Positions 1 through 64,000 of a stretch of DNA of 64,000 bases are shown here, in pieces; within the stretch, counting starts at the first letter, position 1, and the number at the start of each line of letters is the position of its first letter. The notes under the pieces are model-generated. The model worked only from the letters and a program-made list of their open reading frames with translations. It had not been told where the DNA came from and ran no database searches. The translations under genes and the position numbers were made by a program. Source of the stretch: Escherichia phage JN02; the sequence record MT782071.1, one strand, 5' to 3'.

Positions 1-30
1 GACCCCGACCAAGAACAAGAGGATTTTTAA
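1..30 (+). CDS. 20: portal vertex protein gp20, last 9 codons (partial, start outside window)
   Basis: Frame 1 reads DPDQEQEDF-stop ending at 28-30 with TAATG overlap onto gene 67; T4 order 20-67-68-21. Confidence 0.4.
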   Translation, partial: DPDQEQEDF

Positions 31-266
31 TGGACGATTTAATTCAAGCTATTAAATCAAACGACCTCGTTGCTACTCGAAAGTTTTTTGAAAGTGCAAT
101 GGCAGAAAAAACGGTTCGTTTGATTGAAGCACGCAAAGCAGAAATCGCTTCTCAATTTTTGATTGAAGGCGAAGAACCTGAAGAAGAAAAGAAAGCTAAA
201 GCTTCGGAAGATGACGCTGATGAAGGCGATGACGACGAAGACGAAGATGATGAGGACGATGAATAA
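30..266 (+). CDS. 67: prohead core protein gp67
   Basis: 78 aa with D/E-rich C-terminal tail; SD GAGGA; size and position as T4 gp67. Confidence 0.85.
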
Positions 267-691
267 TGTATCTTATCCCTGAATCTTATGAATTGGTACT
301 CGAAAATGTCGAAGCACTTATTCCTGAAGCACAGGGCCGAATCGATGCATTGTCTTCTGCTCTCGATATTGACGATATAAATACTATTATCGAGAACATG
401 CTTGAAACTGAAACGGATTTAGCTGTTGCAATGGCTTCCATTATTAATGAAGAACAGTTAAATGAGTTTATCGTTAAACATGTTTCTTCTCGTGGTGAAG
501 TCACCCGCACTAAAGACCGTAAAACTCGTGAACGTAACGCGTTCCAAACAACTGGTCTTTCTAAAGCAAAACGTAGACAAATCGCTCGTAAGGTCGTTAA
601 AGCTAAAAAAGCTAACCCTTCAGGCCAAGTTAAAGGCTTGCGTAAGCGTAAAAAAGCTCTTAAACGTCGTAAAGCATTAGGATTAAGCTAA
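266..691 (+). CDS. 68: prohead core protein gp68
   Basis: 141 aa, basic C-terminus; TAATG coupling to gene 67; T4 synteny. Confidence 0.85.
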
Positions 692-1332
692 TGAATAAAC
701 CCGAGTTACTTATTGAAACTTGGGGTCAACCCGGTGAGATTATTGATGGCGTTCCAATGTTGGAATCTCATGATGGAAAAGATTCTGGCTTAAAACCAGG
801 GCTTTATATAGAAGGTATTTTTCTTCAGGCAGAGGTTGTTAACCGAAATAAACGTTTATATCCTAAACGCGTTTTGGAAAAAGCAGTAAGTGACTATATT
901 AAAGAACAAGTCGAAACCAAACAAGCCCTTGGAGAATTAAACCATCCACCTCGTGCAAATGTTGACCCTATGCAAGCCGCTATCATTATTGAAGATATGT
1001 GGTGGAAAGGAAACGATGTATATGGACGTGCTAGAATTATTGAAGGCGACCATGGTCCCGGTGATAAATTAGCTGCTAATATACGAGCTGGTTGGATTCC
1101 AGGTGTTTCCTCTCGTGGTCTTGGTTCTTTAACCGACACCAATAAAGGGTACCGTATCGTGAACGAAGGATTTAAATTAACCGTCGGCGTAGATGCCGTA
1201 TGGGGACCTTCTGCTCCAGATGCTTGGGTTACTCCTAAACAAATATCAGAATCAGAAAATTCGGTGGAAATCACCAAAAACAGTGCTGATGAAGCATTTA
1301 AAGCTCTCGCAGAGAGTTTAAAAGCATTATAA
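691..1332 (+). CDS. 21: prohead core protease gp21
   Basis: 213 aa; near-identical to remembered T4 gp21 sequence ([17 protein letters not shown]...). Confidence 0.95.
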   Translation: MNKPELLIETWGQPGEIIDGVPMLESHDGKDSGLKPGLYIEGIFLQAEVVNRNKRLYPKRVLEKAVSDYIKEQVETKQALGELNHPPRANVDPMQAAIIIEDMWWKGNDVYGRARIIEGDHGPGDKLAANIRAGWIPGVSSRGLGSLTDTNKGYRIVNEGFKLTVGVDAVWGPSAPDAWVTPKQISESENSVEITKNSADEAFKALAESLKAL

Positions 1333-1335
1333 ATA
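1328..1335 (+). promoter_or_regulatory. late promoter TATAAATA (gene 22)
   Basis: exact TATAAATA about 30 nt before gene 22 ATG. Confidence 0.7.
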
Positions 1336-1365
1336 ATAATGTAATCTAAACCACAGGACACTAAA

Positions 1366-2178
1366 ATGATCAAAGAACAACTTTTGAAAGAAGCTCAGAA
1401 TATCGAGACTTCAGTTGCTCTTAATAGTGTTTTCGAATCAGTAGAACTGTCTCCGGACGTTAAAGCTAATTTCAGCACTGTATTCGAAGCCACCGTTAAG
1501 CAGGAAGCAGTCAAACTAGCTGAATCTCATATCAAAGCTATCGCCGAAAAAGCCGAAGAAGAAGTTGAAAAGGCTAAAGAAGATGCTGAAGAGAAAGCTG
1601 ATAAAAAATTGGCTGAACAAGCTTCTAAATTCCTGGACCATCTTGCAAAAGAATGGCTCGCAGAAAACCAAATCGCAGTTGATAAAGGCATTAAAGCTGA
1701 TTTGTTCGAATCCATGCTTGGTGGTCTGAAAGAACTGTTTGTTGAACATAACGTTGTTGTTCCAGAAGAATCTGTAGATGTTGTAGCAGAAATGGAAGAA
1801 GAGCTGGCCGAACATAAAGAAGAAACCGCTCGTTTGTTCGAAGAAGTTACCAAACGTGATGCATATATCAATTACGTTCAGCGTGAAACCGCTATTAATG
1901 AAAGCGTAAAAGACCTGACTGAATCTCAGAAAGAAAAAGTTATTGGCCTGGTTGAAGGTATGGATTATTCTGACGCATTTGGTACTAAGTTAACTGCTAT
2001 TGTAGAAATGGTTAAAGGTTCTACTAAAGAAGAAGCCGCTATTACCGAAAGTATAAATACAGTTGACAATGACGCTGCCGGTCTTAATTTTGTTGCCGAA
2101 GCAGTTGACACTACCACAACTCAGGTAGAACAGAATTCTAATGTAAGTTTATATGCGAAAGTCGCATCTCGTTTCTAA
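1366..2178 (+). CDS. 22: prohead core scaffold protein gp22
   Basis: 270 aa, E/K-rich coiled-coil-like; preceded by late promoter TATAAATA; T4 synteny. Confidence 0.9.
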   Translation: MIKEQLLKEAQNIETSVALNSVFESVELSPDVKANFSTVFEATVKQEAVKLAESHIKAIAEKAEEEVEKAKEDAEEKADKKLAEQASKFLDHLAKEWLAENQIAVDKGIKADLFESMLGGLKELFVEHNVVVPEESVDVVAEMEEELAEHKEETARLFEEVTKRDAYINYVQRETAINESVKDLTESQKEKVIGLVEGMDYSDAFGTKLTAIVEMVKGSTKEEAAITESINTVDNDAAGLNFVAEAVDTTTTQVEQNSNVSLYAKVASRF

Positions 2179-2195
2179 TTTAAAGGTTAACACAA

Positions 2196-3764
2196 ATGAC
2201 TACTATCAAAACTAAAGCTCAGCTCGTAGACAAATGGAAAGAACTGCTGGAAGGTGAAGGCCTGCCGGAAATCGCTAATAGCAAGCAGGCTATTATCGCT
2301 AAAATCTTCGAAAACCAGGAAAAAGATTTCGAAGTATCCCCTGAATATAAAGACGAGAAAATCGCTCAGGCATTTGGTTCTTTCTTGACCGAAGCTGAAA
2401 TTGGTGGTGACCACGGTTATAATGCTCAGAACATCGCAGCAGGTCAAACCTCTGGTGCAGTAACCCAAATTGGGCCAGCAGTTATGGGTATGGTTCGTCG
2501 TGCTATTCCTAATCTGATCGCTTTTGATATTTGTGGTGTTCAGCCTATGAACAGCCCTACCGGTCAGGTATTTGCTCTCCGTGCAGTATATGGTAAAGAC
2601 CCTATCGCTGCTGGCGCTAAAGAAGCTTTCCATCCGATGTATGCCCCAGACGCGATGTTCTCTGGTCAGGGTGCTGCTAAGAAATTCCCAGCTCTGGCTG
2701 CTGACACTACTACTGTTGTAGGTGATATCTATACTCACTTCTTCCAAGAAACTGGTACTGTATATCTGCAAGCTTCTGCTGTAGTAACACTTGATTCTGG
2801 TGCAACTGATGCAGCTAAATTAGATGCCGAAGTTAAGAAACACATGGAAGCTGGTGCACTGGTAGAAATCGCTGAAGGTATGGCTACTTCTATCGCTGAA
2901 CTTCAGGAAGGCTTCAATGGTTCTACCGACAACCCGTGGAACGAAATGGGCTTCCGTATCGACAAACAAGTTATTGAAGCTAAATCTCGCCAGCTGAAAG
3001 CTGCTTACTCCATCGAATTGGCACAAGACCTCCGTGCAGTACACGGTATGGATGCTGATGCTGAACTGAGCGGTATTCTTGCTACTGAAATTATGCTAGA
3101 AATCAACCGTGAAGTTGTTGATTGGATTAACTACTCGGCACAGGTTGGTAAATCTGGTATGACCCTGACTCCGGGTTCTAAAGCTGGCGTATTTGACTTC
3201 CAGGACCCGATTGATATCCGTGGTGCTCGTTGGGCCGGTGAAAGCTTTAAATCTCTGTTGTTCCAGATTGATAAAGAAGCAGTTGAAATTGCTCGTCAAA
3301 CCGGTCGTGGTGAAGGTAACTTCATTATCGCTTCCCGTAACGTAGTTAACGTACTGGCTTCAGTTGACACTGGTATTTCTTACGCTGCACAGGGTCTGGC
3401 TTCTGGTTTTAATACCGACACTACTAAGTCTGTATTTGCCGGTGTACTTGGTGGTAAATACCGCGTATACATCGACCAGTATGCTAAACAGGATTACTTC
3501 ACCGTTGGTTACAAAGGCGCTAACGAAATGGATGCAGGTATTTACTATGCTCCTTACGTTGCACTTACCCCACTGCGTGGTTCCGATCCTAAGAACTTCC
3601 AGCCGGTAATGGGCTTTAAAACTCGTTACGGTATCGGTGTTAACCCGTTTGCTGAAAGTTCCCTGCAGGCTCCAGGTGCTCGCATCCAGTCCGGTATGCC
3701 GTCTATCCTGAACAGCCTTGGTAAGAACGCTTACTTCCGCCGTGTATATGTAAAAGGCATCTAA
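2196..3764 (+). CDS. 23: major capsid protein gp23
   Basis: 522 aa; matches remembered T4 gp23 (MTTIKTKAQLVDKWKELLEGEG...) over full length. Confidence 0.98.
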   Translation: MTTIKTKAQLVDKWKELLEGEGLPEIANSKQAIIAKIFENQEKDFEVSPEYKDEKIAQAFGSFLTEAEIGGDHGYNAQNIAAGQTSGAVTQIGPAVMGMVRRAIPNLIAFDICGVQPMNSPTGQVFALRAVYGKDPIAAGAKEAFHPMYAPDAMFSGQGAAKKFPALAADTTTVVGDIYTHFFQETGTVYLQASAVVTLDSGATDAAKLDAEVKKHMEAGALVEIAEGMATSIAELQEGFNGSTDNPWNEMGFRIDKQVIEAKSRQLKAAYSIELAQDLRAVHGMDADAELSGILATEIMLEINREVVDWINYSAQVGKSGMTLTPGSKAGVFDFQDPIDIRGARWAGESFKSLLFQIDKEAVEIARQTGRGEGNFIIASRNVVNVLASVDTGISYAAQGLASGFNTDTTKSVFAGVLGGKYRVYIDQYAKQDYFTVGYKGANEMDAGIYYAPYVALTPLRGSDPKNFQPVMGFKTRYGIGVNPFAESSLQAPGARIQSGMPSILNSLGKNAYFRRVYVKGI

Positions 3765-3788
3765 TCTTAATTGATTAAATCTTATTTT

Positions 3789-3812
3789 GGGAGACTTCGG
3801 TCTCCCTTTTTT
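3789..3812 (+). terminator. intrinsic terminator after gene 23
   Basis: GGGAGAC-UUCG-GUCUCCC hairpin followed by T6. Confidence 0.8.
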
Positions 3813-3816
3813 GGTT

Positions 3817-4086
3817 TTATTTCTGTGCAATTTCGATGTAAGTTTTCAAAATATTTTGCCAATTAGGCATACCTTCTTGGACATATGCCGGAGAGCCGTC
3901 TTTGTTTTTGAATGACGCAAGTTTATCAGTGGCCCAATAACCTTTAGCTCGAGCTTCAGAATCAACTTTCATCCATACTTTGTTGAAGGCATTACCATTA
4001 ACTTTTGCACCATATTTTTCTACTAACTTAACTGCTTCAGCTTCTAGAACTTTTAAAGTATCTCGTAAGAAACGTGCTTTAGTCAT
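3817..4086 (-). CDS. hypothetical early protein in the gene 23-24 gap (segD position in T4)
   Basis: 89 aa; ATG with SD GAGGAG; own early promoter just upstream; no recognisable domain. Confidence 0.6.
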   Translation of the reverse strand: MTKARFLRDTLKVLEAEAVKLVEKYGAKVNGNAFNKVWMKVDSEARAKGYWATDKLASFKNKDGSPAYVQEGMPNWQNILKTYIEIAQK

Positions 4087-4116
4087 TTTGTTTACTCCTC
4101 TGTAGTTGATAAGTCT

Positions 4117-4146
4117 ATAGTATCACATACCAAATACGTTGTAAAC
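4117..4146 (-). promoter_or_regulatory. early promoter (sigma-70, T4 early type)
   Basis: minus strand GTTTAC, 18 nt, TACTAT; drives ORF 3817..4086. Confidence 0.65.
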
Positions 4147-4152
4147 AATCTT

Positions 4153-4160
4153 TATAAATA
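4153..4160 (+). promoter_or_regulatory. late promoter TATAAATA (gene 24)
   Basis: exact TATAAATA 28 nt before gene 24 ATG. Confidence 0.7.
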
Positions 4161-4187
4161 ATCTATATCACATAAGGAAAAAATGCA

Positions 4188-5471
4188 ATGAGTAAAATCC
4201 AAAAATTATTGCGTGAATCTACAACGTCTACTAGCAACTCAATTGGTCGCCCAAATCTCGTTGCTTTGACTCGCGCTACGACTAAATTAATATATTCTGA
4301 CATTGTAGCAACACAAAGAACTAATCAGCCTGTTGCTGCTTTTTATGGTATCAAATATCTTAACCCAGATAACGAATTCACATTTAAAACTGGTGCTACT
4401 TATGCGGGTGAAGTTGGATATGTAGACCGAGAAAAAATTACTGAGCTCACAGAAGAATCAAAAGTCACACTAAATAAAGGCGATTTTTTCAAATATAATA
4501 ATATCGTCTATAAAGTGTTAGAAGATACACCATTTGCAGATATTCAAGAAAGTGATCTAGAATTAGCTCTTCAGATTGCAGTCGTTCATTTAAAGGTACG
4601 GTTATTTTCAGATGCAGCGGTAACAAGCAAATTTGAAAGCTCTGATAGCGAAATTTCTGATGCAAGATTCCAGATTAATAAATGGCAAACTTCAGTCAAA
4701 TCTCGTAAACTTAAAACTGGACTCACGGTTGAATTAGCGCAAGATTTGGAAGCGAATGGATTTGATGCCCCTAACTTCTTAGAAGATTTGCTTGCTACTG
4801 AAATGGCCGATGAAATTAATAAAGATATTCTTCAGTCTTTAATTACTGTATCGAAACGTTATAAAGTTACTGGAATTACTGACACCGGATTTATTGACTT
4901 GAGCTATGCATCCGCTCCAGAAGCAGGACGTTCATTATATCGAATGGTGTGTGAAATGGTATCACACATTCAAAAAGAGACAACTTATACTGCAACGTTT
5001 TGTGTAGCCTCAGCTCGTGCAGCTGCTATTCTTGCTGCTTCTGGTTGGTTAAAACATAAGCCAGAAGATGACAAGTATCTTTCACAAAATGCTTATGGAT
5101 TCTTGGCAAATGGATTACCTCTTTACTGTGATACCAACAGTCCGTTAGATTATGTTATTGTGGGTGTTGTAGAAAATATCGGCGAAAAAGAAATTGTAGG
5201 GTCCATCTTTTATGCTCCATACACTGAAGGAGTAGATTTAGATGACCCGGAACATGTTGGTGCATTTAAAGTTGTAGTTGATCCAGAAAGCTTGCAACCG
5301 TCTATCGGATTATTGGTTAGATATGCTTTATCAGCAAATCCTTACACAGTAGCAAAAGACGAAAAAGAAGCGAGAATAATTGATGGTGGGGACATGGATA
5401 AAATGGCAGGACGTTCAGACTTGTCTGTTTTACTCGGTGTTAAATTGCCTAAAATTATTATAGATGAATAA
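4188..5471 (+). CDS. 24: head vertex protein gp24
   Basis: 427 aa; matches T4 gp24; late promoter TATAAATA at 4153-4160. Confidence 0.95.
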   Translation: MSKIQKLLRESTTSTSNSIGRPNLVALTRATTKLIYSDIVATQRTNQPVAAFYGIKYLNPDNEFTFKTGATYAGEVGYVDREKITELTEESKVTLNKGDFFKYNNIVYKVLEDTPFADIQESDLELALQIAVVHLKVRLFSDAAVTSKFESSDSEISDARFQINKWQTSVKSRKLKTGLTVELAQDLEANGFDAPNFLEDLLATEMADEINKDILQSLITVSKRYKVTGITDTGFIDLSYASAPEAGRSLYRMVCEMVSHIQKETTYTATFCVASARAAAILAASGWLKHKPEDDKYLSQNAYGFLANGLPLYCDTNSPLDYVIVGVVENIGEKEIVGSIFYAPYTEGVDLDDPEHVGAFKVVVDPESLQPSIGLLVRYALSANPYTVAKDEKEARIIDGGDMDKMAGRSDLSVLLGVKLPKIIIDE

Positions 5472-5481
5472 ACAAAAAAAA

Positions 5482-5497
5482 GGGACCTTACGGTCCC
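5482..5497. terminator. bidirectional intrinsic terminator between gene 24 and rnlB
   Basis: GGGACC-UUAC-GGUCCC hairpin flanked by A8 and T9. Confidence 0.8.
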
Positions 5498-5507
5498 TTT
5501 TTTTTTG

Positions 5508-6515
5508 TTATGATACTAATTCAATCCATGCAGGACGCAGAACATCTTGCACCATTCGGACTAATTCTTTCTTAACAAGATTCGGATTATCAGATGATGT
5601 TAATACAATACCTTCACGAGAAGTTTCTTCCAGAATATCTTGAACAGTCAATCCCATCACTTTACCAAAATCTTTTGGCGTTACAGTCCCAATCTTAGAA
5701 ATCACATTATTAACACGATTTAATGTAACATAACAAGCTAGAACATCAAGCAGGTTTTTGTCAATTTCGGTTAATGGAACCTGAGTTTTAACAGGCTTAT
5801 CAGACTTTTTCTTTTCACTGAATTTAGAGTTCTTGCACTTAATAGCTACACGAGTACCGTTTGACAGCCATTTAGGGAAACAGGGCTTCAGAACATAACC
5901 TTCTGCTGTATTATCGCCAATAACATTAGCATCAAATACACAATTATTTGCTTCTACAAGGTCTTCTGATGCAGTAGAATTATAAGCGGCTAAGACAGAA
6001 TCAAGGTCATTTGGAATCATGATAAGAGAATCAAATGTTCCACGACCAAGCATTGGTGCCATTTTAAAACCAAACGTATTACAGAAATCTTGCATTTCGT
6101 AATCACTCATATAATAAGTATCATCACTTTCCGTGTTTATGATGATATCGAACACATAAAAATCTTTTTCACCGTAGTCAACACCTTTCTGGATTCCACC
6201 ACCAGCGAATTCACCAAAGACTTGATATGACACCGGCACTGAAGTTGAAATACTTTCCATGACTTCTTGAACGGCTTTAATAGCTTTATCATACTTCTTA
6301 AGTACGATTTCATAACCATAAAAATCTTCTGCTGGAAGAATAGGGCCTGTGCGCTTGGCGCATGTGACGTTGTCACGTTCAATTATTAACGAGAAGTTGG
6401 TCCCATGGATTTTCTCACGTGCTACCCAAACACCGGTAGTCAAACCATTAGTGTAGAGTTTTTCAATAAACTTAGAGTTGTAGTGGTTTTCAAGACTGCT
6501 GTATTTCTTAAACAT
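5508..6515 (-). CDS. rnlB: RNA ligase 2 (Rnl2)
   Basis: 335 aa; adenylylation motif KIHGTN; matches T4 Rnl2 length and position. Confidence 0.93.
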
Positions 6516-6634
6516 AAATCACCATTATAAATAATAATATCAAAATAATTAGCAGAGACTCTATCTCTGGCCCGATGTTTAATTTGAATGGATAGAACCT
6601 AGATTCATTATACCATCAAAAAATGTAAAGCATA

Positions 6635-6886
6635 CTAGAACTTGATTTCTATCCAATGCCCATCACGCTGGTCGTGATTAATTTTGTACTGAAAGCCGTT
6701 ATCACGGAACCACTGCCCAATTTGCTCGGTGATAGTTAAATCATTCTTTGAGGGATAGTACGTAAATTGTGTCTGACCTTTGTCAGCGGCTTTCTCTGCC
6801 ATCACAGAGAAGTTAGTAATAAAATCTTTCAACAAATTGGCTTTAGTGGCCAGGGCCCTTTCTCTTAATTCCTGTGCAAAACTCAT
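6635..6886 (-). CDS. hypothetical protein (T4 24.2 position)
   Basis: 83 aa ORF with ATG start, between rnlB and hoc. Confidence 0.6.
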   Translation of the reverse strand: MSFAQELRERALATKANLLKDFITNFSVMAEKAADKGQTQFTYYPSKNDLTITEQIGQWFRDNGFQYKINHDQRDGHWIEIKF

Positions 6887-7089
6887 TTCTTCACCTTTTT
6901 GTTAATCAAACGTTTACGGTATACAACTTTTTCTTTTGCTTTAAACTTTGACCGAGCTGTCTCGGCTTTAGTCCATAGTAATCCAACTTCTTTAGGTTGT
7001 AAACCAATTTTTTGAGCAATTTCTACGAATGAAAATCCCGCCTCATGTAATGTATAAACTTCAACTTCAGCTCTCATAATCAATCCCAT
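6883..7089 (-). CDS. hypothetical protein (T4 24.3 position)
   Basis: 68 aa basic ORF; overlaps stop of downstream ORF; weak SD. Confidence 0.5.
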   Translation of the reverse strand: MGLIMRAEVEVYTLHEAGFSFVEIAQKIGLQPKEVGLLWTKAETARSKFKAKEKVVYRKRLINKKVKK

Positions 7090-7158
7090 ATTATTTGGTT
7101 TGTGCCATTATATACATCAATCTCAAGTTGTGTTTTGTATGCTTTAAAAACGAAGAAA

Positions 7159-7172
7159 GGGGCCGAAGCCCC
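7159..7172 (-). terminator. intrinsic terminator after hoc
   Basis: minus strand GGGGC-UUCG-GCCCC followed by a U-rich tract. Confidence 0.7.
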
Positions 7173-7178
7173 TTACGA

Positions 7179-8597
7179 TTATGGATATGTATAGATGATA
7201 CCAGTTTCTAAAGCAGTTTTATGGATGACGTATCCATTACGTGATTCTTGAACATCAACTTCCGGATAGTCTTTCATCATCTTCTGAAGTGTGTAACGAT
7301 GCAAGTAGTACTTACTATCTGGATCTTCAGTTTTCCAATCTTTACCTTCTTCAGTCATTTTTTGGATTTCATCCATAACCCACCATCCGCACCAGATGTA
7401 AGCTGAAGTACGATGTGGAAGAGGATGAACATAAGGTAGTTCACCTTCTGGTTCTGGAGCAACTTTATCGGTTACCTGAACTTGACCTTCTGCTGTAATA
7501 GTTTTGCTATCGTAATCAGTTGCAGTAATAGTTGCAGTAACTTCAATAGTTTGACTTCCAATAGATGAGGTATCAACAGTATATACATTAGTTGACCCTT
7601 CTACAGGAGAAGAATCTTTCTTCCACGAGTAAGTAATTTGTGCTGCGTCAGGTGCGCCAGTAACATTAGCAGTAAATGTAGCCGAAGCATCTTGTTGAAC
7701 ATTAATAGAAGGAGGAGTCAATGTAATCTGTGGATTCATTGTCTTCTTATTAACCGTTAATGATACTTCATTCGAAGTAACTTCCTTTGCATCATAATCT
7801 GTCGCTGTTACTTGGGCTACACACTTAATTTTTTTAACTCCACTTGTAGTTGGAGTATAGCTAAATGTAGAGTTAGTTTCTCCACCAACCTGTGAATCAT
7901 CTACATACCACTGATACGTAGCAGACGCTCCAACCGGTTGAGAAGCTAAGGCAGCAGTAAATTGAACTTGGGTTCCAATTACTCCGGCCGAAGGACTATT
8001 GGGAGTTACTGCCAACGTAGTTGTCTGTGTCTTTTTATTAACAGTCAGTGACACTTCATTAGAAGTAACGCTTAGTGCATCATAATCTGCCGCAGTTACT
8101 TGAGCTACACACTTGATTTTTTTAACTCCGCTTGTAGAAGGAGTGTAATTGAATGTAGCGGAAGTTGCTTCGCCAACAGGAGAATCATCTACATACCATT
8201 GATAAGTAGCGTTTGCGCCTGATGGCTGCGAAGCTAAAGCGGCAGTAAATTGAACTTGGGTTCCAATTACTCCAGCGTCAGGGCTATTAGGAGTTACAGC
8301 TAAGGTAGTCGTTTGTGTCTTGTTTTGAACTGTGATAGTTGTAGAAGCTTCTGCTGTTTCAGCTTCAGCTTCCGGAACTGTATTTGTTGCAACTACTTTA
8401 ATAGTCTTTTGACCTGCAGGTCCTTTTAGTACATAACTAAAAGTTGCTTCAGCTCCATCTTGTGGAACATCATCTACAGTCCAAGCATATGTAATAGTTC
8501 CACCTCCAGTTTCACCACTGGGAGTAGCAGTAAACTGCTTAGTCTCATCTATAACTCCAGTAGGTGTTTTAGGAGTTATATCAACTGTAAAAGCCAT
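7179..8597 (-). CDS. hoc: highly immunogenic outer capsid protein Hoc, with an extra tandem Ig-like domain
   Basis: 472 aa; T/S/V-rich Ig-like repeats; two ~96-aa tandem copies; T4 position between 24.3 and inh. Confidence 0.85.
   Translation of the reverse strand: MAFTVDITPKTPTGVIDETKQFTATPSGETGGGTITYAWTVDDVPQDGAEATFSYVLKGPAGQKTIKVVATNTVPEAEAETAEASTTITVQNKTQTTTLAVTPNSPDAGVIGTQVQFTAALASQPSGANATYQWYVDDSPVGEATSATFNYTPSTSGVKKIKCVAQVTAADYDALSVTSNEVSLTVNKKTQTTTLAVTPNSPSAGVIGTQVQFTAALASQPVGASATYQWYVDDSQVGGETNSTFSYTPTTSGVKKIKCVAQVTATDYDAKEVTSNEVSLTVNKKTMNPQITLTPPSINVQQDASATFTANVTGAPDAAQITYSWKKDSSPVEGSTNVYTVDTSSIGSQTIEVTATITATDYDSKTITAEGQVQVTDKVAPEPEGELPYVHPLPHRTSAYIWCGWWVMDEIQKMTEEGKDWKTEDPDSKYYLHRYTLQKMMKDYPEVDVQESRNGYVIHKTALETGIIYTYP
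7740..8320 (-). repeat. tandem duplication of a 288-bp unit inside hoc
   Basis: two adjacent 288-bp units, roughly 85-90 percent identical by eye (landmark motif at 7955 and again at 8243). Confidence 0.8.
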
Positions 8598-8606
8598 AAG
8601 TTATCC

Positions 8607-9275
8607 TTATTTTAATGTTACGAAAGAAGAATTACGAGTTTCACGAATTAGAACTGATCCATCGCGATTAATATAATAAATTAAGCTAAATAATGTTTGG
8701 TGAGCAGAAGCATGCACAAAACTAGTTGGGCGAGATTTCCAATCTGGGGTTTCGGCTATCCATTGATAAATCCACCAAGGAACAGTAACATATCCTGGGC
8801 CTTTGCCTAATTTAATGAGTGTAGGACTAAAATTTTCAGGCAGAACAAATTTTACTTCTTTATTTACCTCTGCCTCAGGCTCTTTTTCAGATTCAACAAC
8901 CTGAGTAATTGCTTCTTCGAATTTATCATGGTCGAATTCTTTTTCTTGTTCGACAACTTCTAATACTTCAACTTGTTCTGTTGGAGAATCAAACAACAGA
9001 ATAGCTTCTTCTTTAACTTCTTCGTTGGTGAAATTAACACCGTCTACATCATCTGCGGCAGTAATTAAATCAGTGATAGATAATCCATCAGTTTCAGGTA
9101 ATGGTTCATCAGCCAGTGCGTTAAGAGCTTCTTCGATATCAATAACAATATTATCGAATGATTTTGATTTCTTAACACTAATGCCAAATTGTTCCGCATA
9201 TTCAAACAGTTTAGCTTTGGCTTCCTTTTTATCAGAAAGAGCACGTAACTCTTCAATATAGTCTTTATCGATCAT
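8607..9275 (-). CDS. inh: inhibitor of prohead protease Inh
   Basis: 222 aa acidic protein at the T4 inh position; SD TGAGGAAA. Confidence 0.7.
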   Translation of the reverse strand: MIDKDYIEELRALSDKKEAKAKLFEYAEQFGISVKKSKSFDNIVIDIEEALNALADEPLPETDGLSITDLITAADDVDGVNFTNEEVKEEAILLFDSPTEQVEVLEVVEQEKEFDHDKFEEAITQVVESEKEPEAEVNKEVKFVLPENFSPTLIKLGKGPGYVTVPWWIYQWIAETPDWKSRPTSFVHASAHQTLFSLIYYINRDGSVLIRETRNSSFVTLK

Positions 9276-9288
9276 GATATTTCCTCAT

Positions 9289-9296
9289 TATAAATA
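9289..9296 (+). promoter_or_regulatory. late-type promoter TATAAATA upstream of uvsW
   Basis: exact TATAAATA 30 nt before uvsW ATG. Confidence 0.55.
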
Positions 9297-9325
9297 TAAT
9301 TATATTTATTACATGGTAATTTGAC

Positions 9326-10840
9326 ATGACTGACATTAAAGTACACTTTTATGATTTTAGTCACGTGCGCATTGAATGCGACGAAAGTACGTTTTACGAA
9401 CTTCGTGACTTTTTTAGCTTTGAAGCTGACGGGTATAAATTTAACCCAAAATATCGCTATGGGCAATGGGATGGTAGAATTCGACTTTTAGATTACAACC
9501 GTTTGTTACCATATGGACTTGTAGGACAAATAAAAAAGTTCTGTAACAATATGAGTTATTCTGTATGGATTGATCCTAAAATCTTTGAGACCGAAGACCT
9601 TACCAGGGAAGATTTTGACGCATGGCTTTCTAAACAAGAAATTTATTCGGGCAACTCCAAAATCGAACCACATTGGTATCAAAAAGATGCGGTATATGAA
9701 GGTCTAGTTAATCGTCGTCGAATTTTAAACCTTCCGACATCAGCAGGTAAATCACTAATCCAAGCACTTTTAGCTCGATACTATCTAGAGAACTATGAAG
9801 GTAAAATTCTCATTATCGTCCCTACAACAGCATTGACAACCCAGATGGCTAATGATTTTGTTGATTATCGCTTGTTTAGTCATTCGATGATTAAGAAAAT
9901 TGGCGGTGGTGCTGATAAAGCAGACAGAGCTAAAAACGACGCTCCAATTATTGTTGGCACATGGCAAACGGTAGTTAAGCAGCCTAAAGAATGGTTCTCT
10001 CAGTTCGGTATGATGATGAACGATGAATGCCACTTAGCAACAGGCAAAAGTATTTCTTCAATCATCTCAGGATTAAATAATTGCATGTTTAAATTCGGTT
10101 TATCTGGCTCATTAAGAGACGGAAAAGCCAATGTAATGCAGTACGTAGGTATGTTCGGCGAAATCTTCCGTCCTGTTAGCACGTCTAAATTAATGGAAGA
10201 CGGACAGGTAACTGAGCTTAAGATTAATAGTATTTTCCTTCGTTATCCGGACGAATTCACCGTTAAATTAAAAGGTAAAACATACCAAGAAGAAGTTAAA
10301 ATTATTACCGGACTAAAACGACGTACAAAGTGGATTGCTCAACTTTCAGTCAAATTGGCTAAGAAAGACGAGAACGCCTTTGTAATGTTTAAACACGTTA
10401 CACACGGTAAAGAAATATTTGAAGCTATTAAAGAGCTTGGATACGAAAAAGTTTATTACGTATCAGGTGAAGTTGATACTGAAACACGTAACGCGCTTAA
10501 AGTCATGGCAGAAAATGGTAAAGGCATTATTATTGTCGCATCATATGGAGTATTCTCTACTGGTATTTCAGTCAAGAATCTTCATCATGTTATTTTCGCC
10601 CATGGTGTTAAATCAAAAATTATCGTACTTCAAACCGTAGGTCGAGTGCTTCGTAAGCATGGTTCTAAAGCTGTTGCTACAGTTTGGGATCTCATCGATG
10701 ACGCAGGTGTAAAACCTAAATCATTAAATACTAAAAAGAAGTATACTCATCTTAATTACTTGTTAAAACACGGTATTGATCGTATCCAACGTTACGCTGA
10801 TGAGAAATTTAACTATGTAATGAAAACAATTAATTTATAA
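9326..10840 (+). CDS. uvsW: UvsW RNA-DNA and DNA-DNA helicase
   Basis: 504 aa; Walker A PTSAGKS; DECH box; matches T4 UvsW. Confidence 0.93.
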   Translation: MTDIKVHFYDFSHVRIECDESTFYELRDFFSFEADGYKFNPKYRYGQWDGRIRLLDYNRLLPYGLVGQIKKFCNNMSYSVWIDPKIFETEDLTREDFDAWLSKQEIYSGNSKIEPHWYQKDAVYEGLVNRRRILNLPTSAGKSLIQALLARYYLENYEGKILIIVPTTALTTQMANDFVDYRLFSHSMIKKIGGGADKADRAKNDAPIIVGTWQTVVKQPKEWFSQFGMMMNDECHLATGKSISSIISGLNNCMFKFGLSGSLRDGKANVMQYVGMFGEIFRPVSTSKLMEDGQVTELKINSIFLRYPDEFTVKLKGKTYQEEVKIITGLKRRTKWIAQLSVKLAKKDENAFVMFKHVTHGKEIFEAIKELGYEKVYYVSGEVDTETRNALKVMAENGKGIIIVASYGVFSTGISVKNLHHVIFAHGVKSKIIVLQTVGRVLRKHGSKAVATVWDLIDDAGVKPKSLNTKKKYTHLNYLLKHGIDRIQRYADEKFNYVMKTINL

Positions 10841-10854
10841 GGGCTTCGGCCCTT
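10839..10854 (+). other. intercistronic stem-loop between uvsW and uvsW.1
   Basis: AAGGGC-UUCG-GCCCUU hairpin overlapping uvsW stop, directly followed by SD AGGAG; no U-tract. Confidence 0.5.
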
Positions 10855-10865
10855 AGGAGATAAAA

Positions 10866-11099
10866 ATGGTACTTGAATTTAAACAATTTTTATACGAAGC
10901 ATCTATTGACGAATTCATGGGTAAAATTGCTAGTTGTCATACCTTAGAAGGGCTTGAAGAGTTGGAAGCTTATTATAAGAAACGTATAAAAGAAACGGAA
11001 TTAAAAGATACAGATGATATTTCTGTCAGGGATGCCTTAGCAGGTAAGCGTGCCGAACTTGAAGGCGACGATGATGAGGATGAGGAAGAAGACTTCTAA
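10866..11099 (+). CDS. uvsW.1: UvsW.1 small acidic protein
   Basis: 77 aa, D/E-rich C-terminus; directly after uvsW with SD AGGAG. Confidence 0.75.
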   Translation: MVLEFKQFLYEASIDEFMGKIASCHTLEGLEELEAYYKKRIKETELKDTDDISVRDALAGKRAELEGDDDEDEEEDF

Positions 11100-11156
11100 T
11101 TAAAAAAAGGCCCGACCTTTTTGGAAGGGCCAAAACCATAGGCAAAAAAGGTAACA

Positions 11157-11324
11157 CTATAGTAAAAGTTGGGTTTCGTTCAATTGCTCTTCTGAACTTT
11201 CTGAAACCGGCATTTGTTGGACATAATTATAACAAGGCCCAGGATGTGCGGGACCTTTGTCTGTTTCAACAACCAATGCAGAATCGATTGGAGTTTTACA
11301 GACAACACAAATCTTATCTGACAT
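11157..11324 (-). CDS. small Cys-rich protein (T4 uvsY.-2 position)
   Basis: 55 aa not in ORF track; hand-translated MSDKICVVCKTP...; SD GGAGG; CxxC plus distal Cys. Confidence 0.5.
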   Translation of the reverse strand: MSDKICVVCKTPIDSALVVETDKGPAHPGPCYNYVQQMPVSESSEEQLNETQLLL

Positions 11325-11356
11325 GATTGCCTCCTAAGTTGAAATTACATATCTAT

Positions 11357-11581
11357 TTATACCACTCGCATGCACATATCGATACCCATATCTTTTGTAT
11401 AAAAATACTCGTCGATGTATCCAGCAAACTTCCCTTTAATATAAAGGACGTCTTCGCCACAAGGATGGTCTGCCAGAATACGAATGTCCTGGCGACGTAG
11501 ACGATACTTTTCCATTAAGAATTTAATTTCGGTTTCAAATTCTTCATCATTATTAAAGGCATCTTCAATTGAATAACGCAT
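11357..11581 (-). CDS. hypothetical protein (T4 uvsY.-1 position)
   Basis: 74 aa; TAATG coupling to uvsY stop. Confidence 0.6.
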   Translation of the reverse strand: MRYSIEDAFNNDEEFETEIKFLMEKYRLRRQDIRILADHPCGEDVLYIKGKFAGYIDEYFYTKDMGIDMCMRVV

Positions 11582-11994
11582 TATTGCCCCGCTTCAAATT
11601 CTCGCATATCTTGGATATGTTTAAGTGCAAAACTACGAGACTTAACTGCGTCAAGTGCACCACTACAGAACTCAAGTAAAATTCCCCAGTATTGTAAAGT
11701 GGTCTCTATTTTAAGCACGTCTTTATCTGCAGCCAGGACAGTTTTCATTTCAGATTTCTCGTATCGGTCCATACTGAATTCATCACCGTCACCTCGTCCC
11801 GAGTAGTAGTCTAATCTTGCTTTTAGAGCAGTTTTCTTCTGAGTCTCTATACGCAACATTTCTTTACGAATAAATGAGTGCTTACGTAGCCATTTGCTGT
11901 ATAACTTAACATTATTCGCCGTCTCATATTGCAACTTTGTCATATCAATAGCTAAGTCTGCGTCTAACTCTTCCTGTAAATCTTCCAGCTTCAT
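11581..11994 (-). CDS. uvsY: UvsY recombination mediator
   Basis: 137 aa from internal ATG (MKLEDLQEEL...) matching T4 UvsY; the longer ORF-track start at 12075 lies upstream of the middle promoter. Confidence 0.92.
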   Translation of the reverse strand: MKLEDLQEELDADLAIDMTKLQYETANNVKLYSKWLRKHSFIRKEMLRIETQKKTALKARLDYYSGRGDGDEFSMDRYEKSEMKTVLAADKDVLKIETTLQYWGILLEFCSGALDAVKSRSFALKHIQDMREFEAGQ

Positions 11995-12049
11995 AATGTT
12001 CTCTCTTTTAACTAATAATCTCCCGGCTGTATCGGAAGGACCTAAAACC

Positions 12050-12076
12050 ATTATACATAGGTTGCCTTGAAGCATT
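12050..12076 (-). promoter_or_regulatory. MotA-dependent middle promoter of uvsY (oriF-type region)
   Basis: minus strand reads aTGCTTCA, 12 nt, TATAAT about 45 nt upstream of the uvsY ATG. Confidence 0.65.
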
Positions 12077-12473
12077 ACACTCTATTGCTTGACGCTAGCT
12101 GAAGTTTAATTTGTTCAATATCGTCAGGGTTGTCTACGACCGAAAATCTAATCTCTACTATAACCGTATAGTCATCATATACTGGCGTTACACTCACAGA
12201 AAGTTTGTCGATGCGTGGCTCATAGTTACGAACAGCTGCCTGGATATTACGCTCAATCGTATCGGCTGTAAGTGGTGTCATGTTCTCGAAAAGTTCATCA
12301 ACCAAATCGCATCCAAATTCAGGGTCGAAGGGGCGTGAGCCTTTTCTAGTTGTCACTATGCCAAGAAGACTATTTTTAATAGAACGAAGTCCTACAGAAC
12401 GAGCAACGTCCTTGTTCCAATCCATACGCATTTCTGGGTCGATATCTGAATAAAGTTTATTGATATTAGACAT
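12075..12473 (-). CDS. 25: baseplate wedge protein gp25
   Basis: 132 aa; matches T4 gp25. Confidence 0.93.
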   Translation of the reverse strand: MSNINKLYSDIDPEMRMDWNKDVARSVGLRSIKNSLLGIVTTRKGSRPFDPEFGCDLVDELFENMTPLTADTIERNIQAAVRNYEPRIDKLSVSVTPVYDDYTVIVEIRFSVVDNPDDIEQIKLQLASSNRV

Positions 12474-13099
12474 TATAGTAACTCAAAGAATTCTTTGAGG
12501 CCTCGTATTGTGTGAACGTGTGACGCCCCACATTTGGGACATTTAATAGGGGTTGCCAGATAAATTGATGGCGATACTAAAAGATTTTTAATATTGATCA
12601 TGTCATCTTCTGTTATAAGGCCGTAAAGGTCGTTTATTTCTGCTTCAGTTAAATCTTCAACAGGGATGGACTCTCCATTGACAAAAACGGCCTCAATACA
12701 TGAAGCAATCATTAATGCGATATTTTTATCGTCAAATAATTTAGGTTGACGGAACTTAATTTTAATACCACTGAACGAATACCAGGGATCGGCCTGTTCA
12801 TCTAATTGAGTGTGCAATAAATTCATATAGACTTGAAATGAATGCCCACAGGAACAATTCCAGGTGTGTTCTTGATTCACTTCACCTAATGAATGTGCCC
12901 ACAGATTTACCAACAATAACTCGGCTTCTTGTTTAGTCAAGTTTTTAGCGTTAGAGCAATTAGTGATAATATTGTTCACTGCTGATTCAATAGTACCAGT
13001 AGCTCGCGCACCTATGAGTCCTAAATATTCTTTTAAAGTAAAGGCTCTACAATTCACTTCTTTATCGCCTAAACGTACGGTAAACGTATATTTGTACAT
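12473..13099 (-). CDS. 26: baseplate hub protein gp26
   Basis: 208 aa; T4 size and synteny; late promoter TATTTATA upstream. Confidence 0.88.
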   Translation of the reverse strand: MYKYTFTVRLGDKEVNCRAFTLKEYLGLIGARATGTIESAVNNIITNCSNAKNLTKQEAELLLVNLWAHSLGEVNQEHTWNCSCGHSFQVYMNLLHTQLDEQADPWYSFSGIKIKFRQPKLFDDKNIALMIASCIEAVFVNGESIPVEDLTEAEINDLYGLITEDDMINIKNLLVSPSIYLATPIKCPKCGASHVHTIRGLKEFFELL

Positions 13100-13117
13100 G
13101 TTAACTCCTTTATTGTG

Positions 13118-13125
13118 TATTTATA
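13118..13125 (-). promoter_or_regulatory. late promoter (gene 26, minus strand)
   Basis: TATTTATA on plus strand, 19 nt upstream of gene 26 start. Confidence 0.65.
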
Positions 13126-13129
13126 AATA
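13122..13129 (+). promoter_or_regulatory. late promoter TATAAATA (gene 51)
   Basis: exact TATAAATA 18 nt before gene 51 ATG; shares 4 nt with the gene 26 promoter. Confidence 0.65.
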
Positions 13130-13146
13130 ATAGAAAAGGAGTAATT

Positions 13147-13899
13147 ATGGCTAATATAATTCGTTGTAAATTACCGGATGGTGTTCATCGTTTTAAGCCG
13201 TTCACTGTGGCGGATTATAGAGACTTTTTACTAGTTAGAAATGATATCGAACATCGTTCGCCGCAAGAACAAAAAGAAATAATTGCCGATCTGATTGATG
13301 ATTATTTTGGCGAGTACCCTAAAACATGGCAACCATTTATATTCCTGCAAGTTTTTGCAGGCTCTATAGGCAAAACAAAAGTTCCTGTTATTTTCACTTG
13401 CCCTAAATGCTCTAAAGAAAAAACCGCACCATTTGAGATATATCAAAAAGAACTAGTCGAACCTGAACTTGATGTTGCTGGTATAAAAATACGTTTTTCT
13501 TTCCCTGAAAAGTTTTATGACAATAAAGCATTAATGATAAGTGAAAACATAAAAGAAATATATTATAATGATGAATGGTACCCATGGAATGATTTGACTG
13601 AAGAGAACCAAATCCAAGTAATAGAAGCAATAGACATTGACTCGCTCGAGAAGGTTATTGCTTCTATGAACCCTATTAATTTGACCCTTAGATTAGGTTG
13701 TTGTGAACGTCATGTTAAAACATATACTGATATCTTAGAGGTTTTTAAATTGTTAGTTAACCCTGATGAGATTTTTACATTCTATCAGATAAACCATTCA
13801 CTAGTAAAGAGTCAATACACATTGGATTCTATTATGCAAATGATTCCTGTTGAACGTGGTATTGCTTTAACATTAGTAGAAAAGGACCATAAAAAATGA
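13147..13899 (+). CDS. 51: baseplate hub assembly catalyst gp51
   Basis: 250 aa; T4 synteny; late promoter upstream. Confidence 0.88.
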
Positions 13900-15068
13900 C
13901 AGTATTCCAACGTCCAGGATATCCTAACTTAAGCGTTAAATTATACCAAGATTATTCGGCTTGGCAAGAAAATAGATACGTTGAACTCGCAGCAACAATA
14001 ACAACTTTAACCATGCGAGATTCGCTATATGGAAGAAATGAAGGGATTCTTCAATTTTATGACACTAAAAACATCCACACTAAAATGGACGGTAGACAGA
14101 TAGTCCAAATCTCTGTTTCAAATTCAAACACACCTCTCCAAGTTAGAACTCGAATTTACGGATGTAGACATTATTCTGTGTCTGTGGACTCAAAAGGTGA
14201 CAATATTATTGCAATTGAGCTTGGAACAATACATTCTATAGAGAACCTTAAATTTGGGCGACCATTCTTCTCAGACGCAGGAGAATCTATACGTGAAATG
14301 TTAGGTGTCATATATAAAGACCGTACGTTAATTACTCCGCCAATAAACACTATTAACGCTTATGTTCCTGATATTCCTTGGACAAGCACATTTGATGATT
14401 ATTTGGCATATGTCAGAGAATTAGGACTTGCTACAGCGAGTGATAAGTTCGTATTCGTATGGCAAGATATTTTAGGCGTAAACATGATTGACTATGATAC
14501 TCTTATTGGTCAGGAAGGCATTAAGATGATTGTAGGCGAGCCAAATACTGTAGGTCAGTATATTCAAGAGCTTGAGTATCCATTAGTATGGGATTTCACC
14601 TGGATGACTAAAGCTAACCAATTTACAAGAGACCCTATTAAAAACGCCACGATATTCGCTCATTCATTTTTAGATACATCTATTCCGGTTATTGTTACAG
14701 GTGATGGTGATAATGCTATTCTTGTGTCAAGATCTGGTGGATATTCCGAAATGACCTATCGTAATGGATTTGAAGAAGCAAGTCGTCTTCAGACAATGGC
14801 TCAATATGATGGATATGCTAAATGCACTACTACAGGTAATTTTAACATAACGCCTGCTACTAAAATTATATTTGTTGACCAAAAGAACCAATTCAAATCC
14901 GAATTTTACGTCGATGAAGTTATTCATGAGTTATCAAATAATAACTCACAAACTCATCTGTACATGTTTACCAACTCAATGGTGTTAGAACCTGTTAACC
15001 CAGTTAAGGTTAAAAATGAACTTAAATCTGATTCTACCTCTAAAGAAAATAATTCTACCACAGTCTAA
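13896..15068 (+). CDS. 27: baseplate hub protein gp27
   Basis: 390 aa; T4 size and synteny. Confidence 0.9.
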
Positions 15069-15549
15069 TAAAAAGGTAATGATTCCTAAATTAGGGCTCA
15101 AACATTATAATCTTTTAAAGGACGTTAAAGGTCCTGACGAAAACATGAAAATCTTAGCCGATTCTATTTGTAAAAATATGAGTCCTGCAGATTTTGATTT
15201 TGCATGTCTACACATATTGGAATTTAATAACAAACTTAAGTCTGAAGTTGAAAAAGACGGATTCACTTATAAACTAGATGACGTCTATGTATGCCAACGA
15301 ACAGAATTCCAATTTCAAGGTAATACTTTTTATTTTAGACCCCCAGGCAAATTTGAACAATTCGCTACAATCAGTGAAATGCTATCAAATTGCTTAATAA
15401 AAGTTAATGACGAAGAGAAAGAAATTTCTTTCCTTGAGATGCCTGCTTTTGTAATCAAATGGGCAGAAGACCTTTCGACAACTATTGCTATTCCAGGCCC
15501 TAATGGCCCTATTAAGGGTATAGCAGAAATTATTGGATTGCTTGAATGA
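15016..15549 (+). CDS. 28: baseplate hub distal protein gp28
   Basis: 177 aa; overlaps gp27 3' end by 53 nt. Confidence 0.85.
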
Positions 15550-17318
15550 AACCTGAAGAAATGAAATCCATGCGTAGAAATAAGGTCATTGCCGATAATA
15601 AACCACAAAAAGTAGCTGCAACAGCAGCTACTGATTCATTAGAAGCATTGAATGACATTTCATCAAAACTAGACGATGTCCAAGCCGCGTCTGAACTCAC
15701 ATCACAAAGTGTAGAAGATAAAGGCAATGGAATTATTGAATCAATTGGAGACTTAAAGAATTCGACAGATAATACTGCTGAAGGCACAGAGCTTATCGCA
15801 GAAGTTATTGAAAAACAAACTGAAGTCGCTAAAAGTATAAACGAAGTTTCTAGTGCAATAAGCTCTAAGTTAGACCGATTAGCTACATTATTAGAGCAAA
15901 AATTACAAACATCTACCGCTATTCAAAATACAGGAGGCACCTCTCTTGAAGTAATTGAGAACGCAATACCTGTTAAAGTGGTTGAGAATGAAACTTCTGA
16001 TGAGCTGTTTAAAGCATTACCTACACCTGAAAAGATTGATAATAAGCCAGACGAAGATTTCTTCCCAACCCCGGTTCAAGAAAGTGCTAATTCTACTTCC
16101 GATTCTAAAGGTGGAATTAGCTTTAAATTGAGCGATAAAATTGCAATGCTCACCAAAACAGTTCAAACCGGGTTTAATAAATCAATATCAATTTCAGACA
16201 GAATTGCTGGAATGCTTTTCAAATACACTATAACGGCTGCTATTGAAGCAGCAAAAATGGCCGCACTTATTCTTGGTATTGTTATCGGTATTGATTTATT
16301 GATAGTCCATTTCAAATATTGGACAGACAAGTTCACTTCTGCCTGGGATTTATTTGATGAAAACTTTACTAAATTCTCCGATGAAGCTAAAGAGTGGGGT
16401 AAATTCTTAAGTGATATATTCACTTCTATTGACTCGATAAAACAATTGTGGGAAGCTGGAGACTGGGGTGGTTTAACAGTTGCTATTGTCAAAGGTGTAG
16501 GAACAGCATTAATGAACTTAGGCGAACTAATTCAATTAGGAATGGCTAAACTCTCCGCGTCTATATTGCGTGCTATAGGTTTTGGTGATACCGCAGACGA
16601 AATAGAAGGACGTGCTTTAGAAGGATTCCAAGAAACTACTGGGAACAAATTAAAGAAAGAAGACCAAGAGAAAGTCGCTAAATATCAAATGAAACGTGAC
16701 GATGGGGAATTAGGAACCGTTTCTAAAGGTCTTGATATGTTACAACGCGGCAAAACATTCGTTACTAACTGGGTTCGTGGTAATGACAATAAAGAAGAGT
16801 TTAGTACAAGCGATGAGCGTGCTGCGGAATCAGCAAAATTAAAAGAGTTACCTGAAGAGGAGCGTAAAGAGGCGTATATAAAAGCTAATGAAACTCGTGC
16901 GGCACTGGTTAGATTTGAGGATTATATCGATAAAATCGATATGACTAATCCGGAAAATGCTAAAAACGTCGAGAAGTCTTATGCTGATTTAAGTAAACTT
17001 ATTAAAGACCCTGAACTTAATAAAACTCCTGTTGTTAAAAAGGAATTAGATGCTAGATTTGAAAAGCTAAATAATAAAATGGCTGAAGCCAAAAAGGCTC
17101 AGACAACAGTTAAGCCTGAATCTTCGACTAAATCTCCGGAAGCAAAACAAGTTCAGTCAATAGAGAAAGGACGTGCTTCTGAATCTAAACAACAGCAACC
17201 GGTAGCGGCGATTAGTAACACAAATAATGTCGTCAAAAAGAATACCGTAGTCCAGAATATGACCCCTGTAACAAGTACAACGGCTCCTGGAATTTTCCAT
17301 GCCACCGGTGTTAATTAA
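15546..17318 (+). CDS. 29: baseplate hub / tail length determinator gp29
   Basis: 590 aa; T4 size and synteny. Confidence 0.9.
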   Translation: MKPEEMKSMRRNKVIADNKPQKVAATAATDSLEALNDISSKLDDVQAASELTSQSVEDKGNGIIESIGDLKNSTDNTAEGTELIAEVIEKQTEVAKSINEVSSAISSKLDRLATLLEQKLQTSTAIQNTGGTSLEVIENAIPVKVVENETSDELFKALPTPEKIDNKPDEDFFPTPVQESANSTSDSKGGISFKLSDKIAMLTKTVQTGFNKSISISDRIAGMLFKYTITAAIEAAKMAALILGIVIGIDLLIVHFKYWTDKFTSAWDLFDENFTKFSDEAKEWGKFLSDIFTSIDSIKQLWEAGDWGGLTVAIVKGVGTALMNLGELIQLGMAKLSASILRAIGFGDTADEIEGRALEGFQETTGNKLKKEDQEKVAKYQMKRDDGELGTVSKGLDMLQRGKTFVTNWVRGNDNKEEFSTSDERAAESAKLKELPEEERKEAYIKANETRAALVRFEDYIDKIDMTNPENAKNVEKSYADLSKLIKDPELNKTPVVKKELDARFEKLNNKMAEAKKAQTTVKPESSTKSPEAKQVQSIEKGRASESKQQQPVAAISNTNNVVKKNTVVQNMTPVTSTTAPGIFHATGVN

Positions 17319-17326
17319 GGATTATT

Positions 17327-18436
17327 ATGATTAGTGTAAAAGAAATAGTAGTAGATGCAAAGGATTTAAATAAAGCAATCCCAGTCTCAGAAAGTGCTGG
17401 GCAAAGCACTAAAACCGAAACAACTACTAAAACTTATGTTGCTCAATTTCCTACAGGAAGAGCAGCCGGAAATGACTCCACAGGAGACTTCCAGGTAACA
17501 GACCTTTATAAGAATGGATTATTATTTACCGCGTACAATATGTCTGCACGCGATTCAGGATCCCTCAGGAATTTACGCCCGGCATATGCCGGCACTTCAT
17601 CTAATGGTATCATATCAGATTTAACTGATAATGTGAAAGATGCAGTGACTAAATTCTCTAATGGGTTGCTTCCTGCTGGAGCTAATAAACCTACTATAAA
17701 TAAAACTCCTGTTGCTAATATACTTTTGCCACGTTCCAAATCTGATGTTGATACAACTTCACATCGTTTTAATGATATCGGCGATAGCCTTATTACTAAA
17801 GGTGGAGGTACTGCTACGGGTGTTTTAAGTAACATTGCTTCTACTGCAGTTTTTGGTGCATTAGATTCTATTACTCAAGGGCTTATGGCTGATAATAACG
17901 AACAGATTTATACGACTTCTCGTAGTATGTATGGCGGTGCTGAGAACCGTACTAAAGTCTTTACATGGGATTTAACTCCGCGTTCAACTGAAGACCTTAT
18001 GGCTATTATAAACATTTACCAGTATTTTAACTATTTCTCATATGGTGAGACCGGTAAATCACAGTACGCCCAAGAGATTAAAAGTTATTTAGACGAATGG
18101 TACCGTTCAACGTTTATTGAGCCTATGACACCAGATGATGCGGTAAAAAATAAGACATTGTTTGAAAAGATTACTGCGTCATTAACAAACGTATTAGTTG
18201 TAAGCAACCCTACAATTTGGATGGTTAAAAACTTTGGTTATACGTCTAAATTTGATGGATTAACTGACGTATTTGGCCCATGTCAAATTCAAAGCGTACG
18301 TTTTGATAAAACTCCAAATGGACAATTTAATGGTCTCGCTGTTGCTCCTAACTTACCGTCAACATTTACGTTAGAGATAACAATGCGAGAAATTATTACA
18401 TTAAACCGTTCTTCACTTTATGCGGGGACTTTCTAA
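17327..18436 (+). CDS. 48: baseplate tail tube cap gp48
   Basis: 369 aa; T4 synteny. Confidence 0.9.
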   Translation: MISVKEIVVDAKDLNKAIPVSESAGQSTKTETTTKTYVAQFPTGRAAGNDSTGDFQVTDLYKNGLLFTAYNMSARDSGSLRNLRPAYAGTSSNGIISDLTDNVKDAVTKFSNGLLPAGANKPTINKTPVANILLPRSKSDVDTTSHRFNDIGDSLITKGGGTATGVLSNIASTAVFGALDSITQGLMADNNEQIYTTSRSMYGGAENRTKVFTWDLTPRSTEDLMAIINIYQYFNYFSYGETGKSQYAQEIKSYLDEWYRSTFIEPMTPDDAVKNKTLFEKITASLTNVLVVSNPTIWMVKNFGYTSKFDGLTDVFGPCQIQSVRFDKTPNGQFNGLAVAPNLPSTFTLEITMREIITLNRSSLYAGTF

Positions 18437-19398
18437 TGTACTCTTTAGAAGAATTTAATAACCAAGCTATAAATGCAGATTTCCAACGAAACAATATGTT
18501 TAGTTGTGTATTTGCTACTACACCATCGACTAAATCATCTTCACTAATTTCGTCAATTGGTAGTTTTGCTTATAATAACTTAGGGTTGAATTCTGATTGG
18601 TTAGGATTGACTCAAGGTGATATCAATCAGGGCGTAACAACCCTGATTACAGCAGGAACACAGAAATTAATTCGAAAATCAGGTGTAAGTAAATATCTGA
18701 TTGGAGCAATGAGTCAACGTACGGTACAAAGCTTGTTAGGTGAGTTCACAGTAGGAGCTTATCTGATAGACTTCTTCAATATGGCATATAATAATACAGG
18801 TTTAATGATTTATTCTGTAAAAATGCCTGAGAACCGATTATCTTATGAAACGGATTTCAACTATAACTCACCGAACATCCGAATTACCGGTCGTGAAATG
18901 GACCCGTTAGTAATAAGCTTTAGAATGGATTCTGAGGCATCTAACTTTAGAGCAATGCAAGACTGGGTAAACTCAGTCCAAGACCCTGTAACAGGTCTTC
19001 GTGCTTTACCACAAGACGTCGAAGCAGATATTCAGGTTAATTTACATGCACGAAATGGTTTACCACATACCGCTGTCATGTTCACCGGATGTATTCCTGT
19101 TAGTGTCTCTTCTCCTGAGTTAACGTATGATGGTGATAATCAGATAACAGTTTTTGATGTAACATTTGCTTATCGCGTTATGCAATCAGGTGCTGTAAAT
19201 AGACAGGCTGCTTTAGAATGGCTGGAATCAGGACTTATTAGTAGTGTTTCAGGAATGTTTGGAAATAATCAGAATGATTCTGGTCTAGGAAGCGCAGTAT
19301 CAAGACTTTCTAGATTAGGTGGGACTGCTGGAGGTGTGTCTAATATAAACACATTGACAGGTGTGGTGAATTCTGCGTCAAGAGTTTTAGGACTATAA
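18436..19398 (+). CDS. 54: baseplate tail tube initiator gp54
   Basis: 320 aa; T4 synteny; followed by terminator. Confidence 0.9.
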   Translation: MYSLEEFNNQAINADFQRNNMFSCVFATTPSTKSSSLISSIGSFAYNNLGLNSDWLGLTQGDINQGVTTLITAGTQKLIRKSGVSKYLIGAMSQRTVQSLLGEFTVGAYLIDFFNMAYNNTGLMIYSVKMPENRLSYETDFNYNSPNIRITGREMDPLVISFRMDSEASNFRAMQDWVNSVQDPVTGLRALPQDVEADIQVNLHARNGLPHTAVMFTGCIPVSVSSPELTYDGDNQITVFDVTFAYRVMQSGAVNRQAALEWLESGLISSVSGMFGNNQNDSGLGSAVSRLSRLGGTAGGVSNINTLTGVVNSASRVLGL

Positions 19399-19405
19399 GA
19401 AAAAA

Positions 19406-19422
19406 GGGAGACGTTGTCTCCC
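19406..19422. terminator. terminator between gene 54 and the minus-strand early gene
   Basis: GGGAGAC-GUUG-UCUCCC hairpin with A-run before and T-run after. Confidence 0.7.
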
Positions 19423-19431
19423 TTTAGGGGT

Positions 19432-19725
19432 TTATTTACGGAATGAAAGGAATGCTGGTGCTCGGAATGGAGTATCATCTTTAGAGTATTTAACTAATAC
19501 GACCATTGGTACCTCTGTTTCTAAATGACCTGTCACTACACCGATAAAAATTTGATCGGTGTGTTCAGGGTCACGAAAGTTTTTAAGAGGTTCCATAGCA
19601 ATATGGAATGCACCTGGGAATACTCGATTCAATTCGTCAATCACAGCTTCGTTAAAAACATCATCCGCTGGGATAGCATCTTCAACTACTAGTTCTTGAC
19701 CATTAAAGCGAAGCATAGATTTCAT
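19432..19725 (-). CDS. hypothetical early protein (T4 alt.-x position)
   Basis: 97 aa from internal ATG (MKSMLRF...) with SD GAGGAAA just downstream of an early promoter; ORF-track start at 19797 lies upstream of that promoter. Confidence 0.6.
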   Translation of the reverse strand: MKSMLRFNGQELVVEDAIPADDVFNEAVIDELNRVFPGAFHIAMEPLKNFRDPEHTDQIFIGVVTGHLETEVPMVVLVKYSKDDTPFRAPAFLSFRK

Positions 19726-19754
19726 AACGTTTTCCTCATGTTGTTGATGGGATG

Positions 19755-19784
19755 ATAGTATCACACATCCATGTGTTTGTAAAC
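19755..19784 (-). promoter_or_regulatory. early promoter
   Basis: GTTTAC, 17 nt, ATACTAT, then leader CAACAACATGAGGAAA and ATG at 19725. Confidence 0.65.
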
Positions 19785-21871
19785 TATCCTTGGACAAATT
19801 TAAACGGAACTGATTCTAAATCCATTAAAGATGCTAACAATTTCAATCCTTTAGGAGCACTAGTTTTTTCTACAAATGAGGAGAACGATACCGGCTCATC
19901 TGATTCGATTTCACCCGTCATAGCAACCACCTCGCCTGTTTCCATGAGAACATCACCATCGTAAATGACAGCTTCGTCCAACTGGTCCGAGGACATGACT
20001 TCAGCTTGAATAAATTTAAGGTTGGATTCTAAACCTGCACCAGTGTCAGATGACGCATCTGTAATTTTATTTATCTGCAAGAGAATGCCTCTAGGCAAAA
20101 TAATTTCTTGCTCATTAGGGTGATTACTCAACTGGCCGGGATAAATCACGTTAACTTTATGGGCGCCATCAATAGCCCATCCAACGTTAACACGGATTTG
20201 TTCTGGTGCATGCATAGCTGTTCTTACTTGGCTAGGAGAAATAGTAACACCTTCGTCATTATTATCAATGTTAAGCTCTTTGCGAACTTCTTCAGGAGCA
20301 AGTCCAAGGGCAACGTTCTCTTTAAACCCACCGAAAATAATAGGAGCTAGTGAAGTGGAAACATAGTTTCTGAAGTAGAATACCTTATTTTTAACCATTG
20401 CTTCGTAAATAGGCATTCTGATAGACTGAGCTCTATATAACGTTAGTCCTTCAGGTAAACGATCTCCATTTAAAAACGCTGAATCAAGACCATCAATAGC
20501 GCGTTTAACTTCATCTTCATCTGCAACATCGTAAAAATCTGGTTTATAACGACCTAACAACATATTATTAATATCGATATATGCAGAAGAGGCATATTCA
20601 CGAATAGCTCGTTTTTCAGCAACAGAGTATTGTTTAGGGTCCCGATTCATTGTTATATTAAAGGTGCCTCTAGCCGATTCTCGTGCATAAGTATACATCA
20701 CATTAGACAAGAACGCTGATTTACGTTGTTTCCAAGTTCTTTCAGATACTTCAGCTAAAACGTCGTCGGGCAGTTGGAAATTATCACGTCTAAAATCTTC
20801 AAACCATTCGTCTTTAATAGAGTCTGCAATTTCATTTGCAGCTTCAACAAAAGCAGCTAATGCTTTAACAGATGTTGTTTTTTCTGTTTTAATTTTCTTA
20901 GCAAACTTTTCTAAAGTTGGCTTAATAACACCACCATAAGAAACTTCATCAGCAAATCTAAAGGATTCATCAATACGATTATAAATCTTATTTTCGATAT
21001 CAGCAACTAAAGTGCCTTTTGCTGTGGACGATGCTTGGGCTAGTACGATTTCATATGCTTCAGGAAGTAATTCGGCCGTAGCTGGGCCACTAACTTCTTT
21101 AGCAGAATTTTCGTATTTCTGGAATAACTCACCTTCTTGGCGGTCAGCTTCTAAAGATTGACTTGCTGCAATAGCACGACGAGAAATTTTAGTACGAGCA
21201 ATAACAGGCTTATCTTTACGTTTTTCTTCTACAGCAGCAATAGAACCAGCAATAGCCGTTTCTTTGGTGACCTTTTCGCCAGTCTTTTTACTCACATAAA
21301 CTTCGCCAACATCAGAATCTACTTTCGTGTACAACTCTGTGTTAATGTTAGGGATGCCTTTAATATCTTCAATGTTGGCATTTTTACGGACCATCATCAC
21401 ATAGGTGTGTTTACCTGTGAATTGATACATTGCCGACAATACTTTAAAACGACCACCGGTTTTAGTAGAAACTAAACGAGCAAGAAGAGTTTGAAGTTGC
21501 TGTCCGCGTCCTTTCAATTTCTTGGTAGGGAATCGGAACAGAACTGCATCCATACGAAGAGCTTTAACCTGCTCATATACTGTATTGAAAATGGTGTTGA
21601 TTGCATCAATAGGAGCAGGACCAAGGCCATTTTTCAATTCAGCGAGATTACCCTTTTCAGACAGACTCATAATAACAACATGAGCGTATTTGTCGCCAAG
21701 TTTAACTTGTTTTACAGCATCGCCTTCAGAAAGGTAAGAGAATAAGCGAACTACGATGTTTGTATCAACATCACCAATTTTCCAGACTTGTGGAACTTTA
21801 GCTTTAGGGTTCAAATTGACGACAGGAAGACTGCCTTCAGATTCAAACACTTCATTTAATTGTTCGGACAT
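19784..21871 (-). CDS. alt: Alt ADP-ribosyltransferase (injected virion protein)
   Basis: 695 aa; ART-type motif YVSTS; T4 size and position. Confidence 0.85.
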   Translation of the reverse strand: MSEQLNEVFESEGSLPVVNLNPKAKVPQVWKIGDVDTNIVVRLFSYLSEGDAVKQVKLGDKYAHVVIMSLSEKGNLAELKNGLGPAPIDAINTIFNTVYEQVKALRMDAVLFRFPTKKLKGRGQQLQTLLARLVSTKTGGRFKVLSAMYQFTGKHTYVMMVRKNANIEDIKGIPNINTELYTKVDSDVGEVYVSKKTGEKVTKETAIAGSIAAVEEKRKDKPVIARTKISRRAIAASQSLEADRQEGELFQKYENSAKEVSGPATAELLPEAYEIVLAQASSTAKGTLVADIENKIYNRIDESFRFADEVSYGGVIKPTLEKFAKKIKTEKTTSVKALAAFVEAANEIADSIKDEWFEDFRRDNFQLPDDVLAEVSERTWKQRKSAFLSNVMYTYARESARGTFNITMNRDPKQYSVAEKRAIREYASSAYIDINNMLLGRYKPDFYDVADEDEVKRAIDGLDSAFLNGDRLPEGLTLYRAQSIRMPIYEAMVKNKVFYFRNYVSTSLAPIIFGGFKENVALGLAPEEVRKELNIDNNDEGVTISPSQVRTAMHAPEQIRVNVGWAIDGAHKVNVIYPGQLSNHPNEQEIILPRGILLQINKITDASSDTGAGLESNLKFIQAEVMSSDQLDEAVIYDGDVLMETGEVVAMTGEIESDEPVSFSSFVEKTSAPKGLKLLASLMDLESVPFKFVQG

Positions 21872-21911
21872 AGTGTTTTCCTTTTAGTAATAATTTATAT
21901 TTATGCCAAAA

Positions 21912-21927
21912 AGAGCCCGAAGGCTCT
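21912..21927 (-). terminator. intrinsic terminator upstream of alt
   Basis: minus strand AGAGCC-UUCG-GGCUCU followed by UUUUU. Confidence 0.7.
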
Positions 21928-22115
21928 TAATCTACAATCGGGAGCAAAGTACGATAAACTTCAAAATTAGGGCCTTTTTCGTACTTATCAAAATTGTCCA
22001 TAAAAATATGATAGGAATCGTTATTAGGAAAATCTAATACAATTTGGGAACAAGAGGTGGAAACATTGCGTCCATCTTTATTAGCGACAACTACTGTTTC
22101 TAAATAAGCTTTCAT
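21927..22115 (-). CDS. hypothetical protein
   Basis: 62 aa from ATG at 22115, one nt after gene 30 stop; longer ORF-track start overlaps gene 30. Confidence 0.5.
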   Translation of the reverse strand: MKAYLETVVVANKDGRNVSTSCSQIVLDFPNNDSYHIFMDNFDKYEKGPNFEVYRTLLPIVD

Positions 22116-22116
22116 A

Positions 22117-23610
22117 TTATAGACCAGTTTGAGACCAATCACCAAATACATCTTCAAATGAATCGGCCTCTGTTTTATCGAAACGCCAACCTTTAATAGT
22201 TGGAAGGAAAATACCTACAGTGCCTTCACGTCCTTTAGAATGAACCCAACCATTGCATTCACAATCAGCAATACGTCCAATCAATTTACCTTCACGAGCT
22301 TCAGACATTAATCGTTCGCGGTCCAAATCATGACGCTCATCTAAAGGAATAAGAACCTTTACACCATCAACTGTTTTATGAGTTGTATCTTTAAACCCTG
22401 AACCACAATCAGTTGTAATACGACGACAACGTGATACGAGTTCGACACCACCTAATTTGTTAGGGTCTTTAGAGTGTTCATAGTATCCTACAACTTCTAA
22501 AGCGATATCAATAACTTCTTTAAATTTAATTAGGTTCTTAGAGCGTTTGTTTTCCCAATATGAATCACGGTTTTTAAGGATAATACCTTCAAGACCTTGG
22601 TCAACGTATTTTTTATAAACCACTTTAGCTTCGTCAAGATTACGAACTAACTGATTTTCAATTGGCTCAATTCGCTTAAAGCCTTCAGCCATATTTTCAA
22701 GAGCAGCAAAACGAACATCGTATTTCTGACCTTTAATTTTGCCTTCAGAATAAACTTCATCCAATGGAACATAGTCCCAGGCTTGAAGAACCATACCTTC
22801 CGCTTCTTTAGGAGAAATAGTCCCTTGAAGAGATTTATTTGCTAAACCATTTGAAGTGCTACGGTCTGCAACTTGTACTTCTTCGGATTCTTCATTATCA
22901 CCAAATAAGAACGACAGATCATTTCCTGAGCTCACAGCCTTTTTAATATCGAATGAATGATAAACTAATTCACCGTCGATTAAAACCCCATTAGGGTGTC
23001 TTTCACGAGCTTCTTTAGTCATTTCCATTAGTTCATCAGCTAATAGAGTAAGACCATGGTATTCGTTACCTGCGCGAGAAAAGAATTGAACACCATCATC
23101 GCGAACTTCGGCGAAACAACGAGCACCATCTGCTTTTAATTGGGCAAATGCAGGCCATTTAATATTTTTAGTAATCAATTTCTCATCATATGCAGATGCT
23201 AACATCTGTGGTTGCAATTGAATAAGTCCAGGCCACACCTTATTCGCGATAGACACTGAAGCACCTACTTCAAGGTCGCGCATCATTACACGACGAAGGA
23301 CTTCTACATCATCAGGTTTACCGTCCGCAATATAACCCATGAGCTCTTTAATTGCAGCATTACCAGTGAGTTTACGAGTAGCTAATGTGAACTCAATAAA
23401 ATCCAACATGTCATCTAATTCAAGAAGTCCATACGCTTGAGACCTTTCACCCGGTCCTGGCCATTTCTTAATATAATACTGGATACCACGTGCATATGTT
23501 AAACGATACACACGTTCAAGTAATTTGTTGTCCTTATTTTTCTTAAGGATTTCTTGTTTTGTTTTAGTAGAACCGATCGCAGCTATTTGGTTTAAAATAT
23601 CTAAAATCAT
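22117..23610 (-). CDS. 30: ATP-dependent DNA ligase gp30
   Basis: 497 aa; adenylation motif KADGAR; matches T4 DNA ligase. Confidence 0.95.
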   Translation of the reverse strand: MILDILNQIAAIGSTKTKQEILKKNKDNKLLERVYRLTYARGIQYYIKKWPGPGERSQAYGLLELDDMLDFIEFTLATRKLTGNAAIKELMGYIADGKPDDVEVLRRVMMRDLEVGASVSIANKVWPGLIQLQPQMLASAYDEKLITKNIKWPAFAQLKADGARCFAEVRDDGVQFFSRAGNEYHGLTLLADELMEMTKEARERHPNGVLIDGELVYHSFDIKKAVSSGNDLSFLFGDNEESEEVQVADRSTSNGLANKSLQGTISPKEAEGMVLQAWDYVPLDEVYSEGKIKGQKYDVRFAALENMAEGFKRIEPIENQLVRNLDEAKVVYKKYVDQGLEGIILKNRDSYWENKRSKNLIKFKEVIDIALEVVGYYEHSKDPNKLGGVELVSRCRRITTDCGSGFKDTTHKTVDGVKVLIPLDERHDLDRERLMSEAREGKLIGRIADCECNGWVHSKGREGTVGIFLPTIKGWRFDKTEADSFEDVFGDWSQTGL

Positions 23611-23876
23611 TTGATGTCCTCGATTTTGGTTACGGTTCTATTATAAGCCACTTCATCTAGAAGCGATTTCAGCGTTTTCTGATAAGTGGTAATCCATTTA
23701 CCGAGACCTTCAACATAATATTCTGAAATGTAGATGAACCCTTGTTCAACACACTCTTTAAATATTTCTGCGTCTTTTACTGAACGAAACACTGGCCAAT
23801 CTCGAAAGAACATGTTAACGTGGCCGTAGTCACGCGTTGTGTTTTTGCCATCTGTAATATCATGAACTACAAACAT
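23607..23876 (-). CDS. hypothetical protein (30.1 position)
   Basis: 89 aa, ATG start. Confidence 0.6.
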   Translation of the reverse strand: MFVVHDITDGKNTTRDYGHVNMFFRDWPVFRSVKDAEIFKECVEQGFIYISEYYVEGLGKWITTYQKTLKSLLDEVAYNRTVTKIEDIK

Positions 23877-23885
23877 AATTAACCC

Positions 23886-24701
23886 TTAACAATTTATAGA
23901 CCAAGTCCATTTGGACGAATCTAAAGGAAAGTTTTGAATCGTCCACCATGGCTGCATATCGGTTGGTCCTTGGGTTCGCCAGGTATACGGATTCGACGGA
24001 GCACCAATTTGATTAGGCCATGCGCCTGGACTTGTTGTACCAGATTCTTTAAGCAAATCTGCCAATCGTTTTAAAAGGTCTTCACGATCTGAATCTGAAT
24101 TATGCTCTGGTGGAACCAAACGAGATTCAATATCATCCCACGTGTGTACACGTTGTGCAGTACGAGGAATGGCATCACGTTCACCACGAGCCAACCAATA
24201 AATCGGTACATTAAGAATTTCTGCTGCATGGTCACAGTGATGAGCTAAATCGTCAACGTAACAAATCACGTTATATTTTGTTTTAGCTAGTTCGAATAAT
24301 TGTTCCTTTGAAGAATCATGTCCACACATCATTACTTCAGAAAAGGCGCCTGGGAACAAAGCATTCAAATTAAATTGTCTATTCAATCGAGCATCAATTG
24401 AATCACCTAGCGCCGTCACGGCTACAAAATTATAGTTTTCTTTTAGTTTATTGATAACTCGAAGAGCATCCGAATAAGGCGCTAAGTAACGAATAAAATC
24501 AGAGCGATTATATTTTTCTATTAATTGTTTACCGAGATTATCGTCGGTATTGAATAGTTTACCAGGAGAAATAAATTTTTCGTCCTGAATCATTTTTAAA
24601 ATATGTTCTAATGGAAGATTATATTTTTGGGCAAAATAAGGAAGTCCAGATTGCCAGCTTAAACATACACCATCAATGTCAGTCAAAATAGTAGGCTTCA
24701 T
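23886..24701 (-). CDS. HAD-superfamily phosphatase-like protein (30.2 position)
   Basis: 271 aa; N-terminal DIDGV motif and later VDD motif typical of HAD hydrolases. Confidence 0.7.
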   Translation of the reverse strand: MKPTILTDIDGVCLSWQSGLPYFAQKYNLPLEHILKMIQDEKFISPGKLFNTDDNLGKQLIEKYNRSDFIRYLAPYSDALRVINKLKENYNFVAVTALGDSIDARLNRQFNLNALFPGAFSEVMMCGHDSSKEQLFELAKTKYNVICYVDDLAHHCDHAAEILNVPIYWLARGERDAIPRTAQRVHTWDDIESRLVPPEHNSDSDREDLLKRLADLLKESGTTSPGAWPNQIGAPSNPYTWRTQGPTDMQPWWTIQNFPLDSSKWTWSINC

Positions 24702-25156
24702 AAAGAGTCTCTTAATAGGTTTAACACATCAATAAATTCAGCTTCAGTTAATATTGTATCATCTTTTGTTAGGTGGCTGGCCATGCTGTGCTTCAAAATT
24801 TTTCCTTTCGAAGCCTGTAATGCATCACGAAAGCCTTTGTTTTGGATCGCGGCTTCAAAATATGCATTTGTATATAATTCTTTCCATGCTTCAGAGTATC
24901 TTGAAAATGGAATTCCAAGCCAGAAAAGCGTCCCACGGTCCTGAGCTCTTGCATAAGACCTTCCAGCTTGCTGGGCGGCCAATCCGGACATCCCAAATAT
25001 ACGTTTTTGTTGTTCAACATTTTTCACCTTACACCCTTGGAGAAATCCTTCAAGTCCTCCGAATTGAATACCATCCATAACAAAAGGCCATTGGGCGAAA
25101 TTACTTAATGCGCATGACGGCCATTTGAAATTGCTTCTTATTTCTAATTCACACAT
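24698..25156 (-). CDS. NADAR (YbiA/DUF1768)-like protein (30.3 position)
   Basis: 152 aa from ATG at 25156 (track used GTG at 25165); SNFA-WP-DG signature resembling YbiA-type NADAR domains. Confidence 0.65.
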   Translation of the reverse strand: MCELEIRSNFKWPSCALSNFAQWPFVMDGIQFGGLEGFLQGCKVKNVEQQKRIFGMSGLAAQQAGRSYARAQDRGTLFWLGIPFSRYSEAWKELYTNAYFEAAIQNKGFRDALQASKGKILKHSMASHLTKDDTILTEAEFIDVLNLLRDSL

Positions 25157-25367
25157 CTTTAACACTTATAATTTCAACATCAGCCCAATGACCGTATCCA
25201 GGTATACGGTCTTCGATAGATAAATTTCCGTCATTTTTAGGCATTTTAATTGACGTAACGTATGGTTCTAAACGGTTTTCTGCATAATATGGAAAAACGT
25301 CTGTTACACGATAAGTAACTTCGATCATTTCCGTACCAAACAATTTCTGGATTAATTTATTCAACAT
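25149..25367 (-). CDS. hypothetical protein
   Basis: 72 aa, ATG start, coupled to downstream gene. Confidence 0.55.
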   Translation of the reverse strand: MLNKLIQKLFGTEMIEVTYRVTDVFPYYAENRLEPYVTSIKMPKNDGNLSIEDRIPGYGHWADVEIISVKDV

Positions 25368-25554
25368 GTTTCAACCCTTTAATAGGAGATAACTCTTTAC
25401 CCATACGTATGTCAGAAGTCCAATCAACCCATTGAACAGCATACGCTTCATTGATAATTCCAGCGGCGGTTTTAAATTCAGGGAGAACTTTAAAAATCAC
25501 CCCAGGAATTCCAACACCTTTTAATTGGACTGTTTGTGCTATTAAAAATTTCAT
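25357..25554 (-). CDS. hypothetical protein
   Basis: 65 aa, ATG start downstream of an early-type promoter. Confidence 0.55.
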   Translation of the reverse strand: MKFLIAQTVQLKGVGIPGVIFKVLPEFKTAAGIINEAYAVQWVDWTSDIRMGKELSPIKGLKHVE

Positions 25555-25578
25555 ATTTTTCCACTTACTAAAGAAATC

Positions 25579-25609
25579 ATTATACTCTAATCCGTCCTTG
25601 GATGTAAAC
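25579..25609 (-). promoter_or_regulatory. early promoter (weaker match)
   Basis: GTTTAC and TATAAT with a 17-19 nt spacer upstream of ORF 25357..25554. Confidence 0.45.
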
Positions 25610-26223
25610 TACTTAACGAAATTAATTTCTACCGGATGAACAACAGGTTGAGCAGTGATATATTGAGTAATTGCTTTCATGACTAGAGCTTCAGAACCAG
25701 GATTTTTCTCAACGAATTCACGTGCTTGGTTATGGGCTTCGAGTTCACTTAGTAAACCACTTCGTTGGCATCCACGGTCTTGAGTACCTTGTTCAGATAA
25801 AAAGACGACGATGTATTTTTCATCGTCATACGGTTTAGACGGTTGAGCAAATGTTCCTTTACTTCCAAAAGGAGAGTTATGACGCCACATCACGCCGTGA
25901 GGAGTTTCAACCTTCGTATATTCATGCGGGCCATTTTTCTTAGTTTCTTGATGTGGAACTTCGTAGACCTTAGGGTTAGGACATTCAATAAAATGCTCAT
26001 CTAAATCGGTCGAGAATATTAAAGTAAAACAATGTCTGAATTTACCAACACCTGCCTGATAAATTTTACCTTCAGAAGTTCTAATTTCACAAACTGAGCC
26101 GGCATCAGTAACTTCTAAAACTTCAAAAGGCTCAATAAGGTCATATGAGAACATGTTTTTAAGGCGTGGAGTAATATCCCCATTTTTAAAATTCATTTTA
26201 TAAAAAGTATTAACTTTAAACAT
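25609..26223 (-). CDS. hypothetical protein (30.6 position)
   Basis: 204 aa from internal ATG (MFKVNTF...) with SD GAGGAAA; the stem-loop at 26235-26252 would lie inside the longer track ORF. Confidence 0.6.
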   Translation of the reverse strand: MFKVNTFYKMNFKNGDITPRLKNMFSYDLIEPFEVLEVTDAGSVCEIRTSEGKIYQAGVGKFRHCFTLIFSTDLDEHFIECPNPKVYEVPHQETKKNGPHEYTKVETPHGVMWRHNSPFGSKGTFAQPSKPYDDEKYIVVFLSEQGTQDRGCQRSGLLSELEAHNQAREFVEKNPGSEALVMKAITQYITAQPVVHPVEINFVK

Positions 26224-26234
26224 AATTTCCTCAG

Positions 26235-26252
26235 TGGGAGCCGAAGCTCCCA
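26235..26252 (-). other. stem-loop immediately 5' of an RBS
   Basis: minus strand UGGGAGC-UUCG-GCUCCCA, then SD GAGGAAA and ATG at 26223. Confidence 0.5.
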
Positions 26253-26258
26253 ATTAAT

Positions 26259-26624
26259 TTAGATATCAAATTCGTTAAGAACTACATCAAAGATTGCTTC
26301 GAGATGTTCAGGTTTAGCTCGGTTACTCAGGATATGACGAATCCAAGTTTTAACCAGAAGTTTACGATTAACACCATTCCAGCAAGGATGAGTACCTAAA
26401 TCACGCTGACGGAAATCGTCATCTAATGCAATTTTAAAATTTGAACCTTCCATCGTGATTGAAACCGTGATACCATTTTCAAATCGCATATAAACGTAAT
26501 TAGGAGTCATGCACTGTTCGATTTCACAAACTGTACCGTTTTCGTGTTTCCATAAGCAAATAACTTCAGAAGAACCAGCAATACCGTTAGAAACATATTT
26601 ACGTTCGAAGTTGGTGTAGTTCAT
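26259..26624 (-). CDS. hypothetical protein (30.7 position)
   Basis: 121 aa, ATG start, early promoter upstream; shares a CMTP motif with the next ORF. Confidence 0.6.
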   Translation of the reverse strand: MNYTNFERKYVSNGIAGSSEVICLWKHENGTVCEIEQCMTPNYVYMRFENGITVSITMEGSNFKIALDDDFRQRDLGTHPCWNGVNRKLLVKTWIRHILSNRAKPEHLEAIFDVVLNEFDI

Positions 26625-26664
26625 TTTATTCTCCAGATGTTTAAGTTGTTTGTTGGTACAGGTC

Positions 26665-26693
26665 TATAATAACATAACCTGTACCAAAGTAAA
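26665..26693 (-). promoter_or_regulatory. early promoter with inverted repeat around the -10
   Basis: GTTTAC, 17 nt, TATTAT; 9-bp inverted repeat GGTACAGGT/ACCTGTACC flanks the -10. Confidence 0.6.
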
Positions 26694-26698
26694 CTGTT

Positions 26699-27067
26699 TT
26701 ATGCAACTTTAATCCAATTGTCTAAATTTAAAACACCTTTGGCTTTCATTTTTTCTATCAGGTTATCTGCTGTAATGCGTCCATTTTGATACCATGTAAC
26801 ATCTTCAGAGTAACCAGTTTCTTCGTCAACGTATGTTTCTGAACGAATTTTACCGGTAATAATAGTTTTTAATTCGTATGTGTCACCTGTGAAAAGGTTT
26901 GCTAACACAATTTTCCAAGAGAAATCATCAGAAGGACCTTCAGGGGTCATACAACCTACGAACTCAAATTGCTCTTTGTATAACATCCACTGGAATTCTT
27001 TAATTTCGATAGCTTTATAACCATCGTGGTCTTTACATTTGATGTATGAGTTCAGATTGATTTTCAT
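26699..27067 (-). CDS. hypothetical protein (30.8 position)
   Basis: 122 aa, ATG start, early promoter upstream. Confidence 0.6.
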   Translation of the reverse strand: MKINLNSYIKCKDHDGYKAIEIKEFQWMLYKEQFEFVGCMTPEGPSDDFSWKIVLANLFTGDTYELKTIITGKIRSETYVDEETGYSEDVTWYQNGRITADNLIEKMKAKGVLNLDNWIKVA

Positions 27068-27109
27068 TTTGTTCTCCAGGTGGTTTTATTGATTAGATGG
27101 TACAAGTCT

Positions 27110-27138
27110 ATAGTAACACATCCTACAGGAGAGTAAAC
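27110..27138 (-). promoter_or_regulatory. early promoter
   Basis: GTTTAC, 17 nt, TACTAT upstream of ORF 26699..27067. Confidence 0.6.
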
Positions 27139-27174
27139 ATCTTTTTAAACTTTTTCTGCCCTAAACGCACAAAA

Positions 27175-27192
27175 GGGAGACCGAAGTCTCCC
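27175..27192 (-). terminator. intrinsic terminator after the 59-aa basic ORF
   Basis: minus strand GGGAGAC-UUCG-GUCUCCC followed by UUUUG. Confidence 0.75.
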
Positions 27193-27197
27193 TAAAA

Positions 27198-27377
27198 TTA
27201 TGCAGCAACCTTTCCAAAACGAGAAGCATCATCTCGAAGAACTGCACGTGCTCTGCGCATGATCTTCTCAACTGTTTGATTAATACGAGAGTTCGACCCA
27301 CGCTTGTATCCAGCGCGTTTAGAGGTACCATCAACTTTCTTTTCAACTGCTTTCTTTGCTTTAGCTTGTTTTGCCAT
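27198..27377 (-). CDS. small Lys/Arg-rich protein
   Basis: 59 aa hand-translated (MAKQAKAKKAVEKK...); ends 6 nt before a terminator hairpin; replaces track ORF 27161..27346. Confidence 0.45.
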   Translation of the reverse strand: MAKQAKAKKAVEKKVDGTSKRAGYKRGSNSRINQTVEKIMRRARAVLRDDASRFGKVAA

Positions 27378-27640
27378 TATAAATTCTCTTTAAATGAAAA
27401 TGCAGGACTTATTGACATTGCCTGCGCAAGCCCTCAAGGGGAACATAGGTTTTGGATATTTAACGACAGGATAACCATAAGCCCGTCATCATACCAACCA
27501 CGACTTAGACAGATAACCTTTTTCTGACGCGTGATAGTACAAAATACATTCAAGAGGTACACCGTAAAATTGTCGGGGTCTTAAAACTATAATGATTCGC
27601 AAATCATTAATCAGACAATTCGACGGCTCCTCGATTTAAC

Positions 27641-27889
27641 TTACTTCAGGGTAATAACAAAATGACGAACTGCTTTACGTGCTGCAGAAGCCAGAGGCTT
27701 AGCATATTTCAATTCATCTTTCTGGACCAGGATATCGCGAAGATCGGCTTGTGCTGGATTCAGATGTTTGAAATACTGTAAGATTTCAAGAGCTTCGGCT
27801 TCAACATCAATAGATGCGCCGTAATTGTCATGGCCATTATTCCATGCATGGCGTTGCAGTTCAAGAGCGTGTTGTAATTGTTTAGTCAT
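27641..27889 (-). CDS. rIII: rIII lysis inhibition accessory protein
   Basis: 82 aa; size, position and remembered sequence similarity to T4 rIII. Confidence 0.85.
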   Translation of the reverse strand: MTKQLQHALELQRHAWNNGHDNYGASIDVEAEALEILQYFKHLNPAQADLRDILVQKDELKYAKPLASAARKAVRHFVITLK

Positions 27890-28013
27890 TTTAAATTCTC
27901 AATTCGAGATAATATTTAGTAGCCACGTTCTTCTGAATTTCACCTTCTTTCGACAAGTCTCTCAGTTGTAGGCTACTGCTTAGAAGAGTGTTCTCTTCAT
28001 ATAGTTATTTATA

Positions 28014-28346
28014 TCACTTATAAAGACATGGAATAGCTTTATAGTGGCATGTTACGAATTTCTGTTTAATTTCTTTAGGATGTTTAAGACCTAAAGCCAC
28101 AAATGGATGTGGAACATTTCGAATTTGTCCAACTGGTAGTGAAGTCAAATCACCGACTTCAACAAAACCTTCAGGAACATCAGGACCTACAGAATGAACT
28201 ACACATAGTTCAGGAACTTCACCTTGAACACGTTTACCAATCACAAGTCCTGATTCGGTAACTTCTTCATCACCTGCTTGAGCGGGTTCAGAAACCAGAA
28301 TGACATATTCACCAACAGCACGAATTGGGAGTTGTACTTCAGACAT
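28014..28346 (-). CDS. 31: gp31 co-chaperonin (GroES analogue)
   Basis: 110 aa; T4 size and position; middle promoter upstream. Confidence 0.9.
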
Positions 28347-28376
28347 CTTATTTCCTTGTTGTTTGACGATAGATTA

Positions 28377-28402
28377 ATAATACCATACTATTCGTAAAGC
28401 AT
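28377..28402 (-). promoter_or_regulatory. MotA-dependent middle promoter of gene 31
   Basis: minus strand reads ATGCTTTA, 12 nt, TATTAT upstream of gene 31. Confidence 0.6.
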
Positions 28403-28403
28403 A

Positions 28404-28700
28404 TTACATAAGAAGCAAACGTTCTACCGGAGTACCATCAACCGAAATTACTTTATCAAGGCGGAAAGAACGCCACTGACCTAACTTGGTATCGAATGCT
28501 CGAACTGATTCACGAGGTTCATAACGAACTTCTGTTGCTGGATTGTTATTTTCGTATTTGACTTCAAGTTCATCGCGCGAAGCAAACATCGTACGAACAT
28601 CACCGTTAGCCTTTTCAAATACAACACAATGAACGCCTACAGACAGAATAGTTTTAATACGTTCACGAAGAATCATAGTTTCTTTTTCAGTTAAAATCAT
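28404..28700 (-). CDS. hypothetical protein (31.1 position)
   Basis: 98 aa from ATG at 28700 (track used GTG at 28712 overlapping cd). Confidence 0.6.
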   Translation of the reverse strand: MILTEKETMILRERIKTILSVGVHCVVFEKANGDVRTMFASRDELEVKYENNNPATEVRYEPRESVRAFDTKLGQWRSFRLDKVISVDGTPVERLLLM

Positions 28701-28701
28701 A

Positions 28702-29283
28702 TTATTCACCACAAAAGTTTCGGATTTGTTCCCAATTCAGAGAACGAAGATTATTACGAGAGTACTGAATTACTTCAATACCGGCTTGTTTTAGAATGTC
28801 TGCCCAATTTTCAGGAGATCGATCGTATAATTCTGCATATACAACCTTTTTAATACCTGACTGCGTAATAGCTTTAGTGCAATCAGGACATGGAGAAAGC
28901 GTCGTATATAACGTAGCGCCTTCAATAGAATTACCTTTACGAGCTGCAAACAAAATTGCATTCAGTTCCGCATGGATTTCATTATTAGCAGACCATGCAC
29001 TATGAGCGGCCCGAGGTTCTTTAGCCAAAACAAAATTATCTATCCGTCCAAATGCTGTAGTGCCTTCTTTATGTCCAGCAACTATGACCGGGCTTGGTTT
29101 ATTCTTCAACCAACCATTTTCGGATGCATGTTCACAACAGTTAACACCACCGGCTGGTGAGCCATTATATCCAGTAGAGATAATGCGCCCATCTTTTTCA
29201 ATGACGGCACCAACTTTCCATGAACAACATTTTGATTCTTGAGAAATCAGATATGCAATCTGAAGGTATGTGCTAGCTTTCAT
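28702..29283 (-). CDS. cd: dCMP deaminase
   Basis: 193 aa; zinc motifs HAELNA and SPCPDC; T4 size and position. Confidence 0.93.
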   Translation of the reverse strand: MKASTYLQIAYLISQESKCCSWKVGAVIEKDGRIISTGYNGSPAGGVNCCEHASENGWLKNKPSPVIVAGHKEGTTAFGRIDNFVLAKEPRAAHSAWSANNEIHAELNAILFAARKGNSIEGATLYTTLSPCPDCTKAITQSGIKKVVYAELYDRSPENWADILKQAGIEVIQYSRNNLRSLNWEQIRNFCGE

Positions 29284-30275
29284 TATTGAACCTTATTAAT
29301 ATGAGTTAACAGCTCTTTAGTTTGTTCCCAACTGATGCACGCATCGGTAACGGAAACGCCATAGGACATATTATCAGAAATTTTTTGATTTCCTTCATGT
29401 AGGAATGATTCTATCATAATTCCTTTGACCAAATCATTAGCTGCTAAATTTTTACCAATACCAATTTGATTGCTATAATGCCCATCAGCGTTTGCATGGC
29501 TACAGTCAACCATTACATAATGATTCAGACCTACTGCCCTTGCTTTGTTAGAAGCTTCTTGAATATCAGAAGAATGATAGTTCGGGCCGTTGGTCCCGCC
29601 ACGCAATACGATATGCGTATTCTGATTACCTTCAGCTTCAACAATGCCTACAGTACCATCGACGTCCATACCCATATACCGATGAGGCCAGGCGGCACTA
29701 TACATCGCGTCTGTAGCTACTTTAATAGAACCATTGGTTGCGTTCTTGAAGCCTACGCACATCGGTAGACCTGAAGCAATTTCACGATGTGTCTGACTTT
29801 CAGTCGTACGGGCGCCAATAGCAACCCATGAGAAAATACCAGAAAGATACTTAATCGTGAATGGGTCTAATACTTCAGTTGCTAATGGAAGTCCCATACG
29901 TAGAAGTTTACGACACAATGTTCGTGCAACTATAAGACCGTGGTTCATATCAAAACTTCCGTCAAGATATGGATCATTTACAAGACCTTTCCAACCTACG
30001 GTAGTTCGAGGCTTTTCAAAATAAACGCGCATCACTAACAGAACATTAGGAAGACGAGTTTGAAGTTCAGCCAGACGTTTGCCGTATTCAACAGCAGCAA
30101 TAGGGTCATGAATTGAACAAGGACCTACAACAATAAGTTTGCGTGGGTCTTCACCATTCATAATCGAATTAACTTGTTCACGATGAGAAGCCACTTGTGA
30201 TGCGTAAGCTTCCGACAAAGGAATAATCTCAGCCAGTTCTTTTGGAGAAATAAGTTTTCCGACGACAGGTAACAT
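29283..30275 (-). CDS. 3-deoxy-7-phosphoheptulonate (DAHP) synthase, class I AroG/AroF/AroH-like
   Basis: 330 aa; colinear with E. coli AroG from memory with motifs VVGPCSIHD, KPRTTVGWKG, GARTTESQ, FKNATNG, DCSHAN, EGNQ, TDACISWE; TAATG coupling to cd. Confidence 0.9.
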   Translation of the reverse strand: MLPVVGKLISPKELAEIIPLSEAYASQVASHREQVNSIMNGEDPRKLIVVGPCSIHDPIAAVEYGKRLAELQTRLPNVLLVMRVYFEKPRTTVGWKGLVNDPYLDGSFDMNHGLIVARTLCRKLLRMGLPLATEVLDPFTIKYLSGIFSWVAIGARTTESQTHREIASGLPMCVGFKNATNGSIKVATDAMYSAAWPHRYMGMDVDGTVGIVEAEGNQNTHIVLRGGTNGPNYHSSDIQEASNKARAVGLNHYVMVDCSHANADGHYSNQIGIGKNLAANDLVKGIMIESFLHEGNQKISDNMSYGVSVTDACISWEQTKELLTHINKVQ

Positions 30276-30395
30276 AACAATCCTTAGGAGATATAAACAG
30301 ATTCTGATTCAACAATACCTTTAACCCGATTAGACAGGCTAAGTTGGTAGTGCTCAGATTTATGACCATTCTCGATAGTAATGAGATAGCTCTCA

Positions 30396-30632
30396 TTATA
30401 GTGTTCCATATACTCGAGTTGCTTCAACAAGACCATCACTGCCTAATTTAAGATTAGTAATTTGGTCACCATCTTTAGGATTAACGATTATGAGAAAAGA
30501 ACGTGGAGATTCTTGAATAACTCGTAATGTTGCATCTTGGAAACGTTCAGACACTTTATTGATGAGTGCTTGAGCAAATTCTTTTACTTTAATCTGAAAT
30601 TCGTGTACTGTAATTGGGTTTTCACTTAGCAT
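30396..30632 (-). CDS. hypothetical protein
   Basis: 78 aa; ATG with GAGGAAA leader downstream of early promoter. Confidence 0.55.
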   Translation of the reverse strand: MLSENPITVHEFQIKVKEFAQALINKVSERFQDATLRVIQESPRSFLIIVNPKDGDQITNLKLGSDGLVEATRVYGTL

Positions 30633-30660
30633 TTCTATTTCCTCATTTGTTGGTAGAGTT

Positions 30661-30690
30661 ATAGTATCACAACTCCACCGTGTTGTAAAC
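30661..30690 (-). promoter_or_regulatory. early promoter
   Basis: GTTTAC, 18 nt, TACTAT, then leader CAACAAATGAGGAAA and ATG at 30632. Confidence 0.65.
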
Positions 30691-30692
30691 TA

Positions 30693-30968
30693 TTAAATTG
30701 CTTTGCATTCAATTTTTTGTGTACCGAAATTGATATCACATTGGATAACTAAATCGCCGTCAAGATCAAATACCACTATGACGTGTGCAGACCCAGGGAG
30801 AAGAGTAATAGCAATAGAATCTACTTGGTCTGGGAGCAAAGCATTGAGTACATGAGTTAGTTGAGCATGAACTCTGAGTTCGGCTGCATTATCAAGCACT
30901 TCAAACATATTATTAGCAATAATCTGACTGAAGACTACCTTTACAATTTCAGAATAAGTTGGGAACAT
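30693..30968 (-). CDS. hypothetical protein
   Basis: 91 aa; SD GAGG. Confidence 0.55.
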   Translation of the reverse strand: MFPTYSEIVKVVFSQIIANNMFEVLDNAAELRVHAQLTHVLNALLPDQVDSIAITLLPGSAHVIVVFDLDGDLVIQCDINFGTQKIECKAI

Positions 30969-30975
30969 AATTACC

Positions 30976-31200
30976 TCAGTGTACAGTATTTACTTTAACT
31001 CGAACAACAAATCGCTCGGTCGGTTCACCTACAGGAACAAACTCTACATGATATTCACCTTTGTAACGAGTATTCAGATCATTACGAATTCCTGCGAGTT
31101 TGTTGATTAATGTAGGACTCATATTAAGTCCCACTAGTTTACGAAGCATTTTGTATGCTTCATCTTCGATTTCATGATGTTTATCGTACATAGTTTTCAT
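30976..31200 (-). CDS. hypothetical protein
   Basis: 74 aa, ATG start. Confidence 0.55.
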   Translation of the reverse strand: MKTMYDKHHEIEDEAYKMLRKLVGLNMSPTLINKLAGIRNDLNTRYKGEYHVEFVPVGEPTERFVVRVKVNTVH

Positions 31201-31371
31201 TTAACCATTCAATTGCCTGGTCGACGTTATCAAATATACCGCCATCCAACCATTCTTCATGTTCATAGTCCAGCACATCAATACCGAACCGTCCATTTAC
31301 TAAAGGCCATACTACAAACAAATATTCTTTATGCTGTTCGATGGCCTCAATCACTTCATATAATCGTTTCA

Positions 31372-31372
<1 letters not shown>
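31181..31372 (-). CDS. hypothetical protein
   Basis: 63 aa acidic; TAATG coupling with pseT stop. Confidence 0.5.
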
Positions 31373-32458
<1,086 letters not shown>

Positions 32459-32459
<1 letters not shown>

Positions 32460-32758
32460 TATTTTATTCCTAAGAAAGTTTCAAGAATACGAATGTTATG
32501 CTCGCGCCGGTCTTTATTAATTTCAGCAACGTTTTTATTAATTGACTTACTTCTAACGTTTGAAGAAATAAATTTAATCATATGACTTTTGAGTTGTTGT
32601 AAATCCAACCCTTTTTCTTTAGCAGCTTTACGAAGAGCTTTACCAGCTTCATCTAGTGCCTTTGCTGCATCTTTGTCATAATTGGCAAGTGACATTCCGC
32701 GGCAGATATCAATATACTCATCAGACCGTTTGATGTAATTCTCTAGTAATGTTTTCAT
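32459..32758 (-). CDS. hypothetical protein
   Basis: 99 aa, ATG start, early promoter upstream. Confidence 0.55.
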
Positions 32759-32786
32759 TTAGATTTCCTCAATTATCCATAGGAGC

Positions 32787-32816
32787 ATTATACTCTGCTC
32801 CCGAGAGTTTGTAAAC
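32787..32816 (-). promoter_or_regulatory. early promoter
   Basis: GTTTAC, 18 nt, TATAAT; flanking inverted repeat GGAGC/GCTCC. Confidence 0.6.
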
Positions 32817-33040
32817 TATTTTACTAAAGATTCAATATACTCATGAAGAGCTTTAGTAGCTACTGCCCACTTATTCTGATATTCATTTTTCAGATTAGCA
32901 CGAGACTGAACTAACAAGCGGTCATTAGTTGGAGGCAAAGATTCTAATCGTTGAATCTGGCGCCCATAAATCATAGCCGCCATTTCAGATTCATAGATAA
33001 GCCCTTTAATGTATTCATGCTGTTCTTTAGTCATTGGCAT
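32816..33040 (-). CDS. hypothetical protein
   Basis: 74 aa; SD AAGAGGAAAAATG. Confidence 0.55.
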   Translation of the reverse strand: MPMTKEQHEYIKGLIYESEMAAMIYGRQIQRLESLPPTNDRLLVQSRANLKNEYQNKWAVATKALHEYIESLVK

Positions 33041-33321
33041 TTTTCCTCTTTTAAACCACTACGATAATAACATAACATAGTCTTCTGGTCATGTATATAT
33101 CTTTTTACGTCGTTTAACCAGATACGAAATTCTTGAGAGTCTTCAAACGGCATTCCAACCCACGGATTACCATCAATAACCTTTACTTGCCATTTCTGGT
33201 TATATTCAACAATAGATTCAGGCCAAGGTGGATGTAAAGTTTCTTTAGGGCTTAAGGGCACATCCTGGGCACATCCGGCCAAAATGCCAATAGATAATAC
33301 AACTGCGGTTAATTTAATCAT
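33031..33321 (-). CDS. outer-membrane spanin lipoprotein (o-spanin; T4 pseT.2 type)
   Basis: 96 aa; signal peptide with lipobox LAGC; sits directly after the i-spanin candidate. Confidence 0.75.
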   Translation of the reverse strand: MIKLTAVVLSIGILAGCAQDVPLSPKETLHPPWPESIVEYNQKWQVKVIDGNPWVGMPFEDSQEFRIWLNDVKRYIHDQKTMLCYYRSGLKEEKCQ

Positions 33322-33674
33322 TCTGAGAGCTTCCTGAGGTCTTCTGCGAAGGAATCGAAGGACCTGTTGATTTGTTTTTCGACCAATCCTGGTTTACTTG
33401 CCACCACGTTCTTCTTCTTCGAATCCTTACGGAGCTTTTCATTTTCGGCCTTAAGTTGGTCAACTAAAACACGGTTCTTATAAGTCATTTCTTCGATTGA
33501 CTGATATTGAGCCTTGAAGTCGTCTAATACTTTAGCATTGTTTTTAGCAGTCTCTTTGACAGAAGCTAATTCAGTATTCAACGAATCAACTTTGTTGTTT
33601 AAGACAACTATTGTTACCGTAGAAACTAGAGCAAAAGCTGCTACTATAACATAAATCGGATTTACTTTAAGCAT
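33318..33674 (-). CDS. inner-membrane spanin (i-spanin; T4 pseT.3 type)
   Basis: 118 aa; N-terminal TM helix then coiled-coil-like K/E-rich region. Confidence 0.75.
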   Translation of the reverse strand: MLKVNPIYVIVAAFALVSTVTIVVLNNKVDSLNTELASVKETAKNNAKVLDDFKAQYQSIEEMTYKNRVLVDQLKAENEKLRKDSKKKNVVASKPGLVEKQINRSFDSFAEDLRKLSE

Positions 33675-34162
33675 GTTTTAATAATCTCAATGATTTCATC
33701 TCTGGATAATCCATTGATAAGAACGGTTTTCGGACCATCACACTGGATTTTGTACGATTCAAACAATACACACAACTCTTCTGCTGTATGATATGGACTT
33801 GAGATTCCGAGGCGGTTGAATTTGTCTGTAAGAGGGTCGCAAATAATGTAGAATTTTATACCTGAGATATGTACGTTTGGTTGACTAATATTAATGAACA
33901 CATTAGCGTCATATTTAGTCAAATTGTTTTGAAGAAATTCTACCATGGCATTAACCGCTTCTGGCATCGCTTCGCGTTTCTCTTCAGCGTATCGGGTGGA
34001 ATACTCTTTTTGTTTTACTTTCTTTTTAAGATTTTTGGCCAGTGTAACACGTAGGTCAGTAAGATAACCAACTGGACGTCCTTTCTTAAAGACCCGGATT
34101 CCGTCAGTTGTGTCTCCAAAAGCGGTTACGACCATATCGTTAGTAATCAATTGCATATTCAT
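33662..34162 (-). CDS. alc: Alc-like protein, assigned by position only
   Basis: 166 aa from internal ATG (MNMQLITND...) with SD GAGGAG downstream of early promoter; lies between spanins and rnlA as alc does in T4. Confidence 0.55.
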   Translation of the reverse strand: MNMQLITNDMVVTAFGDTTDGIRVFKKGRPVGYLTDLRVTLAKNLKKKVKQKEYSTRYAEEKREAMPEAVNAMVEFLQNNLTKYDANVFINISQPNVHISGIKFYIICDPLTDKFNRLGISSPYHTAEELCVLFESYKIQCDGPKTVLINGLSRDEIIEIIKTCLK

Positions 34163-34192
34163 AATTTTCTCCTCGTGTTGTTGATAAAAGCC

Positions 34193-34222
34193 ATAGTAAC
34201 ACCTTCCTTGGTGTTTGTAAAC
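34193..34222 (-). promoter_or_regulatory. early promoter (alc-position gene)
   Basis: GTTTAC, 17 nt, TTACTAT, then CAACAACACGAGGAGAAAATT and ATG at 34162. Confidence 0.65.
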
Positions 34223-34224
34223 CA

Positions 34225-35358
<1,134 letters not shown>

Positions 35359-35375
35359 TCAGTTAGTTTTTTTAA

Positions 35376-35405
35376 ATTGTACCACAATCCTTGTGGTATG
35401 TAAAC
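35376..35405 (-). promoter_or_regulatory. early promoter (rnlA)
   Basis: GTTTAC, 17 nt, GTACAAT; spacer contains palindrome CCACAAGGATTGTGG. Confidence 0.55.
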
Positions 35406-35815
35406 TACTTTTTCTTATGTTGGATATTCCAAGGCGGGTTGAACTTTTTGATAAAAAGCGGTTCTTCAAGGTCCATTGTTGCGATGGTCATTGAACCAAG
35501 TTCGTTGGTGACTGAAAGGTCAAAACATTGGCGGGCCCAGAATTCAACCTTTTTGCCTTGCATTAAGGCATCCAAAATCATAAGTGATTTTCTTGAATCT
35601 GAAGTCTGGTCTTTTCGATTTATGGCTGTTCGATAATAGTTAATGCGTTTCTTTAAATTCTTGGTTTTACCAATATACACAAGTTCGTCATCTATAGCAA
35701 TAGCGTATATGACATTTTTCTTATTAGGGACATCAACTGTTTTAATTGTTGCATCTTCTAATAGCTCCAATTCTGTATATTTAATAAAGGAATATTCGGC
35801 GGCAATATCTTTCAT
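35405..35815 (-). CDS. denA: endonuclease II (GIY-YIG nuclease)
   Basis: 136 aa; GIY-YIG-type motif (IYAI...LVYIGKT...R...Y); T4 size and position. Confidence 0.85.
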   Translation of the reverse strand: MKDIAAEYSFIKYTELELLEDATIKTVDVPNKKNVIYAIAIDDELVYIGKTKNLKKRINYYRTAINRKDQTSDSRKSLMILDALMQGKKVEFWARQCFDLSVTNELGSMTIATMDLEEPLFIKKFNPPWNIQHKKK

Positions 35816-35841
35816 AATAAAGTGGGACCGAAGTCCCGTCC

Positions 35842-37020
35842 TTAGAAATATTTTTTGTACGAATTGATTACATTTTGGTCTACATCATTATCAATTTGTG
35901 CGACAAGATAAGAACTGATTTCAACTTCCTGAGGAGCTGCTTGAACTAAATCGGAGTTCAGATATTCACGAATCCAAGGATACGGATGCTTGGTCGGAGC
36001 ATCAGTGATTGGGCATGGCAAACCACACTGTTTCATACGAGACACAGTCAAGTAATCAACAAAAGCACACATACTCTGCGTATTGATACCTGGACATGTA
36101 CCATCTTTAAAGAGGTGTGCAGCCCATTCCTTCTCTTGGCTATTTACTTCCATAAAAATGTCAACTGCTTCTTGTTCACATTCTTTAGCAATTTGAACCC
36201 ACTCATCACCATCAGTACCAGATTGAAGTTGACGGATAATGTACTGAGTACCCTTGAGGTGGAGTTGTTCGTCACGAGCAATGAACTTCATAATCTTTGC
36301 ATTACCTTCCATAATTTCCATATTTTTATGGAAGTTGAAAGTACATGCAAATGATACGTAAAAACGAATAGCTTCCAAGGCGTTAATTACATGAAGGCAA
36401 AGATAAAGAGATTTCATTAGCTCACGCTTCCAATATGTCTCATGCTCAATAGCATCTTCAATAACGTCTTTGTCTGCATTAATTTCTTTTTGGTATTCGA
36501 TATCAGCTTTAGCGTTTTCCCAATAACGAGTTTTAACCAGAACATCATCGTAATATTTACCTATTGATTCAGCTCGTTTCATGATTGCTTCGTCTAATAC
36601 AATCTCATCAAATACTTTGGATGGATCGGTATAAAGATTTCGCATAATATGAGTATATGAACGAGAGTGAATAGTTTCACTGAATGTCCATGTTGCAACC
36701 CATGTATCTAATGAAGGGTCGGAAATCAGTGCCATAAGTACCGCAGATGGGGCTCTGCCTTGGATAGAATCTAATAATGATTGATACTTAAGATTGTTTG
36801 TAAAGATGTCCTGTTGGAACTGAGGAAGCTTATTGAACTGCGCAGAGTCCAACATCAAGTTTACCTCTTCAGGGCGCCAGAAAAACGACAATTGCTTTTC
36901 AATAAGTTCTTCAAAAACTTTATGACGCTGAATATCATAACGTGCGAGGCCAAGACCAGAACCAAAGAACATCGGTTCATTCAAAACATCAACTTGTTGT
37001 GTGTTAAAAACTGTACTCAT
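35842..37020 (-). CDS. nrdB: ribonucleotide reductase small subunit, uninterrupted
   Basis: 392 aa continuous ORF, no intron; di-iron RNR family features; T4 synteny. Confidence 0.93.
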   Translation of the reverse strand: MSTVFNTQQVDVLNEPMFFGSGLGLARYDIQRHKVFEELIEKQLSFFWRPEEVNLMLDSAQFNKLPQFQQDIFTNNLKYQSLLDSIQGRAPSAVLMALISDPSLDTWVATWTFSETIHSRSYTHIMRNLYTDPSKVFDEIVLDEAIMKRAESIGKYYDDVLVKTRYWENAKADIEYQKEINADKDVIEDAIEHETYWKRELMKSLYLCLHVINALEAIRFYVSFACTFNFHKNMEIMEGNAKIMKFIARDEQLHLKGTQYIIRQLQSGTDGDEWVQIAKECEQEAVDIFMEVNSQEKEWAAHLFKDGTCPGINTQSMCAFVDYLTVSRMKQCGLPCPITDAPTKHPYPWIREYLNSDLVQAAPQEVEISSYLVAQIDNDVDQNVINSYKKYF

Positions 37021-37073
37021 TATATTTTCTCACTTAGTTTAACTCATCCATGAGTAAATTATAATCAAAAGTC

Positions 37074-39329
37074 TTAAAGCTTACAAGCAGAACAATCTTC
37101 AGCTTTAGGTGTTTCTAATTCATAGTCATCTGTACCAGACCCATCACGAGTGTTATGATAGTAGAGGTTTTTTCCACCAAAGTACCAGAAGTAAAGTAGA
37201 TCGTCAAGCATTACTGACATTGGCACTTTACCTTTCTCAAATACTGCAGGGTCATAGTAAGTATTAGCAGAAGCAGATTGGCACACCCATTTCAACATGA
37301 TAGCAACTTGGGTCAAATAAGGTTTATTACCTTTCTTAGCAAGTTTCCACGCGTAGTCGTAAAGACCCATGTTATGTTCTATATTAGGAACAACCTGACG
37401 GAAGTTGCCTTCTTTAGATTCTTTAATACTCACTGGACCACGCGGCGGTTCAATCCCGTTTGTAGAGTTTGATACTTGACTGCTTGACTCACAAGGCATG
37501 AGTGCAGACAACGTTGAGTTACGAATTCCATGTTCTTTGAGTTCAGCTCGAAGTTCTTCCCAATCACATACGTAGTTCGGGGCTGCGATTTGGTCAATCT
37601 TTTTATTGTACCAGTCGATAGGTAATTCGCCTCTAGACCATTTAGTGTCTGAATAATACTCGCAACATCCTTTTTCTTTGGCGAGTTTGATTGAAGCTTT
37701 GATAAGGCCATATTGCAATCTCTCAAACAATTCATGAGTCAAATCGTTAGCGTCTTCATATGAAGCGAAGTTAGAAGCTAACCATGCAGCATAGTTCGTA
37801 ACACCAACACCAAGATTACGACGCTTTTTGGCTTTTAAAGCTTCTGGAACCGGATAATCTTGATAGTCTAACAGATTATCAAGTGCACGTACTTGTACTT
37901 CAGCAAGTTCATTAATTTTATCTTGGTCTTGCCAATCAAATTTATCTAATACAAAAGCAGATAATGTGCATAAACCAATTTCAGCATCAGGACCATTCAC
38001 ATCATTAGTTGGAATAGCGATTTCACAACATAAGTTACTCTGACGAATTGGAGCTTTTTCACGAATAAACGGAGTGTAGTTATTCGTGTTATCAACAAAC
38101 TGTGGATAAATTCGAGCAGTACCAGAGCGTTCAGTCATGAACAATTCAAAGAGTTCTAGTGCTTTGATTCTTTTCTTTCTGATTGTTGGGTCTTTTTCAG
38201 CTTTCTCATAAAGCTCACGGAATTTATCTTGATCTTCAAAGAACGAGTAATATAGTTCGCCTGACATTTCGTGAGGGCTAAATAAAGTAATATAATCATT
38301 TTTGCCAAGGCGTTCCATCATGAGGTCATTAATCTGAATTCCATAGTCCATATGTCGAATACGGTTTTCATCCACGCCTTTGTTATTTTTCAGAACTAAT
38401 AGGTTCTCTACTTCTAAGTGCCACATCGGATAATACGCTGTAGCAGCACCACCACGAATACCACCTTGAGAACAAGATTTTACTGCAGTTTGGAAATGTT
38501 TCCAGAATGGAATAACACCCGTATGTCGAACTTCACCCATACCGATCTTAGAACCTTCTGCACGAAGCATACCAACGTTGATACCAATACCAGCTCGTTT
38601 AGAAATATATTCAATAATTGATGCTGAAGTTTTGTTAATAGATTTTAACGAATCACCGGCTTCAATAACTACACAACTAGAGAACTGGCGAGTTGGAGTA
38701 CGAGCACCTGCCATAATTGGGGTTGGCAATGAAACTTGATGAGTAGAAACGGCATCATAAAAACGAATAATATGTTTCAAACGGTCATGAGTTTCGTTTT
38801 GGTGTAAGGCCATGCCAATAGCCATGATAGCAAACTGGGGAGTTTCATAAATCTTCCCAGTTGTTTTATCTTTAACTAGATATTTTTCTTTAAGCTGCAT
38901 AGCACCAGCATAAGTCAGGTCAAAGTCTCGTTCATGTTTAATCTGTGAATCGAGATAAATGATTTCTTCTGCTGAATATTGAGACAACAGCTCAGGGTCA
39001 TATTTGCCTTCATTAACACAATAAGAAATATGGTCGATAAAAGCAGGCGGTTCAAACTGCCCATATACATCTTTACGAAGTGCAAACATTAGCCCTTTGG
39101 CGGCGACATACTGATAATCAGGTTCTTCGACAGAAATCGAGTTAGCTGCAACTTTAATACAAATCTTCTGGATATCTTTGGTGCTCATCCCGTCAACAAG
39201 ATGGGTCTTAATTTCTTCGTACAATTCATATGGGTCAATTTGTGTTCCTTCACATTGCCAGGTCAGAACTTGGATAATTTTCTGTGCATCAAAATTTTGG
39301 GATACGCCACTGCTCTTAGTTACTTGCAT
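37074..39329 (-). CDS. nrdA: ribonucleotide reductase large subunit
   Basis: 751 aa; class Ia RNR alpha subunit; T4 synteny. Confidence 0.95.
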   Translation of the reverse strand: MQVTKSSGVSQNFDAQKIIQVLTWQCEGTQIDPYELYEEIKTHLVDGMSTKDIQKICIKVAANSISVEEPDYQYVAAKGLMFALRKDVYGQFEPPAFIDHISYCVNEGKYDPELLSQYSAEEIIYLDSQIKHERDFDLTYAGAMQLKEKYLVKDKTTGKIYETPQFAIMAIGMALHQNETHDRLKHIIRFYDAVSTHQVSLPTPIMAGARTPTRQFSSCVVIEAGDSLKSINKTSASIIEYISKRAGIGINVGMLRAEGSKIGMGEVRHTGVIPFWKHFQTAVKSCSQGGIRGGAATAYYPMWHLEVENLLVLKNNKGVDENRIRHMDYGIQINDLMMERLGKNDYITLFSPHEMSGELYYSFFEDQDKFRELYEKAEKDPTIRKKRIKALELFELFMTERSGTARIYPQFVDNTNNYTPFIREKAPIRQSNLCCEIAIPTNDVNGPDAEIGLCTLSAFVLDKFDWQDQDKINELAEVQVRALDNLLDYQDYPVPEALKAKKRRNLGVGVTNYAAWLASNFASYEDANDLTHELFERLQYGLIKASIKLAKEKGCCEYYSDTKWSRGELPIDWYNKKIDQIAAPNYVCDWEELRAELKEHGIRNSTLSALMPCESSSQVSNSTNGIEPPRGPVSIKESKEGNFRQVVPNIEHNMGLYDYAWKLAKKGNKPYLTQVAIMLKWVCQSASANTYYDPAVFEKGKVPMSVMLDDLLYFWYFGGKNLYYHNTRDGSGTDDYELETPKAEDCSACKL

Positions 39330-39625
39330 ATGTCCTCTATATTAAATTCGTCTTTAAAAAGTTTATTAACCACTAGAGCTATTATATCACCATGACAGGC
39401 TTTTGGTTTACATGTGCATCCCAGACGCATACCACGTAAAGGTTCTAGATGAGCTTTTGTGATTTCTCCACACTTAATTCTCTTAATAAAATCCTTTTTG
39501 AAAAGCTCAATAGCTTCTTCTCGGGAAGAGGCATCCTTGCCTACATAATTTCCCCAGAATGTGCCACGATGAATATTAACATCAAAATCGGATTTATATT
39601 TATTCACAACGCGGCACATTTTCAT
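39320..39625 (-). CDS. hypothetical protein (nrdA.1 position)
   Basis: 101 aa with several Cys. Confidence 0.55.
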   Translation of the reverse strand: MKMCRVVNKYKSDFDVNIHRGTFWGNYVGKDASSREEAIELFKKDFIKRIKCGEITKAHLEPLRGMRLGCTCKPKACHGDIIALVVNKLFKDEFNIEDICK

Positions 39626-39879
39626 TACATGTCCTCTGCAATAATTTCTTCGTATTCTTTAGGAGTCAAGACCGTGATATTAAAATAAACCAACGGTTCT
39701 TTTTCTATACCGAATCCACCACAGAATTCACGGTATTCATAAATTCGTTCATGTGAATAACAAATGAATCGTTCACCTTTAACTGTGATTTCACTATTTG
39801 GTGAAGGGATATCCAGTTCACTTGGATTTTTCATTTCAAAAATTGTGGTGCCATATGAATTAATAAAACGTAAAATCAT
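39625..39879 (-). CDS. hypothetical protein (nrdA.2 position)
   Basis: 84 aa, ATG start. Confidence 0.55.
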   Translation of the reverse strand: MILRFINSYGTTIFEMKNPSELDIPSPNSEITVKGERFICYSHERIYEYREFCGGFGIEKEPLVYFNITVLTPKEYEEIIAEDM

Positions 39880-39880
39880 T

Positions 39881-40741
39881 TTATACCGCCATTTTAGCTT
39901 TGATAGCTGGATGAGATTCGTAATTTTTAAGAACGAAATCAGAATGTGTCATCGTTCCAGTAACCCAGTCCATTTGGATTTTTGTAGGCCAATTCTCAAA
40001 ATTACTAGGCCAATTAATTTCAAGAGAACACAACTCTTTAGGTTCACGACGAAGAACTTCTTTGCATTGTTCTACATGATTGCTGTAGATATGCGTGTTG
40101 CCGCCTGAGAACACTAAATCACCCGGGATAAGGTTACACATCTTCGCTACAATATGCGTCAAGGCAGCGTACGAGGCAATGTTGAACGGCAAACCCAAGA
40201 AAACATCAACACTTCTCTGGTACCATTGTAAATCAAGATGTCCATTACGCACATTGAACTGATAGAACATATGGCAAGGAGGAAGAGCCATTTGATTTAT
40301 TTCAGCTGGATTCCAGGCAGAAACAATTTGACGACGATCAGTTGGTAATTTTTTAATACGGTCGATTGTTTCAACTAATTGGTCTACACCACCAAAATCA
40401 CGCCATTGTTTACCATATATAGGACCAAGTTCACCGCTATGGTACCCAAGGTCTTTTGCCTGATTTTCGTAATTATCGTCCCAAATAGTTTTACCTTCAA
40501 TTAGACTACCATGGGTACGAAGACGTAATTCGTTAACATTAGTAGAACCGGACATGAACCACAGTAGTTCGGCAATACAAGCTTTCCATGCTAATTTCTT
40601 AGTTGTTACCGCAGGGAATCCTTTAGTCAGATCCCAACGTAATTTAGTTCCGAACAGGGCAATAGTGCCGGTACCTGTACGGTCGTCTGTTTCGTAGCCA
40701 TTTTCTAAGATATCTTTAATCAGGTATTGGTATTGTTTCAT
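39881..40741 (-). CDS. td: thymidylate synthase, uninterrupted
   Basis: 286 aa; active-site PPCH; matches T4 TS as one continuous ORF. Confidence 0.97.
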   Translation of the reverse strand: MKQYQYLIKDILENGYETDDRTGTGTIALFGTKLRWDLTKGFPAVTTKKLAWKACIAELLWFMSGSTNVNELRLRTHGSLIEGKTIWDDNYENQAKDLGYHSGELGPIYGKQWRDFGGVDQLVETIDRIKKLPTDRRQIVSAWNPAEINQMALPPCHMFYQFNVRNGHLDLQWYQRSVDVFLGLPFNIASYAALTHIVAKMCNLIPGDLVFSGGNTHIYSNHVEQCKEVLRREPKELCSLEINWPSNFENWPTKIQMDWVTGTMTHSDFVLKNYESHPAIKAKMAV

Positions 40742-41325
40742 TTATAAACGCTCTCGGTAATTTCGGTGAGTTCATCGATTCTGTAGTAATGAGATTCTAC
40801 CATAGAACGTTGAAGCATAATATCTTGGACGAAATCTTTATCAAGTTGAACATCGGAATTAACACGAGATTTCTTAATGATTTTAGTCATCACGATTTCA
40901 TCGGCATAAGGCAGTGCTTGTTTTAATAATGCAGGACCGCCAATAACCGAGACATCAACATGTTCAGTAGAAAGTTTAAACGGTACATCAGTTGCAGGGC
41001 TAAACAGGTTAATTTCACCACCTGTTACCAAGGTAATAAATTCAGATTGGGTGATATAGAACCGTGCAAGTTCGTTGGTTTTAGTCCTAGGCAGTTTTCT
41101 GGCCATATCAGTGACAACCACATGAGTACGATCTGGGAGTAGACGAGGTAATGATGCAAAAGTCTTAGCACCCATAACCATTACAGTGTTTTTAGTGCGA
41201 GCAACAAAGTTACTCATATCTTGTTTGATATGCTTCCATGGAAGTCCATCACCTAATCCAAAAGCATATTCCAGTTTATCATCAACTGTTTTAGACGGTG
41301 CGCATGCGAATACTAATTTAAGCAT
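40738..41325 (-). CDS. frd: dihydrofolate reductase
   Basis: 195 aa; matches T4 DHFR. Confidence 0.93.
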   Translation of the reverse strand: MLKLVFACAPSKTVDDKLEYAFGLGDGLPWKHIKQDMSNFVARTKNTVMVMGAKTFASLPRLLPDRTHVVVTDMARKLPRTKTNELARFYITQSEFITLVTGGEINLFSPATDVPFKLSTEHVDVSVIGGPALLKQALPYADEIVMTKIIKKSRVNSDVQLDKDFVQDIMLQRSMVESHYYRIDELTEITESVYK

Positions 41326-41327
41326 TT

Positions 41328-41576
41328 TTATTTCCTCAGATTTTTCTTAACAACTTTCCAATCAGCTTTAAATGATTCAACATCAGAGTGGTGAATCCAG
41401 AATCCTGCGCTTTCACCATCTTCGTAGAGTGGACATCCATCACATTCTTCGTTCCAACCCATTTCACGTAAAGCTTCTTCAGCTTGTTCAAGGAGTTCAG
41501 CGTCTTTACCGACGATGTTGAAGTACCATTTACCTCTAACTTCAGAATCTTTGATGCTCTGGCGTTGCAATCTCAT
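41328..41576 (-). CDS. hypothetical protein (frd.1 position)
   Basis: 82 aa from ATG with SD AAGGAG (track used GTG at 41591). Confidence 0.55.
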   Translation of the reverse strand: MRLQRQSIKDSEVRGKWYFNIVGKDAELLEQAEEALREMGWNEECDGCPLYEDGESAGFWIHHSDVESFKADWKVVKKNLRK

Positions 41577-41608
41577 TTTATTCTCCTTCACTTTTATTTG
41601 ATAGGGCT

Positions 41609-41638
41609 ACTATAACATAACCCTATCTTGTTATAAAC
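41609..41638 (-). promoter_or_regulatory. early promoter with inverted repeat around the -10
   Basis: GTTTAT, 18 nt, TATAGT; inverted repeat ATAGGG/CCCTAT. Confidence 0.55.
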
Positions 41639-42030
41639 TACTTTTTAAAAGTTTTTTGCAAAAGTTCGATGATTTCGTCGACGTTGGTTTCATCTACGAT
41701 ACAATGGATTTTTGTTACACCTAAAGTTACACCTTCGTTAGTAGGTTGAGGCTTTACTAAATCTACCTCAGTAAAGTATTTGAACTCATCATAATAAATC
41801 TCAAAATAAGTTTCAATTTCACCACCGGCAGAACATACAGTACCGTCTTCCATAGTTACACTTACTACGTTTGGCGTATCGCTGTCATAATCAGGTTCCA
41901 TTCCATTTACAACAAAACTAGGCCCATGGAGTTCAATCAATTTTAACATCTTAGCGTTATTGTGTGGTGCTTCTTGAACAAAGTCGTCTTTAAATAAAGG
42001 GTTAATGATATAAGATTTTCCGATTTTCAT
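41638..42030 (-). CDS. hypothetical protein (frd.2 position)
   Basis: 130 aa from internal ATG with SD GAGGAAA; longer track ORF overlaps upstream gene. Confidence 0.55.
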   Translation of the reverse strand: MKIGKSYIINPLFKDDFVQEAPHNNAKMLKLIELHGPSFVVNGMEPDYDSDTPNVVSVTMEDGTVCSAGGEIETYFEIYYDEFKYFTEVDLVKPQPTNEGVTLGVTKIHCIVDETNVDEIIELLQKTFKK

Positions 42031-42040
42031 TTTGATTTCC

Positions 42041-42292
42041 TCATTTGTTGATGTGTTGTAATAAAGATTCTGCAAACGTCTCATATGATTCCAGGTGTTC
42101 TTCTTTAATGCGAACTGCATGATTATCACCCGAAGAATAGAACATCTGTACGATAAGAGCTTCGTAATCAGACGAAATACATGCTACGTTTTCCGGCTTC
42201 AGGCATTCATTGTATGTCGCAAGTGGGTCAGTGAAAGCTGCAACGTTTTTGCTACCGCAGTAATCCATACTTCTTTGAATAATAAAAATCAT
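42041..42292 (-). CDS. hypothetical protein (frd.3 position)
   Basis: 83 aa; SD GAGGAAA; early promoter upstream. Confidence 0.55.
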   Translation of the reverse strand: MIFIIQRSMDYCGSKNVAAFTDPLATYNECLKPENVACISSDYEALIVQMFYSSGDNHAVRIKEEHLESYETFAESLLQHINK

Positions 42293-42321
42293 TTTATTTT
42301 CCTCTCATTTGTTGATAAGTC

Positions 42322-42350
42322 TATAGTATCATGTTTAAAGGAAAAGTAAA
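42322..42350 (-). promoter_or_regulatory. early promoter
   Basis: GTTTAC, 17 nt, TACTAT, then CAACAAATGAGAGGAAAATAAA and ATG at 42292. Confidence 0.65.
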
Positions 42351-42382
42351 CAACTTTTTTGGCAATTTACAGATACTCAAAA

Positions 42383-42400
42383 GGGAGACCGAAGTCTCCC
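42383..42400 (-). terminator. intrinsic terminator after gene 32
   Basis: minus strand GGGAGAC-UUCG-GUCUCCC followed by UUUUG. Confidence 0.8.
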
Positions 42401-42406
42401 GATTTA

Positions 42407-43309
42407 TTATAGACCAGCTAACAGGTCATCTAGGTCGCCATCATCAGAGGATGAGGTAGAGCTCATGAAGTCATCTTCAGTTTTTGCAGAACTAAAGGCT
42501 TCCATGTCTTTATCAAAATCGTCGAGGTCAGAAGCAACTTTATCTGCAACAGAAGCTGCGGCAGCTGCTGCACCGCCCAGAGCGGCAGTACCAAGAACCT
42601 TAGCGAAAGATTCATTTAATTTTTCAAAGGATTTGAACTGGTCTTTAGCCGTCAAAGTAGTAAGGTCTACCATCTGGTCATATAGTTCTTTCTGGAATGC
42701 TTCGTCATTAATACGAGGAATTTCAGATTGACCCAAGAATTTAGATTCGTCATAGTTGCTAAAACCGGAAACCTGCTTAGCTTTCAGAACGAAGTTAGCA
42801 CCTTCAAACGGGCAAGTAACATCAACCGGAGTTTCACCCATTTCGGTATCAACTGCAATCATTGCATTGATTTTGTCCCAAATCTTTTTACCGAAACGAT
42901 ATTTAAATACTTTACCTTCGTTATCTGGAGCTTGAGGATCTTTAACAACCAGAATATTAGCCCAATAAGAAGTTTTACGTTTCAGTTGAGAATATTCAGT
43001 TTTGTTGGTATTGTACAGGTCATTTTTGATAATGTACTGACATACAGGACAAGAGTCATAATCACCATGTGTAGAAGAGCAATTTTCAATATACCATTTA
43101 CCATTTTTCTTGAAACCGTGGTTAACAAGAATTGCAAATGGTAGTGCATCATCAGTTTTTGCTGGCAAGAAACGAATTACCGCTTGACCATTACCAGATG
43201 CATCTAGCTTCAGCTTCCATTCGCCTTTATCTTCTGAAGAGAAACCTTTGTTACCATTCAGTTTAGCCATTTGAGCAGCGAGGTCAGCAGTAGATTTACG
43301 TTTAAACAT
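42407..43309 (-). CDS. 32: single-stranded DNA-binding protein gp32
   Basis: 300 aa; zinc-binding region and acidic C-terminal tail; matches T4 gp32. Confidence 0.97.
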
Positions 43310-43356
43310 GGATTATTACCTTTTATTTAGATTATTTAATTTATTTACAGTTGGTT

Positions 43357-43380
43357 GCTACGACACTTATACCTCGTAGC
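43357..43380 (-). promoter_or_regulatory. gene 32 translational operator hairpin (autoregulatory leader)
   Basis: minus strand GCTACGA-loop-TCGTAGC followed by an A/U-rich unstructured stretch down to the gene 32 ATG. Confidence 0.55.
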
Positions 43381-43390
43381 TGGTATGATT

Positions 43391-43398
43391 TATTTATA
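43391..43398 (-). promoter_or_regulatory. late promoter (gene 32, minus strand)
   Basis: TATTTATA on plus strand about 80 nt upstream of gene 32 ATG. Confidence 0.6.
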
Positions 43399-43427
43399 AA
43401 GTAATTTTAACACACAAGAAATAAAGC

Positions 43428-44081
43428 TTAATACTTACATGATTTGATTGTTTCTATGAACAATTTCTTAGCAGCATTTCCATCGATTTGAAGTATTTTT
43501 CGATATGCCTTTAATTTGGTAGAATAATTTTGCCAGACTAAATTGTCAGTAAGTTCATCATGCTTATCTATAATATTCAAAAATGAGTCCAACAATAAGA
43601 AAGTCTCAAATGAAATTATATTGCTTTGTAGCAATTTGAATATGTAGCTCGACTGAACGTTGTTATTATAATCAAATATCTCTTGAAGCGCACTAACTTC
43701 AACTTTCTTACTGAAATAGTAGATGTTACGTACATCTTCAGCAAACGTCTCCTTGGCTTGTTTGAGACGTCCAATATATTCCCTATAGAAAACTAATGCA
43801 TCAGCGTCTGATATCTCACCAATCCATGCGTCTTGGTTAGCAACTAAGTTGCTTATGAATATCAAGGTGAGTTCCTTCAATTTATATTTCTCTGCTAGTT
43901 TTTCAAAGAAATATTTATCTCGGCGTTTTTGATACGCATTATCCGAAACACGCATGCACCAGTTATATTTGATTACGTCATACCGACCATTAAAATGTTG
44001 TTTGCACATCAAGTATAGTTTGTATACCGATTTTCCGTTAATATAACGTTCTCCATCAGGAGGCATGCGTATTTTAATCAT
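43428..44081 (-). CDS. 59: gp59 helicase loader
   Basis: 217 aa; T4 size and position. Confidence 0.85.
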   Translation of the reverse strand: MIKIRMPPDGERYINGKSVYKLYLMCKQHFNGRYDVIKYNWCMRVSDNAYQKRRDKYFFEKLAEKYKLKELTLIFISNLVANQDAWIGEISDADALVFYREYIGRLKQAKETFAEDVRNIYYFSKKVEVSALQEIFDYNNNVQSSYIFKLLQSNIISFETFLLLDSFLNIIDKHDELTDNLVWQNYSTKLKAYRKILQIDGNAAKKLFIETIKSCKY

Positions 44082-44416
44082 AATAAGAAATCTAACGTAT
44101 TAGTTTTTTCACCACGAGCAACTGATGGACGAAGCATGTTTTCGTCAATTGCTTCGCTTGTAATTTTTTCAACAATTCCGGTAGGAATAAATTTAGCAAA
44201 TTGTGTTTCTGGAATAGAATTTTCTTCCAAGAAAGCAGTTGTTGCTTCTAAATAAGACATACCAAATTGTTCAACCATGGATTCGATAATGAATCCATTT
44301 TCTTGTCGGTCAAGCAATTTAGCGATATCATCTTTATCGTGTTTTACTGCTAATTCTTGTTCAGATAAACCGGCCTCATCAACCGGTTTAATATCACTTA
44401 GTGAAAACTGTGTCAT
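44078..44416 (-). CDS. 33: gp33 late transcription co-activator
   Basis: 112 aa acidic; T4 size and position. Confidence 0.8.
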   Translation of the reverse strand: MTQFSLSDIKPVDEAGLSEQELAVKHDKDDIAKLLDRQENGFIIESMVEQFGMSYLEATTAFLEENSIPETQFAKFIPTGIVEKITSEAIDENMLRPSVARGEKTNTLDFLL

Positions 44417-44663
44417 AAAGCTCGACTACCTCTTCGTTTTCAGCTTCAAATTGGTCACGAGCGTCTTTATGATAAAGAGCTAACAAACGATTAAACATTT
44501 TTCCATCGACGCCAAGCTCTTCTTTAGCACGAGTACGAATGTCTTTAATCAGTTCATTATAACCAGAAATTTTAAGTTTGTTATCGGAAGCTTCCTTGAC
44601 TAGTTTAGCCAGTTCTTCACCATGCACATCTTGATTAAATTCAACTGCTTCTTTCTTAGCCAT
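44394..44663 (-). CDS. dsbA: DsbA dsDNA-binding protein
   Basis: 89 aa from second ATG, preceded by SD GAGGTAAAC; T4 size and position. Confidence 0.7.
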   Translation of the reverse strand: MAKKEAVEFNQDVHGEELAKLVKEASDNKLKISGYNELIKDIRTRAKEELGVDGKMFNRLLALYHKDARDQFEAENEEVVELYDTVFTK

Positions 44664-44670
44664 GTTTACC

Positions 44671-45588
44671 TCAGAATTCATTAATTACACTTGTTAATTT
44701 AGAAAGACCGGATTTTACAAAGTATGAATAAATCTTGCCTTTAGGTTGTGGTTTATATGAGTTATAATACTCTATAATGGTTGAAGCAATATTATCAGGG
44801 ATATAATCAAAATCAATGAGAACCAAATTTTCTTGATACCGTTTATATTCTTCAGCACTTAATAATACTTCAGCTTGAGAACGGTCGTTAGCAATTGCTT
44901 CAATAATTGATGTTTTCATGCTCGGAGTTCGTTCACCATCAACTCTGGTAAACCAGAAGTCGCCACGAACTCGAACAGATGCAACACCATCCTTACGGTC
45001 ACCTTTAAGAATTTTAGTCATGCAATCAATTTCGGCAGAACCGTTCTTAATTTTAACCCATTTTTTCTGTGGTGGTGACCACTGTTTAACGTTAGGATAT
45101 TTATGTAATTGTGTAAAGTCACCATCTGATGCAACAATACATACCTTATGTCCAGCTAATGACAAATATTTGGTTAATACACCGATATGGTCATCCGCTT
45201 CATACTTGTCAATATCCATTACAACGTATGGCATGTATTTCTTAATCTCATCAACAACTTGACGGAGTGCAGTAAAATATCCTTCCCAATCCCACTTTGA
45301 AGCTTCACGATCGGTTTTACGATTTTTCTTGTAATAGTAAGCAAAGTCACGTCGCCAATAACCTGAAGTAGCATTATCCATACACAATACAAATTTTGTA
45401 TAGCCTTGCTTACGGAACATCACTACGTTTTTACGAATTGAATTCAAGATTACATGGCGAACCATCGGAACAGTAATTTTATCGCCGTCTTCAAAGTTGT
45501 TTAATGCGGCTGCCAATGCAATGTTACTAAAGTCGGCAAGTGCAATACCTTCTTTGTAATCTTCATCCAACATCATTTCTAAATCCAT
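44671..45588 (-). CDS. rnh: RNase H (5'-3' exonuclease)
   Basis: 305 aa; T4 size and position; early promoter upstream. Confidence 0.9.
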   Translation of the reverse strand: MDLEMMLDEDYKEGIALADFSNIALAAALNNFEDGDKITVPMVRHVILNSIRKNVVMFRKQGYTKFVLCMDNATSGYWRRDFAYYYKKNRKTDREASKWDWEGYFTALRQVVDEIKKYMPYVVMDIDKYEADDHIGVLTKYLSLAGHKVCIVASDGDFTQLHKYPNVKQWSPPQKKWVKIKNGSAEIDCMTKILKGDRKDGVASVRVRGDFWFTRVDGERTPSMKTSIIEAIANDRSQAEVLLSAEEYKRYQENLVLIDFDYIPDNIASTIIEYYNSYKPQPKGKIYSYFVKSGLSKLTSVINEF

Positions 45589-45620
45589 ATGAACCTCTTG
45601 TTCAGTTAGTCAACTTGTCT

Positions 45621-45650
45621 ATAGTAACATACTCATTTGAAAGCGTAAAC
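45621..45650 (-). promoter_or_regulatory. early promoter (rnh)
   Basis: GTTTAC, 18 nt, TACTAT upstream of rnh. Confidence 0.6.
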
Positions 45651-45653
45651 TGG

Positions 45654-45661
45654 TATAAATA
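45654..45661 (+). promoter_or_regulatory. late promoter TATAAATA (gene 34)
   Basis: exact TATAAATA 31 nt before gene 34 ATG. Confidence 0.7.
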
Positions 45662-45691
45662 AGTATTATTGAAACAATAAAGGAAAAACGA

Positions 45692-48600
45692 ATGGCCGAC
45701 ATCAAACGTAAGTTCAGAGCCGAAGACGGTCTGGACGCCGGTGGCGACAAGATTGTTAACGTAGCATTAGCCGACCGTACAGTAGGTACTGATGGCGTAA
45801 ACGTTGACTTCCTGGTACAAGAAAACACCGTTCAAGTATATGATTCTACGCGTGGATATAACAAAGGATTTGTTGTTCTTTATGACAACCGTTTATATCA
45901 AGCAATAAATGATATTGTGTCTCCTTCCGGGGCATTTAACCTTTTACAATGGCGCGCAGTTCGTACTGATGCACAATGGATAACTGTCGCTTCTGGGACT
46001 TATCAACTTTCTTCAGGTGAATCGATTTCGGTTAACACTGGTGCCGGCAATGATATGGTTTTCACGTTGCCAAATGCGCCGGTTGATGGTGATACTGTTG
46101 TTTTGGCTGATATTGGTGGAAGAACCGGTACAGTTAAAGTACAGATTAACGCGTCTGTGCAGAGTATTTTAAACTTTAGAGGTGAACAAGTTCGTACAGT
46201 TTTAATGACGCGCCCCCGTTCACAACTATTGTTTGTGTTTAGTAATCGTTTGTGGCAGATGTATATTACCGATTATGGTAAAGAATCAATCACTGTTACA
46301 CCTGCGACACCATATCAAGCACAAGCAAATGATTTTATCGTTCGTCGTTTTACTAGTGCAGCACCAATCAACATTACACTTCCACGTAATGCTAACAATG
46401 GTGATATAATCAGCCTAGTCGATTTAGATGGATTAAACCCACTGTATCATACAATTGTTAAAACATTTGATGATACAACGTCTATTGGCGAAGTCGGGAC
46501 TCATATTGCCGAAGGCAGAAATGACTCTGACGCGTTTTTTGTTTTTGATGCTGCAAGTAGTTTATGGCGTATATGGGAAGGCGACCAGAAATCACGTCTT
46601 CGTATTATCCGTGCGGATTCAAATATTCGTCCAAATGAAGAAGTTCTTATTTTTGGCACAAATAACGCTACAGCCGGAACTATTAATCTTACGCTGCCTT
46701 CCGGAATTTTGAGTGGTGACACTGTTAAAATTTCAATGAACTACATGCGTAAAGGCCAAACAGTAAAAATTAAAGCTGCCGAAGGTGATACAATTGCTTC
46801 TTCTGTTGCGTTGCTTCAGTTCCCTAAACGTTCTGAATATCCACCTGATGCTCAATGGGTCTCTGTTACTGAACTAGAATTCAATGGCACTACTTCATAT
46901 GTTCCTGTATTAGAATTAGCGTATATCGAAGACACCGTTGCTGGTACACGTTATTGGGTTGTGCAACAGAATGTCCCTACGGTAGAACGTGTTGATGCTG
47001 GATCCGATACAACTAGAGCTCGTGTAGGTGTTATTGCTCTTGCTACTCAAGCGCAAGCAAATGTTGATTTTGAAAATTCTCCAGCTAAAGAAGTGGCTAT
47101 TACTCCTGAAACGTTGGCAAATCGTACAGCAACTGAAGCTCGACGTGGTATCGCTAAAATTGCTACAACAGCACAAGTTAACCAGAATTCCACAGCATCA
47201 TTTGTGGACGATACTATTGTTACGCCTAAAAAACTAAATGAGCGTACAGCAACTGAAACTCGTCGCGGTCTTGCTGAAATTGCTACTCAGACTGAAACCG
47301 ATGCTGGTCTTGATGACACAACGATTATTACACCTAAGAAATTGCAGGCACGTCAGGGCTCTGAAACGCTGTCTGGTATAGTTAAATATGTATCGACTAC
47401 TTCTGCTACTCCTGCTGAAACTCGTGGGGCTGCAGGCACTAACGTTTATAATAAAACCGTAAATAATTTAACTATTTCTCCTAAAGCCCTTGACCAATAT
47501 AAAGCAACTTATGCTCAACAAGGTGCAGTAATTTTAGCTGTTGATAGTGAAGTAATTGCTGGTCAATCACAAGCAGGTTATTCTCACGCTGTAGTAACTC
47601 CTGAAACACTACATAAGAAAACTTCTACTGATGGACGTATTGGTTTAATTGAAATTGCTACGCAAGCAGAAACTAATGCTGGGACTGATTATACACGTGC
47701 AGTAACGCCTAAGACGTTAAATGATAGGAAAGCGACGGAAGGATTATCCGGCATAGCCGAAATTGCTACGCAAGTTGAATTTGATACTGGAACTGATGAT
47801 ACTCGTATCTCGACTCCACTTAAAATTAAAACTCATTTTGATTCTTCTGACCGTACCGGTGTTAATTCTGATTCCGGACTTATTGAAGAAGGAACCTTGT
47901 GGAACCATTATACTCTTGATATTTCTAAAGCAAATGAAACACAACGTGGTACACTTCGCGTAGCGACCCAGGCAGAATCTAATGCAGGAACTTTAGATGA
48001 TGTTCTTATTACTCCTAAAAAGCTTTTAGGGACTAAGTCCACTGAAACGTCTGAAGGCGTAATTAAGGTTGCTACTCAGGCTGAAACTGTAACAGGAACT
48101 TCTGCTAATACTGCTGTATCTCCTAAGAATTTAAAATGGATTGTGCAGAGTGAACCAACATGGGCTGCTACTACAGCAATTCGTGGATTCGTTAAAACTT
48201 CATCCGGTTCTATTACATTCGTTGGTAATGATACAGTCGGTTCTACACAGAACTTAGAGCTATACGAGAAAAATAGCTATGCAGTATCACCATATGAATT
48301 AAACCGTGTATTAGCAAATTATTTGCCATTAAAAGCAAAAGCTGCTGACGCAAATTTATTGGATGGTCTAGATTCATCTCAGTTCATTCGTAGGGACATT
48401 GCACAGACGGTTAATGGTTCACTAACCTTAACCCAACAAACGAATCTGAGTGCCCCTCTTGTATCATCTAGTACTGCTACGTTTGGTGGTTCAGTTTCGG
48501 CAAATAGTACATTAACTATTTCTAATACTGGAACGGCAACTCGTCTGATTTTTGAGAAAGGACCTCAAACTGGAACTAACCCAGCACAGTCAATGAGCAT

Positions 48601-49567
48601 CCGTGTATGGGGAAATGAATTTGGTGGCGGTTCAGATACAACACGTTCTACTGTATTTGAAGTTGGTGATGAAACATCTAATCACTTTTATTCTCAGCGT
48701 AATAAAGCTGGGAATATAGCGTTTAGCATTAATGGTACTGTAATGCCAATAAACATTAATGCTTCCGGTTTGATGAATGTTAATGGCGTTGCAACGTTCG
48801 GTCGTTCAGTTACAGCCAATGGCGAATTCATCAGCAAGTCTGCAAATGCTTTCAGAGCAATAAACGGTGATTATGGATTCTTTATTCGTAATGATGCTAC
48901 TAACACCTATTTTATGCTTACTGCATCAGGTGATCAGACTGGTGGATTTAATGGATTACGTCCTTTAGCTATTAGCAATACATCTGGTCAAGTAACGATT
49001 GGTGAAAGCTTAATCATTGCCAAAGGTGCTACTATAAATTCAGGCGGTTTAACTGTTAACTCGAGAATTCGTTCTCAGGGTACTAAAACATCTGATTTAT
49101 ATACCCGTGCACCAACATCTGATACTGTAGGATTCTGGTCAATTGACATTAATGATTCAGCTACTTATAACCAATTCCCAGGTTATTTTAAAATGGTTGA
49201 AAAAACTAATGAAGTGACTGGACTTCCATACTTAGAACGTGGTGAAGAAGTTAAATCTCCTGGTACATTGACTCAGTTTGGTAACACACTTGATTCGCTT
49301 TACCAAGATTGGATTACTTATCCAACAACTCCAGAAGCACGTACAACCCGTTGGACACGTACATGGCAGAAAACTAAAAATTCTTGGTCAAGTTTTGTTC
49401 AGGTATTTGATGGTGGAAACCCTCCTCAACCTTCTGATATTGGCGCTTTACCTTCTGATAATGCAACAATCGGAAACTTGACAATAAGGGATTTCTTAAG
49501 GATTGGTAATGTCCGCATTATTCCAGACCCTGTGAATAAATCTGTTAAATTCGAGTGGATTGAATAA
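45692..49567 (+). CDS. 34: long tail fibre proximal subunit gp34
   Basis: 1291 aa; matches remembered T4 gp34 end to end; late promoter upstream. Confidence 0.97.
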   Translation: MADIKRKFRAEDGLDAGGDKIVNVALADRTVGTDGVNVDFLVQENTVQVYDSTRGYNKGFVVLYDNRLYQAINDIVSPSGAFNLLQWRAVRTDAQWITVASGTYQLSSGESISVNTGAGNDMVFTLPNAPVDGDTVVLADIGGRTGTVKVQINASVQSILNFRGEQVRTVLMTRPRSQLLFVFSNRLWQMYITDYGKESITVTPATPYQAQANDFIVRRFTSAAPINITLPRNANNGDIISLVDLDGLNPLYHTIVKTFDDTTSIGEVGTHIAEGRNDSDAFFVFDAASSLWRIWEGDQKSRLRIIRADSNIRPNEEVLIFGTNNATAGTINLTLPSGILSGDTVKISMNYMRKGQTVKIKAAEGDTIASSVALLQFPKRSEYPPDAQWVSVTELEFNGTTSYVPVLELAYIEDTVAGTRYWVVQQNVPTVERVDAGSDTTRARVGVIALATQAQANVDFENSPAKEVAITPETLANRTATEARRGIAKIATTAQVNQNSTASFVDDTIVTPKKLNERTATETRRGLAEIATQTETDAGLDDTTIITPKKLQARQGSETLSGIVKYVSTTSATPAETRGAAGTNVYNKTVNNLTISPKALDQYKATYAQQGAVILAVDSEVIAGQSQAGYSHAVVTPETLHKKTSTDGRIGLIEIATQAETNAGTDYTRAVTPKTLNDRKATEGLSGIAEIATQVEFDTGTDDTRISTPLKIKTHFDSSDRTGVNSDSGLIEEGTLWNHYTLDISKANETQRGTLRVATQAESNAGTLDDVLITPKKLLGTKSTETSEGVIKVATQAETVTGTSANTAVSPKNLKWIVQSEPTWAATTAIRGFVKTSSGSITFVGNDTVGSTQNLELYEKNSYAVSPYELNRVLANYLPLKAKAADANLLDGLDSSQFIRRDIAQTVNGSLTLTQQTNLSAPLVSSSTATFGGSVSANSTLTISNTGTATRLIFEKGPQTGTNPAQSMSIRVWGNEFGGGSDTTRSTVFEVGDETSNHFYSQRNKAGNIAFSINGTVMPININASGLMNVNGVATFGRSVTANGEFISKSANAFRAINGDYGFFIRNDATNTYFMLTASGDQTGGFNGLRPLAISNTSGQVTIGESLIIAKGATINSGGLTVNSRIRSQGTKTSDLYTRAPTSDTVGFWSIDINDSATYNQFPGYFKMVEKTNEVTGLPYLERGEEVKSPGTLTQFGNTLDSLYQDWITYPTTPEARTTRWTRTWQKTKNSWSSFVQVFDGGNPPQPSDIGALPSDNATIGNLTIRDFLRIGNVRIIPDPVNKSVKFEWIE

Positions 49568-49575
49568 GAGGTATT

Positions 49576-50703
49576 ATGGAAAAATTTATGGCTAAGTTTG
49601 GACAAGGATACGTCCAAACGCCATTTTTATCGGAAAGCAATTCAGTACGATTTAAATTAAGCATAGCGGGATCTTGCCCGCTATCAACATCTCCTGCTTA
49701 TATTAAGTTCCAAGATAATCCACTTGGGTCCCAGGTTTTTTCCGTTGGATTAAACGTTCGTGTAATAAATCCTACAACAGGTGCAGTAGTTGAATCTAAG
49801 TCATATAATTTCTCTACTGAAAACGACGCCACATCAAGTGCATTTGTTACTTACATGGACACATATGCTTCAAATTTTATATTTGCTCTTGTTACTAACG
49901 CTAAAACAAACTTTCCGCCAGAAGTTCTTGCATGGTTTACTAAAGCTGGGAGTTCTGTTATTCCATTAGCTCAACAAGTTTTAAATATAGTGGACATTTC
50001 CTATTCGGCATTTTATATTTCTGGTAAGAATGCTATAGCACTAGAACATATTAAGTATAGTAATAAGAAAACTTCAACCGACTATAGTACACCACTTGAT
50101 GTTGTGTACGACACGATTGATGATATTGGTGCTACCGGCTTCCCTAGACGTACGTACGAATCGACAGACACATTTTTATCTGCCATTGGAGGTACTAATA
50201 ATGAAATTAAAAGGATGCCTACAACATCCATTATTACACCTCTCGCTGGGTATAAATTGAAGCCTGGAGATTTCCTTTATATGAAATTCCAACTAATGGC
50301 TGATGCTGATTTGTTAGCACAAGGGACGACACGACTTTCTATTCGTTTCTTTAAATCTCCTTCTACTTCACCTATTTCATTTAAGGATATAAACTTTGAT
50401 GGAGGCGCAGGTGAATGGAAGATATATGAAGACTACATAGAAATTCCTGCTGGTGCTGACGGGTTCACGATTTATTGTTATCGTACAGCTCCAGTCGGGC
50501 AAGGTGGATTAAGAAACGTTATATTCACTGAAGTATCATGTAATGGAAGCGTTTCAAAACCTGCGGAGTTTGGTATAAATGGTATTCGTGTAAATTATGT
50601 TTCAGAATCTTTAAGTGCTCCAGACATAATGACATTACCTACTCAATCTTCAACTGATACCGGTAAGGTATTTGGACAAGAATTTAAAGAAGCATCAGAA
50701 TAA
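49576..50703 (+). CDS. 35: long tail fibre hinge connector gp35
   Basis: 375 aa; T4 synteny. Confidence 0.88.
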   Translation: MEKFMAKFGQGYVQTPFLSESNSVRFKLSIAGSCPLSTSPAYIKFQDNPLGSQVFSVGLNVRVINPTTGAVVESKSYNFSTENDATSSAFVTYMDTYASNFIFALVTNAKTNFPPEVLAWFTKAGSSVIPLAQQVLNIVDISYSAFYISGKNAIALEHIKYSNKKTSTDYSTPLDVVYDTIDDIGATGFPRRTYESTDTFLSAIGGTNNEIKRMPTTSIITPLAGYKLKPGDFLYMKFQLMADADLLAQGTTRLSIRFFKSPSTSPISFKDINFDGGAGEWKIYEDYIEIPAGADGFTIYCYRTAPVGQGGLRNVIFTEVSCNGSVSKPAEFGINGIRVNYVSESLSAPDIMTLPTQSSTDTGKVFGQEFKEASE

Positions 50704-50708
50704 ATTTA

Positions 50709-50732
50709 GGGAGACTTCGGTCTCCCATTTTT
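50709..50732 (+). terminator. intrinsic terminator after gene 35
   Basis: GGGAGAC-UUCG-GUCUCCC followed by AUUUUU. Confidence 0.8.
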
Positions 50733-50733
50733 G

Positions 50734-50741
50734 TATAAATA
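50734..50741 (+). promoter_or_regulatory. late promoter TATAAATA (gene 36)
   Basis: exact TATAAATA after the gene 35 terminator, 25 nt before gene 36 ATG. Confidence 0.7.
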
Positions 50742-50765
50742 TGGTATACATATAAGGAGACAACT

Positions 50766-51431
50766 ATGGCCGATTTAAAAGCTGGTAGTACAACTGGCGG
50801 TGCCGTTATATGGCATCAAGGTAATTTCCCTTTAATGCCAGCAGGTGATGACGTCCTGTATAAAACGTTTAAACTCTATTCAGAATATAATAAACCACAA
50901 GCTGCTGATAACGATTTCGTTTCTAAAGCTAATGGTGGTACGTATGCCGCTCGAGTAACATTTAATAATGGTGTGCAAGTACCTTATGCCGTAAATAACA
51001 CAAATCAAAGCGGTATTTATCCTGGCAATGGTGATGCTGCTACTTTTGATACAGCAAATATTGATATTGTTTCATGGTATGGCATTGGTTTTAAATCATC
51101 ACAAGGATCTGCAGGTAGAACTGTTGTTGTTAACACTCGTACCGGTGATATCAGCACTAAGGGTGGTATTTATGCAAATGGACCCGTCCGTTCTAACGCT
51201 ACCGCTCCAGTTGCAGCAAATGATCTCACAAGAAAAGATTATGTTGATGGACGAATAAATATTGTTACGGATAACGCAAATTCCCGTGTATTGCGTTCTG
51301 GCGATACCATGGCTGGTACTTTAACAGCACCAAACTTTTTCTCACAGAATCCGGCGTCTGAGGCTAATCATGTTCCTCGTTTCGACCAGATTGTAATTAA
51401 AGATTCTGTTCAAGATTTCGGCTATTATTAA
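50766..51431 (+). CDS. 36: long tail fibre hinge-distal connector gp36
   Basis: 221 aa; late promoter TATAAATA upstream. Confidence 0.88.
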
Positions 51432-51439
51432 GAGGACTT

Positions 51440-54400
51440 ATGGCTACATTAAAACAGATACAATTTAAAAGAAGCAAAGTGGCAGGAGTTAATCCTACTG
51501 CAGCACAATTAGCCGAAGGCGAATTAGCGATAAACTTAAAAGATCGAACTCTTTTTACTAAAGATGACCTCGGTAATATTATTAGCCTAGGCTTTGCTAA
51601 GGGCGGGGATATTAACGGTAATGTAACTCAAAATGGTGATTATTTACAAAACGGCACATATAATCTTAATGGAACCCAGTTTGTTTATGCAGGAAAGTAT
51701 ATTGAATTCTTGCCAAAAACTGCTGGAAATGGCGCTTGGGCTAACCAACATCAGAATAAAGCCCCTATCTTTACAGATTTGAGTTCAACTACTTCAACTT
51801 CTGAATACCACCCTTTGATTAAGCAACGTTATAAAGATGGTACTTTTTCAGTAGGTACATTAGTAAGCGAAGGCTCATTTAGAGTCCATTATATTGATTC
51901 TACAGCTCCAGACAATTCTAAACACTGGGTCTTTAACCGTAATGGTAATTTTATTGTAGATTCTGGTAGTATTGAGGTCCGCACAGGTAATATTTCTGCG
52001 TCCGGAAATATTAACTCCGCTAATGGTATAGTTTCTGCTCCACAAGTTAATACGAAAACCATTGTTTTGGACACAAAAGCATTCGGACAATATGATTCGC
52101 AATCATTAGTTCAATATGTTTATCCTGGAACAGGTGAAGAAAATGGTATAAACTATCTTCGTAAAGTTCGAGCTAAATCGGGCGGAACTATTTACCATGA
52201 AATCGCTTCAGCTCAAACTGGTAAGAATGATGAAATTTCTTGGTGGACCGGAAATACACTTACTACTAAATTAATGGGTCTTCGTAATGATGGCGCAATG
52301 GTATTACGTCGTTCACTTGCTATTGGCACAATTACCACTGATGAAAATACTAACAACTATGGCTCTCCTACTCCAATGGGAGAAAGATATATTGCTTTGG
52401 GCGATGCTGCAACTGGTTTAAAATATATTAAGCAAGGCGTTTATGATTTAGTAGGTAATTGGAATTCTGTTGCTTCTATTACTCCTGATAGTTTCCGTAG
52501 TACTCGTAAAGCATTATTTGGACGCTCAGAAGACCAAGGCGGAACCTGGACAATGCCTGGAACCAACGCCGCGCTTTTATCGGTTCAAACCCAGGCTGAT
52601 ACAAACAATGCAGGTGATGGTCAAACCCACATTGGATATAATTCTGGCGGTAAATTTTCTCATTATTTCCGTGGTACAGGTCAGATGAATATCAATACCC
52701 AACAAGGTATGGAACTTAACCCAGGTATTCTTAAACTGGTAACCGGCGCAAATAATATACAGTTTTATGCCGACGGAACTATTTCTTCCATTCAACCTAT
52801 TAAATTAGATAACGAGATATTTTTAACTAAATCTGATAATAGTGCAGGTCTTAAATTCGGAGCCCCTAGCCAAGTTGATGGCACAAGGGTTATCCAGTGG
52901 AATGGCGGCACTCGCGCTGGTCAGAATAAGAGTTATGTAACTGTAAAGGCTTGGGGTAATTCATTTAACGCATCCGGCGATCGTACTCGTGAAACAGTTT
53001 TTGAAGTAGCTGACGGGCAGGGATATTATTTTTATTCTCAGCGCGTAGCTCCAACCGGTTCAGAAACTGTGGGACCTGTTGTAACCCAGTTCAATGGACA
53101 AGTTAATGCTAGAGGGAGCATTATCACCGATGGAAGTCTTAGAGTTAATGGATTAAGTGCATTATCCGGACAAGTTACTATGGATAACGGGCTTGTTTTA
53201 TCCGGTGGTGGTTCTATTACCGGCCAAGTTAAAATCGGTAATACCGTAGATGCTTTCCGTATTTACAATGCTGAATATGGAGCTATTTTCCGTCGTTCTG
53301 AAGCGTCTTTGCATATTATACCTACACTTAAAGATGCAGGTGAAAGTGGTGGAATAAGTAATCTCCGTCCACTAAGTATTAGTCTTAATAATGGTATGGT
53401 TCAAATGCGCCATTCTGTTACGTTAGGTGATGATGGTGCTGGCGGTAATATGGTGACCGTTGATAATGATAATAAACTTGTTGTTATAACTAGCCATAGT
53501 CGCATTTCTCCTAATTACCGTATGCAGTTAGGTCAGTCGGCATACATTGATGCAGAATGTACTGATACTGCACGACCTGCTGGAGCCGGTTCTTTTGCTT
53601 CACAAAATAATGAAAACGTTCGTGCTCCGTTCTATATGAATATTGATAGAACAGATACAAGCACTTATGTTCCTATTGTGAAACAAAGATACGTTCAAAA
53701 TAATAGTTGCTATTCTATTGGTACTTTAATTAATGGTGGTAACTTTAGAGTTCATTATCACGAAGGTGGTGACGGCGTTTCTACTGGTGCTGTTATAAAG
53801 GATCTTGGATGGGAATTTAATAAAAACGGTGATTTTTATTCTCCTGGTAAATTAGGCGCTGGTAATGTTCGTATTGGTACTGATGGTAATATCACTGGCG
53901 GTTCTGGTAATTTTGCTAACTTGAATACCACAATAAATAACCTTAAGACGGATATTGTCTCAAGTTATCCAATTGGTGCTCCGATTCCTTGGCCTACTGA
54001 TACACCTCCTGAAGGTTACGCCATAATGGAAGGTCAAACATTTGATGCTGAGTTGTATCCTAAGTTAGCTGCTGTGTATCCTTCCGGCTCTCTGCCTGAT
54101 ATGCGTGGTCAAACTATCAAGGGTAAACCATCTGGGCGTGCTGTATTAAGTACAGAAGCAGACGGTGTTAAGTCACATAGCCATAGTGCAAGTGCATCAA
54201 GCACAGATTTGGGTACTAAAAATACGTCAAGTTTTGATTATGGTAGCAAAACGACTTCAAGCTTTGATTATGGTACTAAGACCAGTAATACCACTGGCAA
54301 CCATAACCATACAGTAAGTGGTAATACTAGTTCCGCTGGTGCTCACCAACACGCGCGTTCAGGCCCTCAGATACAAGCCGGCATACCCAATAACATATTC

Positions 54401-54721
54401 TATGACGGATATAATAGTGTAGGTGCAAACGCCAACGCTAAATTCACTGGATCCGTGAATGGTGCTACTGCAGGGTCGAATATAGCCAAAACTTCTTCAG
54501 ATGGTGCTCATACTCATAGTTGGTCAGGTACTACAAGTACCACAGGTAACCATGCTCATACGGTAGGTATTGGTGCTCATTCTCATACTGTGGGTATTGG
54601 TGCTCATTCTCATACTGTTGCAATTGGTTCCCATGGACATACAATAACTGTAAATGCCACAGGAAATACAGAAAACACTGTTAAAAACGTTGCTTTTAAC
54701 TATATCGTTCGTTTAGCATAA
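51440..54721 (+). CDS. 37: long tail fibre distal subunit gp37 (receptor-binding fibre)
   Basis: 1093 aa; conserved gp37 core; C-terminal HxH repeats; distinct tip segment. Confidence 0.95.
54566..54646 (+). repeat. 27-bp tandem coding repeat in the gene 37 C-terminus
   Basis: GGTATTGGTGCTCATTCTCATACTGTG twice, then a degenerate third unit; encodes GIGAHSHTV. Confidence 0.7.
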
Positions 54722-54727
54722 GGAGAA

Positions 54728-54746
54728 GGGACTTCTGTCCCTTTTT
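54728..54746 (+). terminator. terminator-like hairpin after gene 37
   Basis: GGGAC-UUCU-GUCCC followed by T5, directly before gene 38 ATG. Confidence 0.65.
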
Positions 54747-54751
54747 ATAAT

Positions 54752-55303
54752 ATGAAACTCTATCACTATTATTTTGACACTAAAGAATTTTACAAAGAAG
54801 AAAATTATAAACCATTAAAAGGCGTAGGATTTCCGGCTCATTCAACACCAAAAAAACCTTTAGACCCTAAAGAAGGCTATGCTGTTATATTTGACGAACG
54901 CGAGCAAGAATGGGTATATGTTGAAGACCATCGTGGAAAAACAGTATGGACTTATGATAAGCAAAAAATTGTTATTGACACTCCAGGTGCTCTTCAAAAT
55001 GTTACTACAGAAGAACCCGGTGAATTTGACATTTGGACCGGCGACGGGTGGAAGGAAGATGAAGCATATAAACGCGTAGTTCAACGTGATAAGAAAATTC
55101 ATGAACTCTATAAATTATTCAGTGTTTTAAGTTCTCTTATTGACGCAGAGGTTGCTAATAGAGAAGAAAAACGAAAATTTAAAGAGCTCAAAAAATTCTT
55201 TGCCCTTTTAGAAAAACACGAACATCTTGGCGGTGAATTCCCTAAATTCCCTGACCTTGAAAAGAAATCTATTGTCAAAGCGATTATAAATATCTTTAAG
55301 TAA
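54752..55303 (+). CDS. 38: gp38 tail fibre assembly chaperone (T4 type)
   Basis: 183 aa; matches T4 gp38 N-terminus (MKLYHYYFDTKEFYKEENYKP...). Confidence 0.9.
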   Translation: MKLYHYYFDTKEFYKEENYKPLKGVGFPAHSTPKKPLDPKEGYAVIFDEREQEWVYVEDHRGKTVWTYDKQKIVIDTPGALQNVTTEEPGEFDIWTGDGWKEDEAYKRVVQRDKKIHELYKLFSVLSSLIDAEVANREEKRKFKELKKFFALLEKHEHLGGEFPKFPDLEKKSIVKAIINIFK

Positions 55304-55312
55304 GGAGGTATT

Positions 55313-55972
55313 ATGGCAACACCAAAAGTATCATTTTCGCCTAGTGATATTCTATTTGGGTTGCTAGATCGTATTTTCAAAGATAACGCTACTGGAAAGG
55401 TTTTAATGTCACGAGTAGCGGTAATTATTCTTTTGTTCCTAATGGCACTAATATGGTACAAAGGAAGTATTTTGCTGGATTATTATGTAAGAGCTAAGTA
55501 TGATACTTATACTGAAATAATCCAAAAAGAACGAGCTTTACGTTTTGAATCTGCGGCTCTAGAACAACTGCAAATAGTTCATATCTCATCTGGTGCAGAT
55601 TTTAGTGCTGTGTATTCTTTCAGACCTAAAAACTTAAATTATTTTGTCGACCTTATAGCTTATGAAGGCAAACTACCTAGCACAATTTCTGAAAAGTCCC
55701 TTGGTGGATTCCCGGTGGATAAAACGGCCGATGAATATATAATTCATTTAAGCGGCCGTCATTTCTCATCTAAATCAGAATTTGCATTTTTGCCTACAAA
55801 ATCTAAGACTGCCGAACTTTCTTATATGTATAGTTGTCCATACTTTAATTTGGATAACATCTATGCTGGAACTGTGACGATGTATTGGTATAAGGGGAAT
55901 AATATACTTGAGGAGGATCGCTTAGCGGCTATATGCAACCAAGCGGTCCGAATACTAGGAAGGGCTAAATAA
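55313..55972 (+). CDS. t: holin T
   Basis: 219 aa; matches T4 holin. Confidence 0.93.
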   Translation: MATPKVSFSPSDILFGLLDRIFKDNATGKVLMSRVAVIILLFLMALIWYKGSILLDYYVRAKYDTYTEIIQKERALRFESAALEQLQIVHISSGADFSAVYSFRPKNLNYFVDLIAYEGKLPSTISEKSLGGFPVDKTADEYIIHLSGRHFSSKSEFAFLPTKSKTAELSYMYSCPYFNLDNIYAGTVTMYWYKGNNILEEDRLAAICNQAVRILGRAK

Positions 55973-56245
55973 TTAGTTGTTAGAATACATCGCTAAATGA
56001 CGATAAATATTTTCAAAACCTTCATTGAATTCACTAATCAGTGTTTTCTTTTCTTCGGCAGTTAAATTTGTAATTAGTTTTCTGAACGAATTCTGATTTA
56101 GCTGCCGACCATCTTTTTTAATTCCAATCTCATTCAAGAATCCGATGAAACTTGCTCGGTCTTCGACAATATCTTCCCTAGAGAATTTAATCAAAATAGA
56201 AGCAATAGTAATAATTTCACGTACGATTTCAATGTCTTTATTCAT
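55973..56245 (-). CDS. asiA: anti-sigma-70 factor AsiA
   Basis: 90 aa; matches T4 AsiA. Confidence 0.92.
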   Translation of the reverse strand: MNKDIEIVREIITIASILIKFSREDIVEDRASFIGFLNEIGIKKDGRQLNQNSFRKLITNLTAEEKKTLISEFNEGFENIYRHLAMYSNN

Positions 56246-56279
56246 AACGTTTTATTCATTCCACTTAGTTGATATGGAT

Positions 56280-56309
56280 ATAGTACCATTATCAGTGTTG
56301 ATTGTAAAC
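56280..56309 (-). promoter_or_regulatory. early promoter (asiA)
   Basis: GTTTAC, 18 nt, TACTAT about 35 nt upstream of asiA ATG, overlapping the end of the upstream ORF. Confidence 0.55.
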
Positions 56310-56453
56310 GGCTTTTTCTACGCTTTTAACGTAATTGGTATAGTCTTCCTGTTCGTACGAGTGTAAGGCCAAGAACGGAACTAATAGTTCATTATAGACT
56401 AAAGCCTCACGCTCACGTTCGGCCTCTACTACGTTCTGAAGATTATGACTCAT
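56292..56453 (-). CDS. hypothetical small protein
   Basis: 53 aa from internal ATG; asiA early promoter lies in and just after its 3' end. Confidence 0.4.
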   Translation of the reverse strand: MSHNLQNVVEAEREREALVYNELLVPFLALHSYEQEDYTNYVKSVEKAVYNQH

Positions 56454-56742
56454 ATCGTTCCTTATAACTATCAATGTAGTCCTGTATGTCAAAGAATGAC
56501 ATTTCATATTCTAGGGCATTAAGAGCCCGTTCTTCAGTATAGTCAGAACCAAAGACGATAGTGATTTCACCAGGCTTCATGTGATTGAAATCAACACTAA
56601 AAGGAATACGAGAACATACTTCGTCTGCCATATCTGCAACAACACTACGATACACTTCTCGGTTAACCTGATAAAGCTCTGCGAGTTCTTCACAACGAAT
56701 AACAAGTTCAGTGGCAGGATTTTCTTTGATTTTAGTAAGCAT
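56443..56742 (-). CDS. arn: acidic protein at the arn (anti-restriction) position
   Basis: 99 aa, D/E-rich; sits between asiA and motA as arn does in T4; identity not verifiable here. Confidence 0.5.
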   Translation of the reverse strand: MLTKIKENPATELVIRCEELAELYQVNREVYRSVVADMADEVCSRIPFSVDFNHMKPGEITIVFGSDYTEERALNALEYEMSFFDIQDYIDSYKERYES

Positions 56743-56816
56743 AGTCTTTACCCTTATGTTTTTGTTTACGTTTAGATTGAAGTTCTGATTTCTTCTTGTC
56801 CTTATGGACAGAAGCC

Positions 56817-57041
56817 TTATTGAAATCGTGTTTTGCTACAAGATTGTTCATAATGATTTATAACCTCATTTAAACATTTATCGGTAAAAGAAAACTTTTT
56901 AGCCACAGAACATTCGATAATGTGCTCTTTCAAATCTTTAGAGTCGGTATATCCCATCTCAGTAATAAAGTGGCGAATTAAAGCTTTATTCTTATCATTA
57001 ACAGAATTAAAATAATCTGCTTTAGAATCAATTATTCTCAT
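56817..57041 (-). CDS. hypothetical protein (arn.x position)
   Basis: 74 aa, ATG start. Confidence 0.5.
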   Translation of the reverse strand: MRIIDSKADYFNSVNDKNKALIRHFITEMGYTDSKDLKEHIIECSVAKKFSFTDKCLNEVINHYEQSCSKTRFQ

Positions 57042-57309
57042 CGTCTAATTTCCTTAATTGATATTGCAACGAGCTAATAATTTCTTCGTTCATTTTAATA
57101 TACATGTCACGCAAGAAAGATTTTAACCCGTCACGAATAATTGCTAACGTATCACCTTTACATAAATTAACCAAATAAGGATGGTCTAAAGCGTCCCAAC
57201 CAGGCTGATTAGCATACATACCATAGTTTTCTTCCATCATATGATTAAGACGTTTGATATCTTGGATACGTGATTCAATAGCATCTTTCTGGAGTTGTTT
57301 AATATTCAT
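57028..57309 (-). CDS. hypothetical protein (arn.x position)
   Basis: 93 aa, ATG start. Confidence 0.5.
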   Translation of the reverse strand: MNIKQLQKDAIESRIQDIKRLNHMMEENYGMYANQPGWDALDHPYLVNLCKGDTLAIIRDGLKSFLRDMYIKMNEEIISSLQYQLRKLDDENN

Positions 57310-57770
57310 TAATAAAGGTCCTCTGAATAAAGTTCTTTCTCACTTCCACCGCGTTCAATACGTACCTGACCAGCATACGTTGCAATAATCATTGCTTCTT
57401 CACGAGTCCAGTAATTAGAGTATTGGTCGATAAAGCCTTGGTCATCGCCACAAACTTGTTGCGAGACTAATTGAGGACCAACTATATCAAGTACTTCAGC
57501 CATATCTTTAGAGTAATGACGAACTCCAGGAATAACCAGAGTTCCACCACTCTTCAATTTAAACCTATTAGCTGCACATACTATAACACGTTGAACTTTT
57601 TGGTCATTATTCCAATAACACGTTTGCCAACAGATTTCAGGAACTTCATTCATTACATCATCAGCAGAATAATTATAACCATAGGACTGAAATTTTTCTG
57701 CTAGACTTTCAGGAGTCTCACGAGACAAGGCCAAATCTAATAGCTCTAAACGTTCTTTAAATGATTTCAT
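57309..57770 (-). CDS. hypothetical protein (arn.x position)
   Basis: 153 aa, ATG start. Confidence 0.55.
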
Positions 57771-58111
57771 TTAAACCATTCCTTAATACGTTGCCAAATA
57801 GATTTTTGTGCTTGTTTATTTACACCAATCGAACGAATAACCGGTTGTGACTGCTGATATTCTTTATAATCTTCTTTATAGATTTCGTAAGCTGCATCAA
57901 CAAATGAACTGATCGCTGCCATGTAGTTTTTACGAAGGCCACCAGGAGCTACTCCATTAGGGAATTCAGAATTTTCGCGAATAATTAAATATAACCCAGC
58001 TTTAACTTTAACGATAGTTCCAAGATAAGCCCCGTGGTACCAAATATCCCATCCTTCCTGAGTAGGTTCTGCACATTTACGAAGTTCGTTAATAATATTC
58101 AGCTTATTCAT
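57767..58111 (-). CDS. hypothetical protein (arn.x position)
   Basis: 114 aa, ATG start. Confidence 0.55.
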
Positions 58112-58121
58112 TATGTATTCC

Positions 58122-58754
58122 TCACAGTACGTTAGTTACAAGGGTAATGATTTCTTTGGACACATTAGGGAAGTCGATGTAGGTATATTTACCACCGATC
58201 TTAATCTTAACATCATTTTCAAGAGAAGTAAACAGCTTTGATTCAGTTTCTGTCATGTTGTATGCAAAGATTCTAAGAGCGCCATCTCGACGAATTTCGA
58301 TCTGACGAATACCTAGAACTCGTTTTGCAAATCGAACTTCCAAGTTACTACGGTTTTCACCAATTTCTTTAACTTCAACTTTATCTTTAATATTTTCAAA
58401 AACAAAGTTTGCTAGTTCATGCATTTCAGGAGTAACTCCACGTGCTTTTCTGGTGTTACGTTTCTGAAGAAGTTCCGGAGCATTTTCTTGAGCAAATAGG
58501 TCTGCAGCTTTTTGGATAATATCCATTGCTTCACCTGTTGCTATAAGTCCATCACCAGATTTTTCGACTAAACCTTTCTTAATCAATACACCAATGTTAG
58601 AGTTAACAACCGATGCATTGTATTCCGCTTCCAGAGCTTCACGGACATTGGCAGCAGTGGTGAAGTTGTTCTTAATGATATAAACCATTATTGCAGCAGT
58701 TTTTTCATTCAGAGCGTTTTCAGAAGCTTTGATGATGTAAGTAACTTTAGACAT
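58122..58754 (-). CDS. motA: MotA middle-transcription activator
   Basis: 210 aa; N-terminal domain matches T4 MotA. Confidence 0.85.
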   Translation of the reverse strand: MSKVTYIIKASENALNEKTAAIMVYIIKNNFTTAANVREALEAEYNASVVNSNIGVLIKKGLVEKSGDGLIATGEAMDIIQKAADLFAQENAPELLQKRNTRKARGVTPEMHELANFVFENIKDKVEVKEIGENRSNLEVRFAKRVLGIRQIEIRRDGALRIFAYNMTETESKLFTSLENDVKIKIGGKYTYIDFPNVSKEIITLVTNVL

Positions 58755-58820
58755 TTTATTTCTCCAAATTAGTATTTGTTTTGATAGGTCTATAATATCA
58801 TGTTTGAAGCAAAAGTAAAC
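58747..58820 (-). repeat. promoter-leader direct repeat, copy A (motA)
   Basis: about 75 bp nearly identical to 59066-59141, covering -35, -10, RBS and the ATG-TCT-AAA start. Confidence 0.75.
58792..58820 (-). promoter_or_regulatory. early promoter (motA)
   Basis: GTTTAC, 17 nt, TATTAT; part of direct repeat copy A. Confidence 0.65.
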
Positions 58821-58857
58821 TTTATTTTGGGCTCTTTTTCAAAAGCCCTGGTAAAAT

Positions 58858-59073
58858 TTACAAACTCATTTCTTTAATAAGGCTAATAAGTTTTGCCTTT
58901 TTAGAACGAAGCTTTTCTAAATGATGTCCATTTGAACCGCGAACCACTAAAGAATTGATTTCAACTTCTAAGAAATTTAATTCTTCAACAAGTGCTTTAC
59001 GTGGAGCATTCATACCAGGTTTAACTTTACCGAAACGAGTAGTTGTGTTTTGGGTTAATTTCATTTTAGACAT
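58858..59073 (-). CDS. small basic protein
   Basis: 71 aa, K/R-rich; promoter, SD and first codons duplicated from motA. Confidence 0.5.
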   Translation of the reverse strand: MSKMKLTQNTTTRFGKVKPGMNAPRKALVEELNFLEVEINSLVVRGSNGHHLEKLRSKKAKLISLIKEMSL

Positions 59074-59141
59074 TTTATTTCTCCAATTTGGTTGTTTTGT
59101 TTTGATAGGTCTATACTATCATGTTTGAAGCAAAAGTAAAC
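59066..59141 (-). repeat. promoter-leader direct repeat, copy B (71-aa ORF)
   Basis: near-identical to copy A. Confidence 0.75.
59113..59141 (-). promoter_or_regulatory. early promoter (71-aa basic ORF)
   Basis: GTTTAC, 17 nt, TAGTAT; part of direct repeat copy B. Confidence 0.65.
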
Positions 59142-59167
59142 TGTTTTGTGAGAAAAAATGCACAAAA

Positions 59168-59183
59168 GGGAGCCGAAGCTCCC
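59168..59183 (-). terminator. intrinsic terminator after gene 52
   Basis: minus strand GGGAGC-UUCG-GCUCCC followed by a U-rich tract. Confidence 0.75.
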
Positions 59184-59259
59184 TAATCATGTTTGTCCAA
59201 CCAATACAGCCAAATCACTAGTGCAGCTATTGCACCGAGAAATCCTAAGGCCAGGGCAC

Positions 59260-60585
59260 TCAAAGTGCCTCCAAGTCTTTAGTGTACTCGGTCACAACAT
59301 CAGTAGACTTCCAATACTCATTTTCTTCTTTCTTAGCTTTAGCTTCTTCTGCCAGTTTGCGTGCTTCGTCGGAAGTGATATGGAAGATGTTAAGACCTAC
59401 CAGTTTATCGACATGTTCTTTATACATTTCGATTTGTGCTAGCTCTTCAGTCAAAGCTTTACGAGTCTTGCCCTGAATCACGATTTCACCTGTAATAACT
59501 TTTTTGATGAAGTGTGCCTTAGCAAAAGCAAGTTTAAATGCTTTTTCAGATTCAAGGATTTTGTTGTCAATACGTTTCTGAACGTAAGTCTTACGGACTT
59601 CAACAAAATCTTTGATTAAGTCTACTACATTATCATAGACTGCTAATTTACCCTTTTCATTAATCACTGTGATGTTTTGTGAACGACGTTCGATGAGACT
59701 AAAATCTTTCATGATTTTTTCATGACGTAGCTCTTCATCATCAGGAAGCGAGTACTCTTTACGGAACTTCACTTTAAACCCAAAGCCGTGTTCACCACAA
59801 TCATCTTCCCATGAGATTAGACCTTTGTCTTCCAACGGGTCAAGAACCTTACTCACATACGTTTCACGGTCGAATTTATACGGGATTTCAGTTATCTGCA
59901 TTTGAGTGCGAGATGTGAACTTATATGTTCCGTGAATCTCATAACGCCCATCAACTTCATGTACTTCACCACGGAATTCCGGGAATTCAACTTTTGGCTT
60001 AGTGACATTTTTACCTTGAAGAGCTTGTAATACAGCCTTTTTGACCGATTTAAAACTATGAGGCAGAATATTTGTTGCGTAACCGGTTGCAATACCAGAT
60101 ACGCCGTTCAAAAGAACTGTCGGAATAATAGGAAGATAGAATTTTGGTGGAATGTGTTCTTTATCTTCATGAGCTGGAGCATATTCAGTATCTTTATATA
60201 CGTTATAGAAATTTTTACTCACACGAGCAAAAATATAACGAGATGCTGCAGCTTTTTGGACTGTTCGAGAACCAAAGTTGCCTTGGCCATCTAACAGTGG
60301 ATAGTTGTTGTTCCATGTGTTAGCCATCAATGCACCTGCATCTTGTGCAGAAGATTCACCATGGTGATAACCTAAATCTGCAACACCACCTGCAATTGAC
60401 GCAAGTTTATGAAATTTTTCTTTATTACCACGAGCCAAATCTAATGCACGATGAACCACAAAACGTTGAACCGGCTTAAATCCATCGATCATGTTTGGGA
60501 TTGCACGGTTTTCAACGGTGTACATCGCATATGCTAAGGCTTCGTTATCAATAATACTTTTTAGATTACGAGAATTCAATTGCAT
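59260..60585 (-). CDS. 52: DNA topoisomerase II medium subunit gp52
   Basis: 441 aa; T4 size and position. Confidence 0.93.
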   Translation of the reverse strand: MQLNSRNLKSIIDNEALAYAMYTVENRAIPNMIDGFKPVQRFVVHRALDLARGNKEKFHKLASIAGGVADLGYHHGESSAQDAGALMANTWNNNYPLLDGQGNFGSRTVQKAAASRYIFARVSKNFYNVYKDTEYAPAHEDKEHIPPKFYLPIIPTVLLNGVSGIATGYATNILPHSFKSVKKAVLQALQGKNVTKPKVEFPEFRGEVHEVDGRYEIHGTYKFTSRTQMQITEIPYKFDRETYVSKVLDPLEDKGLISWEDDCGEHGFGFKVKFRKEYSLPDDEELRHEKIMKDFSLIERRSQNITVINEKGKLAVYDNVVDLIKDFVEVRKTYVQKRIDNKILESEKAFKLAFAKAHFIKKVITGEIVIQGKTRKALTEELAQIEMYKEHVDKLVGLNIFHITSDEARKLAEEAKAKKEENEYWKSTDVVTEYTKDLEAL

Positions 60586-60589
60586 ATTT

Positions 60590-60730
60590 TCACCATATTA
60601 ATGAACGAATAGCCATTATAACATCTGAAATGAAAAGCACTACTTGGATTAGTCCAAACATCGCACCATAGTACAGAACCGTAAGCAACAACAAGAGCCC
60701 GAAGGCTCCCGCTAAGATTTTCTTAATCAT
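60590..60730 (-). CDS. ac: small hydrophobic membrane protein (ac position)
   Basis: 46 aa hand-translated (MIKKILAGAFGLLLLLTVLYYG...); stop 4 nt before gene 52 ATG. Confidence 0.5.
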   Translation of the reverse strand: MIKKILAGAFGLLLLLTVLYYGAMFGLIQVVLFISDVIMAIRSLIW

Positions 60731-60876
60731 TACTCGCCTTTTAATACGTTAAGAAGAGCTAAGACCGCTAAGGTACCTTGTGACACTGCCTGTTGAAATA
60801 CTGTTGTTTCGCCTGTAACTAAAGTGTTAACGAATAAAAACGACCAACACAGCAATGCAATAATCCATGATATCAT
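60730..60876 (-). CDS. small hydrophobic protein
   Basis: 48 aa hand-translated; SD GAGG; TAATG overlap with next start. Confidence 0.4.
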   Translation of the reverse strand: MISWIIALLCWSFLFVNTLVTGETTVFQQAVSQGTLAVLALLNVLKGE

Positions 60877-60901
60877 TTTAATTACCTCAAAAATAAATTA
60901 A

Positions 60902-60921
60902 AGGCCTATTAAGCTAGGCCT
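60902..60921 (-). terminator. terminator-like hairpin after ndd
   Basis: two AGGCCT hexamers 8 nt apart form a 6-bp stem, followed on minus strand by a U-rich tract. Confidence 0.5.
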
Positions 60922-60928
60922 GTATAAA

Positions 60929-61375
60929 TTAGTAACTCTGCAGAATGAATTTGAAATTATCGGCCAGAAGACGGTTCATTTCAGTCAGTGTTTGATATTC
61001 TGATGTATGATTGCGAGTGAATGCCAGAGCCAATTGTCCTTTACCATAACCAGTAGTCAGTGGTTTCATGTTCTTAGCTGCAACAAAGATTACATCATAT
61101 TCAATATTATTAGTGCCCATGGTACGAGCCAGTTGCGAACGGCCTTGACGAATGTGAGAAAGAATTGCATCTAACCCTTGTTTAGAACGTTGACGTCCTA
61201 CAAAGAATCGTGCTGCAACTTGACGCCAATCAGATGAACCTTTAACAAAGAAGTAAAAACCTTCACGAGAACGAAACTCTTTAGAAACTTCAGAACCGTA
61301 CTCGCCATTACGAACTACTGCAACAACTTCACCGCCAACTGCCAGAAGGTCTTTACGAGTTAAATATTTGGACAT
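60929..61375 (-). CDS. ndd: nucleoid disruption protein Ndd
   Basis: 148 aa; T4 position and remembered sequence similarity; early promoter and GAGGAAA leader. Confidence 0.7.
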
Positions 61376-61419
61376 GCTAATTTCCTCAATTGATTAATGT
61401 TTTTGTAATCCATGAGAGC

Positions 61420-61449
61420 ATTATACTCTGCTCTCAAGAGTTTGTACAA
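61420..61449 (-). promoter_or_regulatory. early promoter (ndd), variant -35
   Basis: TTGTAC-type -35, TATAAT -10; flanking inverted repeat GAGAGC/GCTCTC. Confidence 0.5.
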
Positions 61450-61451
61450 TT

Positions 61452-61652
61452 TTATTCGGCTATATCAGAACGTTCAAAAAGCTCTTCAACAGTTAAACAT
61501 TCGGTGTCATCCTCAATAAAGAATCGAGTCCAACACGTTGGGGCGATACAGTTATGAGTTTGTCCGGCGATAGAAGCTACACGAATAAGCTGCTGACCAT
61601 TATTCAGAACAAATTTTTCACCAATTTCAACATCTTTAAAAAGCTTAGCCAT
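61452..61652 (-). CDS. hypothetical protein (ndd.x position)
   Basis: 66 aa; early promoter and SD upstream. Confidence 0.5.
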   Translation of the reverse strand: MAKLFKDVEIGEKFVLNNGQQLIRVASIAGQTHNCIAPTCWTRFFIEDDTECLTVEELFERSDIAE

Positions 61653-61680
61653 TTTGTGTTCCTCGTGTTTCAGTAGGACT

Positions 61681-61710
61681 ACTATACCATAATCCTACCT
61701 TGATGTAAAC
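61681..61710 (-). promoter_or_regulatory. early promoter with inverted repeat around the -10
   Basis: GTTTAC, 18 nt, TATAGT; inverted repeat GTAGGA/TCCTAC. Confidence 0.6.
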
Positions 61711-61899
61711 AGTTAAATTACATTAAAATATGTTAAAGCCAACCATGTTCCAGTGAACGAACATGCGATGTAAAAACCCGTATCACAAATTGTTCTTAGT
61801 ACAATAAGTGCATTTTTCATAAGTACCTCAACACAATTGAAAATATTATACAAATCATTGGGATACTAAGCAACCATATTCCGATCCACATTTTAGAGC

Positions 61900-62163
61900 T
61901 CATATCTCAACTTCCGCGAGTTCCATATATCCTTTGTTGATAACCTCTTTAAGGTCTTTAGAAAGAATAATGTTAAAATGGTCGTTCATATGTCCGTTAA
62001 CTAAACGAGTTATTTCGGCTTCAGATGACATATAAGGCACGTCTGAGTCCCAATGAGATAGACCCAAATGGGTATAAATCATCCCTTCGTCATCTGCAGT
62101 GTTGTACATTGAAACAAATTCGCCTGTTACTTTATGTTTTGCGTAGAAAAATTTAAATTTCAT
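61900..62163 (-). CDS. hypothetical protein (ndd.x position)
   Basis: 87 aa; early promoter upstream. Confidence 0.5.
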   Translation of the reverse strand: MKFKFFYAKHKVTGEFVSMYNTADDEGMIYTHLGLSHWDSDVPYMSSEAEITRLVNGHMNDHFNIILSKDLKEVINKGYMELAEVEI

Positions 62164-62189
62164 GATGTTATCCTCTTTTAGATAGGACT

Positions 62190-62219
62190 ACTATATCATA
62201 ATCCTACTTAGTTGTAAAC
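62190..62219 (-). promoter_or_regulatory. early promoter with inverted repeat around the -10
   Basis: GTTTAC, 18 nt, TATAGT; inverted repeat TAGGA/TCCTA. Confidence 0.6.
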
Positions 62220-62231
62220 ACTTTTATGAAA

Positions 62232-62789
62232 TTAAAGATGAAGATACCACCCATTGTAGTTGCTCTTGCGGACGATTTTCTTTAGGTCTTCATGGTCTCC
62301 CACGAACTTTATAGAATAAGAGAAGACGTCAGGTGAGGTTTCTTTGACATCTAATATAATAATGCAATCTGCGACTCGATGGTTCAAGAAGGGCCCTATA
62401 TTGATTCCATTACCGCCCGGATAATCACCACCGTATCCTGTGGTAACCGAAATCCATTTCGAATCCATCTGATGGGTCTTTACTTCTACGCGTAGACCAC
62501 AGTACTTAGGATGAGCTAAAACGTCCCATGCATACGTGTACGGGTCTTCTACGTCTTCAATACCTTTATTAACATATCCGTCTAGCCAATTTGCTACTAC
62601 ATACTCTGCAAAGACCGCAACCTTACAACGTCGAACTACGTCTTCTTTTATTTGACCTGGATCTTGTTTCAAGGAGTACCGAGCAGTGTCAGCAATCTTC
62701 ACCTTCATTTCACTAGTCAAAAACTCATTCGACAGGATAAATGTCGGAAGATTCTTCAGTCTCAACAGTCCCAAGTTCGTCTTTACCAT
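62232..62789 (-). CDS. denB: endonuclease IV candidate, assigned by size and position
   Basis: 185 aa from internal ATG (T4 DenB is 185 aa); start uncertain. Confidence 0.5.
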   Translation of the reverse strand: MVKTNLGLLRLKNLPTFILSNEFLTSEMKVKIADTARYSLKQDPGQIKEDVVRRCKVAVFAEYVVANWLDGYVNKGIEDVEDPYTYAWDVLAHPKYCGLRVEVKTHQMDSKWISVTTGYGGDYPGGNGINIGPFLNHRVADCIIILDVKETSPDVFSYSIKFVGDHEDLKKIVRKSNYNGWYLHL

Positions 62790-63012
62790 AGATACCTCTG
62801 ATGTGTAGTTCGCCAAAATAAATGCGGTCTCCTTCTTCAAGATATTCTGCATCTACAGGCGGAATTTCAATAACAACTTCGTCACATTCTAACCAGCCGT
62901 AGTGTGCATCACCAGGATGTTTTACCAATTTAGCACAATAAACTGATTTACATTTATGATGGCCACGAAGATTAGCGATTTTGGATTCTGATACGTCAAA
63001 TGGATGAATCAT
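62725..63012 (-). CDS. hypothetical Cys/His-containing protein
   Basis: 95 aa from ATG after the rIIB terminator; overlaps the denB candidate start by 65 nt in another frame. Confidence 0.4.
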   Translation of the reverse strand: MIHPFDVSESKIANLRGHHKCKSVYCAKLVKHPGDAHYGWLECDEVVIEIPPVDAEYLEEGDRIYFGELHIRGIYGKDELGTVETEESSDIYPVE

Positions 63013-63031
63013 AATTACCCCTAAAGAAAAA

Positions 63032-63047
63032 GGGGACCGAAGTCCCC
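63032..63047 (-). terminator. intrinsic terminator after rIIB
   Basis: minus strand GGGGAC-UUCG-GUCCCC followed by UUUUUCUUU. Confidence 0.75.
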
Positions 63048-63052
63048 AATTA

Positions 63053-64000
63053 TTATTCTGCAAATAATTCAGTAACGTCTGAAATTACTTCATAACGACA
63101 AGTACGCATCTTAGCATCACCATAGTCAACTGGGATAGATACAACATCACGTGGATGAACTTTAACTTTCACAACTTTATCTGAGCTTGAACCAAAGTGG
63201 CGAATATAAGATTTAGCACAAACATGTAGACCGCGAGAACAGGTTTGAGTATCATCGTCGTTAACTCGAGTACGAGGCATTGAAACAACTTTACCTGGGG
63301 AGTTATCAAATGTGCCACTATAGCAATCTAAATAGTCTTTACGAACTACTTTCCATGCATAGAAATACCCGTCTTCAGTGATTTCAATATCATTTGCAAC
63401 CAAGAAGTCGAATAAACGTTGTACAGCTTTTTCGCTTGGGTTTTCTAACAGGTTTTCAAGGAACGGCAGATAGAATTTAAAGTCTTCACCTTTTTCCATG
63501 GAATCAATAATACGATTAACCAGTCCTGAACGAATTTCTATACCTTGATAAAATAAACTACCACCTTCAATAGTAACATTACCGTCAACAAACTTACTAA
63601 TAGCTTTCTTGATGTTAATAAGTTCGACAGCTTTACTAAGGTTTCCTGCGACCAGATTAGCTTTAATTTCTTCAAAATTTGCATGACTTGATGGAGTCGC
63701 ATTGTATGCTACGCGTCCTTCAATAATTGAAATAAATTTAGATGACGCGTTCCATACGATTTCAGGACGATGTCCGCCGATAATAGGTTCATCATTTTCT
63801 GGAACTTCTTCGATTACATAAGAGGCATCGTTTGCTTCAGGGACAACGCCTTCTGCTTTAAAATTCTTAACAATCTTACGAAGAGTATCTGTTGAAATGT
63901 CGAAGTAATCGGCAATTTCTTTACGGGTCCATTTGCCTGATTCAACCAGGCCGTAAGCTTCTAACTGTTCTTCTTGGGACAAGCATTTGATATTGTACAT
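63053..64000 (-). CDS. rIIB: rIIB protein
   Basis: 315 aa; matches remembered T4 rIIB N-terminus (MYNIKCL...); ATG sits at the window edge. Confidence 0.85.
   Translation of the reverse strand: MYNIKCLSQEEQLEAYGLVESGKWTRKEIADYFDISTDTLRKIVKNFKAEGVVPEANDASYVIEEVPENDEPIIGGHRPEIVWNASSKFISIIEGRVAYNATPSSHANFEEIKANLVAGNLSKAVELINIKKAISKFVDGNVTIEGGSLFYQGIEIRSGLVNRIIDSMEKGEDFKFYLPFLENLLENPSEKAVQRLFDFLVANDIEITEDGYFYAWKVVRKDYLDCYSGTFDNSPGKVVSMPRTRVNDDDTQTCSRGLHVCAKSYIRHFGSSSDKVVKVKVHPRDVVSIPVDYGDAKMRTCRYEVISDVTELFAE

Follow-up and report, generated by a model that had tools for sequence, protein, structure and literature searches.

The mRNAs of phage T4 are under the control of RegB, RegA and RNase E, and one of them, the gene 32 mRNA, carries in its leader an H-type pseudoknot that acts as an autoregulatory operator. 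The phage-encoded structured RNAs rnaC and rnaD of T4 are co-transcribed with other genes. Together with the pistol ribozyme and the antitoxin ToxI, these are the described RNAs closest to the elements reported here. The env25 pistol (Rfam RF02679; 5K7C) has the sequence CGUGG-UUAGGG-CCACG-UUAAAUAG-UUGC-UUAAG-CCCUAA-GCG-P3-G^U-GCAA, and in pistols the A3 of the linker shows high conservation and docks into the minor groove of P1. The abortive-infection system ToxIN has as its antitoxin the RNA ToxI, with a 36-nt repeat, AGGTGATTTGCTACCTTTAAGTGCAGCTAGAAATTC (PMC8610362). Toxins of the ToxN/AbiQ type are inhibited in nature by pseudoknotted RNAs with A-rich tails, and a phage RNA decoy of ToxN was shown in the case of pseudo-ToxI of phage PhiTE (PMC3475682).

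We analysed a window of 64,000 nucleotides (the whole stretch of DNA) from a T4-like phage of the genus Mosigvirus, JN02. Its genes rIII and 30.9, transcribed from the minus strand, are separated by a gap of 263 nt (27378-27640), whose best match was Escherichia phage SF (98.9%). The minus-strand order is gp31, rIII, the gap, gene 30.9, a UUCG-loop terminator and gene 30.8. The rIII product is 85-88% identical to T4-type RIII, and the gene 30.9 product matched none of the Pfam families searched. The T4 reference record has a 244-nt gap in the same interval and no annotation in it. In the literature on the rIII-30.9 interval, on T4 small RNAs and on a ToxI-like RNA in T4, of which our coverage was incomplete, the elements are not described. 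Comparison with relatives indicates that the gap is very probably a selected, structured, non-coding RNA region, with the following features:

27641-27889, minus strand: rIII, lysis-inhibition accessory protein of 82 aa, the upstream flank (PHROG 1457, E=8e-42)
27627-27640, minus strand: GUUAAAUCGAGGAG, sole remnant of the site where T4 and many relatives hold a ToxI-like unit (gap comparison)
27554-27632, minus strand: module F, a long irregular hairpin (MFE fold, 13-nt inverted repeat, covariation)
27590-27609, minus strand: apical hairpin of module F, an 8-bp A/U-rich stem with the loop UGCG (arms 27590-27597/27602-27609)
27495-27537, minus strand: module D, a stem-loop (alignment A6, covariation)
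27444-27489, minus strand: module A, an H-type pseudoknot (alignment A1, covariation)
27427-27444, minus strand: module B1, GUU plus a short G/C hairpin, CCCC-UUGA-GGG, plus CUUG (gap comparison)
27402-27425, minus strand: module B2, the hairpin GCAGG-CAAUGUCAAUAAGU-CCUGC with a conserved 14-nt loop (variants in relatives)
27375-27390, minus strand: ribosome-binding region of gene 30.9, an A/U-rich unstructured tail (AAGAG at 27390-27386, ATG at 27377-27375)
27198-27377, minus strand: gene 30.9, a small basic protein of 59 aa, the downstream flank (PHROG 1427)

No ORF within the gap exceeded 42 aa; the longest one starts with GTG, and the next, of 37 aa, with TTG. Length, frame, position and start codon of the gap ORFs were all unconserved among relatives; 1-nt indels separate the gap sequences of close relatives, and these have different ORFs in other frames. 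The statement of an earlier note on this DNA that the gap holds no convincing ORF thus stands, the only ORFs being short and not conserved. Some records carry ORF calls of 42-60 aa in the gap, made by Phanotate and other pipelines. Its second statement, that there is no canonical promoter, was borne out as well: a consensus scan of 27100-28100 gave neither a sigma-70-like promoter nor a terminator-like site within the gap, and reading the sense strand of the gap by eye gave neither TATAAATA (the T4 late promoter) nor a spaced MotA box plus -10. The gap also has no intrinsic terminator in the sense of a G+C-rich stem followed by a U tract; the apical hairpin of module F is A/U-rich and lies inside a longer helix. 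The consensus scan missed a textbook T4-style terminator after gene 30.9, at 27171-27192 (minus strand), which reads GGGAGAC-UUCG-GUCUCCC and then UUUUGUG.

It is thus hardly probable that a small protein is encoded unrecognised in the gap, or that the genes on either side have a promoter or terminator there. Pointing that way are the annotated ORFs of 42-60 aa, a short U run after the hairpin at 27590-27609 and the sequence GGGCTTG, which faintly resembles a MotA box, but no ORF is common to the relatives, no promoter- or terminator-like site lies in the gap, and the hairpin is buried as described above. The MotA-box reading of GGGCTTG was dropped because the distance of this element to gene 30.9 is not constant, ranging from ~60 nt to >300 nt.

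Poor conservation across relatives, which by the earlier note would have counted against its proposal, was not observed: 773 phage records matched the gap stretch, 518 of them covering at least 80% of it. For comparison, gap intervals were gathered from IMG/VR, 25 loci via the 30.9 protein and 46 via RIII alignment, to which T4, T6, U115, RB51, HY01 and LF82-7 were added. In the ~50 T4-like genomes compared, short modules make up the rIII-30.9 gap as a mosaic, having been gained, lost and reordered. It measures 119-416 nt where RIII is 60-100% identical to that of the window. In two more distant phages (L094 and L095) there is no gap, the 30.9 homologue beginning 8-9 nt after rIII, and in other phages unrelated ORFs occupy its place. 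The module order is F-D-A-B in the window, E-F-A-B in T4, A-B only in HY01 and D-A-B in some Mosigviruses; more distant phages have A-E-C-B, C-A-B, B-A or B-C-A. Deletion junctions are visible between gaps, e.g., T4 versus T6. All of the window gap except short linkers consists of modules with helices kept by compensatory substitutions. These are single copies, and no family of tandem or direct repeats in the gap exceeds 9 nt.

Further hairpin cassettes were seen in the gaps of relatives (at the gap start in L010-L012, L016 and L025; also in L014, L029, L083 and L097). One recurrent cassette is GCCCACCAUGUGUACGCAUGGGUAAC. In another, the frame GGCUCUAUGC-[variable hairpin]-UAAGACUUAGAGCU can contain the inner hairpin of module D, and in a third the long stem GGGAGC...GCUCCC precedes a hairpin, which pairs with the Shine-Dalgarno of 30.9.

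By single-sequence energy the fold of the gap was not significant (z = -0.87, sense strand), so the case for structure rests on the comparison with relatives. In modules A, F and D, for which they were counted, compensatory changes were well above those in position-shifted controls. Module F has an outer (27632-27629/27557-27554), a middle (27627-27623/27565-27561) and an inner helix (27621-27614/27574-27567). Its 25 pairs were paired in 99.1% of cells, with 5 double-sided changes versus 0-1 in shifted controls (13 distinct sequences). In module D, an outer stem of 8 bp (CUAUCACG/CGUGGUUG) leads through an internal loop containing UAAG to an inner stem of 4 bp, which is capped by the conserved 9-nt loop AAAAGGUUA; 92.9% were paired versus 24-56% in shifted controls, again with 5 double-sided changes versus 0-1 (7 sequences). 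In module A, 84.7% of cells were paired versus 30-52% when shifted (17 sequences), both partners vary in 9 of the 16 pairs, and covariation scored 0.302 versus 0.03-0.14. These counts rest on 7-17 related sequences and may overstate support; since the sequences are few and related, and the F fold was derived from one of them, double changes were weighted over the percentage paired.

The variants of module B were read directly. The B1 stem, present once in the window, occurs in relatives as CCCU../..AGGG, CCUCU/AGAGG and CCCC/GGGG. B2 reads AACUGG...CCAGUU in L074 and L031 with an identical loop, the pairs having changed from A-U to U-A and from G-C to A-U. The position of B1 relative to module A varies by phage, from adjoining to upstream or far away.

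Several G·U pairs are invariant or dominant: in module A pair 7-33 is UG in 16 of 17 sequences and pair 16-54 in 10 of 17, in module D pair 8-44 is UG in 6 of 7, and in module F pairs 14-85 and 20-79 are GU in all 13. On the opposite strand these would be A·C mismatches, and the structures therefore belong to the mRNA-sense RNA. Among the possibilities raised in the earlier note (small RNA, structured leader, protein-binding site), it is the RNA structure that the compensatory substitutions and the mRNA-sense strand support.

The earlier note had also reported an 18-nt perfect palindrome, AATGATTCGCAAATCATT, at 27591-27608. The position is right, but the element is an 8-bp hairpin with a 4-nt loop and not a perfect palindrome. 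The transcribed strand reads UAAUGAUU-UGCG-AAUCAUUA, with arms that are 100% complementary and a non-palindromic 4-nt spacer. In L073 a U-A pair has become C-G and an A-U pair U·G, which keeps the stem, and the loop is UACG; the apical loop thus stays UNCG-like, as UGCG or UACG. The palindrome as a protein-binding site in the DNA is not supported, the U-A to C-G change in a relative having kept an RNA hairpin. The apical hairpin is enclosed by an inverted repeat with 13-nt arms (27562-27574 and 27614-27626), which the earlier note had passed over.

The same data bear on whether the gap could be debris or selfish DNA, i.e., remnants of lost genes or mobile cassettes in a recombination hot spot that bring no benefit to the phage. 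This explanation is very improbable. It would fit a hypervariable region with clean presence and absence of blocks, ORFs annotated there by some, and the visible deletion junctions (T4 versus T6), but base pairing is kept through compensatory changes on one strand only, the loops are kept across phages with RIII only 60-70% identical, and modules have persisted after their transfer to unrelated phages.

As the near-universal core, module A was found in 39 of 48 loci, and it occurs once in the window. It also occurs outside the rIII-30.9 setting. A degenerate module-A pattern searched in metagenomes hit mostly T4-like loci, with four chance matches and one new context, the contig L124. There (1-330, minus strand), a ToxI-like unit, several hairpins and module A follow an ORF unrelated to rIII, and are followed by a strong sigma-70-like promoter, TTTACA-17-TATAAT. 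In the metagenomic phage contig L101, module A stands alone, on the tRNA strand, in a 58-nt spacer between tRNA-Asp and tRNA-Pro (6797-6854, minus strand), and the 3' strand of its pseudoknot ends 1 nt before the 5' end of tRNA-Pro. The L101 terminase is closest (46%) to PAK_P3-like phages and not to T4. This contig also encodes a 473-aa protein beginning MTTLFNALNATATT, which may be Ro60/TROVE-like.

In phi92 (Justusliebigvirus; L113, 2400-2760), a T4-type gap lies within a tRNA cluster as a permuted unit. Positions 1217-1463 of the T4 locus (98.4% identical) are followed directly by positions 1133-1229, which comprise the 3'-terminal 84 nt of rIII and the 13 nt with which the gap begins. Such a junction is of the type expected from tandem duplication. 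The right end of the unit merges into tRNA-Gln via a common TGGAGATT. The unit runs through the gap to the 30.9 ATG, which is fused to the last 27 rIII codons, and then into the start of the gap again; phi92 gene product 113, annotated as "putative rIII", is the chimeric ORF so formed. From the tRNA-cluster and L124 contexts we argue that the RNAs are independent of rIII or gene 30.9.

These contexts recall rnaC and rnaD, in that module A and the whole gap are found in the tRNA clusters of other phages. The gap modules of T4-like phages, in contrast, are part of an mRNA and not of the tRNA operon, and the gap had no sequence similarity to the tRNA/rnaC/rnaD region of T4. Module A resembles the gene 32 operator as an H-type pseudoknot in a T4 mRNA leader upstream of a gene for a small basic or nucleic-acid-binding protein, but its position relative to the downstream gene is not fixed and it occurs without gene 30.9. 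We know of no sequence similarity between the two pseudoknots.

The modules could alternatively be cis-acting mRNA elements, with no role elsewhere, that guard the rIII 3' and 30.9 5' ends from ribonucleases, set processing or tune 30.9 translation. They do lie between two co-transcribed genes, with B2 and the A/U-rich tail immediately before the 30.9 start. The Shine-Dalgarno of 30.9 has a pairing partner in distant relatives, the hairpin UUUCUCC...GGAAGA; T4 mRNAs are under RegB, RegA and RNase E control, and there is a GGAG in module F. We nevertheless consider this explanation unlikely, if the most serious of the alternatives to be weighed here. Module order and distance to the 30.9 start vary, 30.9 homologues exist without any gap (L094, L095), and module A turns up where neither rIII nor 30.9 is present, within a tRNA cluster as well as behind an unrelated ORF. 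Loops are moreover as conserved as stems, which generic stabilisers do not need. For most of the gap, a structured leader of gene 30.9, as put forward in the earlier note, is unlikely on the same grounds of variable order and distance, 30.9 without a gap, and modules without 30.9.

The annotated length of gene 30.9 is 59 aa in T4, but in T6, RB51 and HY01 the start was placed 42 nt upstream, which gives 72 aa. In the window an in-frame TAA five codons upstream closes the 72-aa form; the extension would overlap the B2 region.

Module A consists of the helices P1 (27489-27482/27470-27463) and the pseudoknot (27479-27473/27451-27446), each of which has covariation support from the 17 sequences, joined by the linker UUAAAUA with an invariant AAA (27461-27459, alignment A1). 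This layout resembles the pistol in several respects. In both, a P1 hairpin ending in CG has its loop pseudoknotted (6-8 bp) with downstream sequence; the 7-nt linker after P1, UUAAAUA with its invariant AAA, is identical; and after the pseudoknot come 3 nt beginning with an invariant G (G-U-A/U), a short hairpin (here B1) and CUUG. The env25 pistol and module A have the 9-mer CGUUAAAUA in common.

Modules A and B1 could hence be a diverged pistol-like self-cleaving ribozyme that cuts the rIII-30.9 transcript and is permuted or split by insertions in some phages. In addition to the layout and the CGUUAAAUA 9-mer, CUUG could pair with the CRA of the linker, pistols are phage-associated, and a synthetic circularly permuted pistol is active. 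Ribozymes beside phage tRNAs have precedent (PMC10879173). However, the Rfam Pistol model gave no match even at E<=10 (window 27405-27505 and L081 1570-1690; 101-121 nt). The catalytic junction differs: the 5-nt UUAAG is absent, pair 33-41 would be A-U instead of G33-C41 with its G40 triple, and G42 is A or U. The G after the module A pseudoknot is invariant, with A residues before it. As P2 only CRA/UUG, of 3 bp, can be drawn, without covariation, because the UUG never varies. The B1 hairpin is present, but where pistol has the conserved 2-nt cleavage junction G-U, the phages have G-C, A-C or C alone. In L016 and L101 module A occurs without B1, and in several phages the would-be catalytic G is set off from the pseudoknot by an insert of ~190 nt exactly between the two. 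A hatchet construct also has a similar helix-plus-GUUAAAAU strand, and the motif is therefore not diagnostic of pistol. The phages with module A are enterobacterial and T4-like, whereas pistol hosts are Firmicutes.

Given the Rfam miss, the mismatches in the catalytic and cleavage junctions, the doubtful P2, module A without B1 and the ~190-nt inserts, we did not file module A as a pistol. The self-cleaving reading is improbable, and we give as little credence to its wider form, an unrecognised pistol branch in T4-like coliphages, with linear, circularly permuted and split forms, that would free neighbouring RNAs including the T4 ToxI mimic. Convergence on a common helix/A-minor motif is a plausible source of the likeness. 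The conserved AUGAUGA before P1 was also considered as part of a hammerhead, but this was rejected: GAAA lies on the wrong side, and most sequences, the window among them, have A at the would-be G12.

Searches for other known RNAs were negative within their scope. Against 4,227 Rfam families, the window region, eight related loci and small sub-regions gave only chance-level matches, and no Pistol, ToxI or riboswitch; the chance-level matches were to snoRNA and miRNA models, and to Atu_C8 on the 30.9 terminator. In the nine related loci searched, ARAGORN predicted neither a tRNA nor a tmRNA.

The gaps of relatives contain two further modules. T4 and 20 of 48 loci carry module E, a single ToxI-like unit, and a ToxI-like HMM had no match anywhere in the window. 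The unit lies directly after the rIII stop in T4 (L001, 1246-1285, minus strand), and was also found in L010-L012, L019, L024-L027, L031, L083, L097, L113 and L124. The units of relatives are up to 29-30/36 identical to the ToxI repeat. Several phages carry GGTGATTTGCTACC-AAAGTGCAGCTAGAAA in the gap; with such a gap, BLASTN matched nothing but ToxI arrays, in tandem and preceding genes for ToxN/AbiQ toxins, on small plasmids of enterobacteria (upstream of toxN in E. coli, Salmonella and Klebsiella). The T4 unit, GGAGATTCACTGCCTTAGTGTGAGCTAAATC, has diverged, with the ToxI duplex kept via U-A/C-G/A-U and G-C/A-U changes. One of the duplex changes in module E is the U9C/A25G change of PhiTE pseudo-ToxI (PMC3475682). 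In the ToxIN and T4 literature searched, the unit in T4-like phages is not described. Module A accompanies module E in each of the 20 loci (of 48) that have the latter, an association within one lineage-rich data set.

Mimicry of CRISPR repeats was considered for B1, where GUUCCCC resembles the type I-E repeat, and for T4 module E, where TTCACTGCC resembles type I-F. We rejected it: the stems do not match up, and module E is connected to ToxI by intermediates.

Many T4-like phages have, as a single copy per genome, module C, a ~150-nt structured RNA (CGGCAAGUGCAUG...GCUAACGGUGUGCAACAGAU) that lies in the gap; the window has none. Compensatory changes were found in 22 of 44 predicted pairs, and there was no Rfam match. 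It was located in L004 (phage U115, about 895-1030), in L012 (about 1250-1390) and in 19 IMG/VR contigs. The 60-aa ORF U115_218 of phage U115, which overlaps module C, is probably spurious.

The window modules had no such bacterial counterparts. BLASTN of the gap against 72,556 plasmids and against 5,426 E. coli genomes gave no meaningful match, and the degenerate module-A pattern gave only one chance match in 185,579 bacterial and archaeal species genomes. This single match, on a Bacteroidota-like contig, was judged chance, having no P1 partner. Lacking counterparts in plasmids and E. coli genomes and, for module A, in species genomes, the modules are therefore not simple captures of known bacterial antitoxins. 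If they are decoys, they would have evolved in phages and not been captured as antitoxins.

Compared with ToxI and PhiTE pseudo-ToxI, the window modules are likewise non-coding RNA in a lytic phage, module A is also pseudoknotted, with putative A-rich single-stranded parts, and the same gap in relatives holds a true ToxI-like unit. Module A has conserved UAAAU and CAAAAC tracts; as for the toxin cleavage motif that A-rich tails carry in such antitoxins, AAAU occurs in the A/T-rich gap at about chance frequency by our own count. The tandem-amplification junction of phi92 recalls the expansion of pseudo-ToxI (PMC3475682). In contrast to ToxI and pseudo-ToxI, the window modules are single copies of 45-80 nt and not 34-45-nt repeats, and they have neither a bacterial homologue nor a neighbouring toxN gene.

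Our best explanation, held with somewhat less than even confidence, is that the gap encodes co-transcribed autonomous RNA modules that serve as protein-binding decoys against host RNA-cleaving defences. The gap is in all likelihood a non-coding part of the rIII-30.9 mRNA, with four independently folding modules, F, D, A and B. In T4, rIII is driven by early, middle and late promoters (PMC9409239). After transcription with rIII, the modules would act as RNAs in their own right and would hold or mislead host RNA-cleaving defence proteins, namely toxins of the ToxN/AbiQ type. As the window has no ToxI-like unit, it would supply only other specificities. The decoy function itself is a tentative proposal and may well be wrong. 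We base it on the association with the ToxI mimic, the cassette-like turnover, the transfer into tRNA clusters and the amplification-type junction of phi92. T4, though it has a ToxI-like unit, is reported to be restricted by E. coli ToxIN unless tifA is amplified (PMC9391042), which speaks against the proposal.

T4 is among the best-annotated viruses, yet the gap is blank in its reference record. If our explanation is true, T4-like phages would have a small, fast-evolving island of RNA genes beside rIII, with an antitoxin mimic and a pseudoknot built on the plan of a ribozyme core. Two or more well-supported new RNA families would come with it, among them module A and, from relatives, the ~150-nt module C, and the comparison flags spurious ORF calls in many deposited genomes. 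RNA decoys would then join the mostly protein-based counter-defences of phages, and the gap would offer a concrete locus in a genetically tractable phage, testable against ToxIN-type and other RNA-targeting defences.

Follow-up and report, generated by a model that had tools for sequence, protein, structure and literature searches.

Phage-type DAHP synthases with a remodelled inhibitor pocket: an accessory gene of Mosigvirus and other T4-like phages

In E. coli the entry of carbon into aromatic biosynthesis is controlled mainly at DAHP synthase, which would therefore be the one step at which a single added gene can alter flux. The closest described relatives of the enzyme considered here are the E. 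coli isozymes AroF and AroG (PDB 6AGM and 1KFL), of which feedback-resistant variants are known. AroG residues Q151 and S180 contact the main chain of the inhibitor, and the replacements P150L, S180F and F209A/S make AroG feedback-resistant (PMC9529685); AroF becomes insensitive to tyrosine upon replacement of P148 or Q152 or deletion of I11 (PMC5791370). The phage gene itself is already known. Proteins identical or nearly identical to the one studied here are annotated in 212 phage records (with 98–100% identity in many Mosigvirus records), they have a PHROG family of their own, and the "phospho-2-dehydro-3-deoxyheptonate aldolase" of JS09, HX01, PhAPEC2, Shf125875, phiC120, PEi20/26, KLB31 and others is the same gene, so that the novelty implied by the original prediction was overstated. 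Two genome papers mention phage DAHP synthase, one as a putative auxiliary metabolic gene in its discussion (PMC11845039) and the other as a domain match (PMC8022965). No functional study of it was found in the literature, including those passages of the Petrov 2010 review that a term search reaches; the sources give its name or a general hypothesis, and no description was found of the clade, the synteny, the natural knockouts and the remodelled pocket that are added here.

The gene lies on the minus strand of the window, the 64,000 nucleotide stretch of Escherichia phage JN02 DNA (MT782071.1) that was analysed, at exactly the predicted positions, 29283..30275; the ORF listing and the profile and structure matches described below define a CDS of 330 amino acids with a TAA stop (ATG at 30275..30273, TAA at 29285..29283). 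The ORF-listing program's rule gives no in-frame start farther upstream, so the short N-terminus of the protein is real. As had been noticed from the motif TAATG, the stop codon overlaps the start of the downstream gene cd by one base (minus strand 29288..29279 reads CAATAATGAA), and the gene may be translationally coupled to cd. The latter (28702..29283, minus strand) encodes dCMP deaminase, as indicated by its Pfam PF00383 match (E 1.8e-26) and the annotation of its Shf125875 homologue. The upstream neighbour is a homologue of cd.2 (DUF7320; 30396..30632, minus strand), identified by a profile match and the annotation of relatives, and the 120 nt spacer between the two genes (30276..30395, minus strand) holds a Shine-Dalgarno sequence, AAGGA (30285..30281), 5 nt 5' of the DAHP synthase ATG, and two hairpins that lack a U tract.

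Over its full length the 330 amino acid protein is a DAHP synthase of type I-alpha, and the match is far beyond chance. It scores 252.3 bits with Pfam PF00793 (cutoff 25.5, E 5e-75), 428.7 bits with TIGR00034 aroFGH (cutoff 173.2) and 455.9 with NF009395 (cutoff 343), its best PDB match is E. coli AroF (6AGM, E 3e-105), and all of residues 1–330 align with positions 8–337 of the 341 of PHROG 5045, the phage DAHP synthase family in the category auxiliary metabolic gene (E 5.4e-182). The AroG-specific model NF006723 and the AroH-specific model NF009396 give scores below their cutoffs (363.9 against 568 and 386.5 against 463, respectively), and no AroF-specific NCBIfam model was returned for the phage protein. 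It is 51% identical to AroF and 47% identical to AroG over the full length. An AlphaFold model (pLDDT 92.6) has the (beta/alpha)8 barrel, into which the beta6a/6b hairpin is inserted (residues 198–214, strands 198–203 and 209–214), and Foldseek superimposes it on the Neisseria meningitidis and E. coli DAH7PS structures with TM 0.94–0.96 (0.95 for AroF and AroG, hairpin included) and an rmsd of ~1.5 Å.

The window protein and every one of 25 representatives of the phage proteins match AroG at all 14 catalytic and substrate-binding positions. These positions were placed by alignment to AroG, with codon coordinates verified, and span 29343..30119 on the minus strand. The metal ligands, each invariant in the 25 phage sequences, are C53 (AroG C61; 30117-30119), H260 (AroG H268; 29496-29498), E289 (AroG E302; 29409-29411) and D311 (AroG D326; 29343-29345), and the PEP and E4P site residues R83, K88-P89-R90-T91, G154-A155-R156, K177 and R225 correspond to AroG R92, K97-P98-R99-T100, G163-A164-R165, K186 and R234. 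The sequence motifs cited in the original prediction are all present, but its assignment of the metal-binding glutamate to EGNQ does not hold: AroG E302 aligns with E289 in the motif MIES and not with E294. Since both glutamates are conserved, this misplacement leaves the catalytic conclusion unchanged, and the alignment reveals no missing catalytic residue. KDO8P synthases, which belong to the same Pfam family, carry a KANRS-type motif at the KPRT position, and their non-metallo forms lack the cysteine metal ligand; this identity is ruled out by the KPRTT motif, the cysteine of GPCS and the NCBIfam matches, all of which are to DAHP synthase models. The class I assignment thus stands on profile and PDB matches, catalytic residues and fold, and the protein is very probably a competent, metal-dependent enzyme that would convert PEP and erythrose-4-phosphate to DAHP and phosphate.

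The phage DAHP synthases (319–343 amino acids) form one clade in 100 of 100 bootstraps, and their monophyly holds in a broader tree. Cellular homologues are at most 55% identical to them, and the nearest relatives by distance all have a canonical inhibitor pocket. The 25 clade representatives are intact down to 53% identity. By these phylogenetic measures the proteins form an old, phage-specific clade, and the gene has a phage-like composition (GC 41%, GC3 29%, codon index 0.668, the mean for the window being 0.671). It occupies the same position between pseT and cd in five genera, Mosigvirus, Kanagawavirus, Marfavirus, Bragavirus and Winklervirus. More distant "phage" matches were checked as possible independent acquisitions, and only Aeromonas phage HJ05 is a usable case; the contigs filed under "Acinetobacter phage MD-2021a" carry cobS and similar genes and are bacterial DNA, and the faecal "Bacteriophage sp." scaffolds were set aside as unverified.

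The phage proteins differ from AroF and AroG at the inhibitor site. Overall the window protein is 20–26 residues shorter than these two enzymes, and its N-terminus (MLPVVG..., 30258..30275, minus strand) starts near the equivalent of AroG residue 9 and therefore lacks the lid counterparts of AroG D6/D7 and AroF N8. Its catalytic cysteine is preceded by 52 residues, whereas AroG has 60 there and AroF 61 (8–9 fewer, roughly the "about 10" first estimated). This truncation is conserved across genera, with 48–52 such residues in the phage sequences against 58–95 in bacterial ones and gaps at AroG columns 6–8 in all 25 phage sequences. When the 25 were compared with the 98 closest bacterial sequences, only six columns separated the two groups at the 90%/90% level, AroG 150, 151, 155, 180, 209 and 223. 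In the window protein (29634..29855, minus strand) these are I141 (AroG P150; 29853-29855), K142 (Q151; 29850-29852), G146 (D155; 29838-29840), P171 (S180; 29763-29765), Y200 (F209; 29676-29678) and A214 (T223; 29634-29636). The substitutions P150I, Q151K, D155G, S180P, F209Y and T223A are all in or beside the inhibitor pocket and none is in the active site; five of the six columns belong to a list of 19 allosteric positions that was fixed beforehand (p ~2e-6).

Replacement of the inhibitor-backbone contacts (AroG Q151 and S180, AroF Q152 and S181, which are K and P in the phage protein) and deletion of the N-terminal lid are found in 24–25 of the 25 clade members. The clade thereby shares the positions of the feedback-resistant alleles AroG P150L, S180F and F209A and AroF Q152 replacement and I11 deletion, as well as those of N-terminal-domain engineering, with P150I, S180P, F209Y, Q151K and an N-terminal deletion (PMC9529685, PMC5791370). 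The known alleles are single laboratory mutations, whereas the phage changes are natural, combined and fixed in the clade; the substituting residues also differ (I, P, Y and K in the phages against L, F, A and I in the laboratory alleles), and the phage effect is a predicted one. The original guess of feedback insensitivity, made from the short N-terminus, is strengthened by the clade-wide replacement of residues that contact the inhibitor, and judged from these residues we think it fairly likely that the phage enzyme is insensitive to aromatic amino acids.

Judged from the 98 closest homologues, bacteria seemed to vary hardly at all at the pocket residues. Among 140 diverse representatives at 50% identity, however, Q151 is present in 74 and S180 in 88, and the pocket claim is accordingly narrowed to the closest relatives and to co-variation with the lid. 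Both residues are lost in 45 of the 140, so an altered pocket is no proof of an unregulated enzyme; in 44 of these 45 the lid residue is lost as well, and it is retained in 49 of the 67 canonical sequences. Extra paralogues of Pseudomonas, Aeromonas and Collimonas and the Pandoravirus enzyme, which are 40–50% identical to the phage clade, lack Q151, S180 and the lid residue and keep the catalytic set, but they have other residue combinations and none has the IKGPYGA signature of the phages, which is found in none of the 140 representatives. [quoted passage not shown] About 60 of the others keep PQDSFGT or close variants, with Q151 and S180 retained in almost all. The type I-alpha DAHP synthases encoded by IMG/VR giant-virus metagenome bins and prophage-like contigs have their catalytic sets complete, and most of these enzymes, unlike those of the T4-like clade, retain both a full-length N-terminus and the canonical pocket, PQDSFGT. 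Loss of the pocket is thus specific to the T4-like clade, HJ05 being a second case, and does not characterize viruses in general.

Many GenBank records label the phage genes "Tyr-sensitive", and the protein could accordingly be an ordinary AroF-type isozyme that adds regulated DAHP synthase capacity. Both in the PDB and by sequence it is indeed matched best by AroF, it has kept the beta6a/6b hairpin, and the phage protein shares with AroF the glycine at the Tyr/Phe specificity position (G202; AroG S211, AroF G212). Against this, the AroF residues Q152 and S181 and the lid that includes N8 are those replaced or deleted throughout the clade, mutation of these positions ends inhibition in the E. 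coli enzymes (PMC9529685, PMC5791370), and the label is an automatic annotation transfer that is probably wrong. We regard regulated capacity of this kind as improbable, though it is the best of the alternatives.

Unlikelier still is a pocket re-purposed to bind a non-amino-acid effector such as a nucleotide or a pathway intermediate, by which the phage would tie control of shikimate entry to its own metabolic state, beyond the mere removal of control. Within the phage clade the pocket varies less than the protein does on average (0.39 bits as opposed to 0.99), the charge is inverted by the loss of acidic and amide lid residues and the gain of K142, and the product of the neighbouring gene cd is itself allosteric and controlled by phage nucleotides (T4 annotation). 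However, no ligand is suggested by any of the data, many cellular paralogues also have S180P and have lost the lid, and the pocket residues form part of the tight-dimer interface, where conservation can be structural; the conservation fits such a role and fits equally a pocket that still binds something.

The placement of the gene in a nucleotide-metabolism operon region is borne out, as it shares a minus-strand pre-replicative block with frd, td, nrdAB, pseT and cd. A promoter and terminator scan found no terminator between the gene and cd; in the spacer upstream, a terminator-like match at 30342-30321 is weak (only 3 GC pairs and no U tract), the folding z-score is only -1.98, and an Rfam scan of positions 28000-33000 found nothing. 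Since the scan gave 17 promoter-like sites against 16.7 expected from shuffled sequences, it is uninformative alone, and the one site used here is that whose position corresponds to an annotated T4 promoter. This probable T4-type early promoter (30661..30689, minus strand; GTTTACA, 17 nt, TACTAT with TG) is situated between cd.3 and cd.2, ~390 nt 5' of the DAHP synthase ATG, and aligns with the T4 region that bears the annotated early promoter Pe133295 (cd.3/cd.2). Early co-transcription of the gene with its neighbours is therefore likely.

We propose that these phages express early a DAHP synthase that is insensitive to feedback and drives carbon into the shikimate pathway of the host, and as a whole this explanation seems to us somewhat more probable than not. 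The gene would be transcribed from the conserved promoter upstream of cd.2, on a transcript that runs on into cd. With the lid deleted, the residues that hold the amino-acid backbone of the inhibitor replaced (AroG Q151 to K, S180 to P) and the neighbouring pocket residues also changed, the inhibitor site of the phage clade would be dismantled and the enzyme not switched off by Phe, Tyr or Trp. An infected host would be unable to induce its own aroF, aroG and aroH, and its existing isozymes would still be feedback-inhibited; the phage enzyme would keep carbon entering the common pathway, with the remaining steps carried out by host enzymes (no other shikimate-pathway gene was found in the homologous 50 kb of an annotated relative). 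The output would be chorismate-derived products, namely aromatic amino acids and possibly folate precursors, a role for chorismate that is speculation. A physiological benefit to the phage is nearly as likely as not, and we put it forward tentatively. A rise in flux from the extra enzyme requires that the downstream shikimate enzymes of the host and the supply of E4P not be limiting, which counts against the explanation.

The same predicted loss of feedback would permit a high flux of another kind, in which deregulated, irreversible consumption of E4P and PEP pulls transketolase and transaldolase toward pentose phosphates for phage nucleotides. The non-oxidative pentose phosphate pathway has a well-established stoichiometry, and the gene persists among nucleotide-metabolism genes, adjoining cd, in the five genera; nevertheless the idea is inferential throughout, the place beside cd may be a matter of history, unrelated small ORFs separate the two genes in two of the genera, and the usual DAHP synthase flux is small relative to nucleotide demand. 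We think such a sink about as unlikely as a re-purposed pocket.

The gene is accessory and dispensable, which counts against the proposal of a feedback-insensitive enzyme that feeds the shikimate pathway. It is an accessory metabolic gene of most Mosigvirus phages and several other T4-like genera, and it is absent from T4, in line with the original prediction, and from RB69 and ~10 other Mosigvirus records; the phages that lack it include, besides RB69, mar005P1, JK42, moha, JK36 and ECO111 5-P. T4 has cd.1, which encodes a 112 amino acid hypothetical protein, at the corresponding spot. In the gene-less phages the stop codon of cd.2 directly overlaps the ATG of cd, and the indel comprises the 120 nt spacer and the DAHP synthase CDS. 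We note that mobillu and moha, siblings with and without the gene, were both isolated on E. coli K-12 MG1655. In phage G53 a 55 bp tandem duplication frameshifts the gene, and among near-identical Mosigvirus alleles dN/dS is 0.1–1.2 and nonsynonymous changes are not depleted, but these pairs have only 3–11 differences each and are uninformative, so between-genus comparisons were used. The latter give dN/dS values of 0.13–0.24 (rough ratios only, as dS is near saturation) and show purifying selection on the gene. Thus, although these absences, the frameshift and the scattered allele ratios would suit a dispensable passenger that at present does little or nothing for this phage, such a status is very unlikely given the between-genus ratios, the phage-like composition and an ORF that is intact in 139 close records and in the 25 clade representatives with all catalytic residues kept. 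Least probable of all is use of arabinose-5-phosphate or another sugar phosphate to give a product other than DAHP: RB69-like phages modify their DNA with arabinose and I-alpha DAHP synthases weakly accept some other phosphosugars, but the E4P-binding KPRT motif and all other active-site residues are identical to those of AroG, the discriminating substitutions all lie outside the active site, and RB69 itself lacks the gene.

At the practical level, the "Tyr-sensitive" label of the phage genes in the databases probably needs correction. The larger question is readily testable, as natural sibling phages with and without the gene and a natural frameshift (G53) exist. If the proposed explanation is true, the phage protein would be a ready-made, virus-evolved deregulated enzyme for the engineering of aromatic compounds, and these phages would provide a clear case of a lytic coliphage that overrides host amino-acid feedback, beyond nucleotide metabolism.

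The DAHP synthase gene of JN02 is a minus-strand ORF of 330 aa that starts with an ATG at 30275 and ends with a TAA stop at 29285–29283, and the original prediction of such an enzyme next to cd is correct by profile, structure and residue matches. Its product matches Pfam DAHP_synth_1 (E 5e-75) and scores above the curated NCBIfam cutoffs for TIGR00034 aroFGH (428.7 bits versus 173.2) and NF009395, and below those for the AroG- and AroH-specific models. The closest solved structure is E. coli AroF (6AGM, E 3e-105), and identities to AroF, AroG and AroH are 51%, 47% and 44%, respectively. The expected counterparts of the metal ligands and PEP-binding residues are present, all 14 metal, PEP and E4P positions of AroG being identical; only the Glu metal ligand had been assigned to the wrong motif, EGNQ, since AroG E302 (in VMVES) aligns with E289 in MIES, and both glutamates are conserved. 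An AlphaFold model built from an alignment of 25 sequences (pLDDT 92.6) has the beta6a/6b hairpin and compares with solved type I-alpha enzymes at TM 0.94–0.96 and about 1.5 Å. Judged from these matches, the protein is very probably an active DAHP synthase.

The gene lies within a long minus-strand pre-replicative block of this Mosigvirus (RB69-like) genome, which reads rnh, 32, frd, td, nrdA, nrdB, denA, rnlA, alc, pseT, cd.4, cd.3, cd.2, DAHP synthase, cd, 31.1, 31, rIII. Profile searches identify cd.2 (DUF7320) and pseT (HAD_PNKP and AAA_33) upstream, where three small ORFs also lie, and the downstream gene as dCMP deaminase (cd; PF00383, E 1.8e-26), whose ATG shares one base with the synthase stop in the minus-strand sequence TAATG, as had been claimed. 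In other phages the adjoining cd is labelled "ribD riboflavin biosynthesis protein" (phi25-307, L013:1293-1590) or "tadA" (PWKp18, L007:3496-4056); both are automatic mis-annotations. T4 lacks the synthase gene, as had been suggested, and has the hypothetical gene cd.1 in its place; in T4 an early promoter is annotated between cd.3 and cd.2, and a promoter-like minus-strand site of JN02 at 30689–30661 aligns with this region. The 120-nt spacer 5' of the synthase gene contains two modest hairpins and no U tract or Rfam match. From promoter alignment and spacer together, an early transcript through cd.2, the synthase gene and cd is inferred to be likely. The top promoter-like site of the region is at 32787–32815 on the minus strand (TTTACA, 17 nt, TATAAT; 11/12 matches), just upstream of the RB69 ORF231c homologue; it probably serves as a further early promoter of the T4 type for the same leftward unit.

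The ATG is preceded at a distance of 5 nt by an AAGGA Shine-Dalgarno sequence and there is no in-frame start farther upstream, so the N-terminus is genuinely shorter than that of AroG, as proposed; the stretch before the catalytic Cys is 48–52 residues long in phage sequences and 58–95 in bacterial ones, and AroG columns 6–8 are absent from all 25 phage-clade sequences. At the 90%/90% level, only six of 329 aligned columns discriminate these 25 from the 98 closest bacterial sequences (P150 to I, Q151 to K, D155 to G, S180 to P, F209 to Y and T223 to A), and five of the six belong to a 19-position allosteric list fixed before the comparison (hypergeometric p about 2e-6). In AroG, Q151 and S180 contact the inhibitor main chain, D155 stabilises the inhibitor site, and P150L, S180F and F209A/S confer feedback resistance (PMC9529685); AroF loses Tyr sensitivity upon replacement of Q152 or P148 or deletion of I11 (PMC5791370). 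The phage enzyme is thus rather likely to be insensitive to aromatic amino acids, and its "Tyr-sensitive" database label is probably wrong. A much less likely view, an AroF-like enzyme under normal regulation, fits its closest structural relative and has to contend with these replacements. Within the clade the replaced positions are less variable than an average position of the protein (0.39 versus 0.99 bits), so the pocket region is constrained, either by structure or by still binding something; the latter would suit a re-purposed pocket, an unlikely reading.

The canonical pocket is not universal among 140 representatives of 50%-identity clusters, since Q151 is present in 74, S180 in 88 and neither in 45, the last including extra paralogues in Pseudomonas, Aeromonas and Collimonas and the Pandoravirus enzyme. 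The lid residue is kept in 49 of 67 canonical-pocket sequences and missing from 44 of 45 non-canonical ones, which supports pocket and lid as one regulatory module. The phage clade thus belongs to a recurrent class lacking both lid and canonical pocket; its exact signature IKGPYGA occurs in none of the 140. The relatives closest to it by distance have canonical pockets throughout, and loss of the module probably took place on the phage stem, as judged from a neighbor-joining tree only. The highest-scoring representatives, P0121 and P0122 (799 and 730 aa), each have two DAHP synthase-like stretches and several others (600–770 aa) match in one; these are tandem or fused architectures.

In the 77 IMG/VR viral contigs that encode a homologue, IKGPYGA with a short N-terminus is found in 10/10 T4-like loci and no other contig; the others have PQDSFGT or close variants, with Q151 and S180 in almost all. 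Aeromonas phage HJ05 (79 kb) carries an independent acquisition by an unrelated phage, a 387 aa protein annotated as hypothetical (L015:2899-4062; 38% identity) with the full catalytic set and a His-rich N-terminal extension; it also lacks Q151, S180 and D155, and shares S180P with the T4-like clade. Dozens of giant-virus metagenome bins (IMG/VR GVMAG contigs L033–L092, e.g. L076:2953-4011 and L084:2968-4002) encode type I-alpha enzymes with canonical pockets, and neighbours such as DUF4116 repeat proteins and a GIY-YIG/zinc-knuckle protein suit an origin in giant viruses; the isolates Pandoravirus quercus and celtis encode an enzyme too, with a non-canonical pocket. "Acinetobacter phage MD-2021a" contigs were discarded as probably mislabelled bacterial chromosome; in these contigs (L017, CAKLQH020000056.1) aroF adjoins cobS and a gene for ribazole phosphatase.

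The gene was not captured recently from E. coli. Out of 5.8 billion proteins searched, the closest matches are of phage or phage-like origin (319–343 aa, 55–98% identity); cellular homologues are taxonomically mixed, and none exceeds 55% identity or is shorter than 341 aa. The 25 phage sequences are monophyletic (100/100 NJ bootstraps), also after addition of 150 diverse representatives; GC, GC3 and codon usage match those of adjoining phage genes, and Mosigvirus, Kanagawavirus, Marfavirus, Bragavirus and Winklervirus share its position and orientation between pseT and cd. It has long resided in T4-like genomes, with dN/dS of 0.13–0.24 between genera. Shigella phage JK45 (L012, NC_054940.1), classified as Tequatrovirus jaykay, matches the Mosigvirus version at 98% identity in its cd.2–DAHP synthase–cd locus; either its taxonomy label or its mosaic ancestry calls for attention.

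The gene is accessory. The full 4.4-kb region is present in 139 records, and cd.2 directly abuts cd in 20, including RB69, mar005P1, JK42, moha, JK36 and ECO111 5-P, along with several phages that are less closely related, e.g. WG01 and QL01. Escherichia phage vB_EcoM_G53 (MK327943.1), otherwise 97.5% identical in the region, is a natural knockout; a 55-bp perfect tandem duplication within the gene (L010:994-1048) puts it out of frame beyond about residue 231, and the gene is annotated only as a misc_feature. At its start the JN02 spacer carries TAATGAGAGCTATCTCATTA, which forms a perfect 8-bp hairpin (30379–30398, minus strand) and resembles TAATGAAAGCTAGCACAT, the genuine cd.2/cd junction sequence present where cd starts and in phages with an empty site; it could be a junction relic and a short repeat mediating gene loss or gain. 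In Bragavirus, Proteus phage PM2 has a homing endonuclease gene between pseT and the synthase region (L008:1106-1822) and two small ORFs separate synthase and cd, marking the locus as an insertion hot spot.

As an annotation the gene is not new: tblastn detects full-length homologues in 212 phage records, of which 89 reach ≥99% and 50 have 95–99% identity, and many are named phospho-2-dehydro-3-deoxyheptonate aldolase, aroF, AroG or DAHP synthetase, and the family is PHROG 5045 (auxiliary metabolic genes). The phiC120 genome paper lists the domain only (PMC8022965), a Klebsiella-phage paper hypothesised a role in aromatic amino acid synthesis (PMC11845039), and our literature search, including a term search of the Petrov 2010 review, turned up no study of its function. 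We propose that the phage would make active enzyme early in infection that aromatic amino acids could not inhibit, bypassing the host's main control point and driving PEP and E4P into the shikimate pathway, whose remaining steps host enzymes would carry out. Chorismate or aromatic supply is a possible, somewhat doubtful benefit; an E4P/PEP sink favouring pentose supply is an unlikely alternative. A near-neutral passenger gene, also unlikely, would suit the empty sites and the G53 knockout and must accommodate the low dN/dS, and a changed substrate sits poorly with the intact active site. Natural phage pairs with and without the gene exist for comparison, and what is added here is a specific, testable case for natural deregulation of a phage DAHP synthase.

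Follow-up and report, generated by a model that had tools for sequence, protein, structure and literature searches.

The window analysed here, one strand of 64,000 nucleotides from Escherichia phage JN02 (MT782071.1), carries the tail-fibre operon in the order 34-35-36-37-38-t (ORFs of 1291, 375, 221, 1093, 183 and 219 aa), an order likewise annotated in T4, LH01, HX01 and Bas40. We focused on gene 37, on the short interval that follows it and on gene 38 (Table 1). Homologues of gene 37 in HX01, LH01, PCM001 and Bas40 are annotated as long tail fibre distal subunit or tail collar domain protein. The JN02 product shares 68% identity with T4 gp37 where the two align and is longer than its T4 counterpart (1093 versus 1026 aa), with 37 of the 67 additional residues located in the C-terminal tip (+10, +15, +3 and +9 in the alignment). 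By sliding-window identity, its shaft is mosaic relative to each of HX01, PCM001, Bas40, Bas42 and Bas44. The last 293 aa match PDB 2XGF, the solved T4 gp37 tip (T4 residues 785–1026; Bartual et al. 2010), with E = 2.6e-88 over query residues 16–293, which bears out the proposal of a preliminary description, made from the sequence, that this region is the receptor-binding tip of gp37. The C-terminal strand is almost unchanged in 30 homologues, and its T4 counterpart (gp37 1010–1026) has been assigned to the D10 collar domain (PMC6957217). An AlphaFold2 monomer of the last 230 aa, built on a 30-sequence alignment, was too poor to use (mean pLDDT 55.7, pTM 0.20), which probably results from modelling a single chain of what would be an intertwined trimer.

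Table 1 Features of gene 37, gene 38 and the interval between them in the JN02 window.
Feature	Position	Strand	Basis or remark
Gene 37, distal long-tail-fibre subunit with C-terminal adhesin	51440-54721	+	ORF, 1093 aa
Collar domain, aa 846-893	53975-54118	+	Pfam PF07484 Collar, E = 4.8e-11; aligns to 2XGF collar
His box a1, KSHSHSA, first of ascending arm	54176-54184	+	Aligns with T4 H883/H885
Three His-free 10-residue units, ascending arm, [31 protein letters not shown]	54191-54280	+	
His box a2, GNHNHTV	54302-54310	+	Motif layout
His box a3, GAHQHA, left border of tip	54344-54352	+	14 residues from a2
Head (tip) segment, receptor-recognising region, aa 972-1023	54353-54508	+	Between His boxes a3 and d1
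Exchanged TuIb-type cassette, 137 nt (probable)	54365-54501	+	Identity breaks versus relatives
Descending arm, five His boxes d1-d5	54509-54640	+	Spacing 14, 9, 9, 9 residues
His box d1, GAHTHSW	54509-54517	+	Descending arm
His box d2, GNHAHTV	54551-54559	+	Descending arm
27-bp repeat, three units, [27 protein letters not shown]	54566-54646	+	
His boxes d3 and d4, GAHSHTV twice	54578-54586; 54605-54613	+	Descending arm
His box d5, GSHGHTI	54632-54640	+	Descending arm
Conserved C-terminal strand, [24 protein letters not shown]	54647-54718	+	Almost unchanged in 30 homologues
Hairpin GGGAC-TTCT-GTCCC then T run, between genes 37 and 38	54728-54746	+	RNA fold
Gene 38, T4-type tail-fibre assembly chaperone, 183 aa	54752-55303	+	Pfam PF02413 Caudo_TAP, E = 2.7e-5

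The product of gene 38 shares 119 of 183 residues with T4 gp38, and in relatives the gene carries the annotation chaperonin or assembly protein. An adhesin of the T2/T6 gp38 type (~260 aa, with glycine-rich motifs and hypervariable segments), which caps gp37, was ruled out since the downstream gene encodes this 183-aa T4-type chaperone. In sequence, His boxes, gp38 and operon order, JN02 agrees with the T4/TuIa/TuIb class of fibres with a built-in adhesin. The RNA fold of positions 54719–54752, between the two genes, reached −14.5 kcal/mol with a 10-pair stem at 54723–54746 (z = −3.4), a value equalled by none of 200 shuffles. A consensus terminator scan flagged no terminator between genes 37 and 38, and in some relatives a terminator is annotated at this place.

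The JN02 tip contains eight HxH boxes, three before the head and five after it, and a count of at least eight in the last 230 aa was reached in none of 100,000 residue shuffles. The motif layout and this shuffle test confirm the HxH motifs that had been noticed near the gp37 C-terminus; all seven boxes quoted in the preliminary description are present, and the eighth (KSHSHSA) lies upstream and was not in its list. By comparison, the T4 tip region has seven boxes, with four on the descending arm as against five in JN02, and its ascending arm has two His-free 10-residue units as against three. Repeats are visible in the DNA of both arms. On the ascending arm, SFDYGSK (54230–54250) and SFDYGTK (54260–54280) lie in adjacent 10-aa units (54221–54250 and 54251–54280) that are identical at 23 of 30 nt, and the TDLGTK and FDYGTK units are also related (repeat D5, 78% over 23 nt, 60 nt apart). 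On the descending arm, the first two copies of the 27-bp repeat (54566–54592 and 54593–54619) agree at 26 of 27 nt, with no higher value among the 16 sequences of the panel, and the third (54620–54646) has diverged; TRF recovered the array in another phase (54551–54618, 2.5 copies, 92% matches, score 115). Both the span previously given for this tandem repeat and the duplicated SFDYG(S/T)K motif, with its two units, were thus correctly described. A further direct repeat, D2 (54323–54345 versus 54488–54510, 78% identical), has its copies on either side of the head, and a single inverted repeat, 15 nt long at 87%, is present in the region.

Between the flanking His boxes lie 52 residues in JN02 and 34 in T4, whose head is shorter and unrelated-looking. 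The variable segment, ARSGPQ...KTSSDG, occupies aa 972–1022 (nt 54353–54505); the preliminary description had rightly placed such a segment between His boxes, but at about aa 930–990, numbers that are ~40 too low. Its impression that the segment differs from the T4 tip also holds, as the blocks that can be aligned are 42–54% identical and gapped. Alignment of the gp37 C-terminus with T4 and relatives found the tip unlike T4 and near-identical to the TuIb type, whose gene 37 receptor-recognising region was published in 1990 (GenBank X55191; Montag, Hashemolhosseini & Henning 1990, J Mol Biol 216:327). The JN02 tip is therefore of a known and ordinary type, and TuIb-type tips are present in at least 88 phage records in a database search. 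TuIb shares the whole architecture (three His boxes out and five back, two SFDYG and two GIGAHxHTV units), aligns with the last 600 nt of JN02 without an indel, differs by two residues in the head and likewise has a T4-type gene 38 downstream. Its flanks, however, are only 81–88% identical to those of JN02, and it is filed under Tequatrovirus whereas the JN02 backbone is Mosigvirus-like. The head of Bas40 differs from that of JN02 by one residue of 51, and three BASEL phages, HX01, O157 typing phages and AV110 have the same head within 1–3 residues. At position 1005, JN02 has S as TuIb does, whereas most panel relatives, including Bas40 and HX01, have T. A blastn search of positions 54300–54660 against the 64-kb window for any further copy of the tip, whether template or alternative, returned none, the matches being the query itself and internal His-box repeats. 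Programmed tip diversification (DGR, invertible or alternative cassettes) was rejected on the grounds that the window has no second copy of the tip.

At the head, identity to the relatives changes. Across the 137 nt of the cassette, HX01 (99.3%), Bas40 and Bas44 (98.5% each) and TuIb (96.4%) are close to JN02, with a range of 97.8–99.3% for HX01, PCM001, Bas40, Bas42 and Bas44, and TuIa (57.7%), LH01 (54.0%) and ST0 (53.3%) are distant. The flanks show a different relationship (left flank/cassette/right flank: Bas40, a Tequatrovirus, 81.1%/98.5%/87.7%; TuIb 81.1%/96.4%/87.7%; the Mosigvirus phages LH01 93.8%/54.0%/92.7% and ST0 97.1%/53.3%/86.4%), and HX01 and PCM001 share the Mosigvirus flanks with JN02 at 94–99%. 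Gene 38 is 96–100% identical to Mosigvirus relatives and 57–87% identical to Bas40, so the tip moved without its chaperone. Among 13 TuIb-type sequences, synonymous divergence was 0.114 in the tip and 0.37–0.49 in the arms, which argues that the cassette is younger than its flanks, and pN/pS was 0.63 in the tip versus 0.07–0.12 in the two arms. These values, together with the swapping of the cassette between genera, agree with the earlier expectation that specificity would change at this site. It is extremely improbable that the near-identity across genera instead stems from strong purifying selection, or from convergence, on a segment that is old and was inherited vertically with no horizontal exchange: a receptor may constrain the surfaces that bind it, but protein-level purifying selection does not lower synonymous divergence, which in the tip is three to four times below that in the arms. 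Moreover, pN/pS is higher in the tip rather than lower, and LH01 and ST0, of the same genus, have an unrelated-looking head (53–54%) within near-identical flanks.

As read from these sequence comparisons, the head is an exchanged cassette bounded by His boxes, in keeping with the model of Tétart and Krisch, who are said to have described (J Mol Biol 1996, 1998) how adhesins are swapped when conserved motifs recombine and how duplication extends the host range. As in that model, the variable head of JN02 is bounded by His-box sequences that recur as direct repeats, and the breakpoints lie in the boxes; in contrast to it, the JN02 head is not duplicated, and the duplicated units sit in the needle shaft and are fixed across the TuI-type group. 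A full-text literature search for "His boxes" together with tail fibre and adhesin found none. The cassette, at ~54365–54501, would have entered the Mosigvirus lineage via homologous recombination within the conserved His-box sequences that flank it, with the lineage keeping its own fibre shaft and gp38 chaperone while the head was exchanged. Recombination exactly at the His boxes may be suspected, with the density of differences shifting at ~54364–54371 and 54500–54508 and the junctions not placeable to the base.

The predicted receptor of JN02 is the E. coli porin OmpC, possibly with LPS. This prediction is made by analogy, because OmpC is used by both Bas40 (FelixPlatter), whose ompC dependence has been complemented genetically (PMC8594841), and TuIb, which is listed as OmpC-dependent in an entry that reads 'OmpC/LamB', so that its assignment is not perfectly clean (PMC9659904). 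OmpC use has also been predicted for the Mosigvirus AV110 (PMC10844046), whose tip is 95.8% identical to that of JN02 in nucleotides. In T4, the residues needed to bind LPS and OmpC map to the His box H929/H931 and to the stretch directly after it (PMC6957217), and this box aligns with a3 of JN02. We consider it unlikely that a few retargeting residue changes have given this TuIb-like tip a different primary receptor, such as OmpF, another porin or LPS alone. Such changes have parallels, since TuIa, whose scaffold is the same and whose head is homologous (57.7% cassette nt identity), is listed as an OmpF user (PMC9659904), and since in T4 one substitution in the tip can alter how LPS and OmpC binding are balanced, with single alanine changes uncoupling OmpC from LPS binding (PMC6957217); the pN/pS of the tip is also high. 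Nevertheless, JN02 is separated from Bas40, for which the genetic evidence exists, by a single head residue, and this residue, S1005, is TuIb's own, while the other phages named above have kept the same head within 1–3 residues.

Family matches comprise 1486 proteins at E ≤ 1e-5 and 890 cluster representatives at E ≤ 0.001. The 1486 proteins are mostly short prophage or partial proteins rather than full-length T-even gp37, and the protein matches served only for the family-wide survey of modules, with close relatives being compared through a BLAST panel of phage records. In Enterobacteriaceae, the side tail fibre tips of lambdoid and Mu-like prophages share the C-terminal ~215-residue module, with its collar, His boxes and NYIVRLA end, whereas their N-terminal shafts and heads differ and their needles have 1 to 6 modules. 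Such tips are covered by the name 'T4- and lambda-based RBP family' (PMC9659904). The repeat numbers on the two needle arms were found to co-vary exactly, in 240 of 240 homologues. By homology to the T4 tip, three chains would leave the collar, make the distal head and return, giving a six-stranded needle bound together by metal ions, each ion presumably held by three His-x-His boxes, one per chain. The T4 needle has seven iron atoms along it (PMC6957217). As read from the sequence register, with the co-variation of the arms and the eight HxH boxes, eight metal sites are predicted in JN02 against seven in T4, and the extra module pair would consist of a 10-residue SFDYG unit outward and a 9-residue GIGAHxHTV unit back. 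We tentatively put forward, as a generalisation that may well not hold, that the needle of this family is built of paired modules (a 10-residue His-free unit out with a 9-residue GxHxH unit back, and a 14-residue His unit out with a 14-residue His unit back) and changes length only when both arms gain or lose units in concert. JN02 and all TuI-type T-even tips would then have undergone one coordinated gain relative to T4, leading to the eighth metal site and a needle longer by one module.

The repeats had also been taken as a sign of ongoing repeat-driven variation, for which we found no change in copy number. The 15 TuIa-, TuIb- and ST0-type relatives aligned with JN02 over 600 nt without an indel, and each of these sequences, JN02 included, has exactly two SFDYG and two GIGAHxHxV units. 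The 40 best database matches have the same span with a single exception, O157 typing phage 13, which was rejected as a length variant (+118 nt) because of N runs in its assembly. In the first GIGAHxHTV copy, JN02 has the Ser codon TCT found in copy 2, whereas all 15 relatives have ACN (Thr), which suggests a recent gene conversion between the 27-bp copies; a conversion of two bases is probable from this pattern and would be the sole repeat-driven sign. That the 27-bp repeat and the duplicated SFDYG unit form an unstable array, with a copy number that is changing now and drives host-range variation in the lineage, is very unlikely in our view. It would account for the 26-of-27 agreement of two copies and for the Ser codon, copy number does range from 1 to 6 units across the wider family, and Tétart et al. 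(J Mol Biol, 1996) reportedly obtained, by experimental selection, host-range-widening duplications in this same stretch of T4 gene 37. Against it stand the constant lengths among the relatives and the best matches, and a change on one arm would violate the matching of the arms, given which single slippage events should in most cases be lethal to fibre folding. The repeats, moreover, sit in the needle shaft, outside the receptor-contacting head. The needle repeats are fixed structural modules and not a currently unstable array.

Taken as a whole, we hold with considerable confidence that the product of this region is the receptor-binding needle at the C-terminus of a T4-type gp37, with an extra module pair and an exchanged TuIb-type head, for which OmpC is the predicted receptor. 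The homology, the arrangement of motifs, the mosaicism, the pattern of substitutions and the identity to tips of phages whose receptors are known are observed directly; trimer formation, metal binding, the number of eight sites, OmpC binding and the mechanism of recombination are inferred. Very little of this is new for the JN02 tip region, which is already known. Its value lies in placing the JN02 long tail fibre in a known specificity class, TuIb-like with OmpC as the predicted receptor, which serves annotation and the choice of phages for cocktails, and in offering a clean textbook case in which a 137-nt adhesin cassette appears to have moved between Tequatrovirus and Mosigvirus while shaft and chaperone stayed lineage-specific. 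The arm-matching rule, if true and not previously stated, would permit a simple prediction, from sequence alone, of how long each of thousands of fibre tips is and how much metal it contains, and would provide a design rule for engineered fibres. It would also call for an explanation of how two separate duplications come to be fixed jointly.

Gene 37 is flanked by ORFs of 1291, 375 and 221 aa upstream and 183 and 219 aa downstream, an order (34-35-36-37-38-t) that matches the tail-fibre operon annotated in T4 and other T-even relatives. Mosigvirus phages, among them LH01, ATK47, JK36 and PNJ-6, share 94-96% identity with the window over 24 kb. The preliminary description gave gp37 1093 aa against about 1026 in T4, and both the ORF and the T4 annotation agree with this; overall identity between the proteins is 68%, and the C-terminal tip accounts for 37 of the 67 additional residues. 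The solved receptor-binding tip of T4 gp37 (PDB 2XGF) matches the last 293 residues (E = 2.6e-88). The ORF directly downstream is a Caudo_TAP assembly protein (Pfam), identical to T4 gp38 at 119 of 183 residues, which by sequence places the phage in the T4/TuIa/TuIb class (gp37 itself the adhesin, gp38 a chaperone) and not in the T2/T6 class. Between the two genes lies a GC-rich hairpin with the sequence GGGAC-TTCT-GTCCC and with TTTTT after it (54728-54746; RNA fold of 54719-54752: -14.5 kcal/mol, z = -3.4), which was not flagged by a consensus terminator scan; a terminator is annotated there in some relatives. Elsewhere in gene 37, the shaft segment 52746-52925 is 92-94% identical to T4 and only 49-66% to Mosigvirus LH01, HX01 and PCM001, a second mosaic patch separate from the tip, and the N-terminal part at 51620-52070 has a close match only in PCM001 (97-100%), with LH01, HX01, Bas40 and T4 dropping to 21-88%.

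Features of gene 37 and its tip region
Feature	Position	Strand	Remark
Gene 37 ORF	51440-54721	+	1093 codons; region of interest is the 3' end
Collar domain	aa 846-893 of gp37		Pfam
KSHSHSA box	54176-54184		eighth His-x-His box
SFDYG(S/T)K motifs	54230-54250 and 54260-54280		two motifs
Head (variable segment)	54353-54505		aa 972-1022, ARSGPQ...KTSSDG
Cassette	54365-54501		TuIb-type part of the head
27-bp array, copies 1 and 2	54566-54592, 54593-54619		26 of 27 nt agree
27-bp array, copy 3	54620-54646		diverged

All motifs quoted in the preliminary description were found in the gp37 C-terminus, together with KSHSHSA, which it had not listed; the head, which it had put at about aa 930-990, lies further downstream. 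Eight HxH motifs in 230 residues were attained in none of 100,000 shuffles. The corresponding region of T4 gp37 has seven HxH boxes and the T4 needle holds seven iron atoms along its length (PMC6957217), which implies one ion per box per trimer, so that the eight boxes of the window would predict eight metal sites. An AlphaFold2 monomer model of the tip (pLDDT 55.7, pTM 0.20) was too poor to use.

HxH box spacings were tabulated for fibre-tip homologues, of which 240 of 268 (120 from one protein search and 148 cluster representatives from another) were analysable. First spacings of 22, 32, 42, 52 and 72 residues on the outgoing arm, which runs from collar to head, go with one, two, three, four and six nine-residue spacings on the returning arm, respectively. 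Counted as units, there are always as many 10-residue His-free units on the way out as 9-residue GxHxH spacings on the way back (1, 2, 3, 4 or 6). Spacings of 14 residues (0, 1 or 2) are likewise always equal in count on both arms, giving nine architecture combinations and no mismatch; the two apparent exceptions are a protein with a His-to-Tyr substitution (P0099) and one without the second outgoing box (P0240). T4 has (32,14)/(14,9,9) where the window, at 54176-54640, has (42,14)/(14,9,9,9). By these matched spacings, the SFDYG and GIGAHxHTV duplications form a single structural module pair, each supplying one half; this accounts for their being fixed, and slippage confined to one array should not be tolerated. 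Among the homologues, four E. coli proteins (P0012, P0033, P0101 and P0109, the last carried by 480 contigs) have an N-terminal terminase large-subunit segment (PF05876) joined directly to the fibre-tip module, which has the look of a fusion by deletion within a cryptic prophage that is widespread.

The preliminary description placed the 27-bp array correctly, and TRF also reports it, though in a different phase. The ongoing repeat-driven variation proposed from this array and the duplicated SFDYG(S/T)K motif fails for copy number, as exactly two SFDYG and two GIGAHxHxV units are present in the window and in 15 of 15 TuIa/TuIb/ST0-type relatives. Spans also match across the 40 closest database matches, the sole outlier being an assembly gap: gene 37 of KP869111.1 (E. 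coli O157 typing phage 13) has no annotation and contains two N runs (206 N in 1839 bases fetched), and the apparent difference in length arises from the assembly. Copy 1 of the window reads CAT TCT CAT (HSH) at 54578-54586, like copy 2, whereas each of the 15 relatives carries ACN (HTH) there; both base changes in the TCT codon make it equal to the neighbouring copy. Some relatives, too, have variants of their own that occur in both copies, and HSH also occupies both copies in the homologue P0001. This is a small sign of concerted evolution, and the change in copy 1 suggests a very short gene conversion. The repeats are structural modules that stay fixed, not a source from which variation is actively generated.

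Identity was compared separately for the left flank, the cassette and the right flank across 16 phages, whose 600-nt alignment contains no gaps. Tequatrovirus Bas40 and TuIb are 98.5% and 96.4% identical to the window in the cassette versus 81.1% on the left and 87.7% on the right for both, while Mosigvirus LH01 (left 93.8%, cassette 54.0%, right 92.7%) and ST0 (97.1%, 53.3% and 86.4%) show the reverse. The same pattern was found in a sliding-window comparison from genes 36 to t, and gene 38 remains Mosigvirus-like (96-100% to LH01 and HX01, 57-87% to Bas40). Difference density shifts at about 54364-54371 and 54500-54508, both within conserved boxes (one of 11 residues, the other KTSxDGAHTH), and the boxes around the cassette recur as a direct repeat (54323-54345 versus 54488-54510, 78% identical). 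The same exchange mechanism was reportedly proposed by Tétart, Desplats and Krisch in 1998. Synonymous divergence across 13 TuIb-type sequences comes to 0.114 for the tip versus 0.37-0.49 for the arms, and pN/pS to 0.63 versus 0.07-0.12. By these measures the cassette is younger and less constrained than its surroundings, consistent with a recent horizontal spread and with selection on the receptor-binding surface. No second copy of the tip was found within the 64-kb window, which thus gives no hint of a retroelement-type or invertible diversification system. In a 366-aa metagenomic fibre protein (P0006), a TuIa/ST0-kind head (ARSGPRMAAS...KTSNDG) sits on a T4-length needle, (32,14)/(15,9,9), which argues that head type and needle length assort independently.

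A 191-nt query spanning the variable segment matched 108 phage records, 88 at full length, with 85-98% identity. They include X55191, the gene 37 sequence of phage TuIb from 1990, as well as BASEL phages Bas40, Bas42 and Bas44, Mosigvirus HX01, O157 typing phages, APCEc01, Yersinia phage phiD1 and AV110. In amino-acid sequence, the head (51 residues) is one residue off Bas40 and HX01 and two off TuIb. The main interpretation of the preliminary description, a receptor-binding tip that varies between His boxes and is other than that of T4, is upheld, and on these comparisons the tip type of this phage is already known, being assignable to the long-known TuIb type, which numerous sequenced phages carry with 96-99% identity. 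Bas40 (FelixPlatter) depends on ompC by genetic complementation (PMC8594841), TuIb is recorded as OmpC-dependent (PMC9659904), and OmpC is the predicted receptor of Mosigvirus AV110 (PMC10844046). Given the near-identical heads of these OmpC-linked phages, OmpC is the best-supported predicted receptor of the window phage, perhaps with LPS as a partner, as in T4.

Follow-up and report, generated by a model that had tools for sequence, protein, structure and literature searches.

Direct repeats of an early-type promoter, leader and start codons flank an optional gene beside motA in Mosigvirus phages: a probable PeSL-type cassette

Why should motA, the gene of an essential core regulator of a T4-like phage, share its promoter, its leader and its first three codons with an unrelated gene just upstream? 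In T4, MotA is an early product, and the motA mRNA is cut by RegB within its GGAG ribosome site (PMC2988021, PMC1702504). In phage JN02 (the window, here, is the whole stretch of 64,000 nucleotides that was analysed), motA is preceded by an open reading frame for a 71-aa basic protein (ORF71; pI 10.35), and both products start with MSK. A first-pass annotation had seen near-identical copies of a segment of about 75 bp at the two genes, each with an early-type promoter, a leader and ATG-TCT-AAA, and had proposed that an expression cassette was recently duplicated onto a different coding sequence, giving the small protein the early timing of MotA. The two copies, their contents and the basic nature of the protein are borne out below; the recency of the event and its role as the source of early timing are not.

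The repeat pair and its regulatory anatomy

The source phage belongs to the genus Mosigvirus (RB69/JS09 group), and positions 58000-59400 of the window are 97-99% identical to many Mosigvirus genomes. All genes around the repeats, namely gp52, ORF71 and motA, lie on the minus strand (Table 1). A conserved neighbor, gp52, lies upstream of ORF71 and motA. The sole family match of ORF71 is to phrog_6200 (PHROG 6200), a PHROG without an assigned function; searches of Pfam and NCBIfam gave no match and a search of the PDB gave no significant one. The protein uL23 was considered as a relative and rejected, as the PDB sequence search returned it at an E value of ~0.5 only. A single-sequence AlphaFold model (pLDDT 80) predicts a disordered basic N-terminus and a helical hairpin, a predicted fold that appears too generic for a fold search. 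When compared with its homologue in JS98, ORF71 has a dN/dS of 0.21, a dS of ~1.1 and a DNA identity of 72%; thus, it is a real gene that is under purifying selection and has long diverged.

Table 1. Features of the gp52-motA locus and of a related unit, with positions in the window
Feature	Position	Strand	Basis or remarks
gp52, DNA topoisomerase II medium subunit	59260-60585	-	ORF; Pfam DNA_topoisoIV, E = 8e-78; gp52 annotation in relatives
Stem-loop upstream of copy U, GGGAGCUUCGGCUCCC then UUUUGUGCAUUUUUU	59168-59183	-	7-bp GC stem, UUCG loop; terminator-like
T/A-rich stretch, hairpin to -35 box, at UP-element position	59142-59167	-	Sequence reading; conserved in relatives
Repeat copy U, 77 nt, upstream of ORF71	59065-59141	-	BLAST, pattern matches and alignment
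Copy U, promoter parts	-35 GTTTAC 59136-59141; TG 59120-59121; -10 TAGTAT 59113-59118	-	
Copy U, 3' parts (leader, GGAG, ATG, then TCT AAA)	GGAG 59081-59084; ATG 59071-59073	-	
ORF71, 71-aa basic protein	58858-59073	-	ORF; phrog_6200, E = 3e-40
Stem-loop upstream of copy D, GGGCUUUUGAAAAAGAGCCC	58829-58848	-	8-bp stem, GAAA loop; no U-run after
Repeat copy D, 75 nt, upstream of motA	58746-58820	-	BLAST, pattern matches and alignment
Copy D, promoter parts	-35 GTTTAC 58815-58820; TG 58799-58800; -10 TATTAT 58792-58797	-	
Copy D, 3' parts (leader, GGAG, ATG, then TCT AAA)	GGAG 58762-58765; ATG 58752-58754	-	
motA, middle-transcription activator	58122-58754	-	Pfam MotA_activ (1e-39) and MotCF (2e-8); tblastn to annotated motA genes
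Third, partial member: hairpin GGGAGACTTCGGTCTCCC and promoter core	42312-42400	-	Core of 40 nt, 90%; other leader, ribosome site and gene

From the -35 box to codon 3, the copy upstream of ORF71 (U) and the copy upstream of motA (D) are the same at 71 of 77 positions (92%), an identity that spans the -35 box, the TGn/-10 element, the leader, the GGAG ribosome site and ATG-TCT-AAA. The six differences are one base of the -10 box (TAGTAT vs TATTAT) and a patch in the leader that includes a 2-nt indel. The copies agree completely over their first 25 nt, which form the promoter core GTTTACTTTTGCTTCAAACATGATA, and over the 22 nt at their 3' end, TTGGAGAAATAAAATGTCTAAA; the non-consensus spacer TTTTGCTTCAAACATGA and codons 2 and 3 are likewise identical; TTGGAGAAATAAAATGTCTAAA has exactly two occurrences in the window, and for either sequence zero matches are expected from shuffled sequence. 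BLAST of one copy against the window aligns 58746-58821 with 59065-59142 (78 columns, 92.3%, E = 2e-24), and in a comparison of the window with itself the match grows to 86 nt (89.5%); only one other internal repeat of the 64 kb is stronger. The repeat period from U to D is 319-321 bp.

To set a background, the 14 early-promoter candidates of the window were compared pairwise from the -35 box to ATG+9. The mean identity was 63% (sd 7%), and the best pair other than U and D reached 77%. Thus, the 92% of the U/D pair lies far beyond what a generic early-promoter consensus accounts for. The first-pass annotation had named an identity confined to that consensus as the result that would contradict it, and the pairwise alignment gives the opposite.

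Each copy is part of a larger unit, in which a hairpin is followed by an A/T-rich stretch, GTTTAC, the TG of an extended -10 element, the -10 box, the leader, GGAG and ATG. The promoters read GTTTACT-N16/17-TATTAT in D and end in TAGTAT in U, with TG at the extended -10 position in each; the leader of ~40 nt is unstructured (fold z about 0), and the gap from GGAG to ATG is 7 nt in both. Both hairpins are significantly more stable than shuffled sequences. The U-side hairpin, 25 nt from its -35 box, folds at -17.2 kcal/mol (z = -3.3), coincides with a terminator scan match at 59167-59184 and is conserved in every Mosigvirus locus read, its loop showing the compensatory variants TTCG and CGAA. 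The D-side hairpin, 8 nt from its -35 box, folds at -12.3 kcal/mol (z = -3.05), and its position and type (AGAGCTCTTGAAAAAGAGCTC) recur before motA in Dhakavirus and in the phages BGP, Manna and KK4. A scan of 58600-59350 against Rfam yielded nothing relevant. Judged by the consensus and by the example of T4 motA, both promoters would be active with early-type timing, and folding and consensus suggest that the hairpins may terminate transcription. The D-side hairpin lacks a U-tract, however, and thus may not do so, in which case motA could be transcribed from both promoters.

This order of parts is that of the promoter-early stem-loop, or PeSL, an approximately 100-bp composite (Arbiol 2010, PMC2839356; Comeau 2014, PMC4122927) that joins a stem-loop and an A/T-rich region with a sigma-70 early promoter and ends in the Shine-Dalgarno sequence and start codon belonging to the downstream gene (PMC2839356, PMC4122927). 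In T4 and PST, PeSLs take the form TTTACW-N17-TAYWAT with the stem-loop just upstream (PMC2839356, PMC4122927), a consensus that the U and D promoters match except at one base, the G in the TAGTAT of U. A GC tetraloop hairpin stands directly upstream of four of the 14 early-promoter candidates (at 59140, 58819, 42350 and 27137). One of these belongs to the partial third member in Table 1, where the 25-nt core recurs with 2 mismatches (42327-42351); a further unit with the same type of hairpin lies near 27104-27192, and similarities among such units show up when the window is compared with itself. A 77-nt query finds two to four matches per Mosigvirus genome.

A middle-promoter reading was also tried. 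The MotA box, (a/t)(a/t)(a/t)TGCTTtA, lies 12 +/- 1 bp upstream of a -10 element TAnnnT (PMC2988021). The MotA-box-like TTTTGCTTCA in the spacer ends 7 bp before the -10 box, no alternative TAnnnT is found 11-13 bp from it, and the window has 57 occurrences of the heptamer; the reading was therefore rejected.

Presence, absence and chimeric alleles among relatives

MotA with at least 95% identity is found in 153 phage records, and homologues of ORF71 are found in 93, with at least 95% identity in 75 of these and 88% in one more. About half of the Mosigvirus records carry ORF71 together with two copies of the repeat, and the rest carry one, which settles the copy number in relatives that the first-pass annotation had left to be checked. 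ORF71 is an optional gene just upstream of motA and the cargo of the cassette. A single cassette directly precedes motA in RB69, moskry, G2469, mobillu, F2, JK45 and JM10, as well as in O157 typing phage 13 and two IMG/VR contigs. Where it was reported (RB69, moskry, G2469 and mobillu), the matched span is shorter by 318-320 bp; over the same interval, RB69 is 320 bp and moskry 318 bp shorter, and both are without ORF71. This shortening equals the repeat period. Both states are present within a single species, Mosigvirus mar005p1, in which WFbE185 has ORF71 and G2469 and moskry do not.

The single-copy alleles are U/D chimeras of two kinds. In RB69, the upstream flank and a U-like ATAT spacer are joined to a D-type leader, and this single copy has 2-3 differences from D copies and 6-9 from U copies. 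In nine other genomes without ORF71, a U-type leader is fused to motA, and each of these single copies comes within 0-3 positions of one or another U copy; that of G2469 matches the U copy of Shf125875 at every position. Furthermore, the U-spacer haplotypes TTTT, ACGT and ATGT are each found both with and without ORF71. All combinations of these two markers, which lie no more than 70 bp apart, occur, and this requires either crossovers inside the cassette or recurrent indels. The similarity of the flanks does not follow the presence or absence of ORF71: JS09, which has the gene, and mobillu, which lacks it, differ at just 2 of 300 and 3 of 250 flanking nucleotides. Ordinary crossovers in gp52 and motA, instead of recurring excision, could in part have spread the patchy distribution of ORF71. 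Nine of the 10 sampled single-copy alleles are of one kind, the U-type, and an ancestral U-type single copy followed by insertion of ORF71 fits the data as well as repeated deletion does.

Taken together, these observations make it probable that U and D are the flanking, PeSL-type regulatory cassettes of an optional gene module. Direct repeats of ~77 nt, 90-92% identical and ~320 bp apart, can be paired by general homologous recombination. A crossover between them would pop ORF71 out and leave one chimeric cassette, which would still drive motA; a cargo gene would come in when this event runs backwards, or by exchange with a relative that infects the same cell. Because the 3' end of the repeat is the initiation region of motA itself, crossovers up to codon 3 would be in frame and harmless. 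The pathway is presumably general recombination, and mini-circles may serve as intermediates here. The first-pass idea of an expression cassette on a different coding sequence holds insofar as the two genes are unrelated, carry the same signals and share a 3' part that comes from motA; what it missed is that the copies flank an optional, apparently PeSL-type gene that only about half of the close relatives have.

Other genera have the same slot. In Dhakavirus (JS98, VR5, C6 and Bp7), the order is gp52, hairpin, promoter, ORF71, hairpin, promoter and motA, with protein identities to the window of 70% for MotA and about 75% for ORF71. In JS98 the two copies agree throughout their 41-nt promoter core, and so do those of VR5; each pair also shares the variant of its lineage (TTCT in JS98, TTAT in VR5), which indicates homogenisation between copies. 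The leaders and ribosome sites differ in Dhakavirus, and ORF71 starts there with ATG-AAT-AAG (MNK), the start ATGAATAAG sitting behind the ribosome site GGAGACACAAAA. Two Tequatrovirus phages, BGP and Manna, are T4-like through gp52, motA.1 and motA, yet their ORF71 has 95% DNA identity to that of JS98 and starts with the same MNK codons. On its left the foreign segment starts at AAAATG in the initiation region of the resident motA, and on its right it stops within the spacer of the promoter now in front of motA (GTTTACTTCTGCTTTAA). This is an independent transfer of a cassette with a Dhakavirus-type ORF71, with both junctions inside the regulatory unit. In Tequatrovirus KK4, the slot holds another cargo, a 75-aa protein of phrog_10955 between 23-nt leader repeats, and T4 has one copy only, a hairpin and a promoter followed by motA.

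Direction and age of the copy, and competing explanations

MotA starts with MSK in T4, Dhakavirus and Mosigvirus, whereas ORF71 outside Mosigvirus starts with MNK. In codons 2 and 3, all three nucleotide changes between ORF71 of Mosigvirus and that of Dhakavirus are toward the motA sequence. Since MSK is native to motA and MNK is the state of ORF71 in the outgroup, the ribosome site and codons 1-3 were copied from motA to ORF71. In addition, the motA initiation region, TTGGAGAAATAAAATGTCTAAAGTTACT, is found in lineages with other upstream genes. An exact-match scan of IMG/VR with the 22-nt region returned seven contigs, a small sample: two unrelated chance occurrences, two Mosigvirus loci with a single copy and three loci with the motA of other lineages. 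In the last three, TTGGAGAAATAAAATGTCTAAA-GTTACT heads motA, and the upstream genes are unrelated to ORF71. The region (ribosome site, spacer and ATG-TCT-AAA) would thus have been moved onto ORF71 by exchange or gene conversion. The route may have been a crossover at a 3-nt microhomology or gene conversion, or codons 1-3 may already have been on ORF71 in an unsampled donor.

The two-copy arrangement is old within the genus rather than recent in JN02. All six of the two-copy Mosigvirus genomes read have the shared ribosome site and MSK start. These include the divergent ECCR664, in which ORF71 is 87% identical in nucleotides and the neighboring genes are 13-15% diverged. All six also keep the leader patch by which U and D differ, and thus the two copies have long coexisted. 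The -35-proximal spacer reads TTTT in both copies of the window; in other two-copy genomes the upstream copy has ACGT or ATGT instead, and this one identity may be more recent.

Several other explanations have to be weighed. In the first, the cassette is an active element rather than a passive substrate: an arriving cargo takes the promoter, leader and initiation region of motA, and motA receives the promoter of the cassette. In that case ORF71, as a selfish or MotA-linked early gene, would be co-expressed and shut off with motA and would perhaps modulate the early-to-middle switch. This is considered unlikely. If read in this way, the cargo is joined on behind codon 3 in Mosigvirus and at the ATG in BGP and Manna; the two genes would have the same RegB-sensitive site, and TGCTTCA in the spacer might act as a MotA-box-like operator.

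A recent tandem duplication in JN02, which would have placed the promoter, ribosome site and start of motA onto a pre-existing reading frame, is the explanation closest to the first-pass claim. The 92% identity of the copies and the complete identity of their last 22 nt, three codons included, would be expected from it, and the TTTT spacer, which both copies have only here, suggests a local and more recent homogenisation. However, the same two-copy structure and initiation region are present in six of six Mosigvirus loci with ORF71, ECCR664 among them, the U/D leader patch speaks for long coexistence, and the two-promoter layout is shared with Dhakavirus, from which ORF71 is separated by a dS of about 1.1. 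A recent event is accordingly judged to be distinctly unlikely. Nor is copying needed to explain early timing, as homologues of ORF71 have an early-type promoter of their own everywhere.

It could also be argued that selection for co-regulation keeps the 3' ends identical, through a common RegB/S1 site, translation efficiency or a possible MotA-box-like operator, with ORF71 working together with MotA. Strong RegB sites follow GGAGRAYARAA (PMC3014915), and the T4 motA mRNA is cleaved in its GGAG, as noted above; GGAGAAATAAA, present in both copies, fits five of the seven downstream positions of the motif, and the leader around it is unstructured. Thus, a common RegB shut-off of the ORF71 and motA mRNAs is plausible. 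Furthermore, the 22-nt region is unchanged in the six two-copy Mosigvirus loci despite the divergence of its neighbors in ECCR664, and in the loci of relatives TGCTT(C/T)A is invariant in the promoter spacer, in contrast to the variable 4 nt that precede it. An 11-nt RegB motif, however, requires neither identical codons 2 and 3 nor an identical promoter spacer, ORF71 uses other ribosome sites in Dhakavirus and Tequatrovirus, the gene is absent from about half of the Mosigvirus genomes, and the MotA-box-like heptamer is both common in the window and misplaced for a MotA box. As the explanation of the repeat, co-regulation is therefore regarded as very improbable; it complements the flanking-cassette explanation and does not replace it.

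Finally, convergence on a strong extended early-promoter consensus and an optimal ribosome site, with no shared history, is scarcely credible, for although T4 early promoters have consensus positions beyond the UP, -35, TGn and -10 elements (PMC2988021) and many promoters of the window share TACTATAGACnTATCAAC and GGAG-N-AAAATG, the U/D identity far exceeds the background (92% vs at most 77%), the identity extends to the non-consensus spacer and to codons 2 and 3, the three changes in ORF71 are all toward motA, and the length that single-copy relatives lack is exactly one repeat period.

Comparison with known systems

The arrangement at motA of T4 itself is alike in having a terminator hairpin and an early promoter upstream, a GGAG ribosome site and an MSK start; it differs in that there is one copy, with another spacer and leader, and motA.1 instead of ORF71. 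The early promoter and RegB-cleaved ribosome site of T4 motA go back to Uzan et al. 1990, as presented in reviews (PMC2988021, PMC3014915). A second parallel is the internal-protein (IP) locus of the T-even phages, for which shuffling via conserved regulatory sequences was described by Repoila et al. 1994, as cited in PMC4122927. There, too, alternative small genes occupy one slot bounded by conserved promoter and leader sequence, and the 77-nt query also matches the ip8 region of RB15. However, the IP locus is a different one, and, going by that citation, the 1994 work did not define a mechanism. By analogy only, the locus also recalls integron cassettes, in which promoter-dependent cargo moves as a unit, possibly circular, into a fixed slot; unlike those, the system here has no integrase and no attC or attI, would use homologous recombination, and has a promoter in each cassette.

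The closest relatives are the PeSLs. In the published cases, an ORF between two PeSLs in one phage corresponds to a single chimeric PeSL in a close relative, circular excision products of PeSL-flanked genes have been demonstrated, and the exchange is ascribed to the general recombination of T4, for which patches of <50 bp are enough (PMC2839356, PMC4122927). The U/D pair shares the composite itself, the intergenic setting beside small genes of unknown function, and the tandem copies around an ORF that close relatives lack, one chimeric copy being left in them. It differs in that the downstream gene is an essential core regulator, where elsewhere it is another ORFan, that the D-side hairpin lacks a U-tract, and that circles are known for the published PeSLs whereas the case here is built on sequence. 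Only one detail is out of the ordinary: the repeat, which here precedes an essential regulator, reaches three codons into both genes. Neither motA nor the gp52-motA locus (Mosigvirus, Dhakavirus, some Tequatrovirus) is mentioned in PMC2839356 or PMC4122927.

No new mechanism is revealed, and the finding, at a locus adjoining the essential regulator motA, is real and of a known kind. At the sequence level, all of the features that define a PeSL are present at the gp52-motA locus, and the U/D pair would be a new, well-documented case of this already described class. Genetic instability of the 71-aa gene is to be expected from the direct repeats 320 bp apart, and phages with and without this gene may express motA differently, from two versus one tandem early promoters. 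The evidence is unusually complete, with both alleles in one species, two junction classes, an inter-genus transfer and an alternative cargo, and the locus offers a clean natural example of how T4-like phages swap accessory genes without a dedicated recombinase.

A MotA-box-like motif in the cassette promoters

In both copies of the 77-nt cassette, the one preceding ORF71 (the optional gene for a 71-aa basic protein) and the one preceding motA, the promoter spacer contains the MotA-box-like motif TTTTGCTTCA. The motif is invariant between lineages, with the form TGCTTTA in Dhakavirus, while the 4 nt immediately preceding it are variable (TTTT, ACGT, ATGT, ATAT, TTCT, or TTAT). Its distance from the -10 element is 7 bp rather than the 12 +/- 1 bp of a canonical middle promoter, and a reading of these sites as canonical middle promoters is therefore ruled out. 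TTTTGCTTCA might be a MotA operator on the promoter of motA itself.

Features of the window and of relatives
Feature	Coordinates	Strand	Details
MotA-box-like TTTTGCTTCA	59125-59134, 58804-58813	-	within both promoter spacers
KK4 75-aa gene (phrog_10955)	L007 1016-1243		ORF71 slot, between motA.1 and motA
Bp7 motA, two CDS	L024 922-1413 (922-1131; from 1131 onwards)
Intergenic promoter or hairpin pair 1	61408-61454, 32775-32823		81-86% over 44-54 nt (range for pairs 1-3)
Intergenic pair 2	62183-62236, 61674-61727
Intergenic pair 3	47243-47286, 47123-47166
Intergenic pair 4	27104-27192, 42317-42400		72% over 90 nt
Strongest internal repeat	7740-8045, 8028-8333	-	~305 nt, 80%; within-window comparison
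26-codon unlisted ORF, (TTG)SALALGFLGAIAALVIWLYWLDKHD	59183-59263	-	hydrophobic product

The ORF71 slot in relatives

In Escherichia phage KK4, the slot is occupied by a different gene, which has the repeated leader CTATCAAATAAATGAACTGAAAC on both sides. ECCR664 has a homologue of ORF71 (dN/dS = 0.72 against the window gene) with a divergent C-terminus and a stop three codons early, after KLRSKRQNLLALLKK; its record carries no annotation in the 1.4-kb stretch read, the ORF71 locus included. The split annotation of motA in the Bp7 record is due to a frameshift or else to an error in sequencing.

Other repeated units

The window's strongest internal repeat is an ordinary domain duplication within one gene, a 472-aa ORF (7179-8597) with repeated Ig-like segments that is apparently the Hoc outer-capsid protein. 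The further intergenic pairs, exemplified by GTTTACAAACTCTCGGGAGCAGAGTATAATGCTC with its stem-loop placed between -35 and -10, are likely to represent other subfamilies of PeSL (the promoter-early stem-loop cassette of T4-like phages) and other sites of shuffling. At 84% over 51 nt, the 77-nt cassette also matches the RB15 ip8 internal-protein locus (Z35082.1), the classic T-even site at which small genes were first reported to replace one another by shuffling.

A small ORF downstream of gp52

The start of the 26-codon ORF overlaps the gp52 stop codon, and its stop reaches into the terminator hairpin upstream of the ORF71 cassette. Its product is hydrophobic, and it is probably a gene for a small membrane peptide. 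At the equivalent position, T4 has motA.1, and the Dhakavirus relative C6 has an annotated 34-aa ORF.
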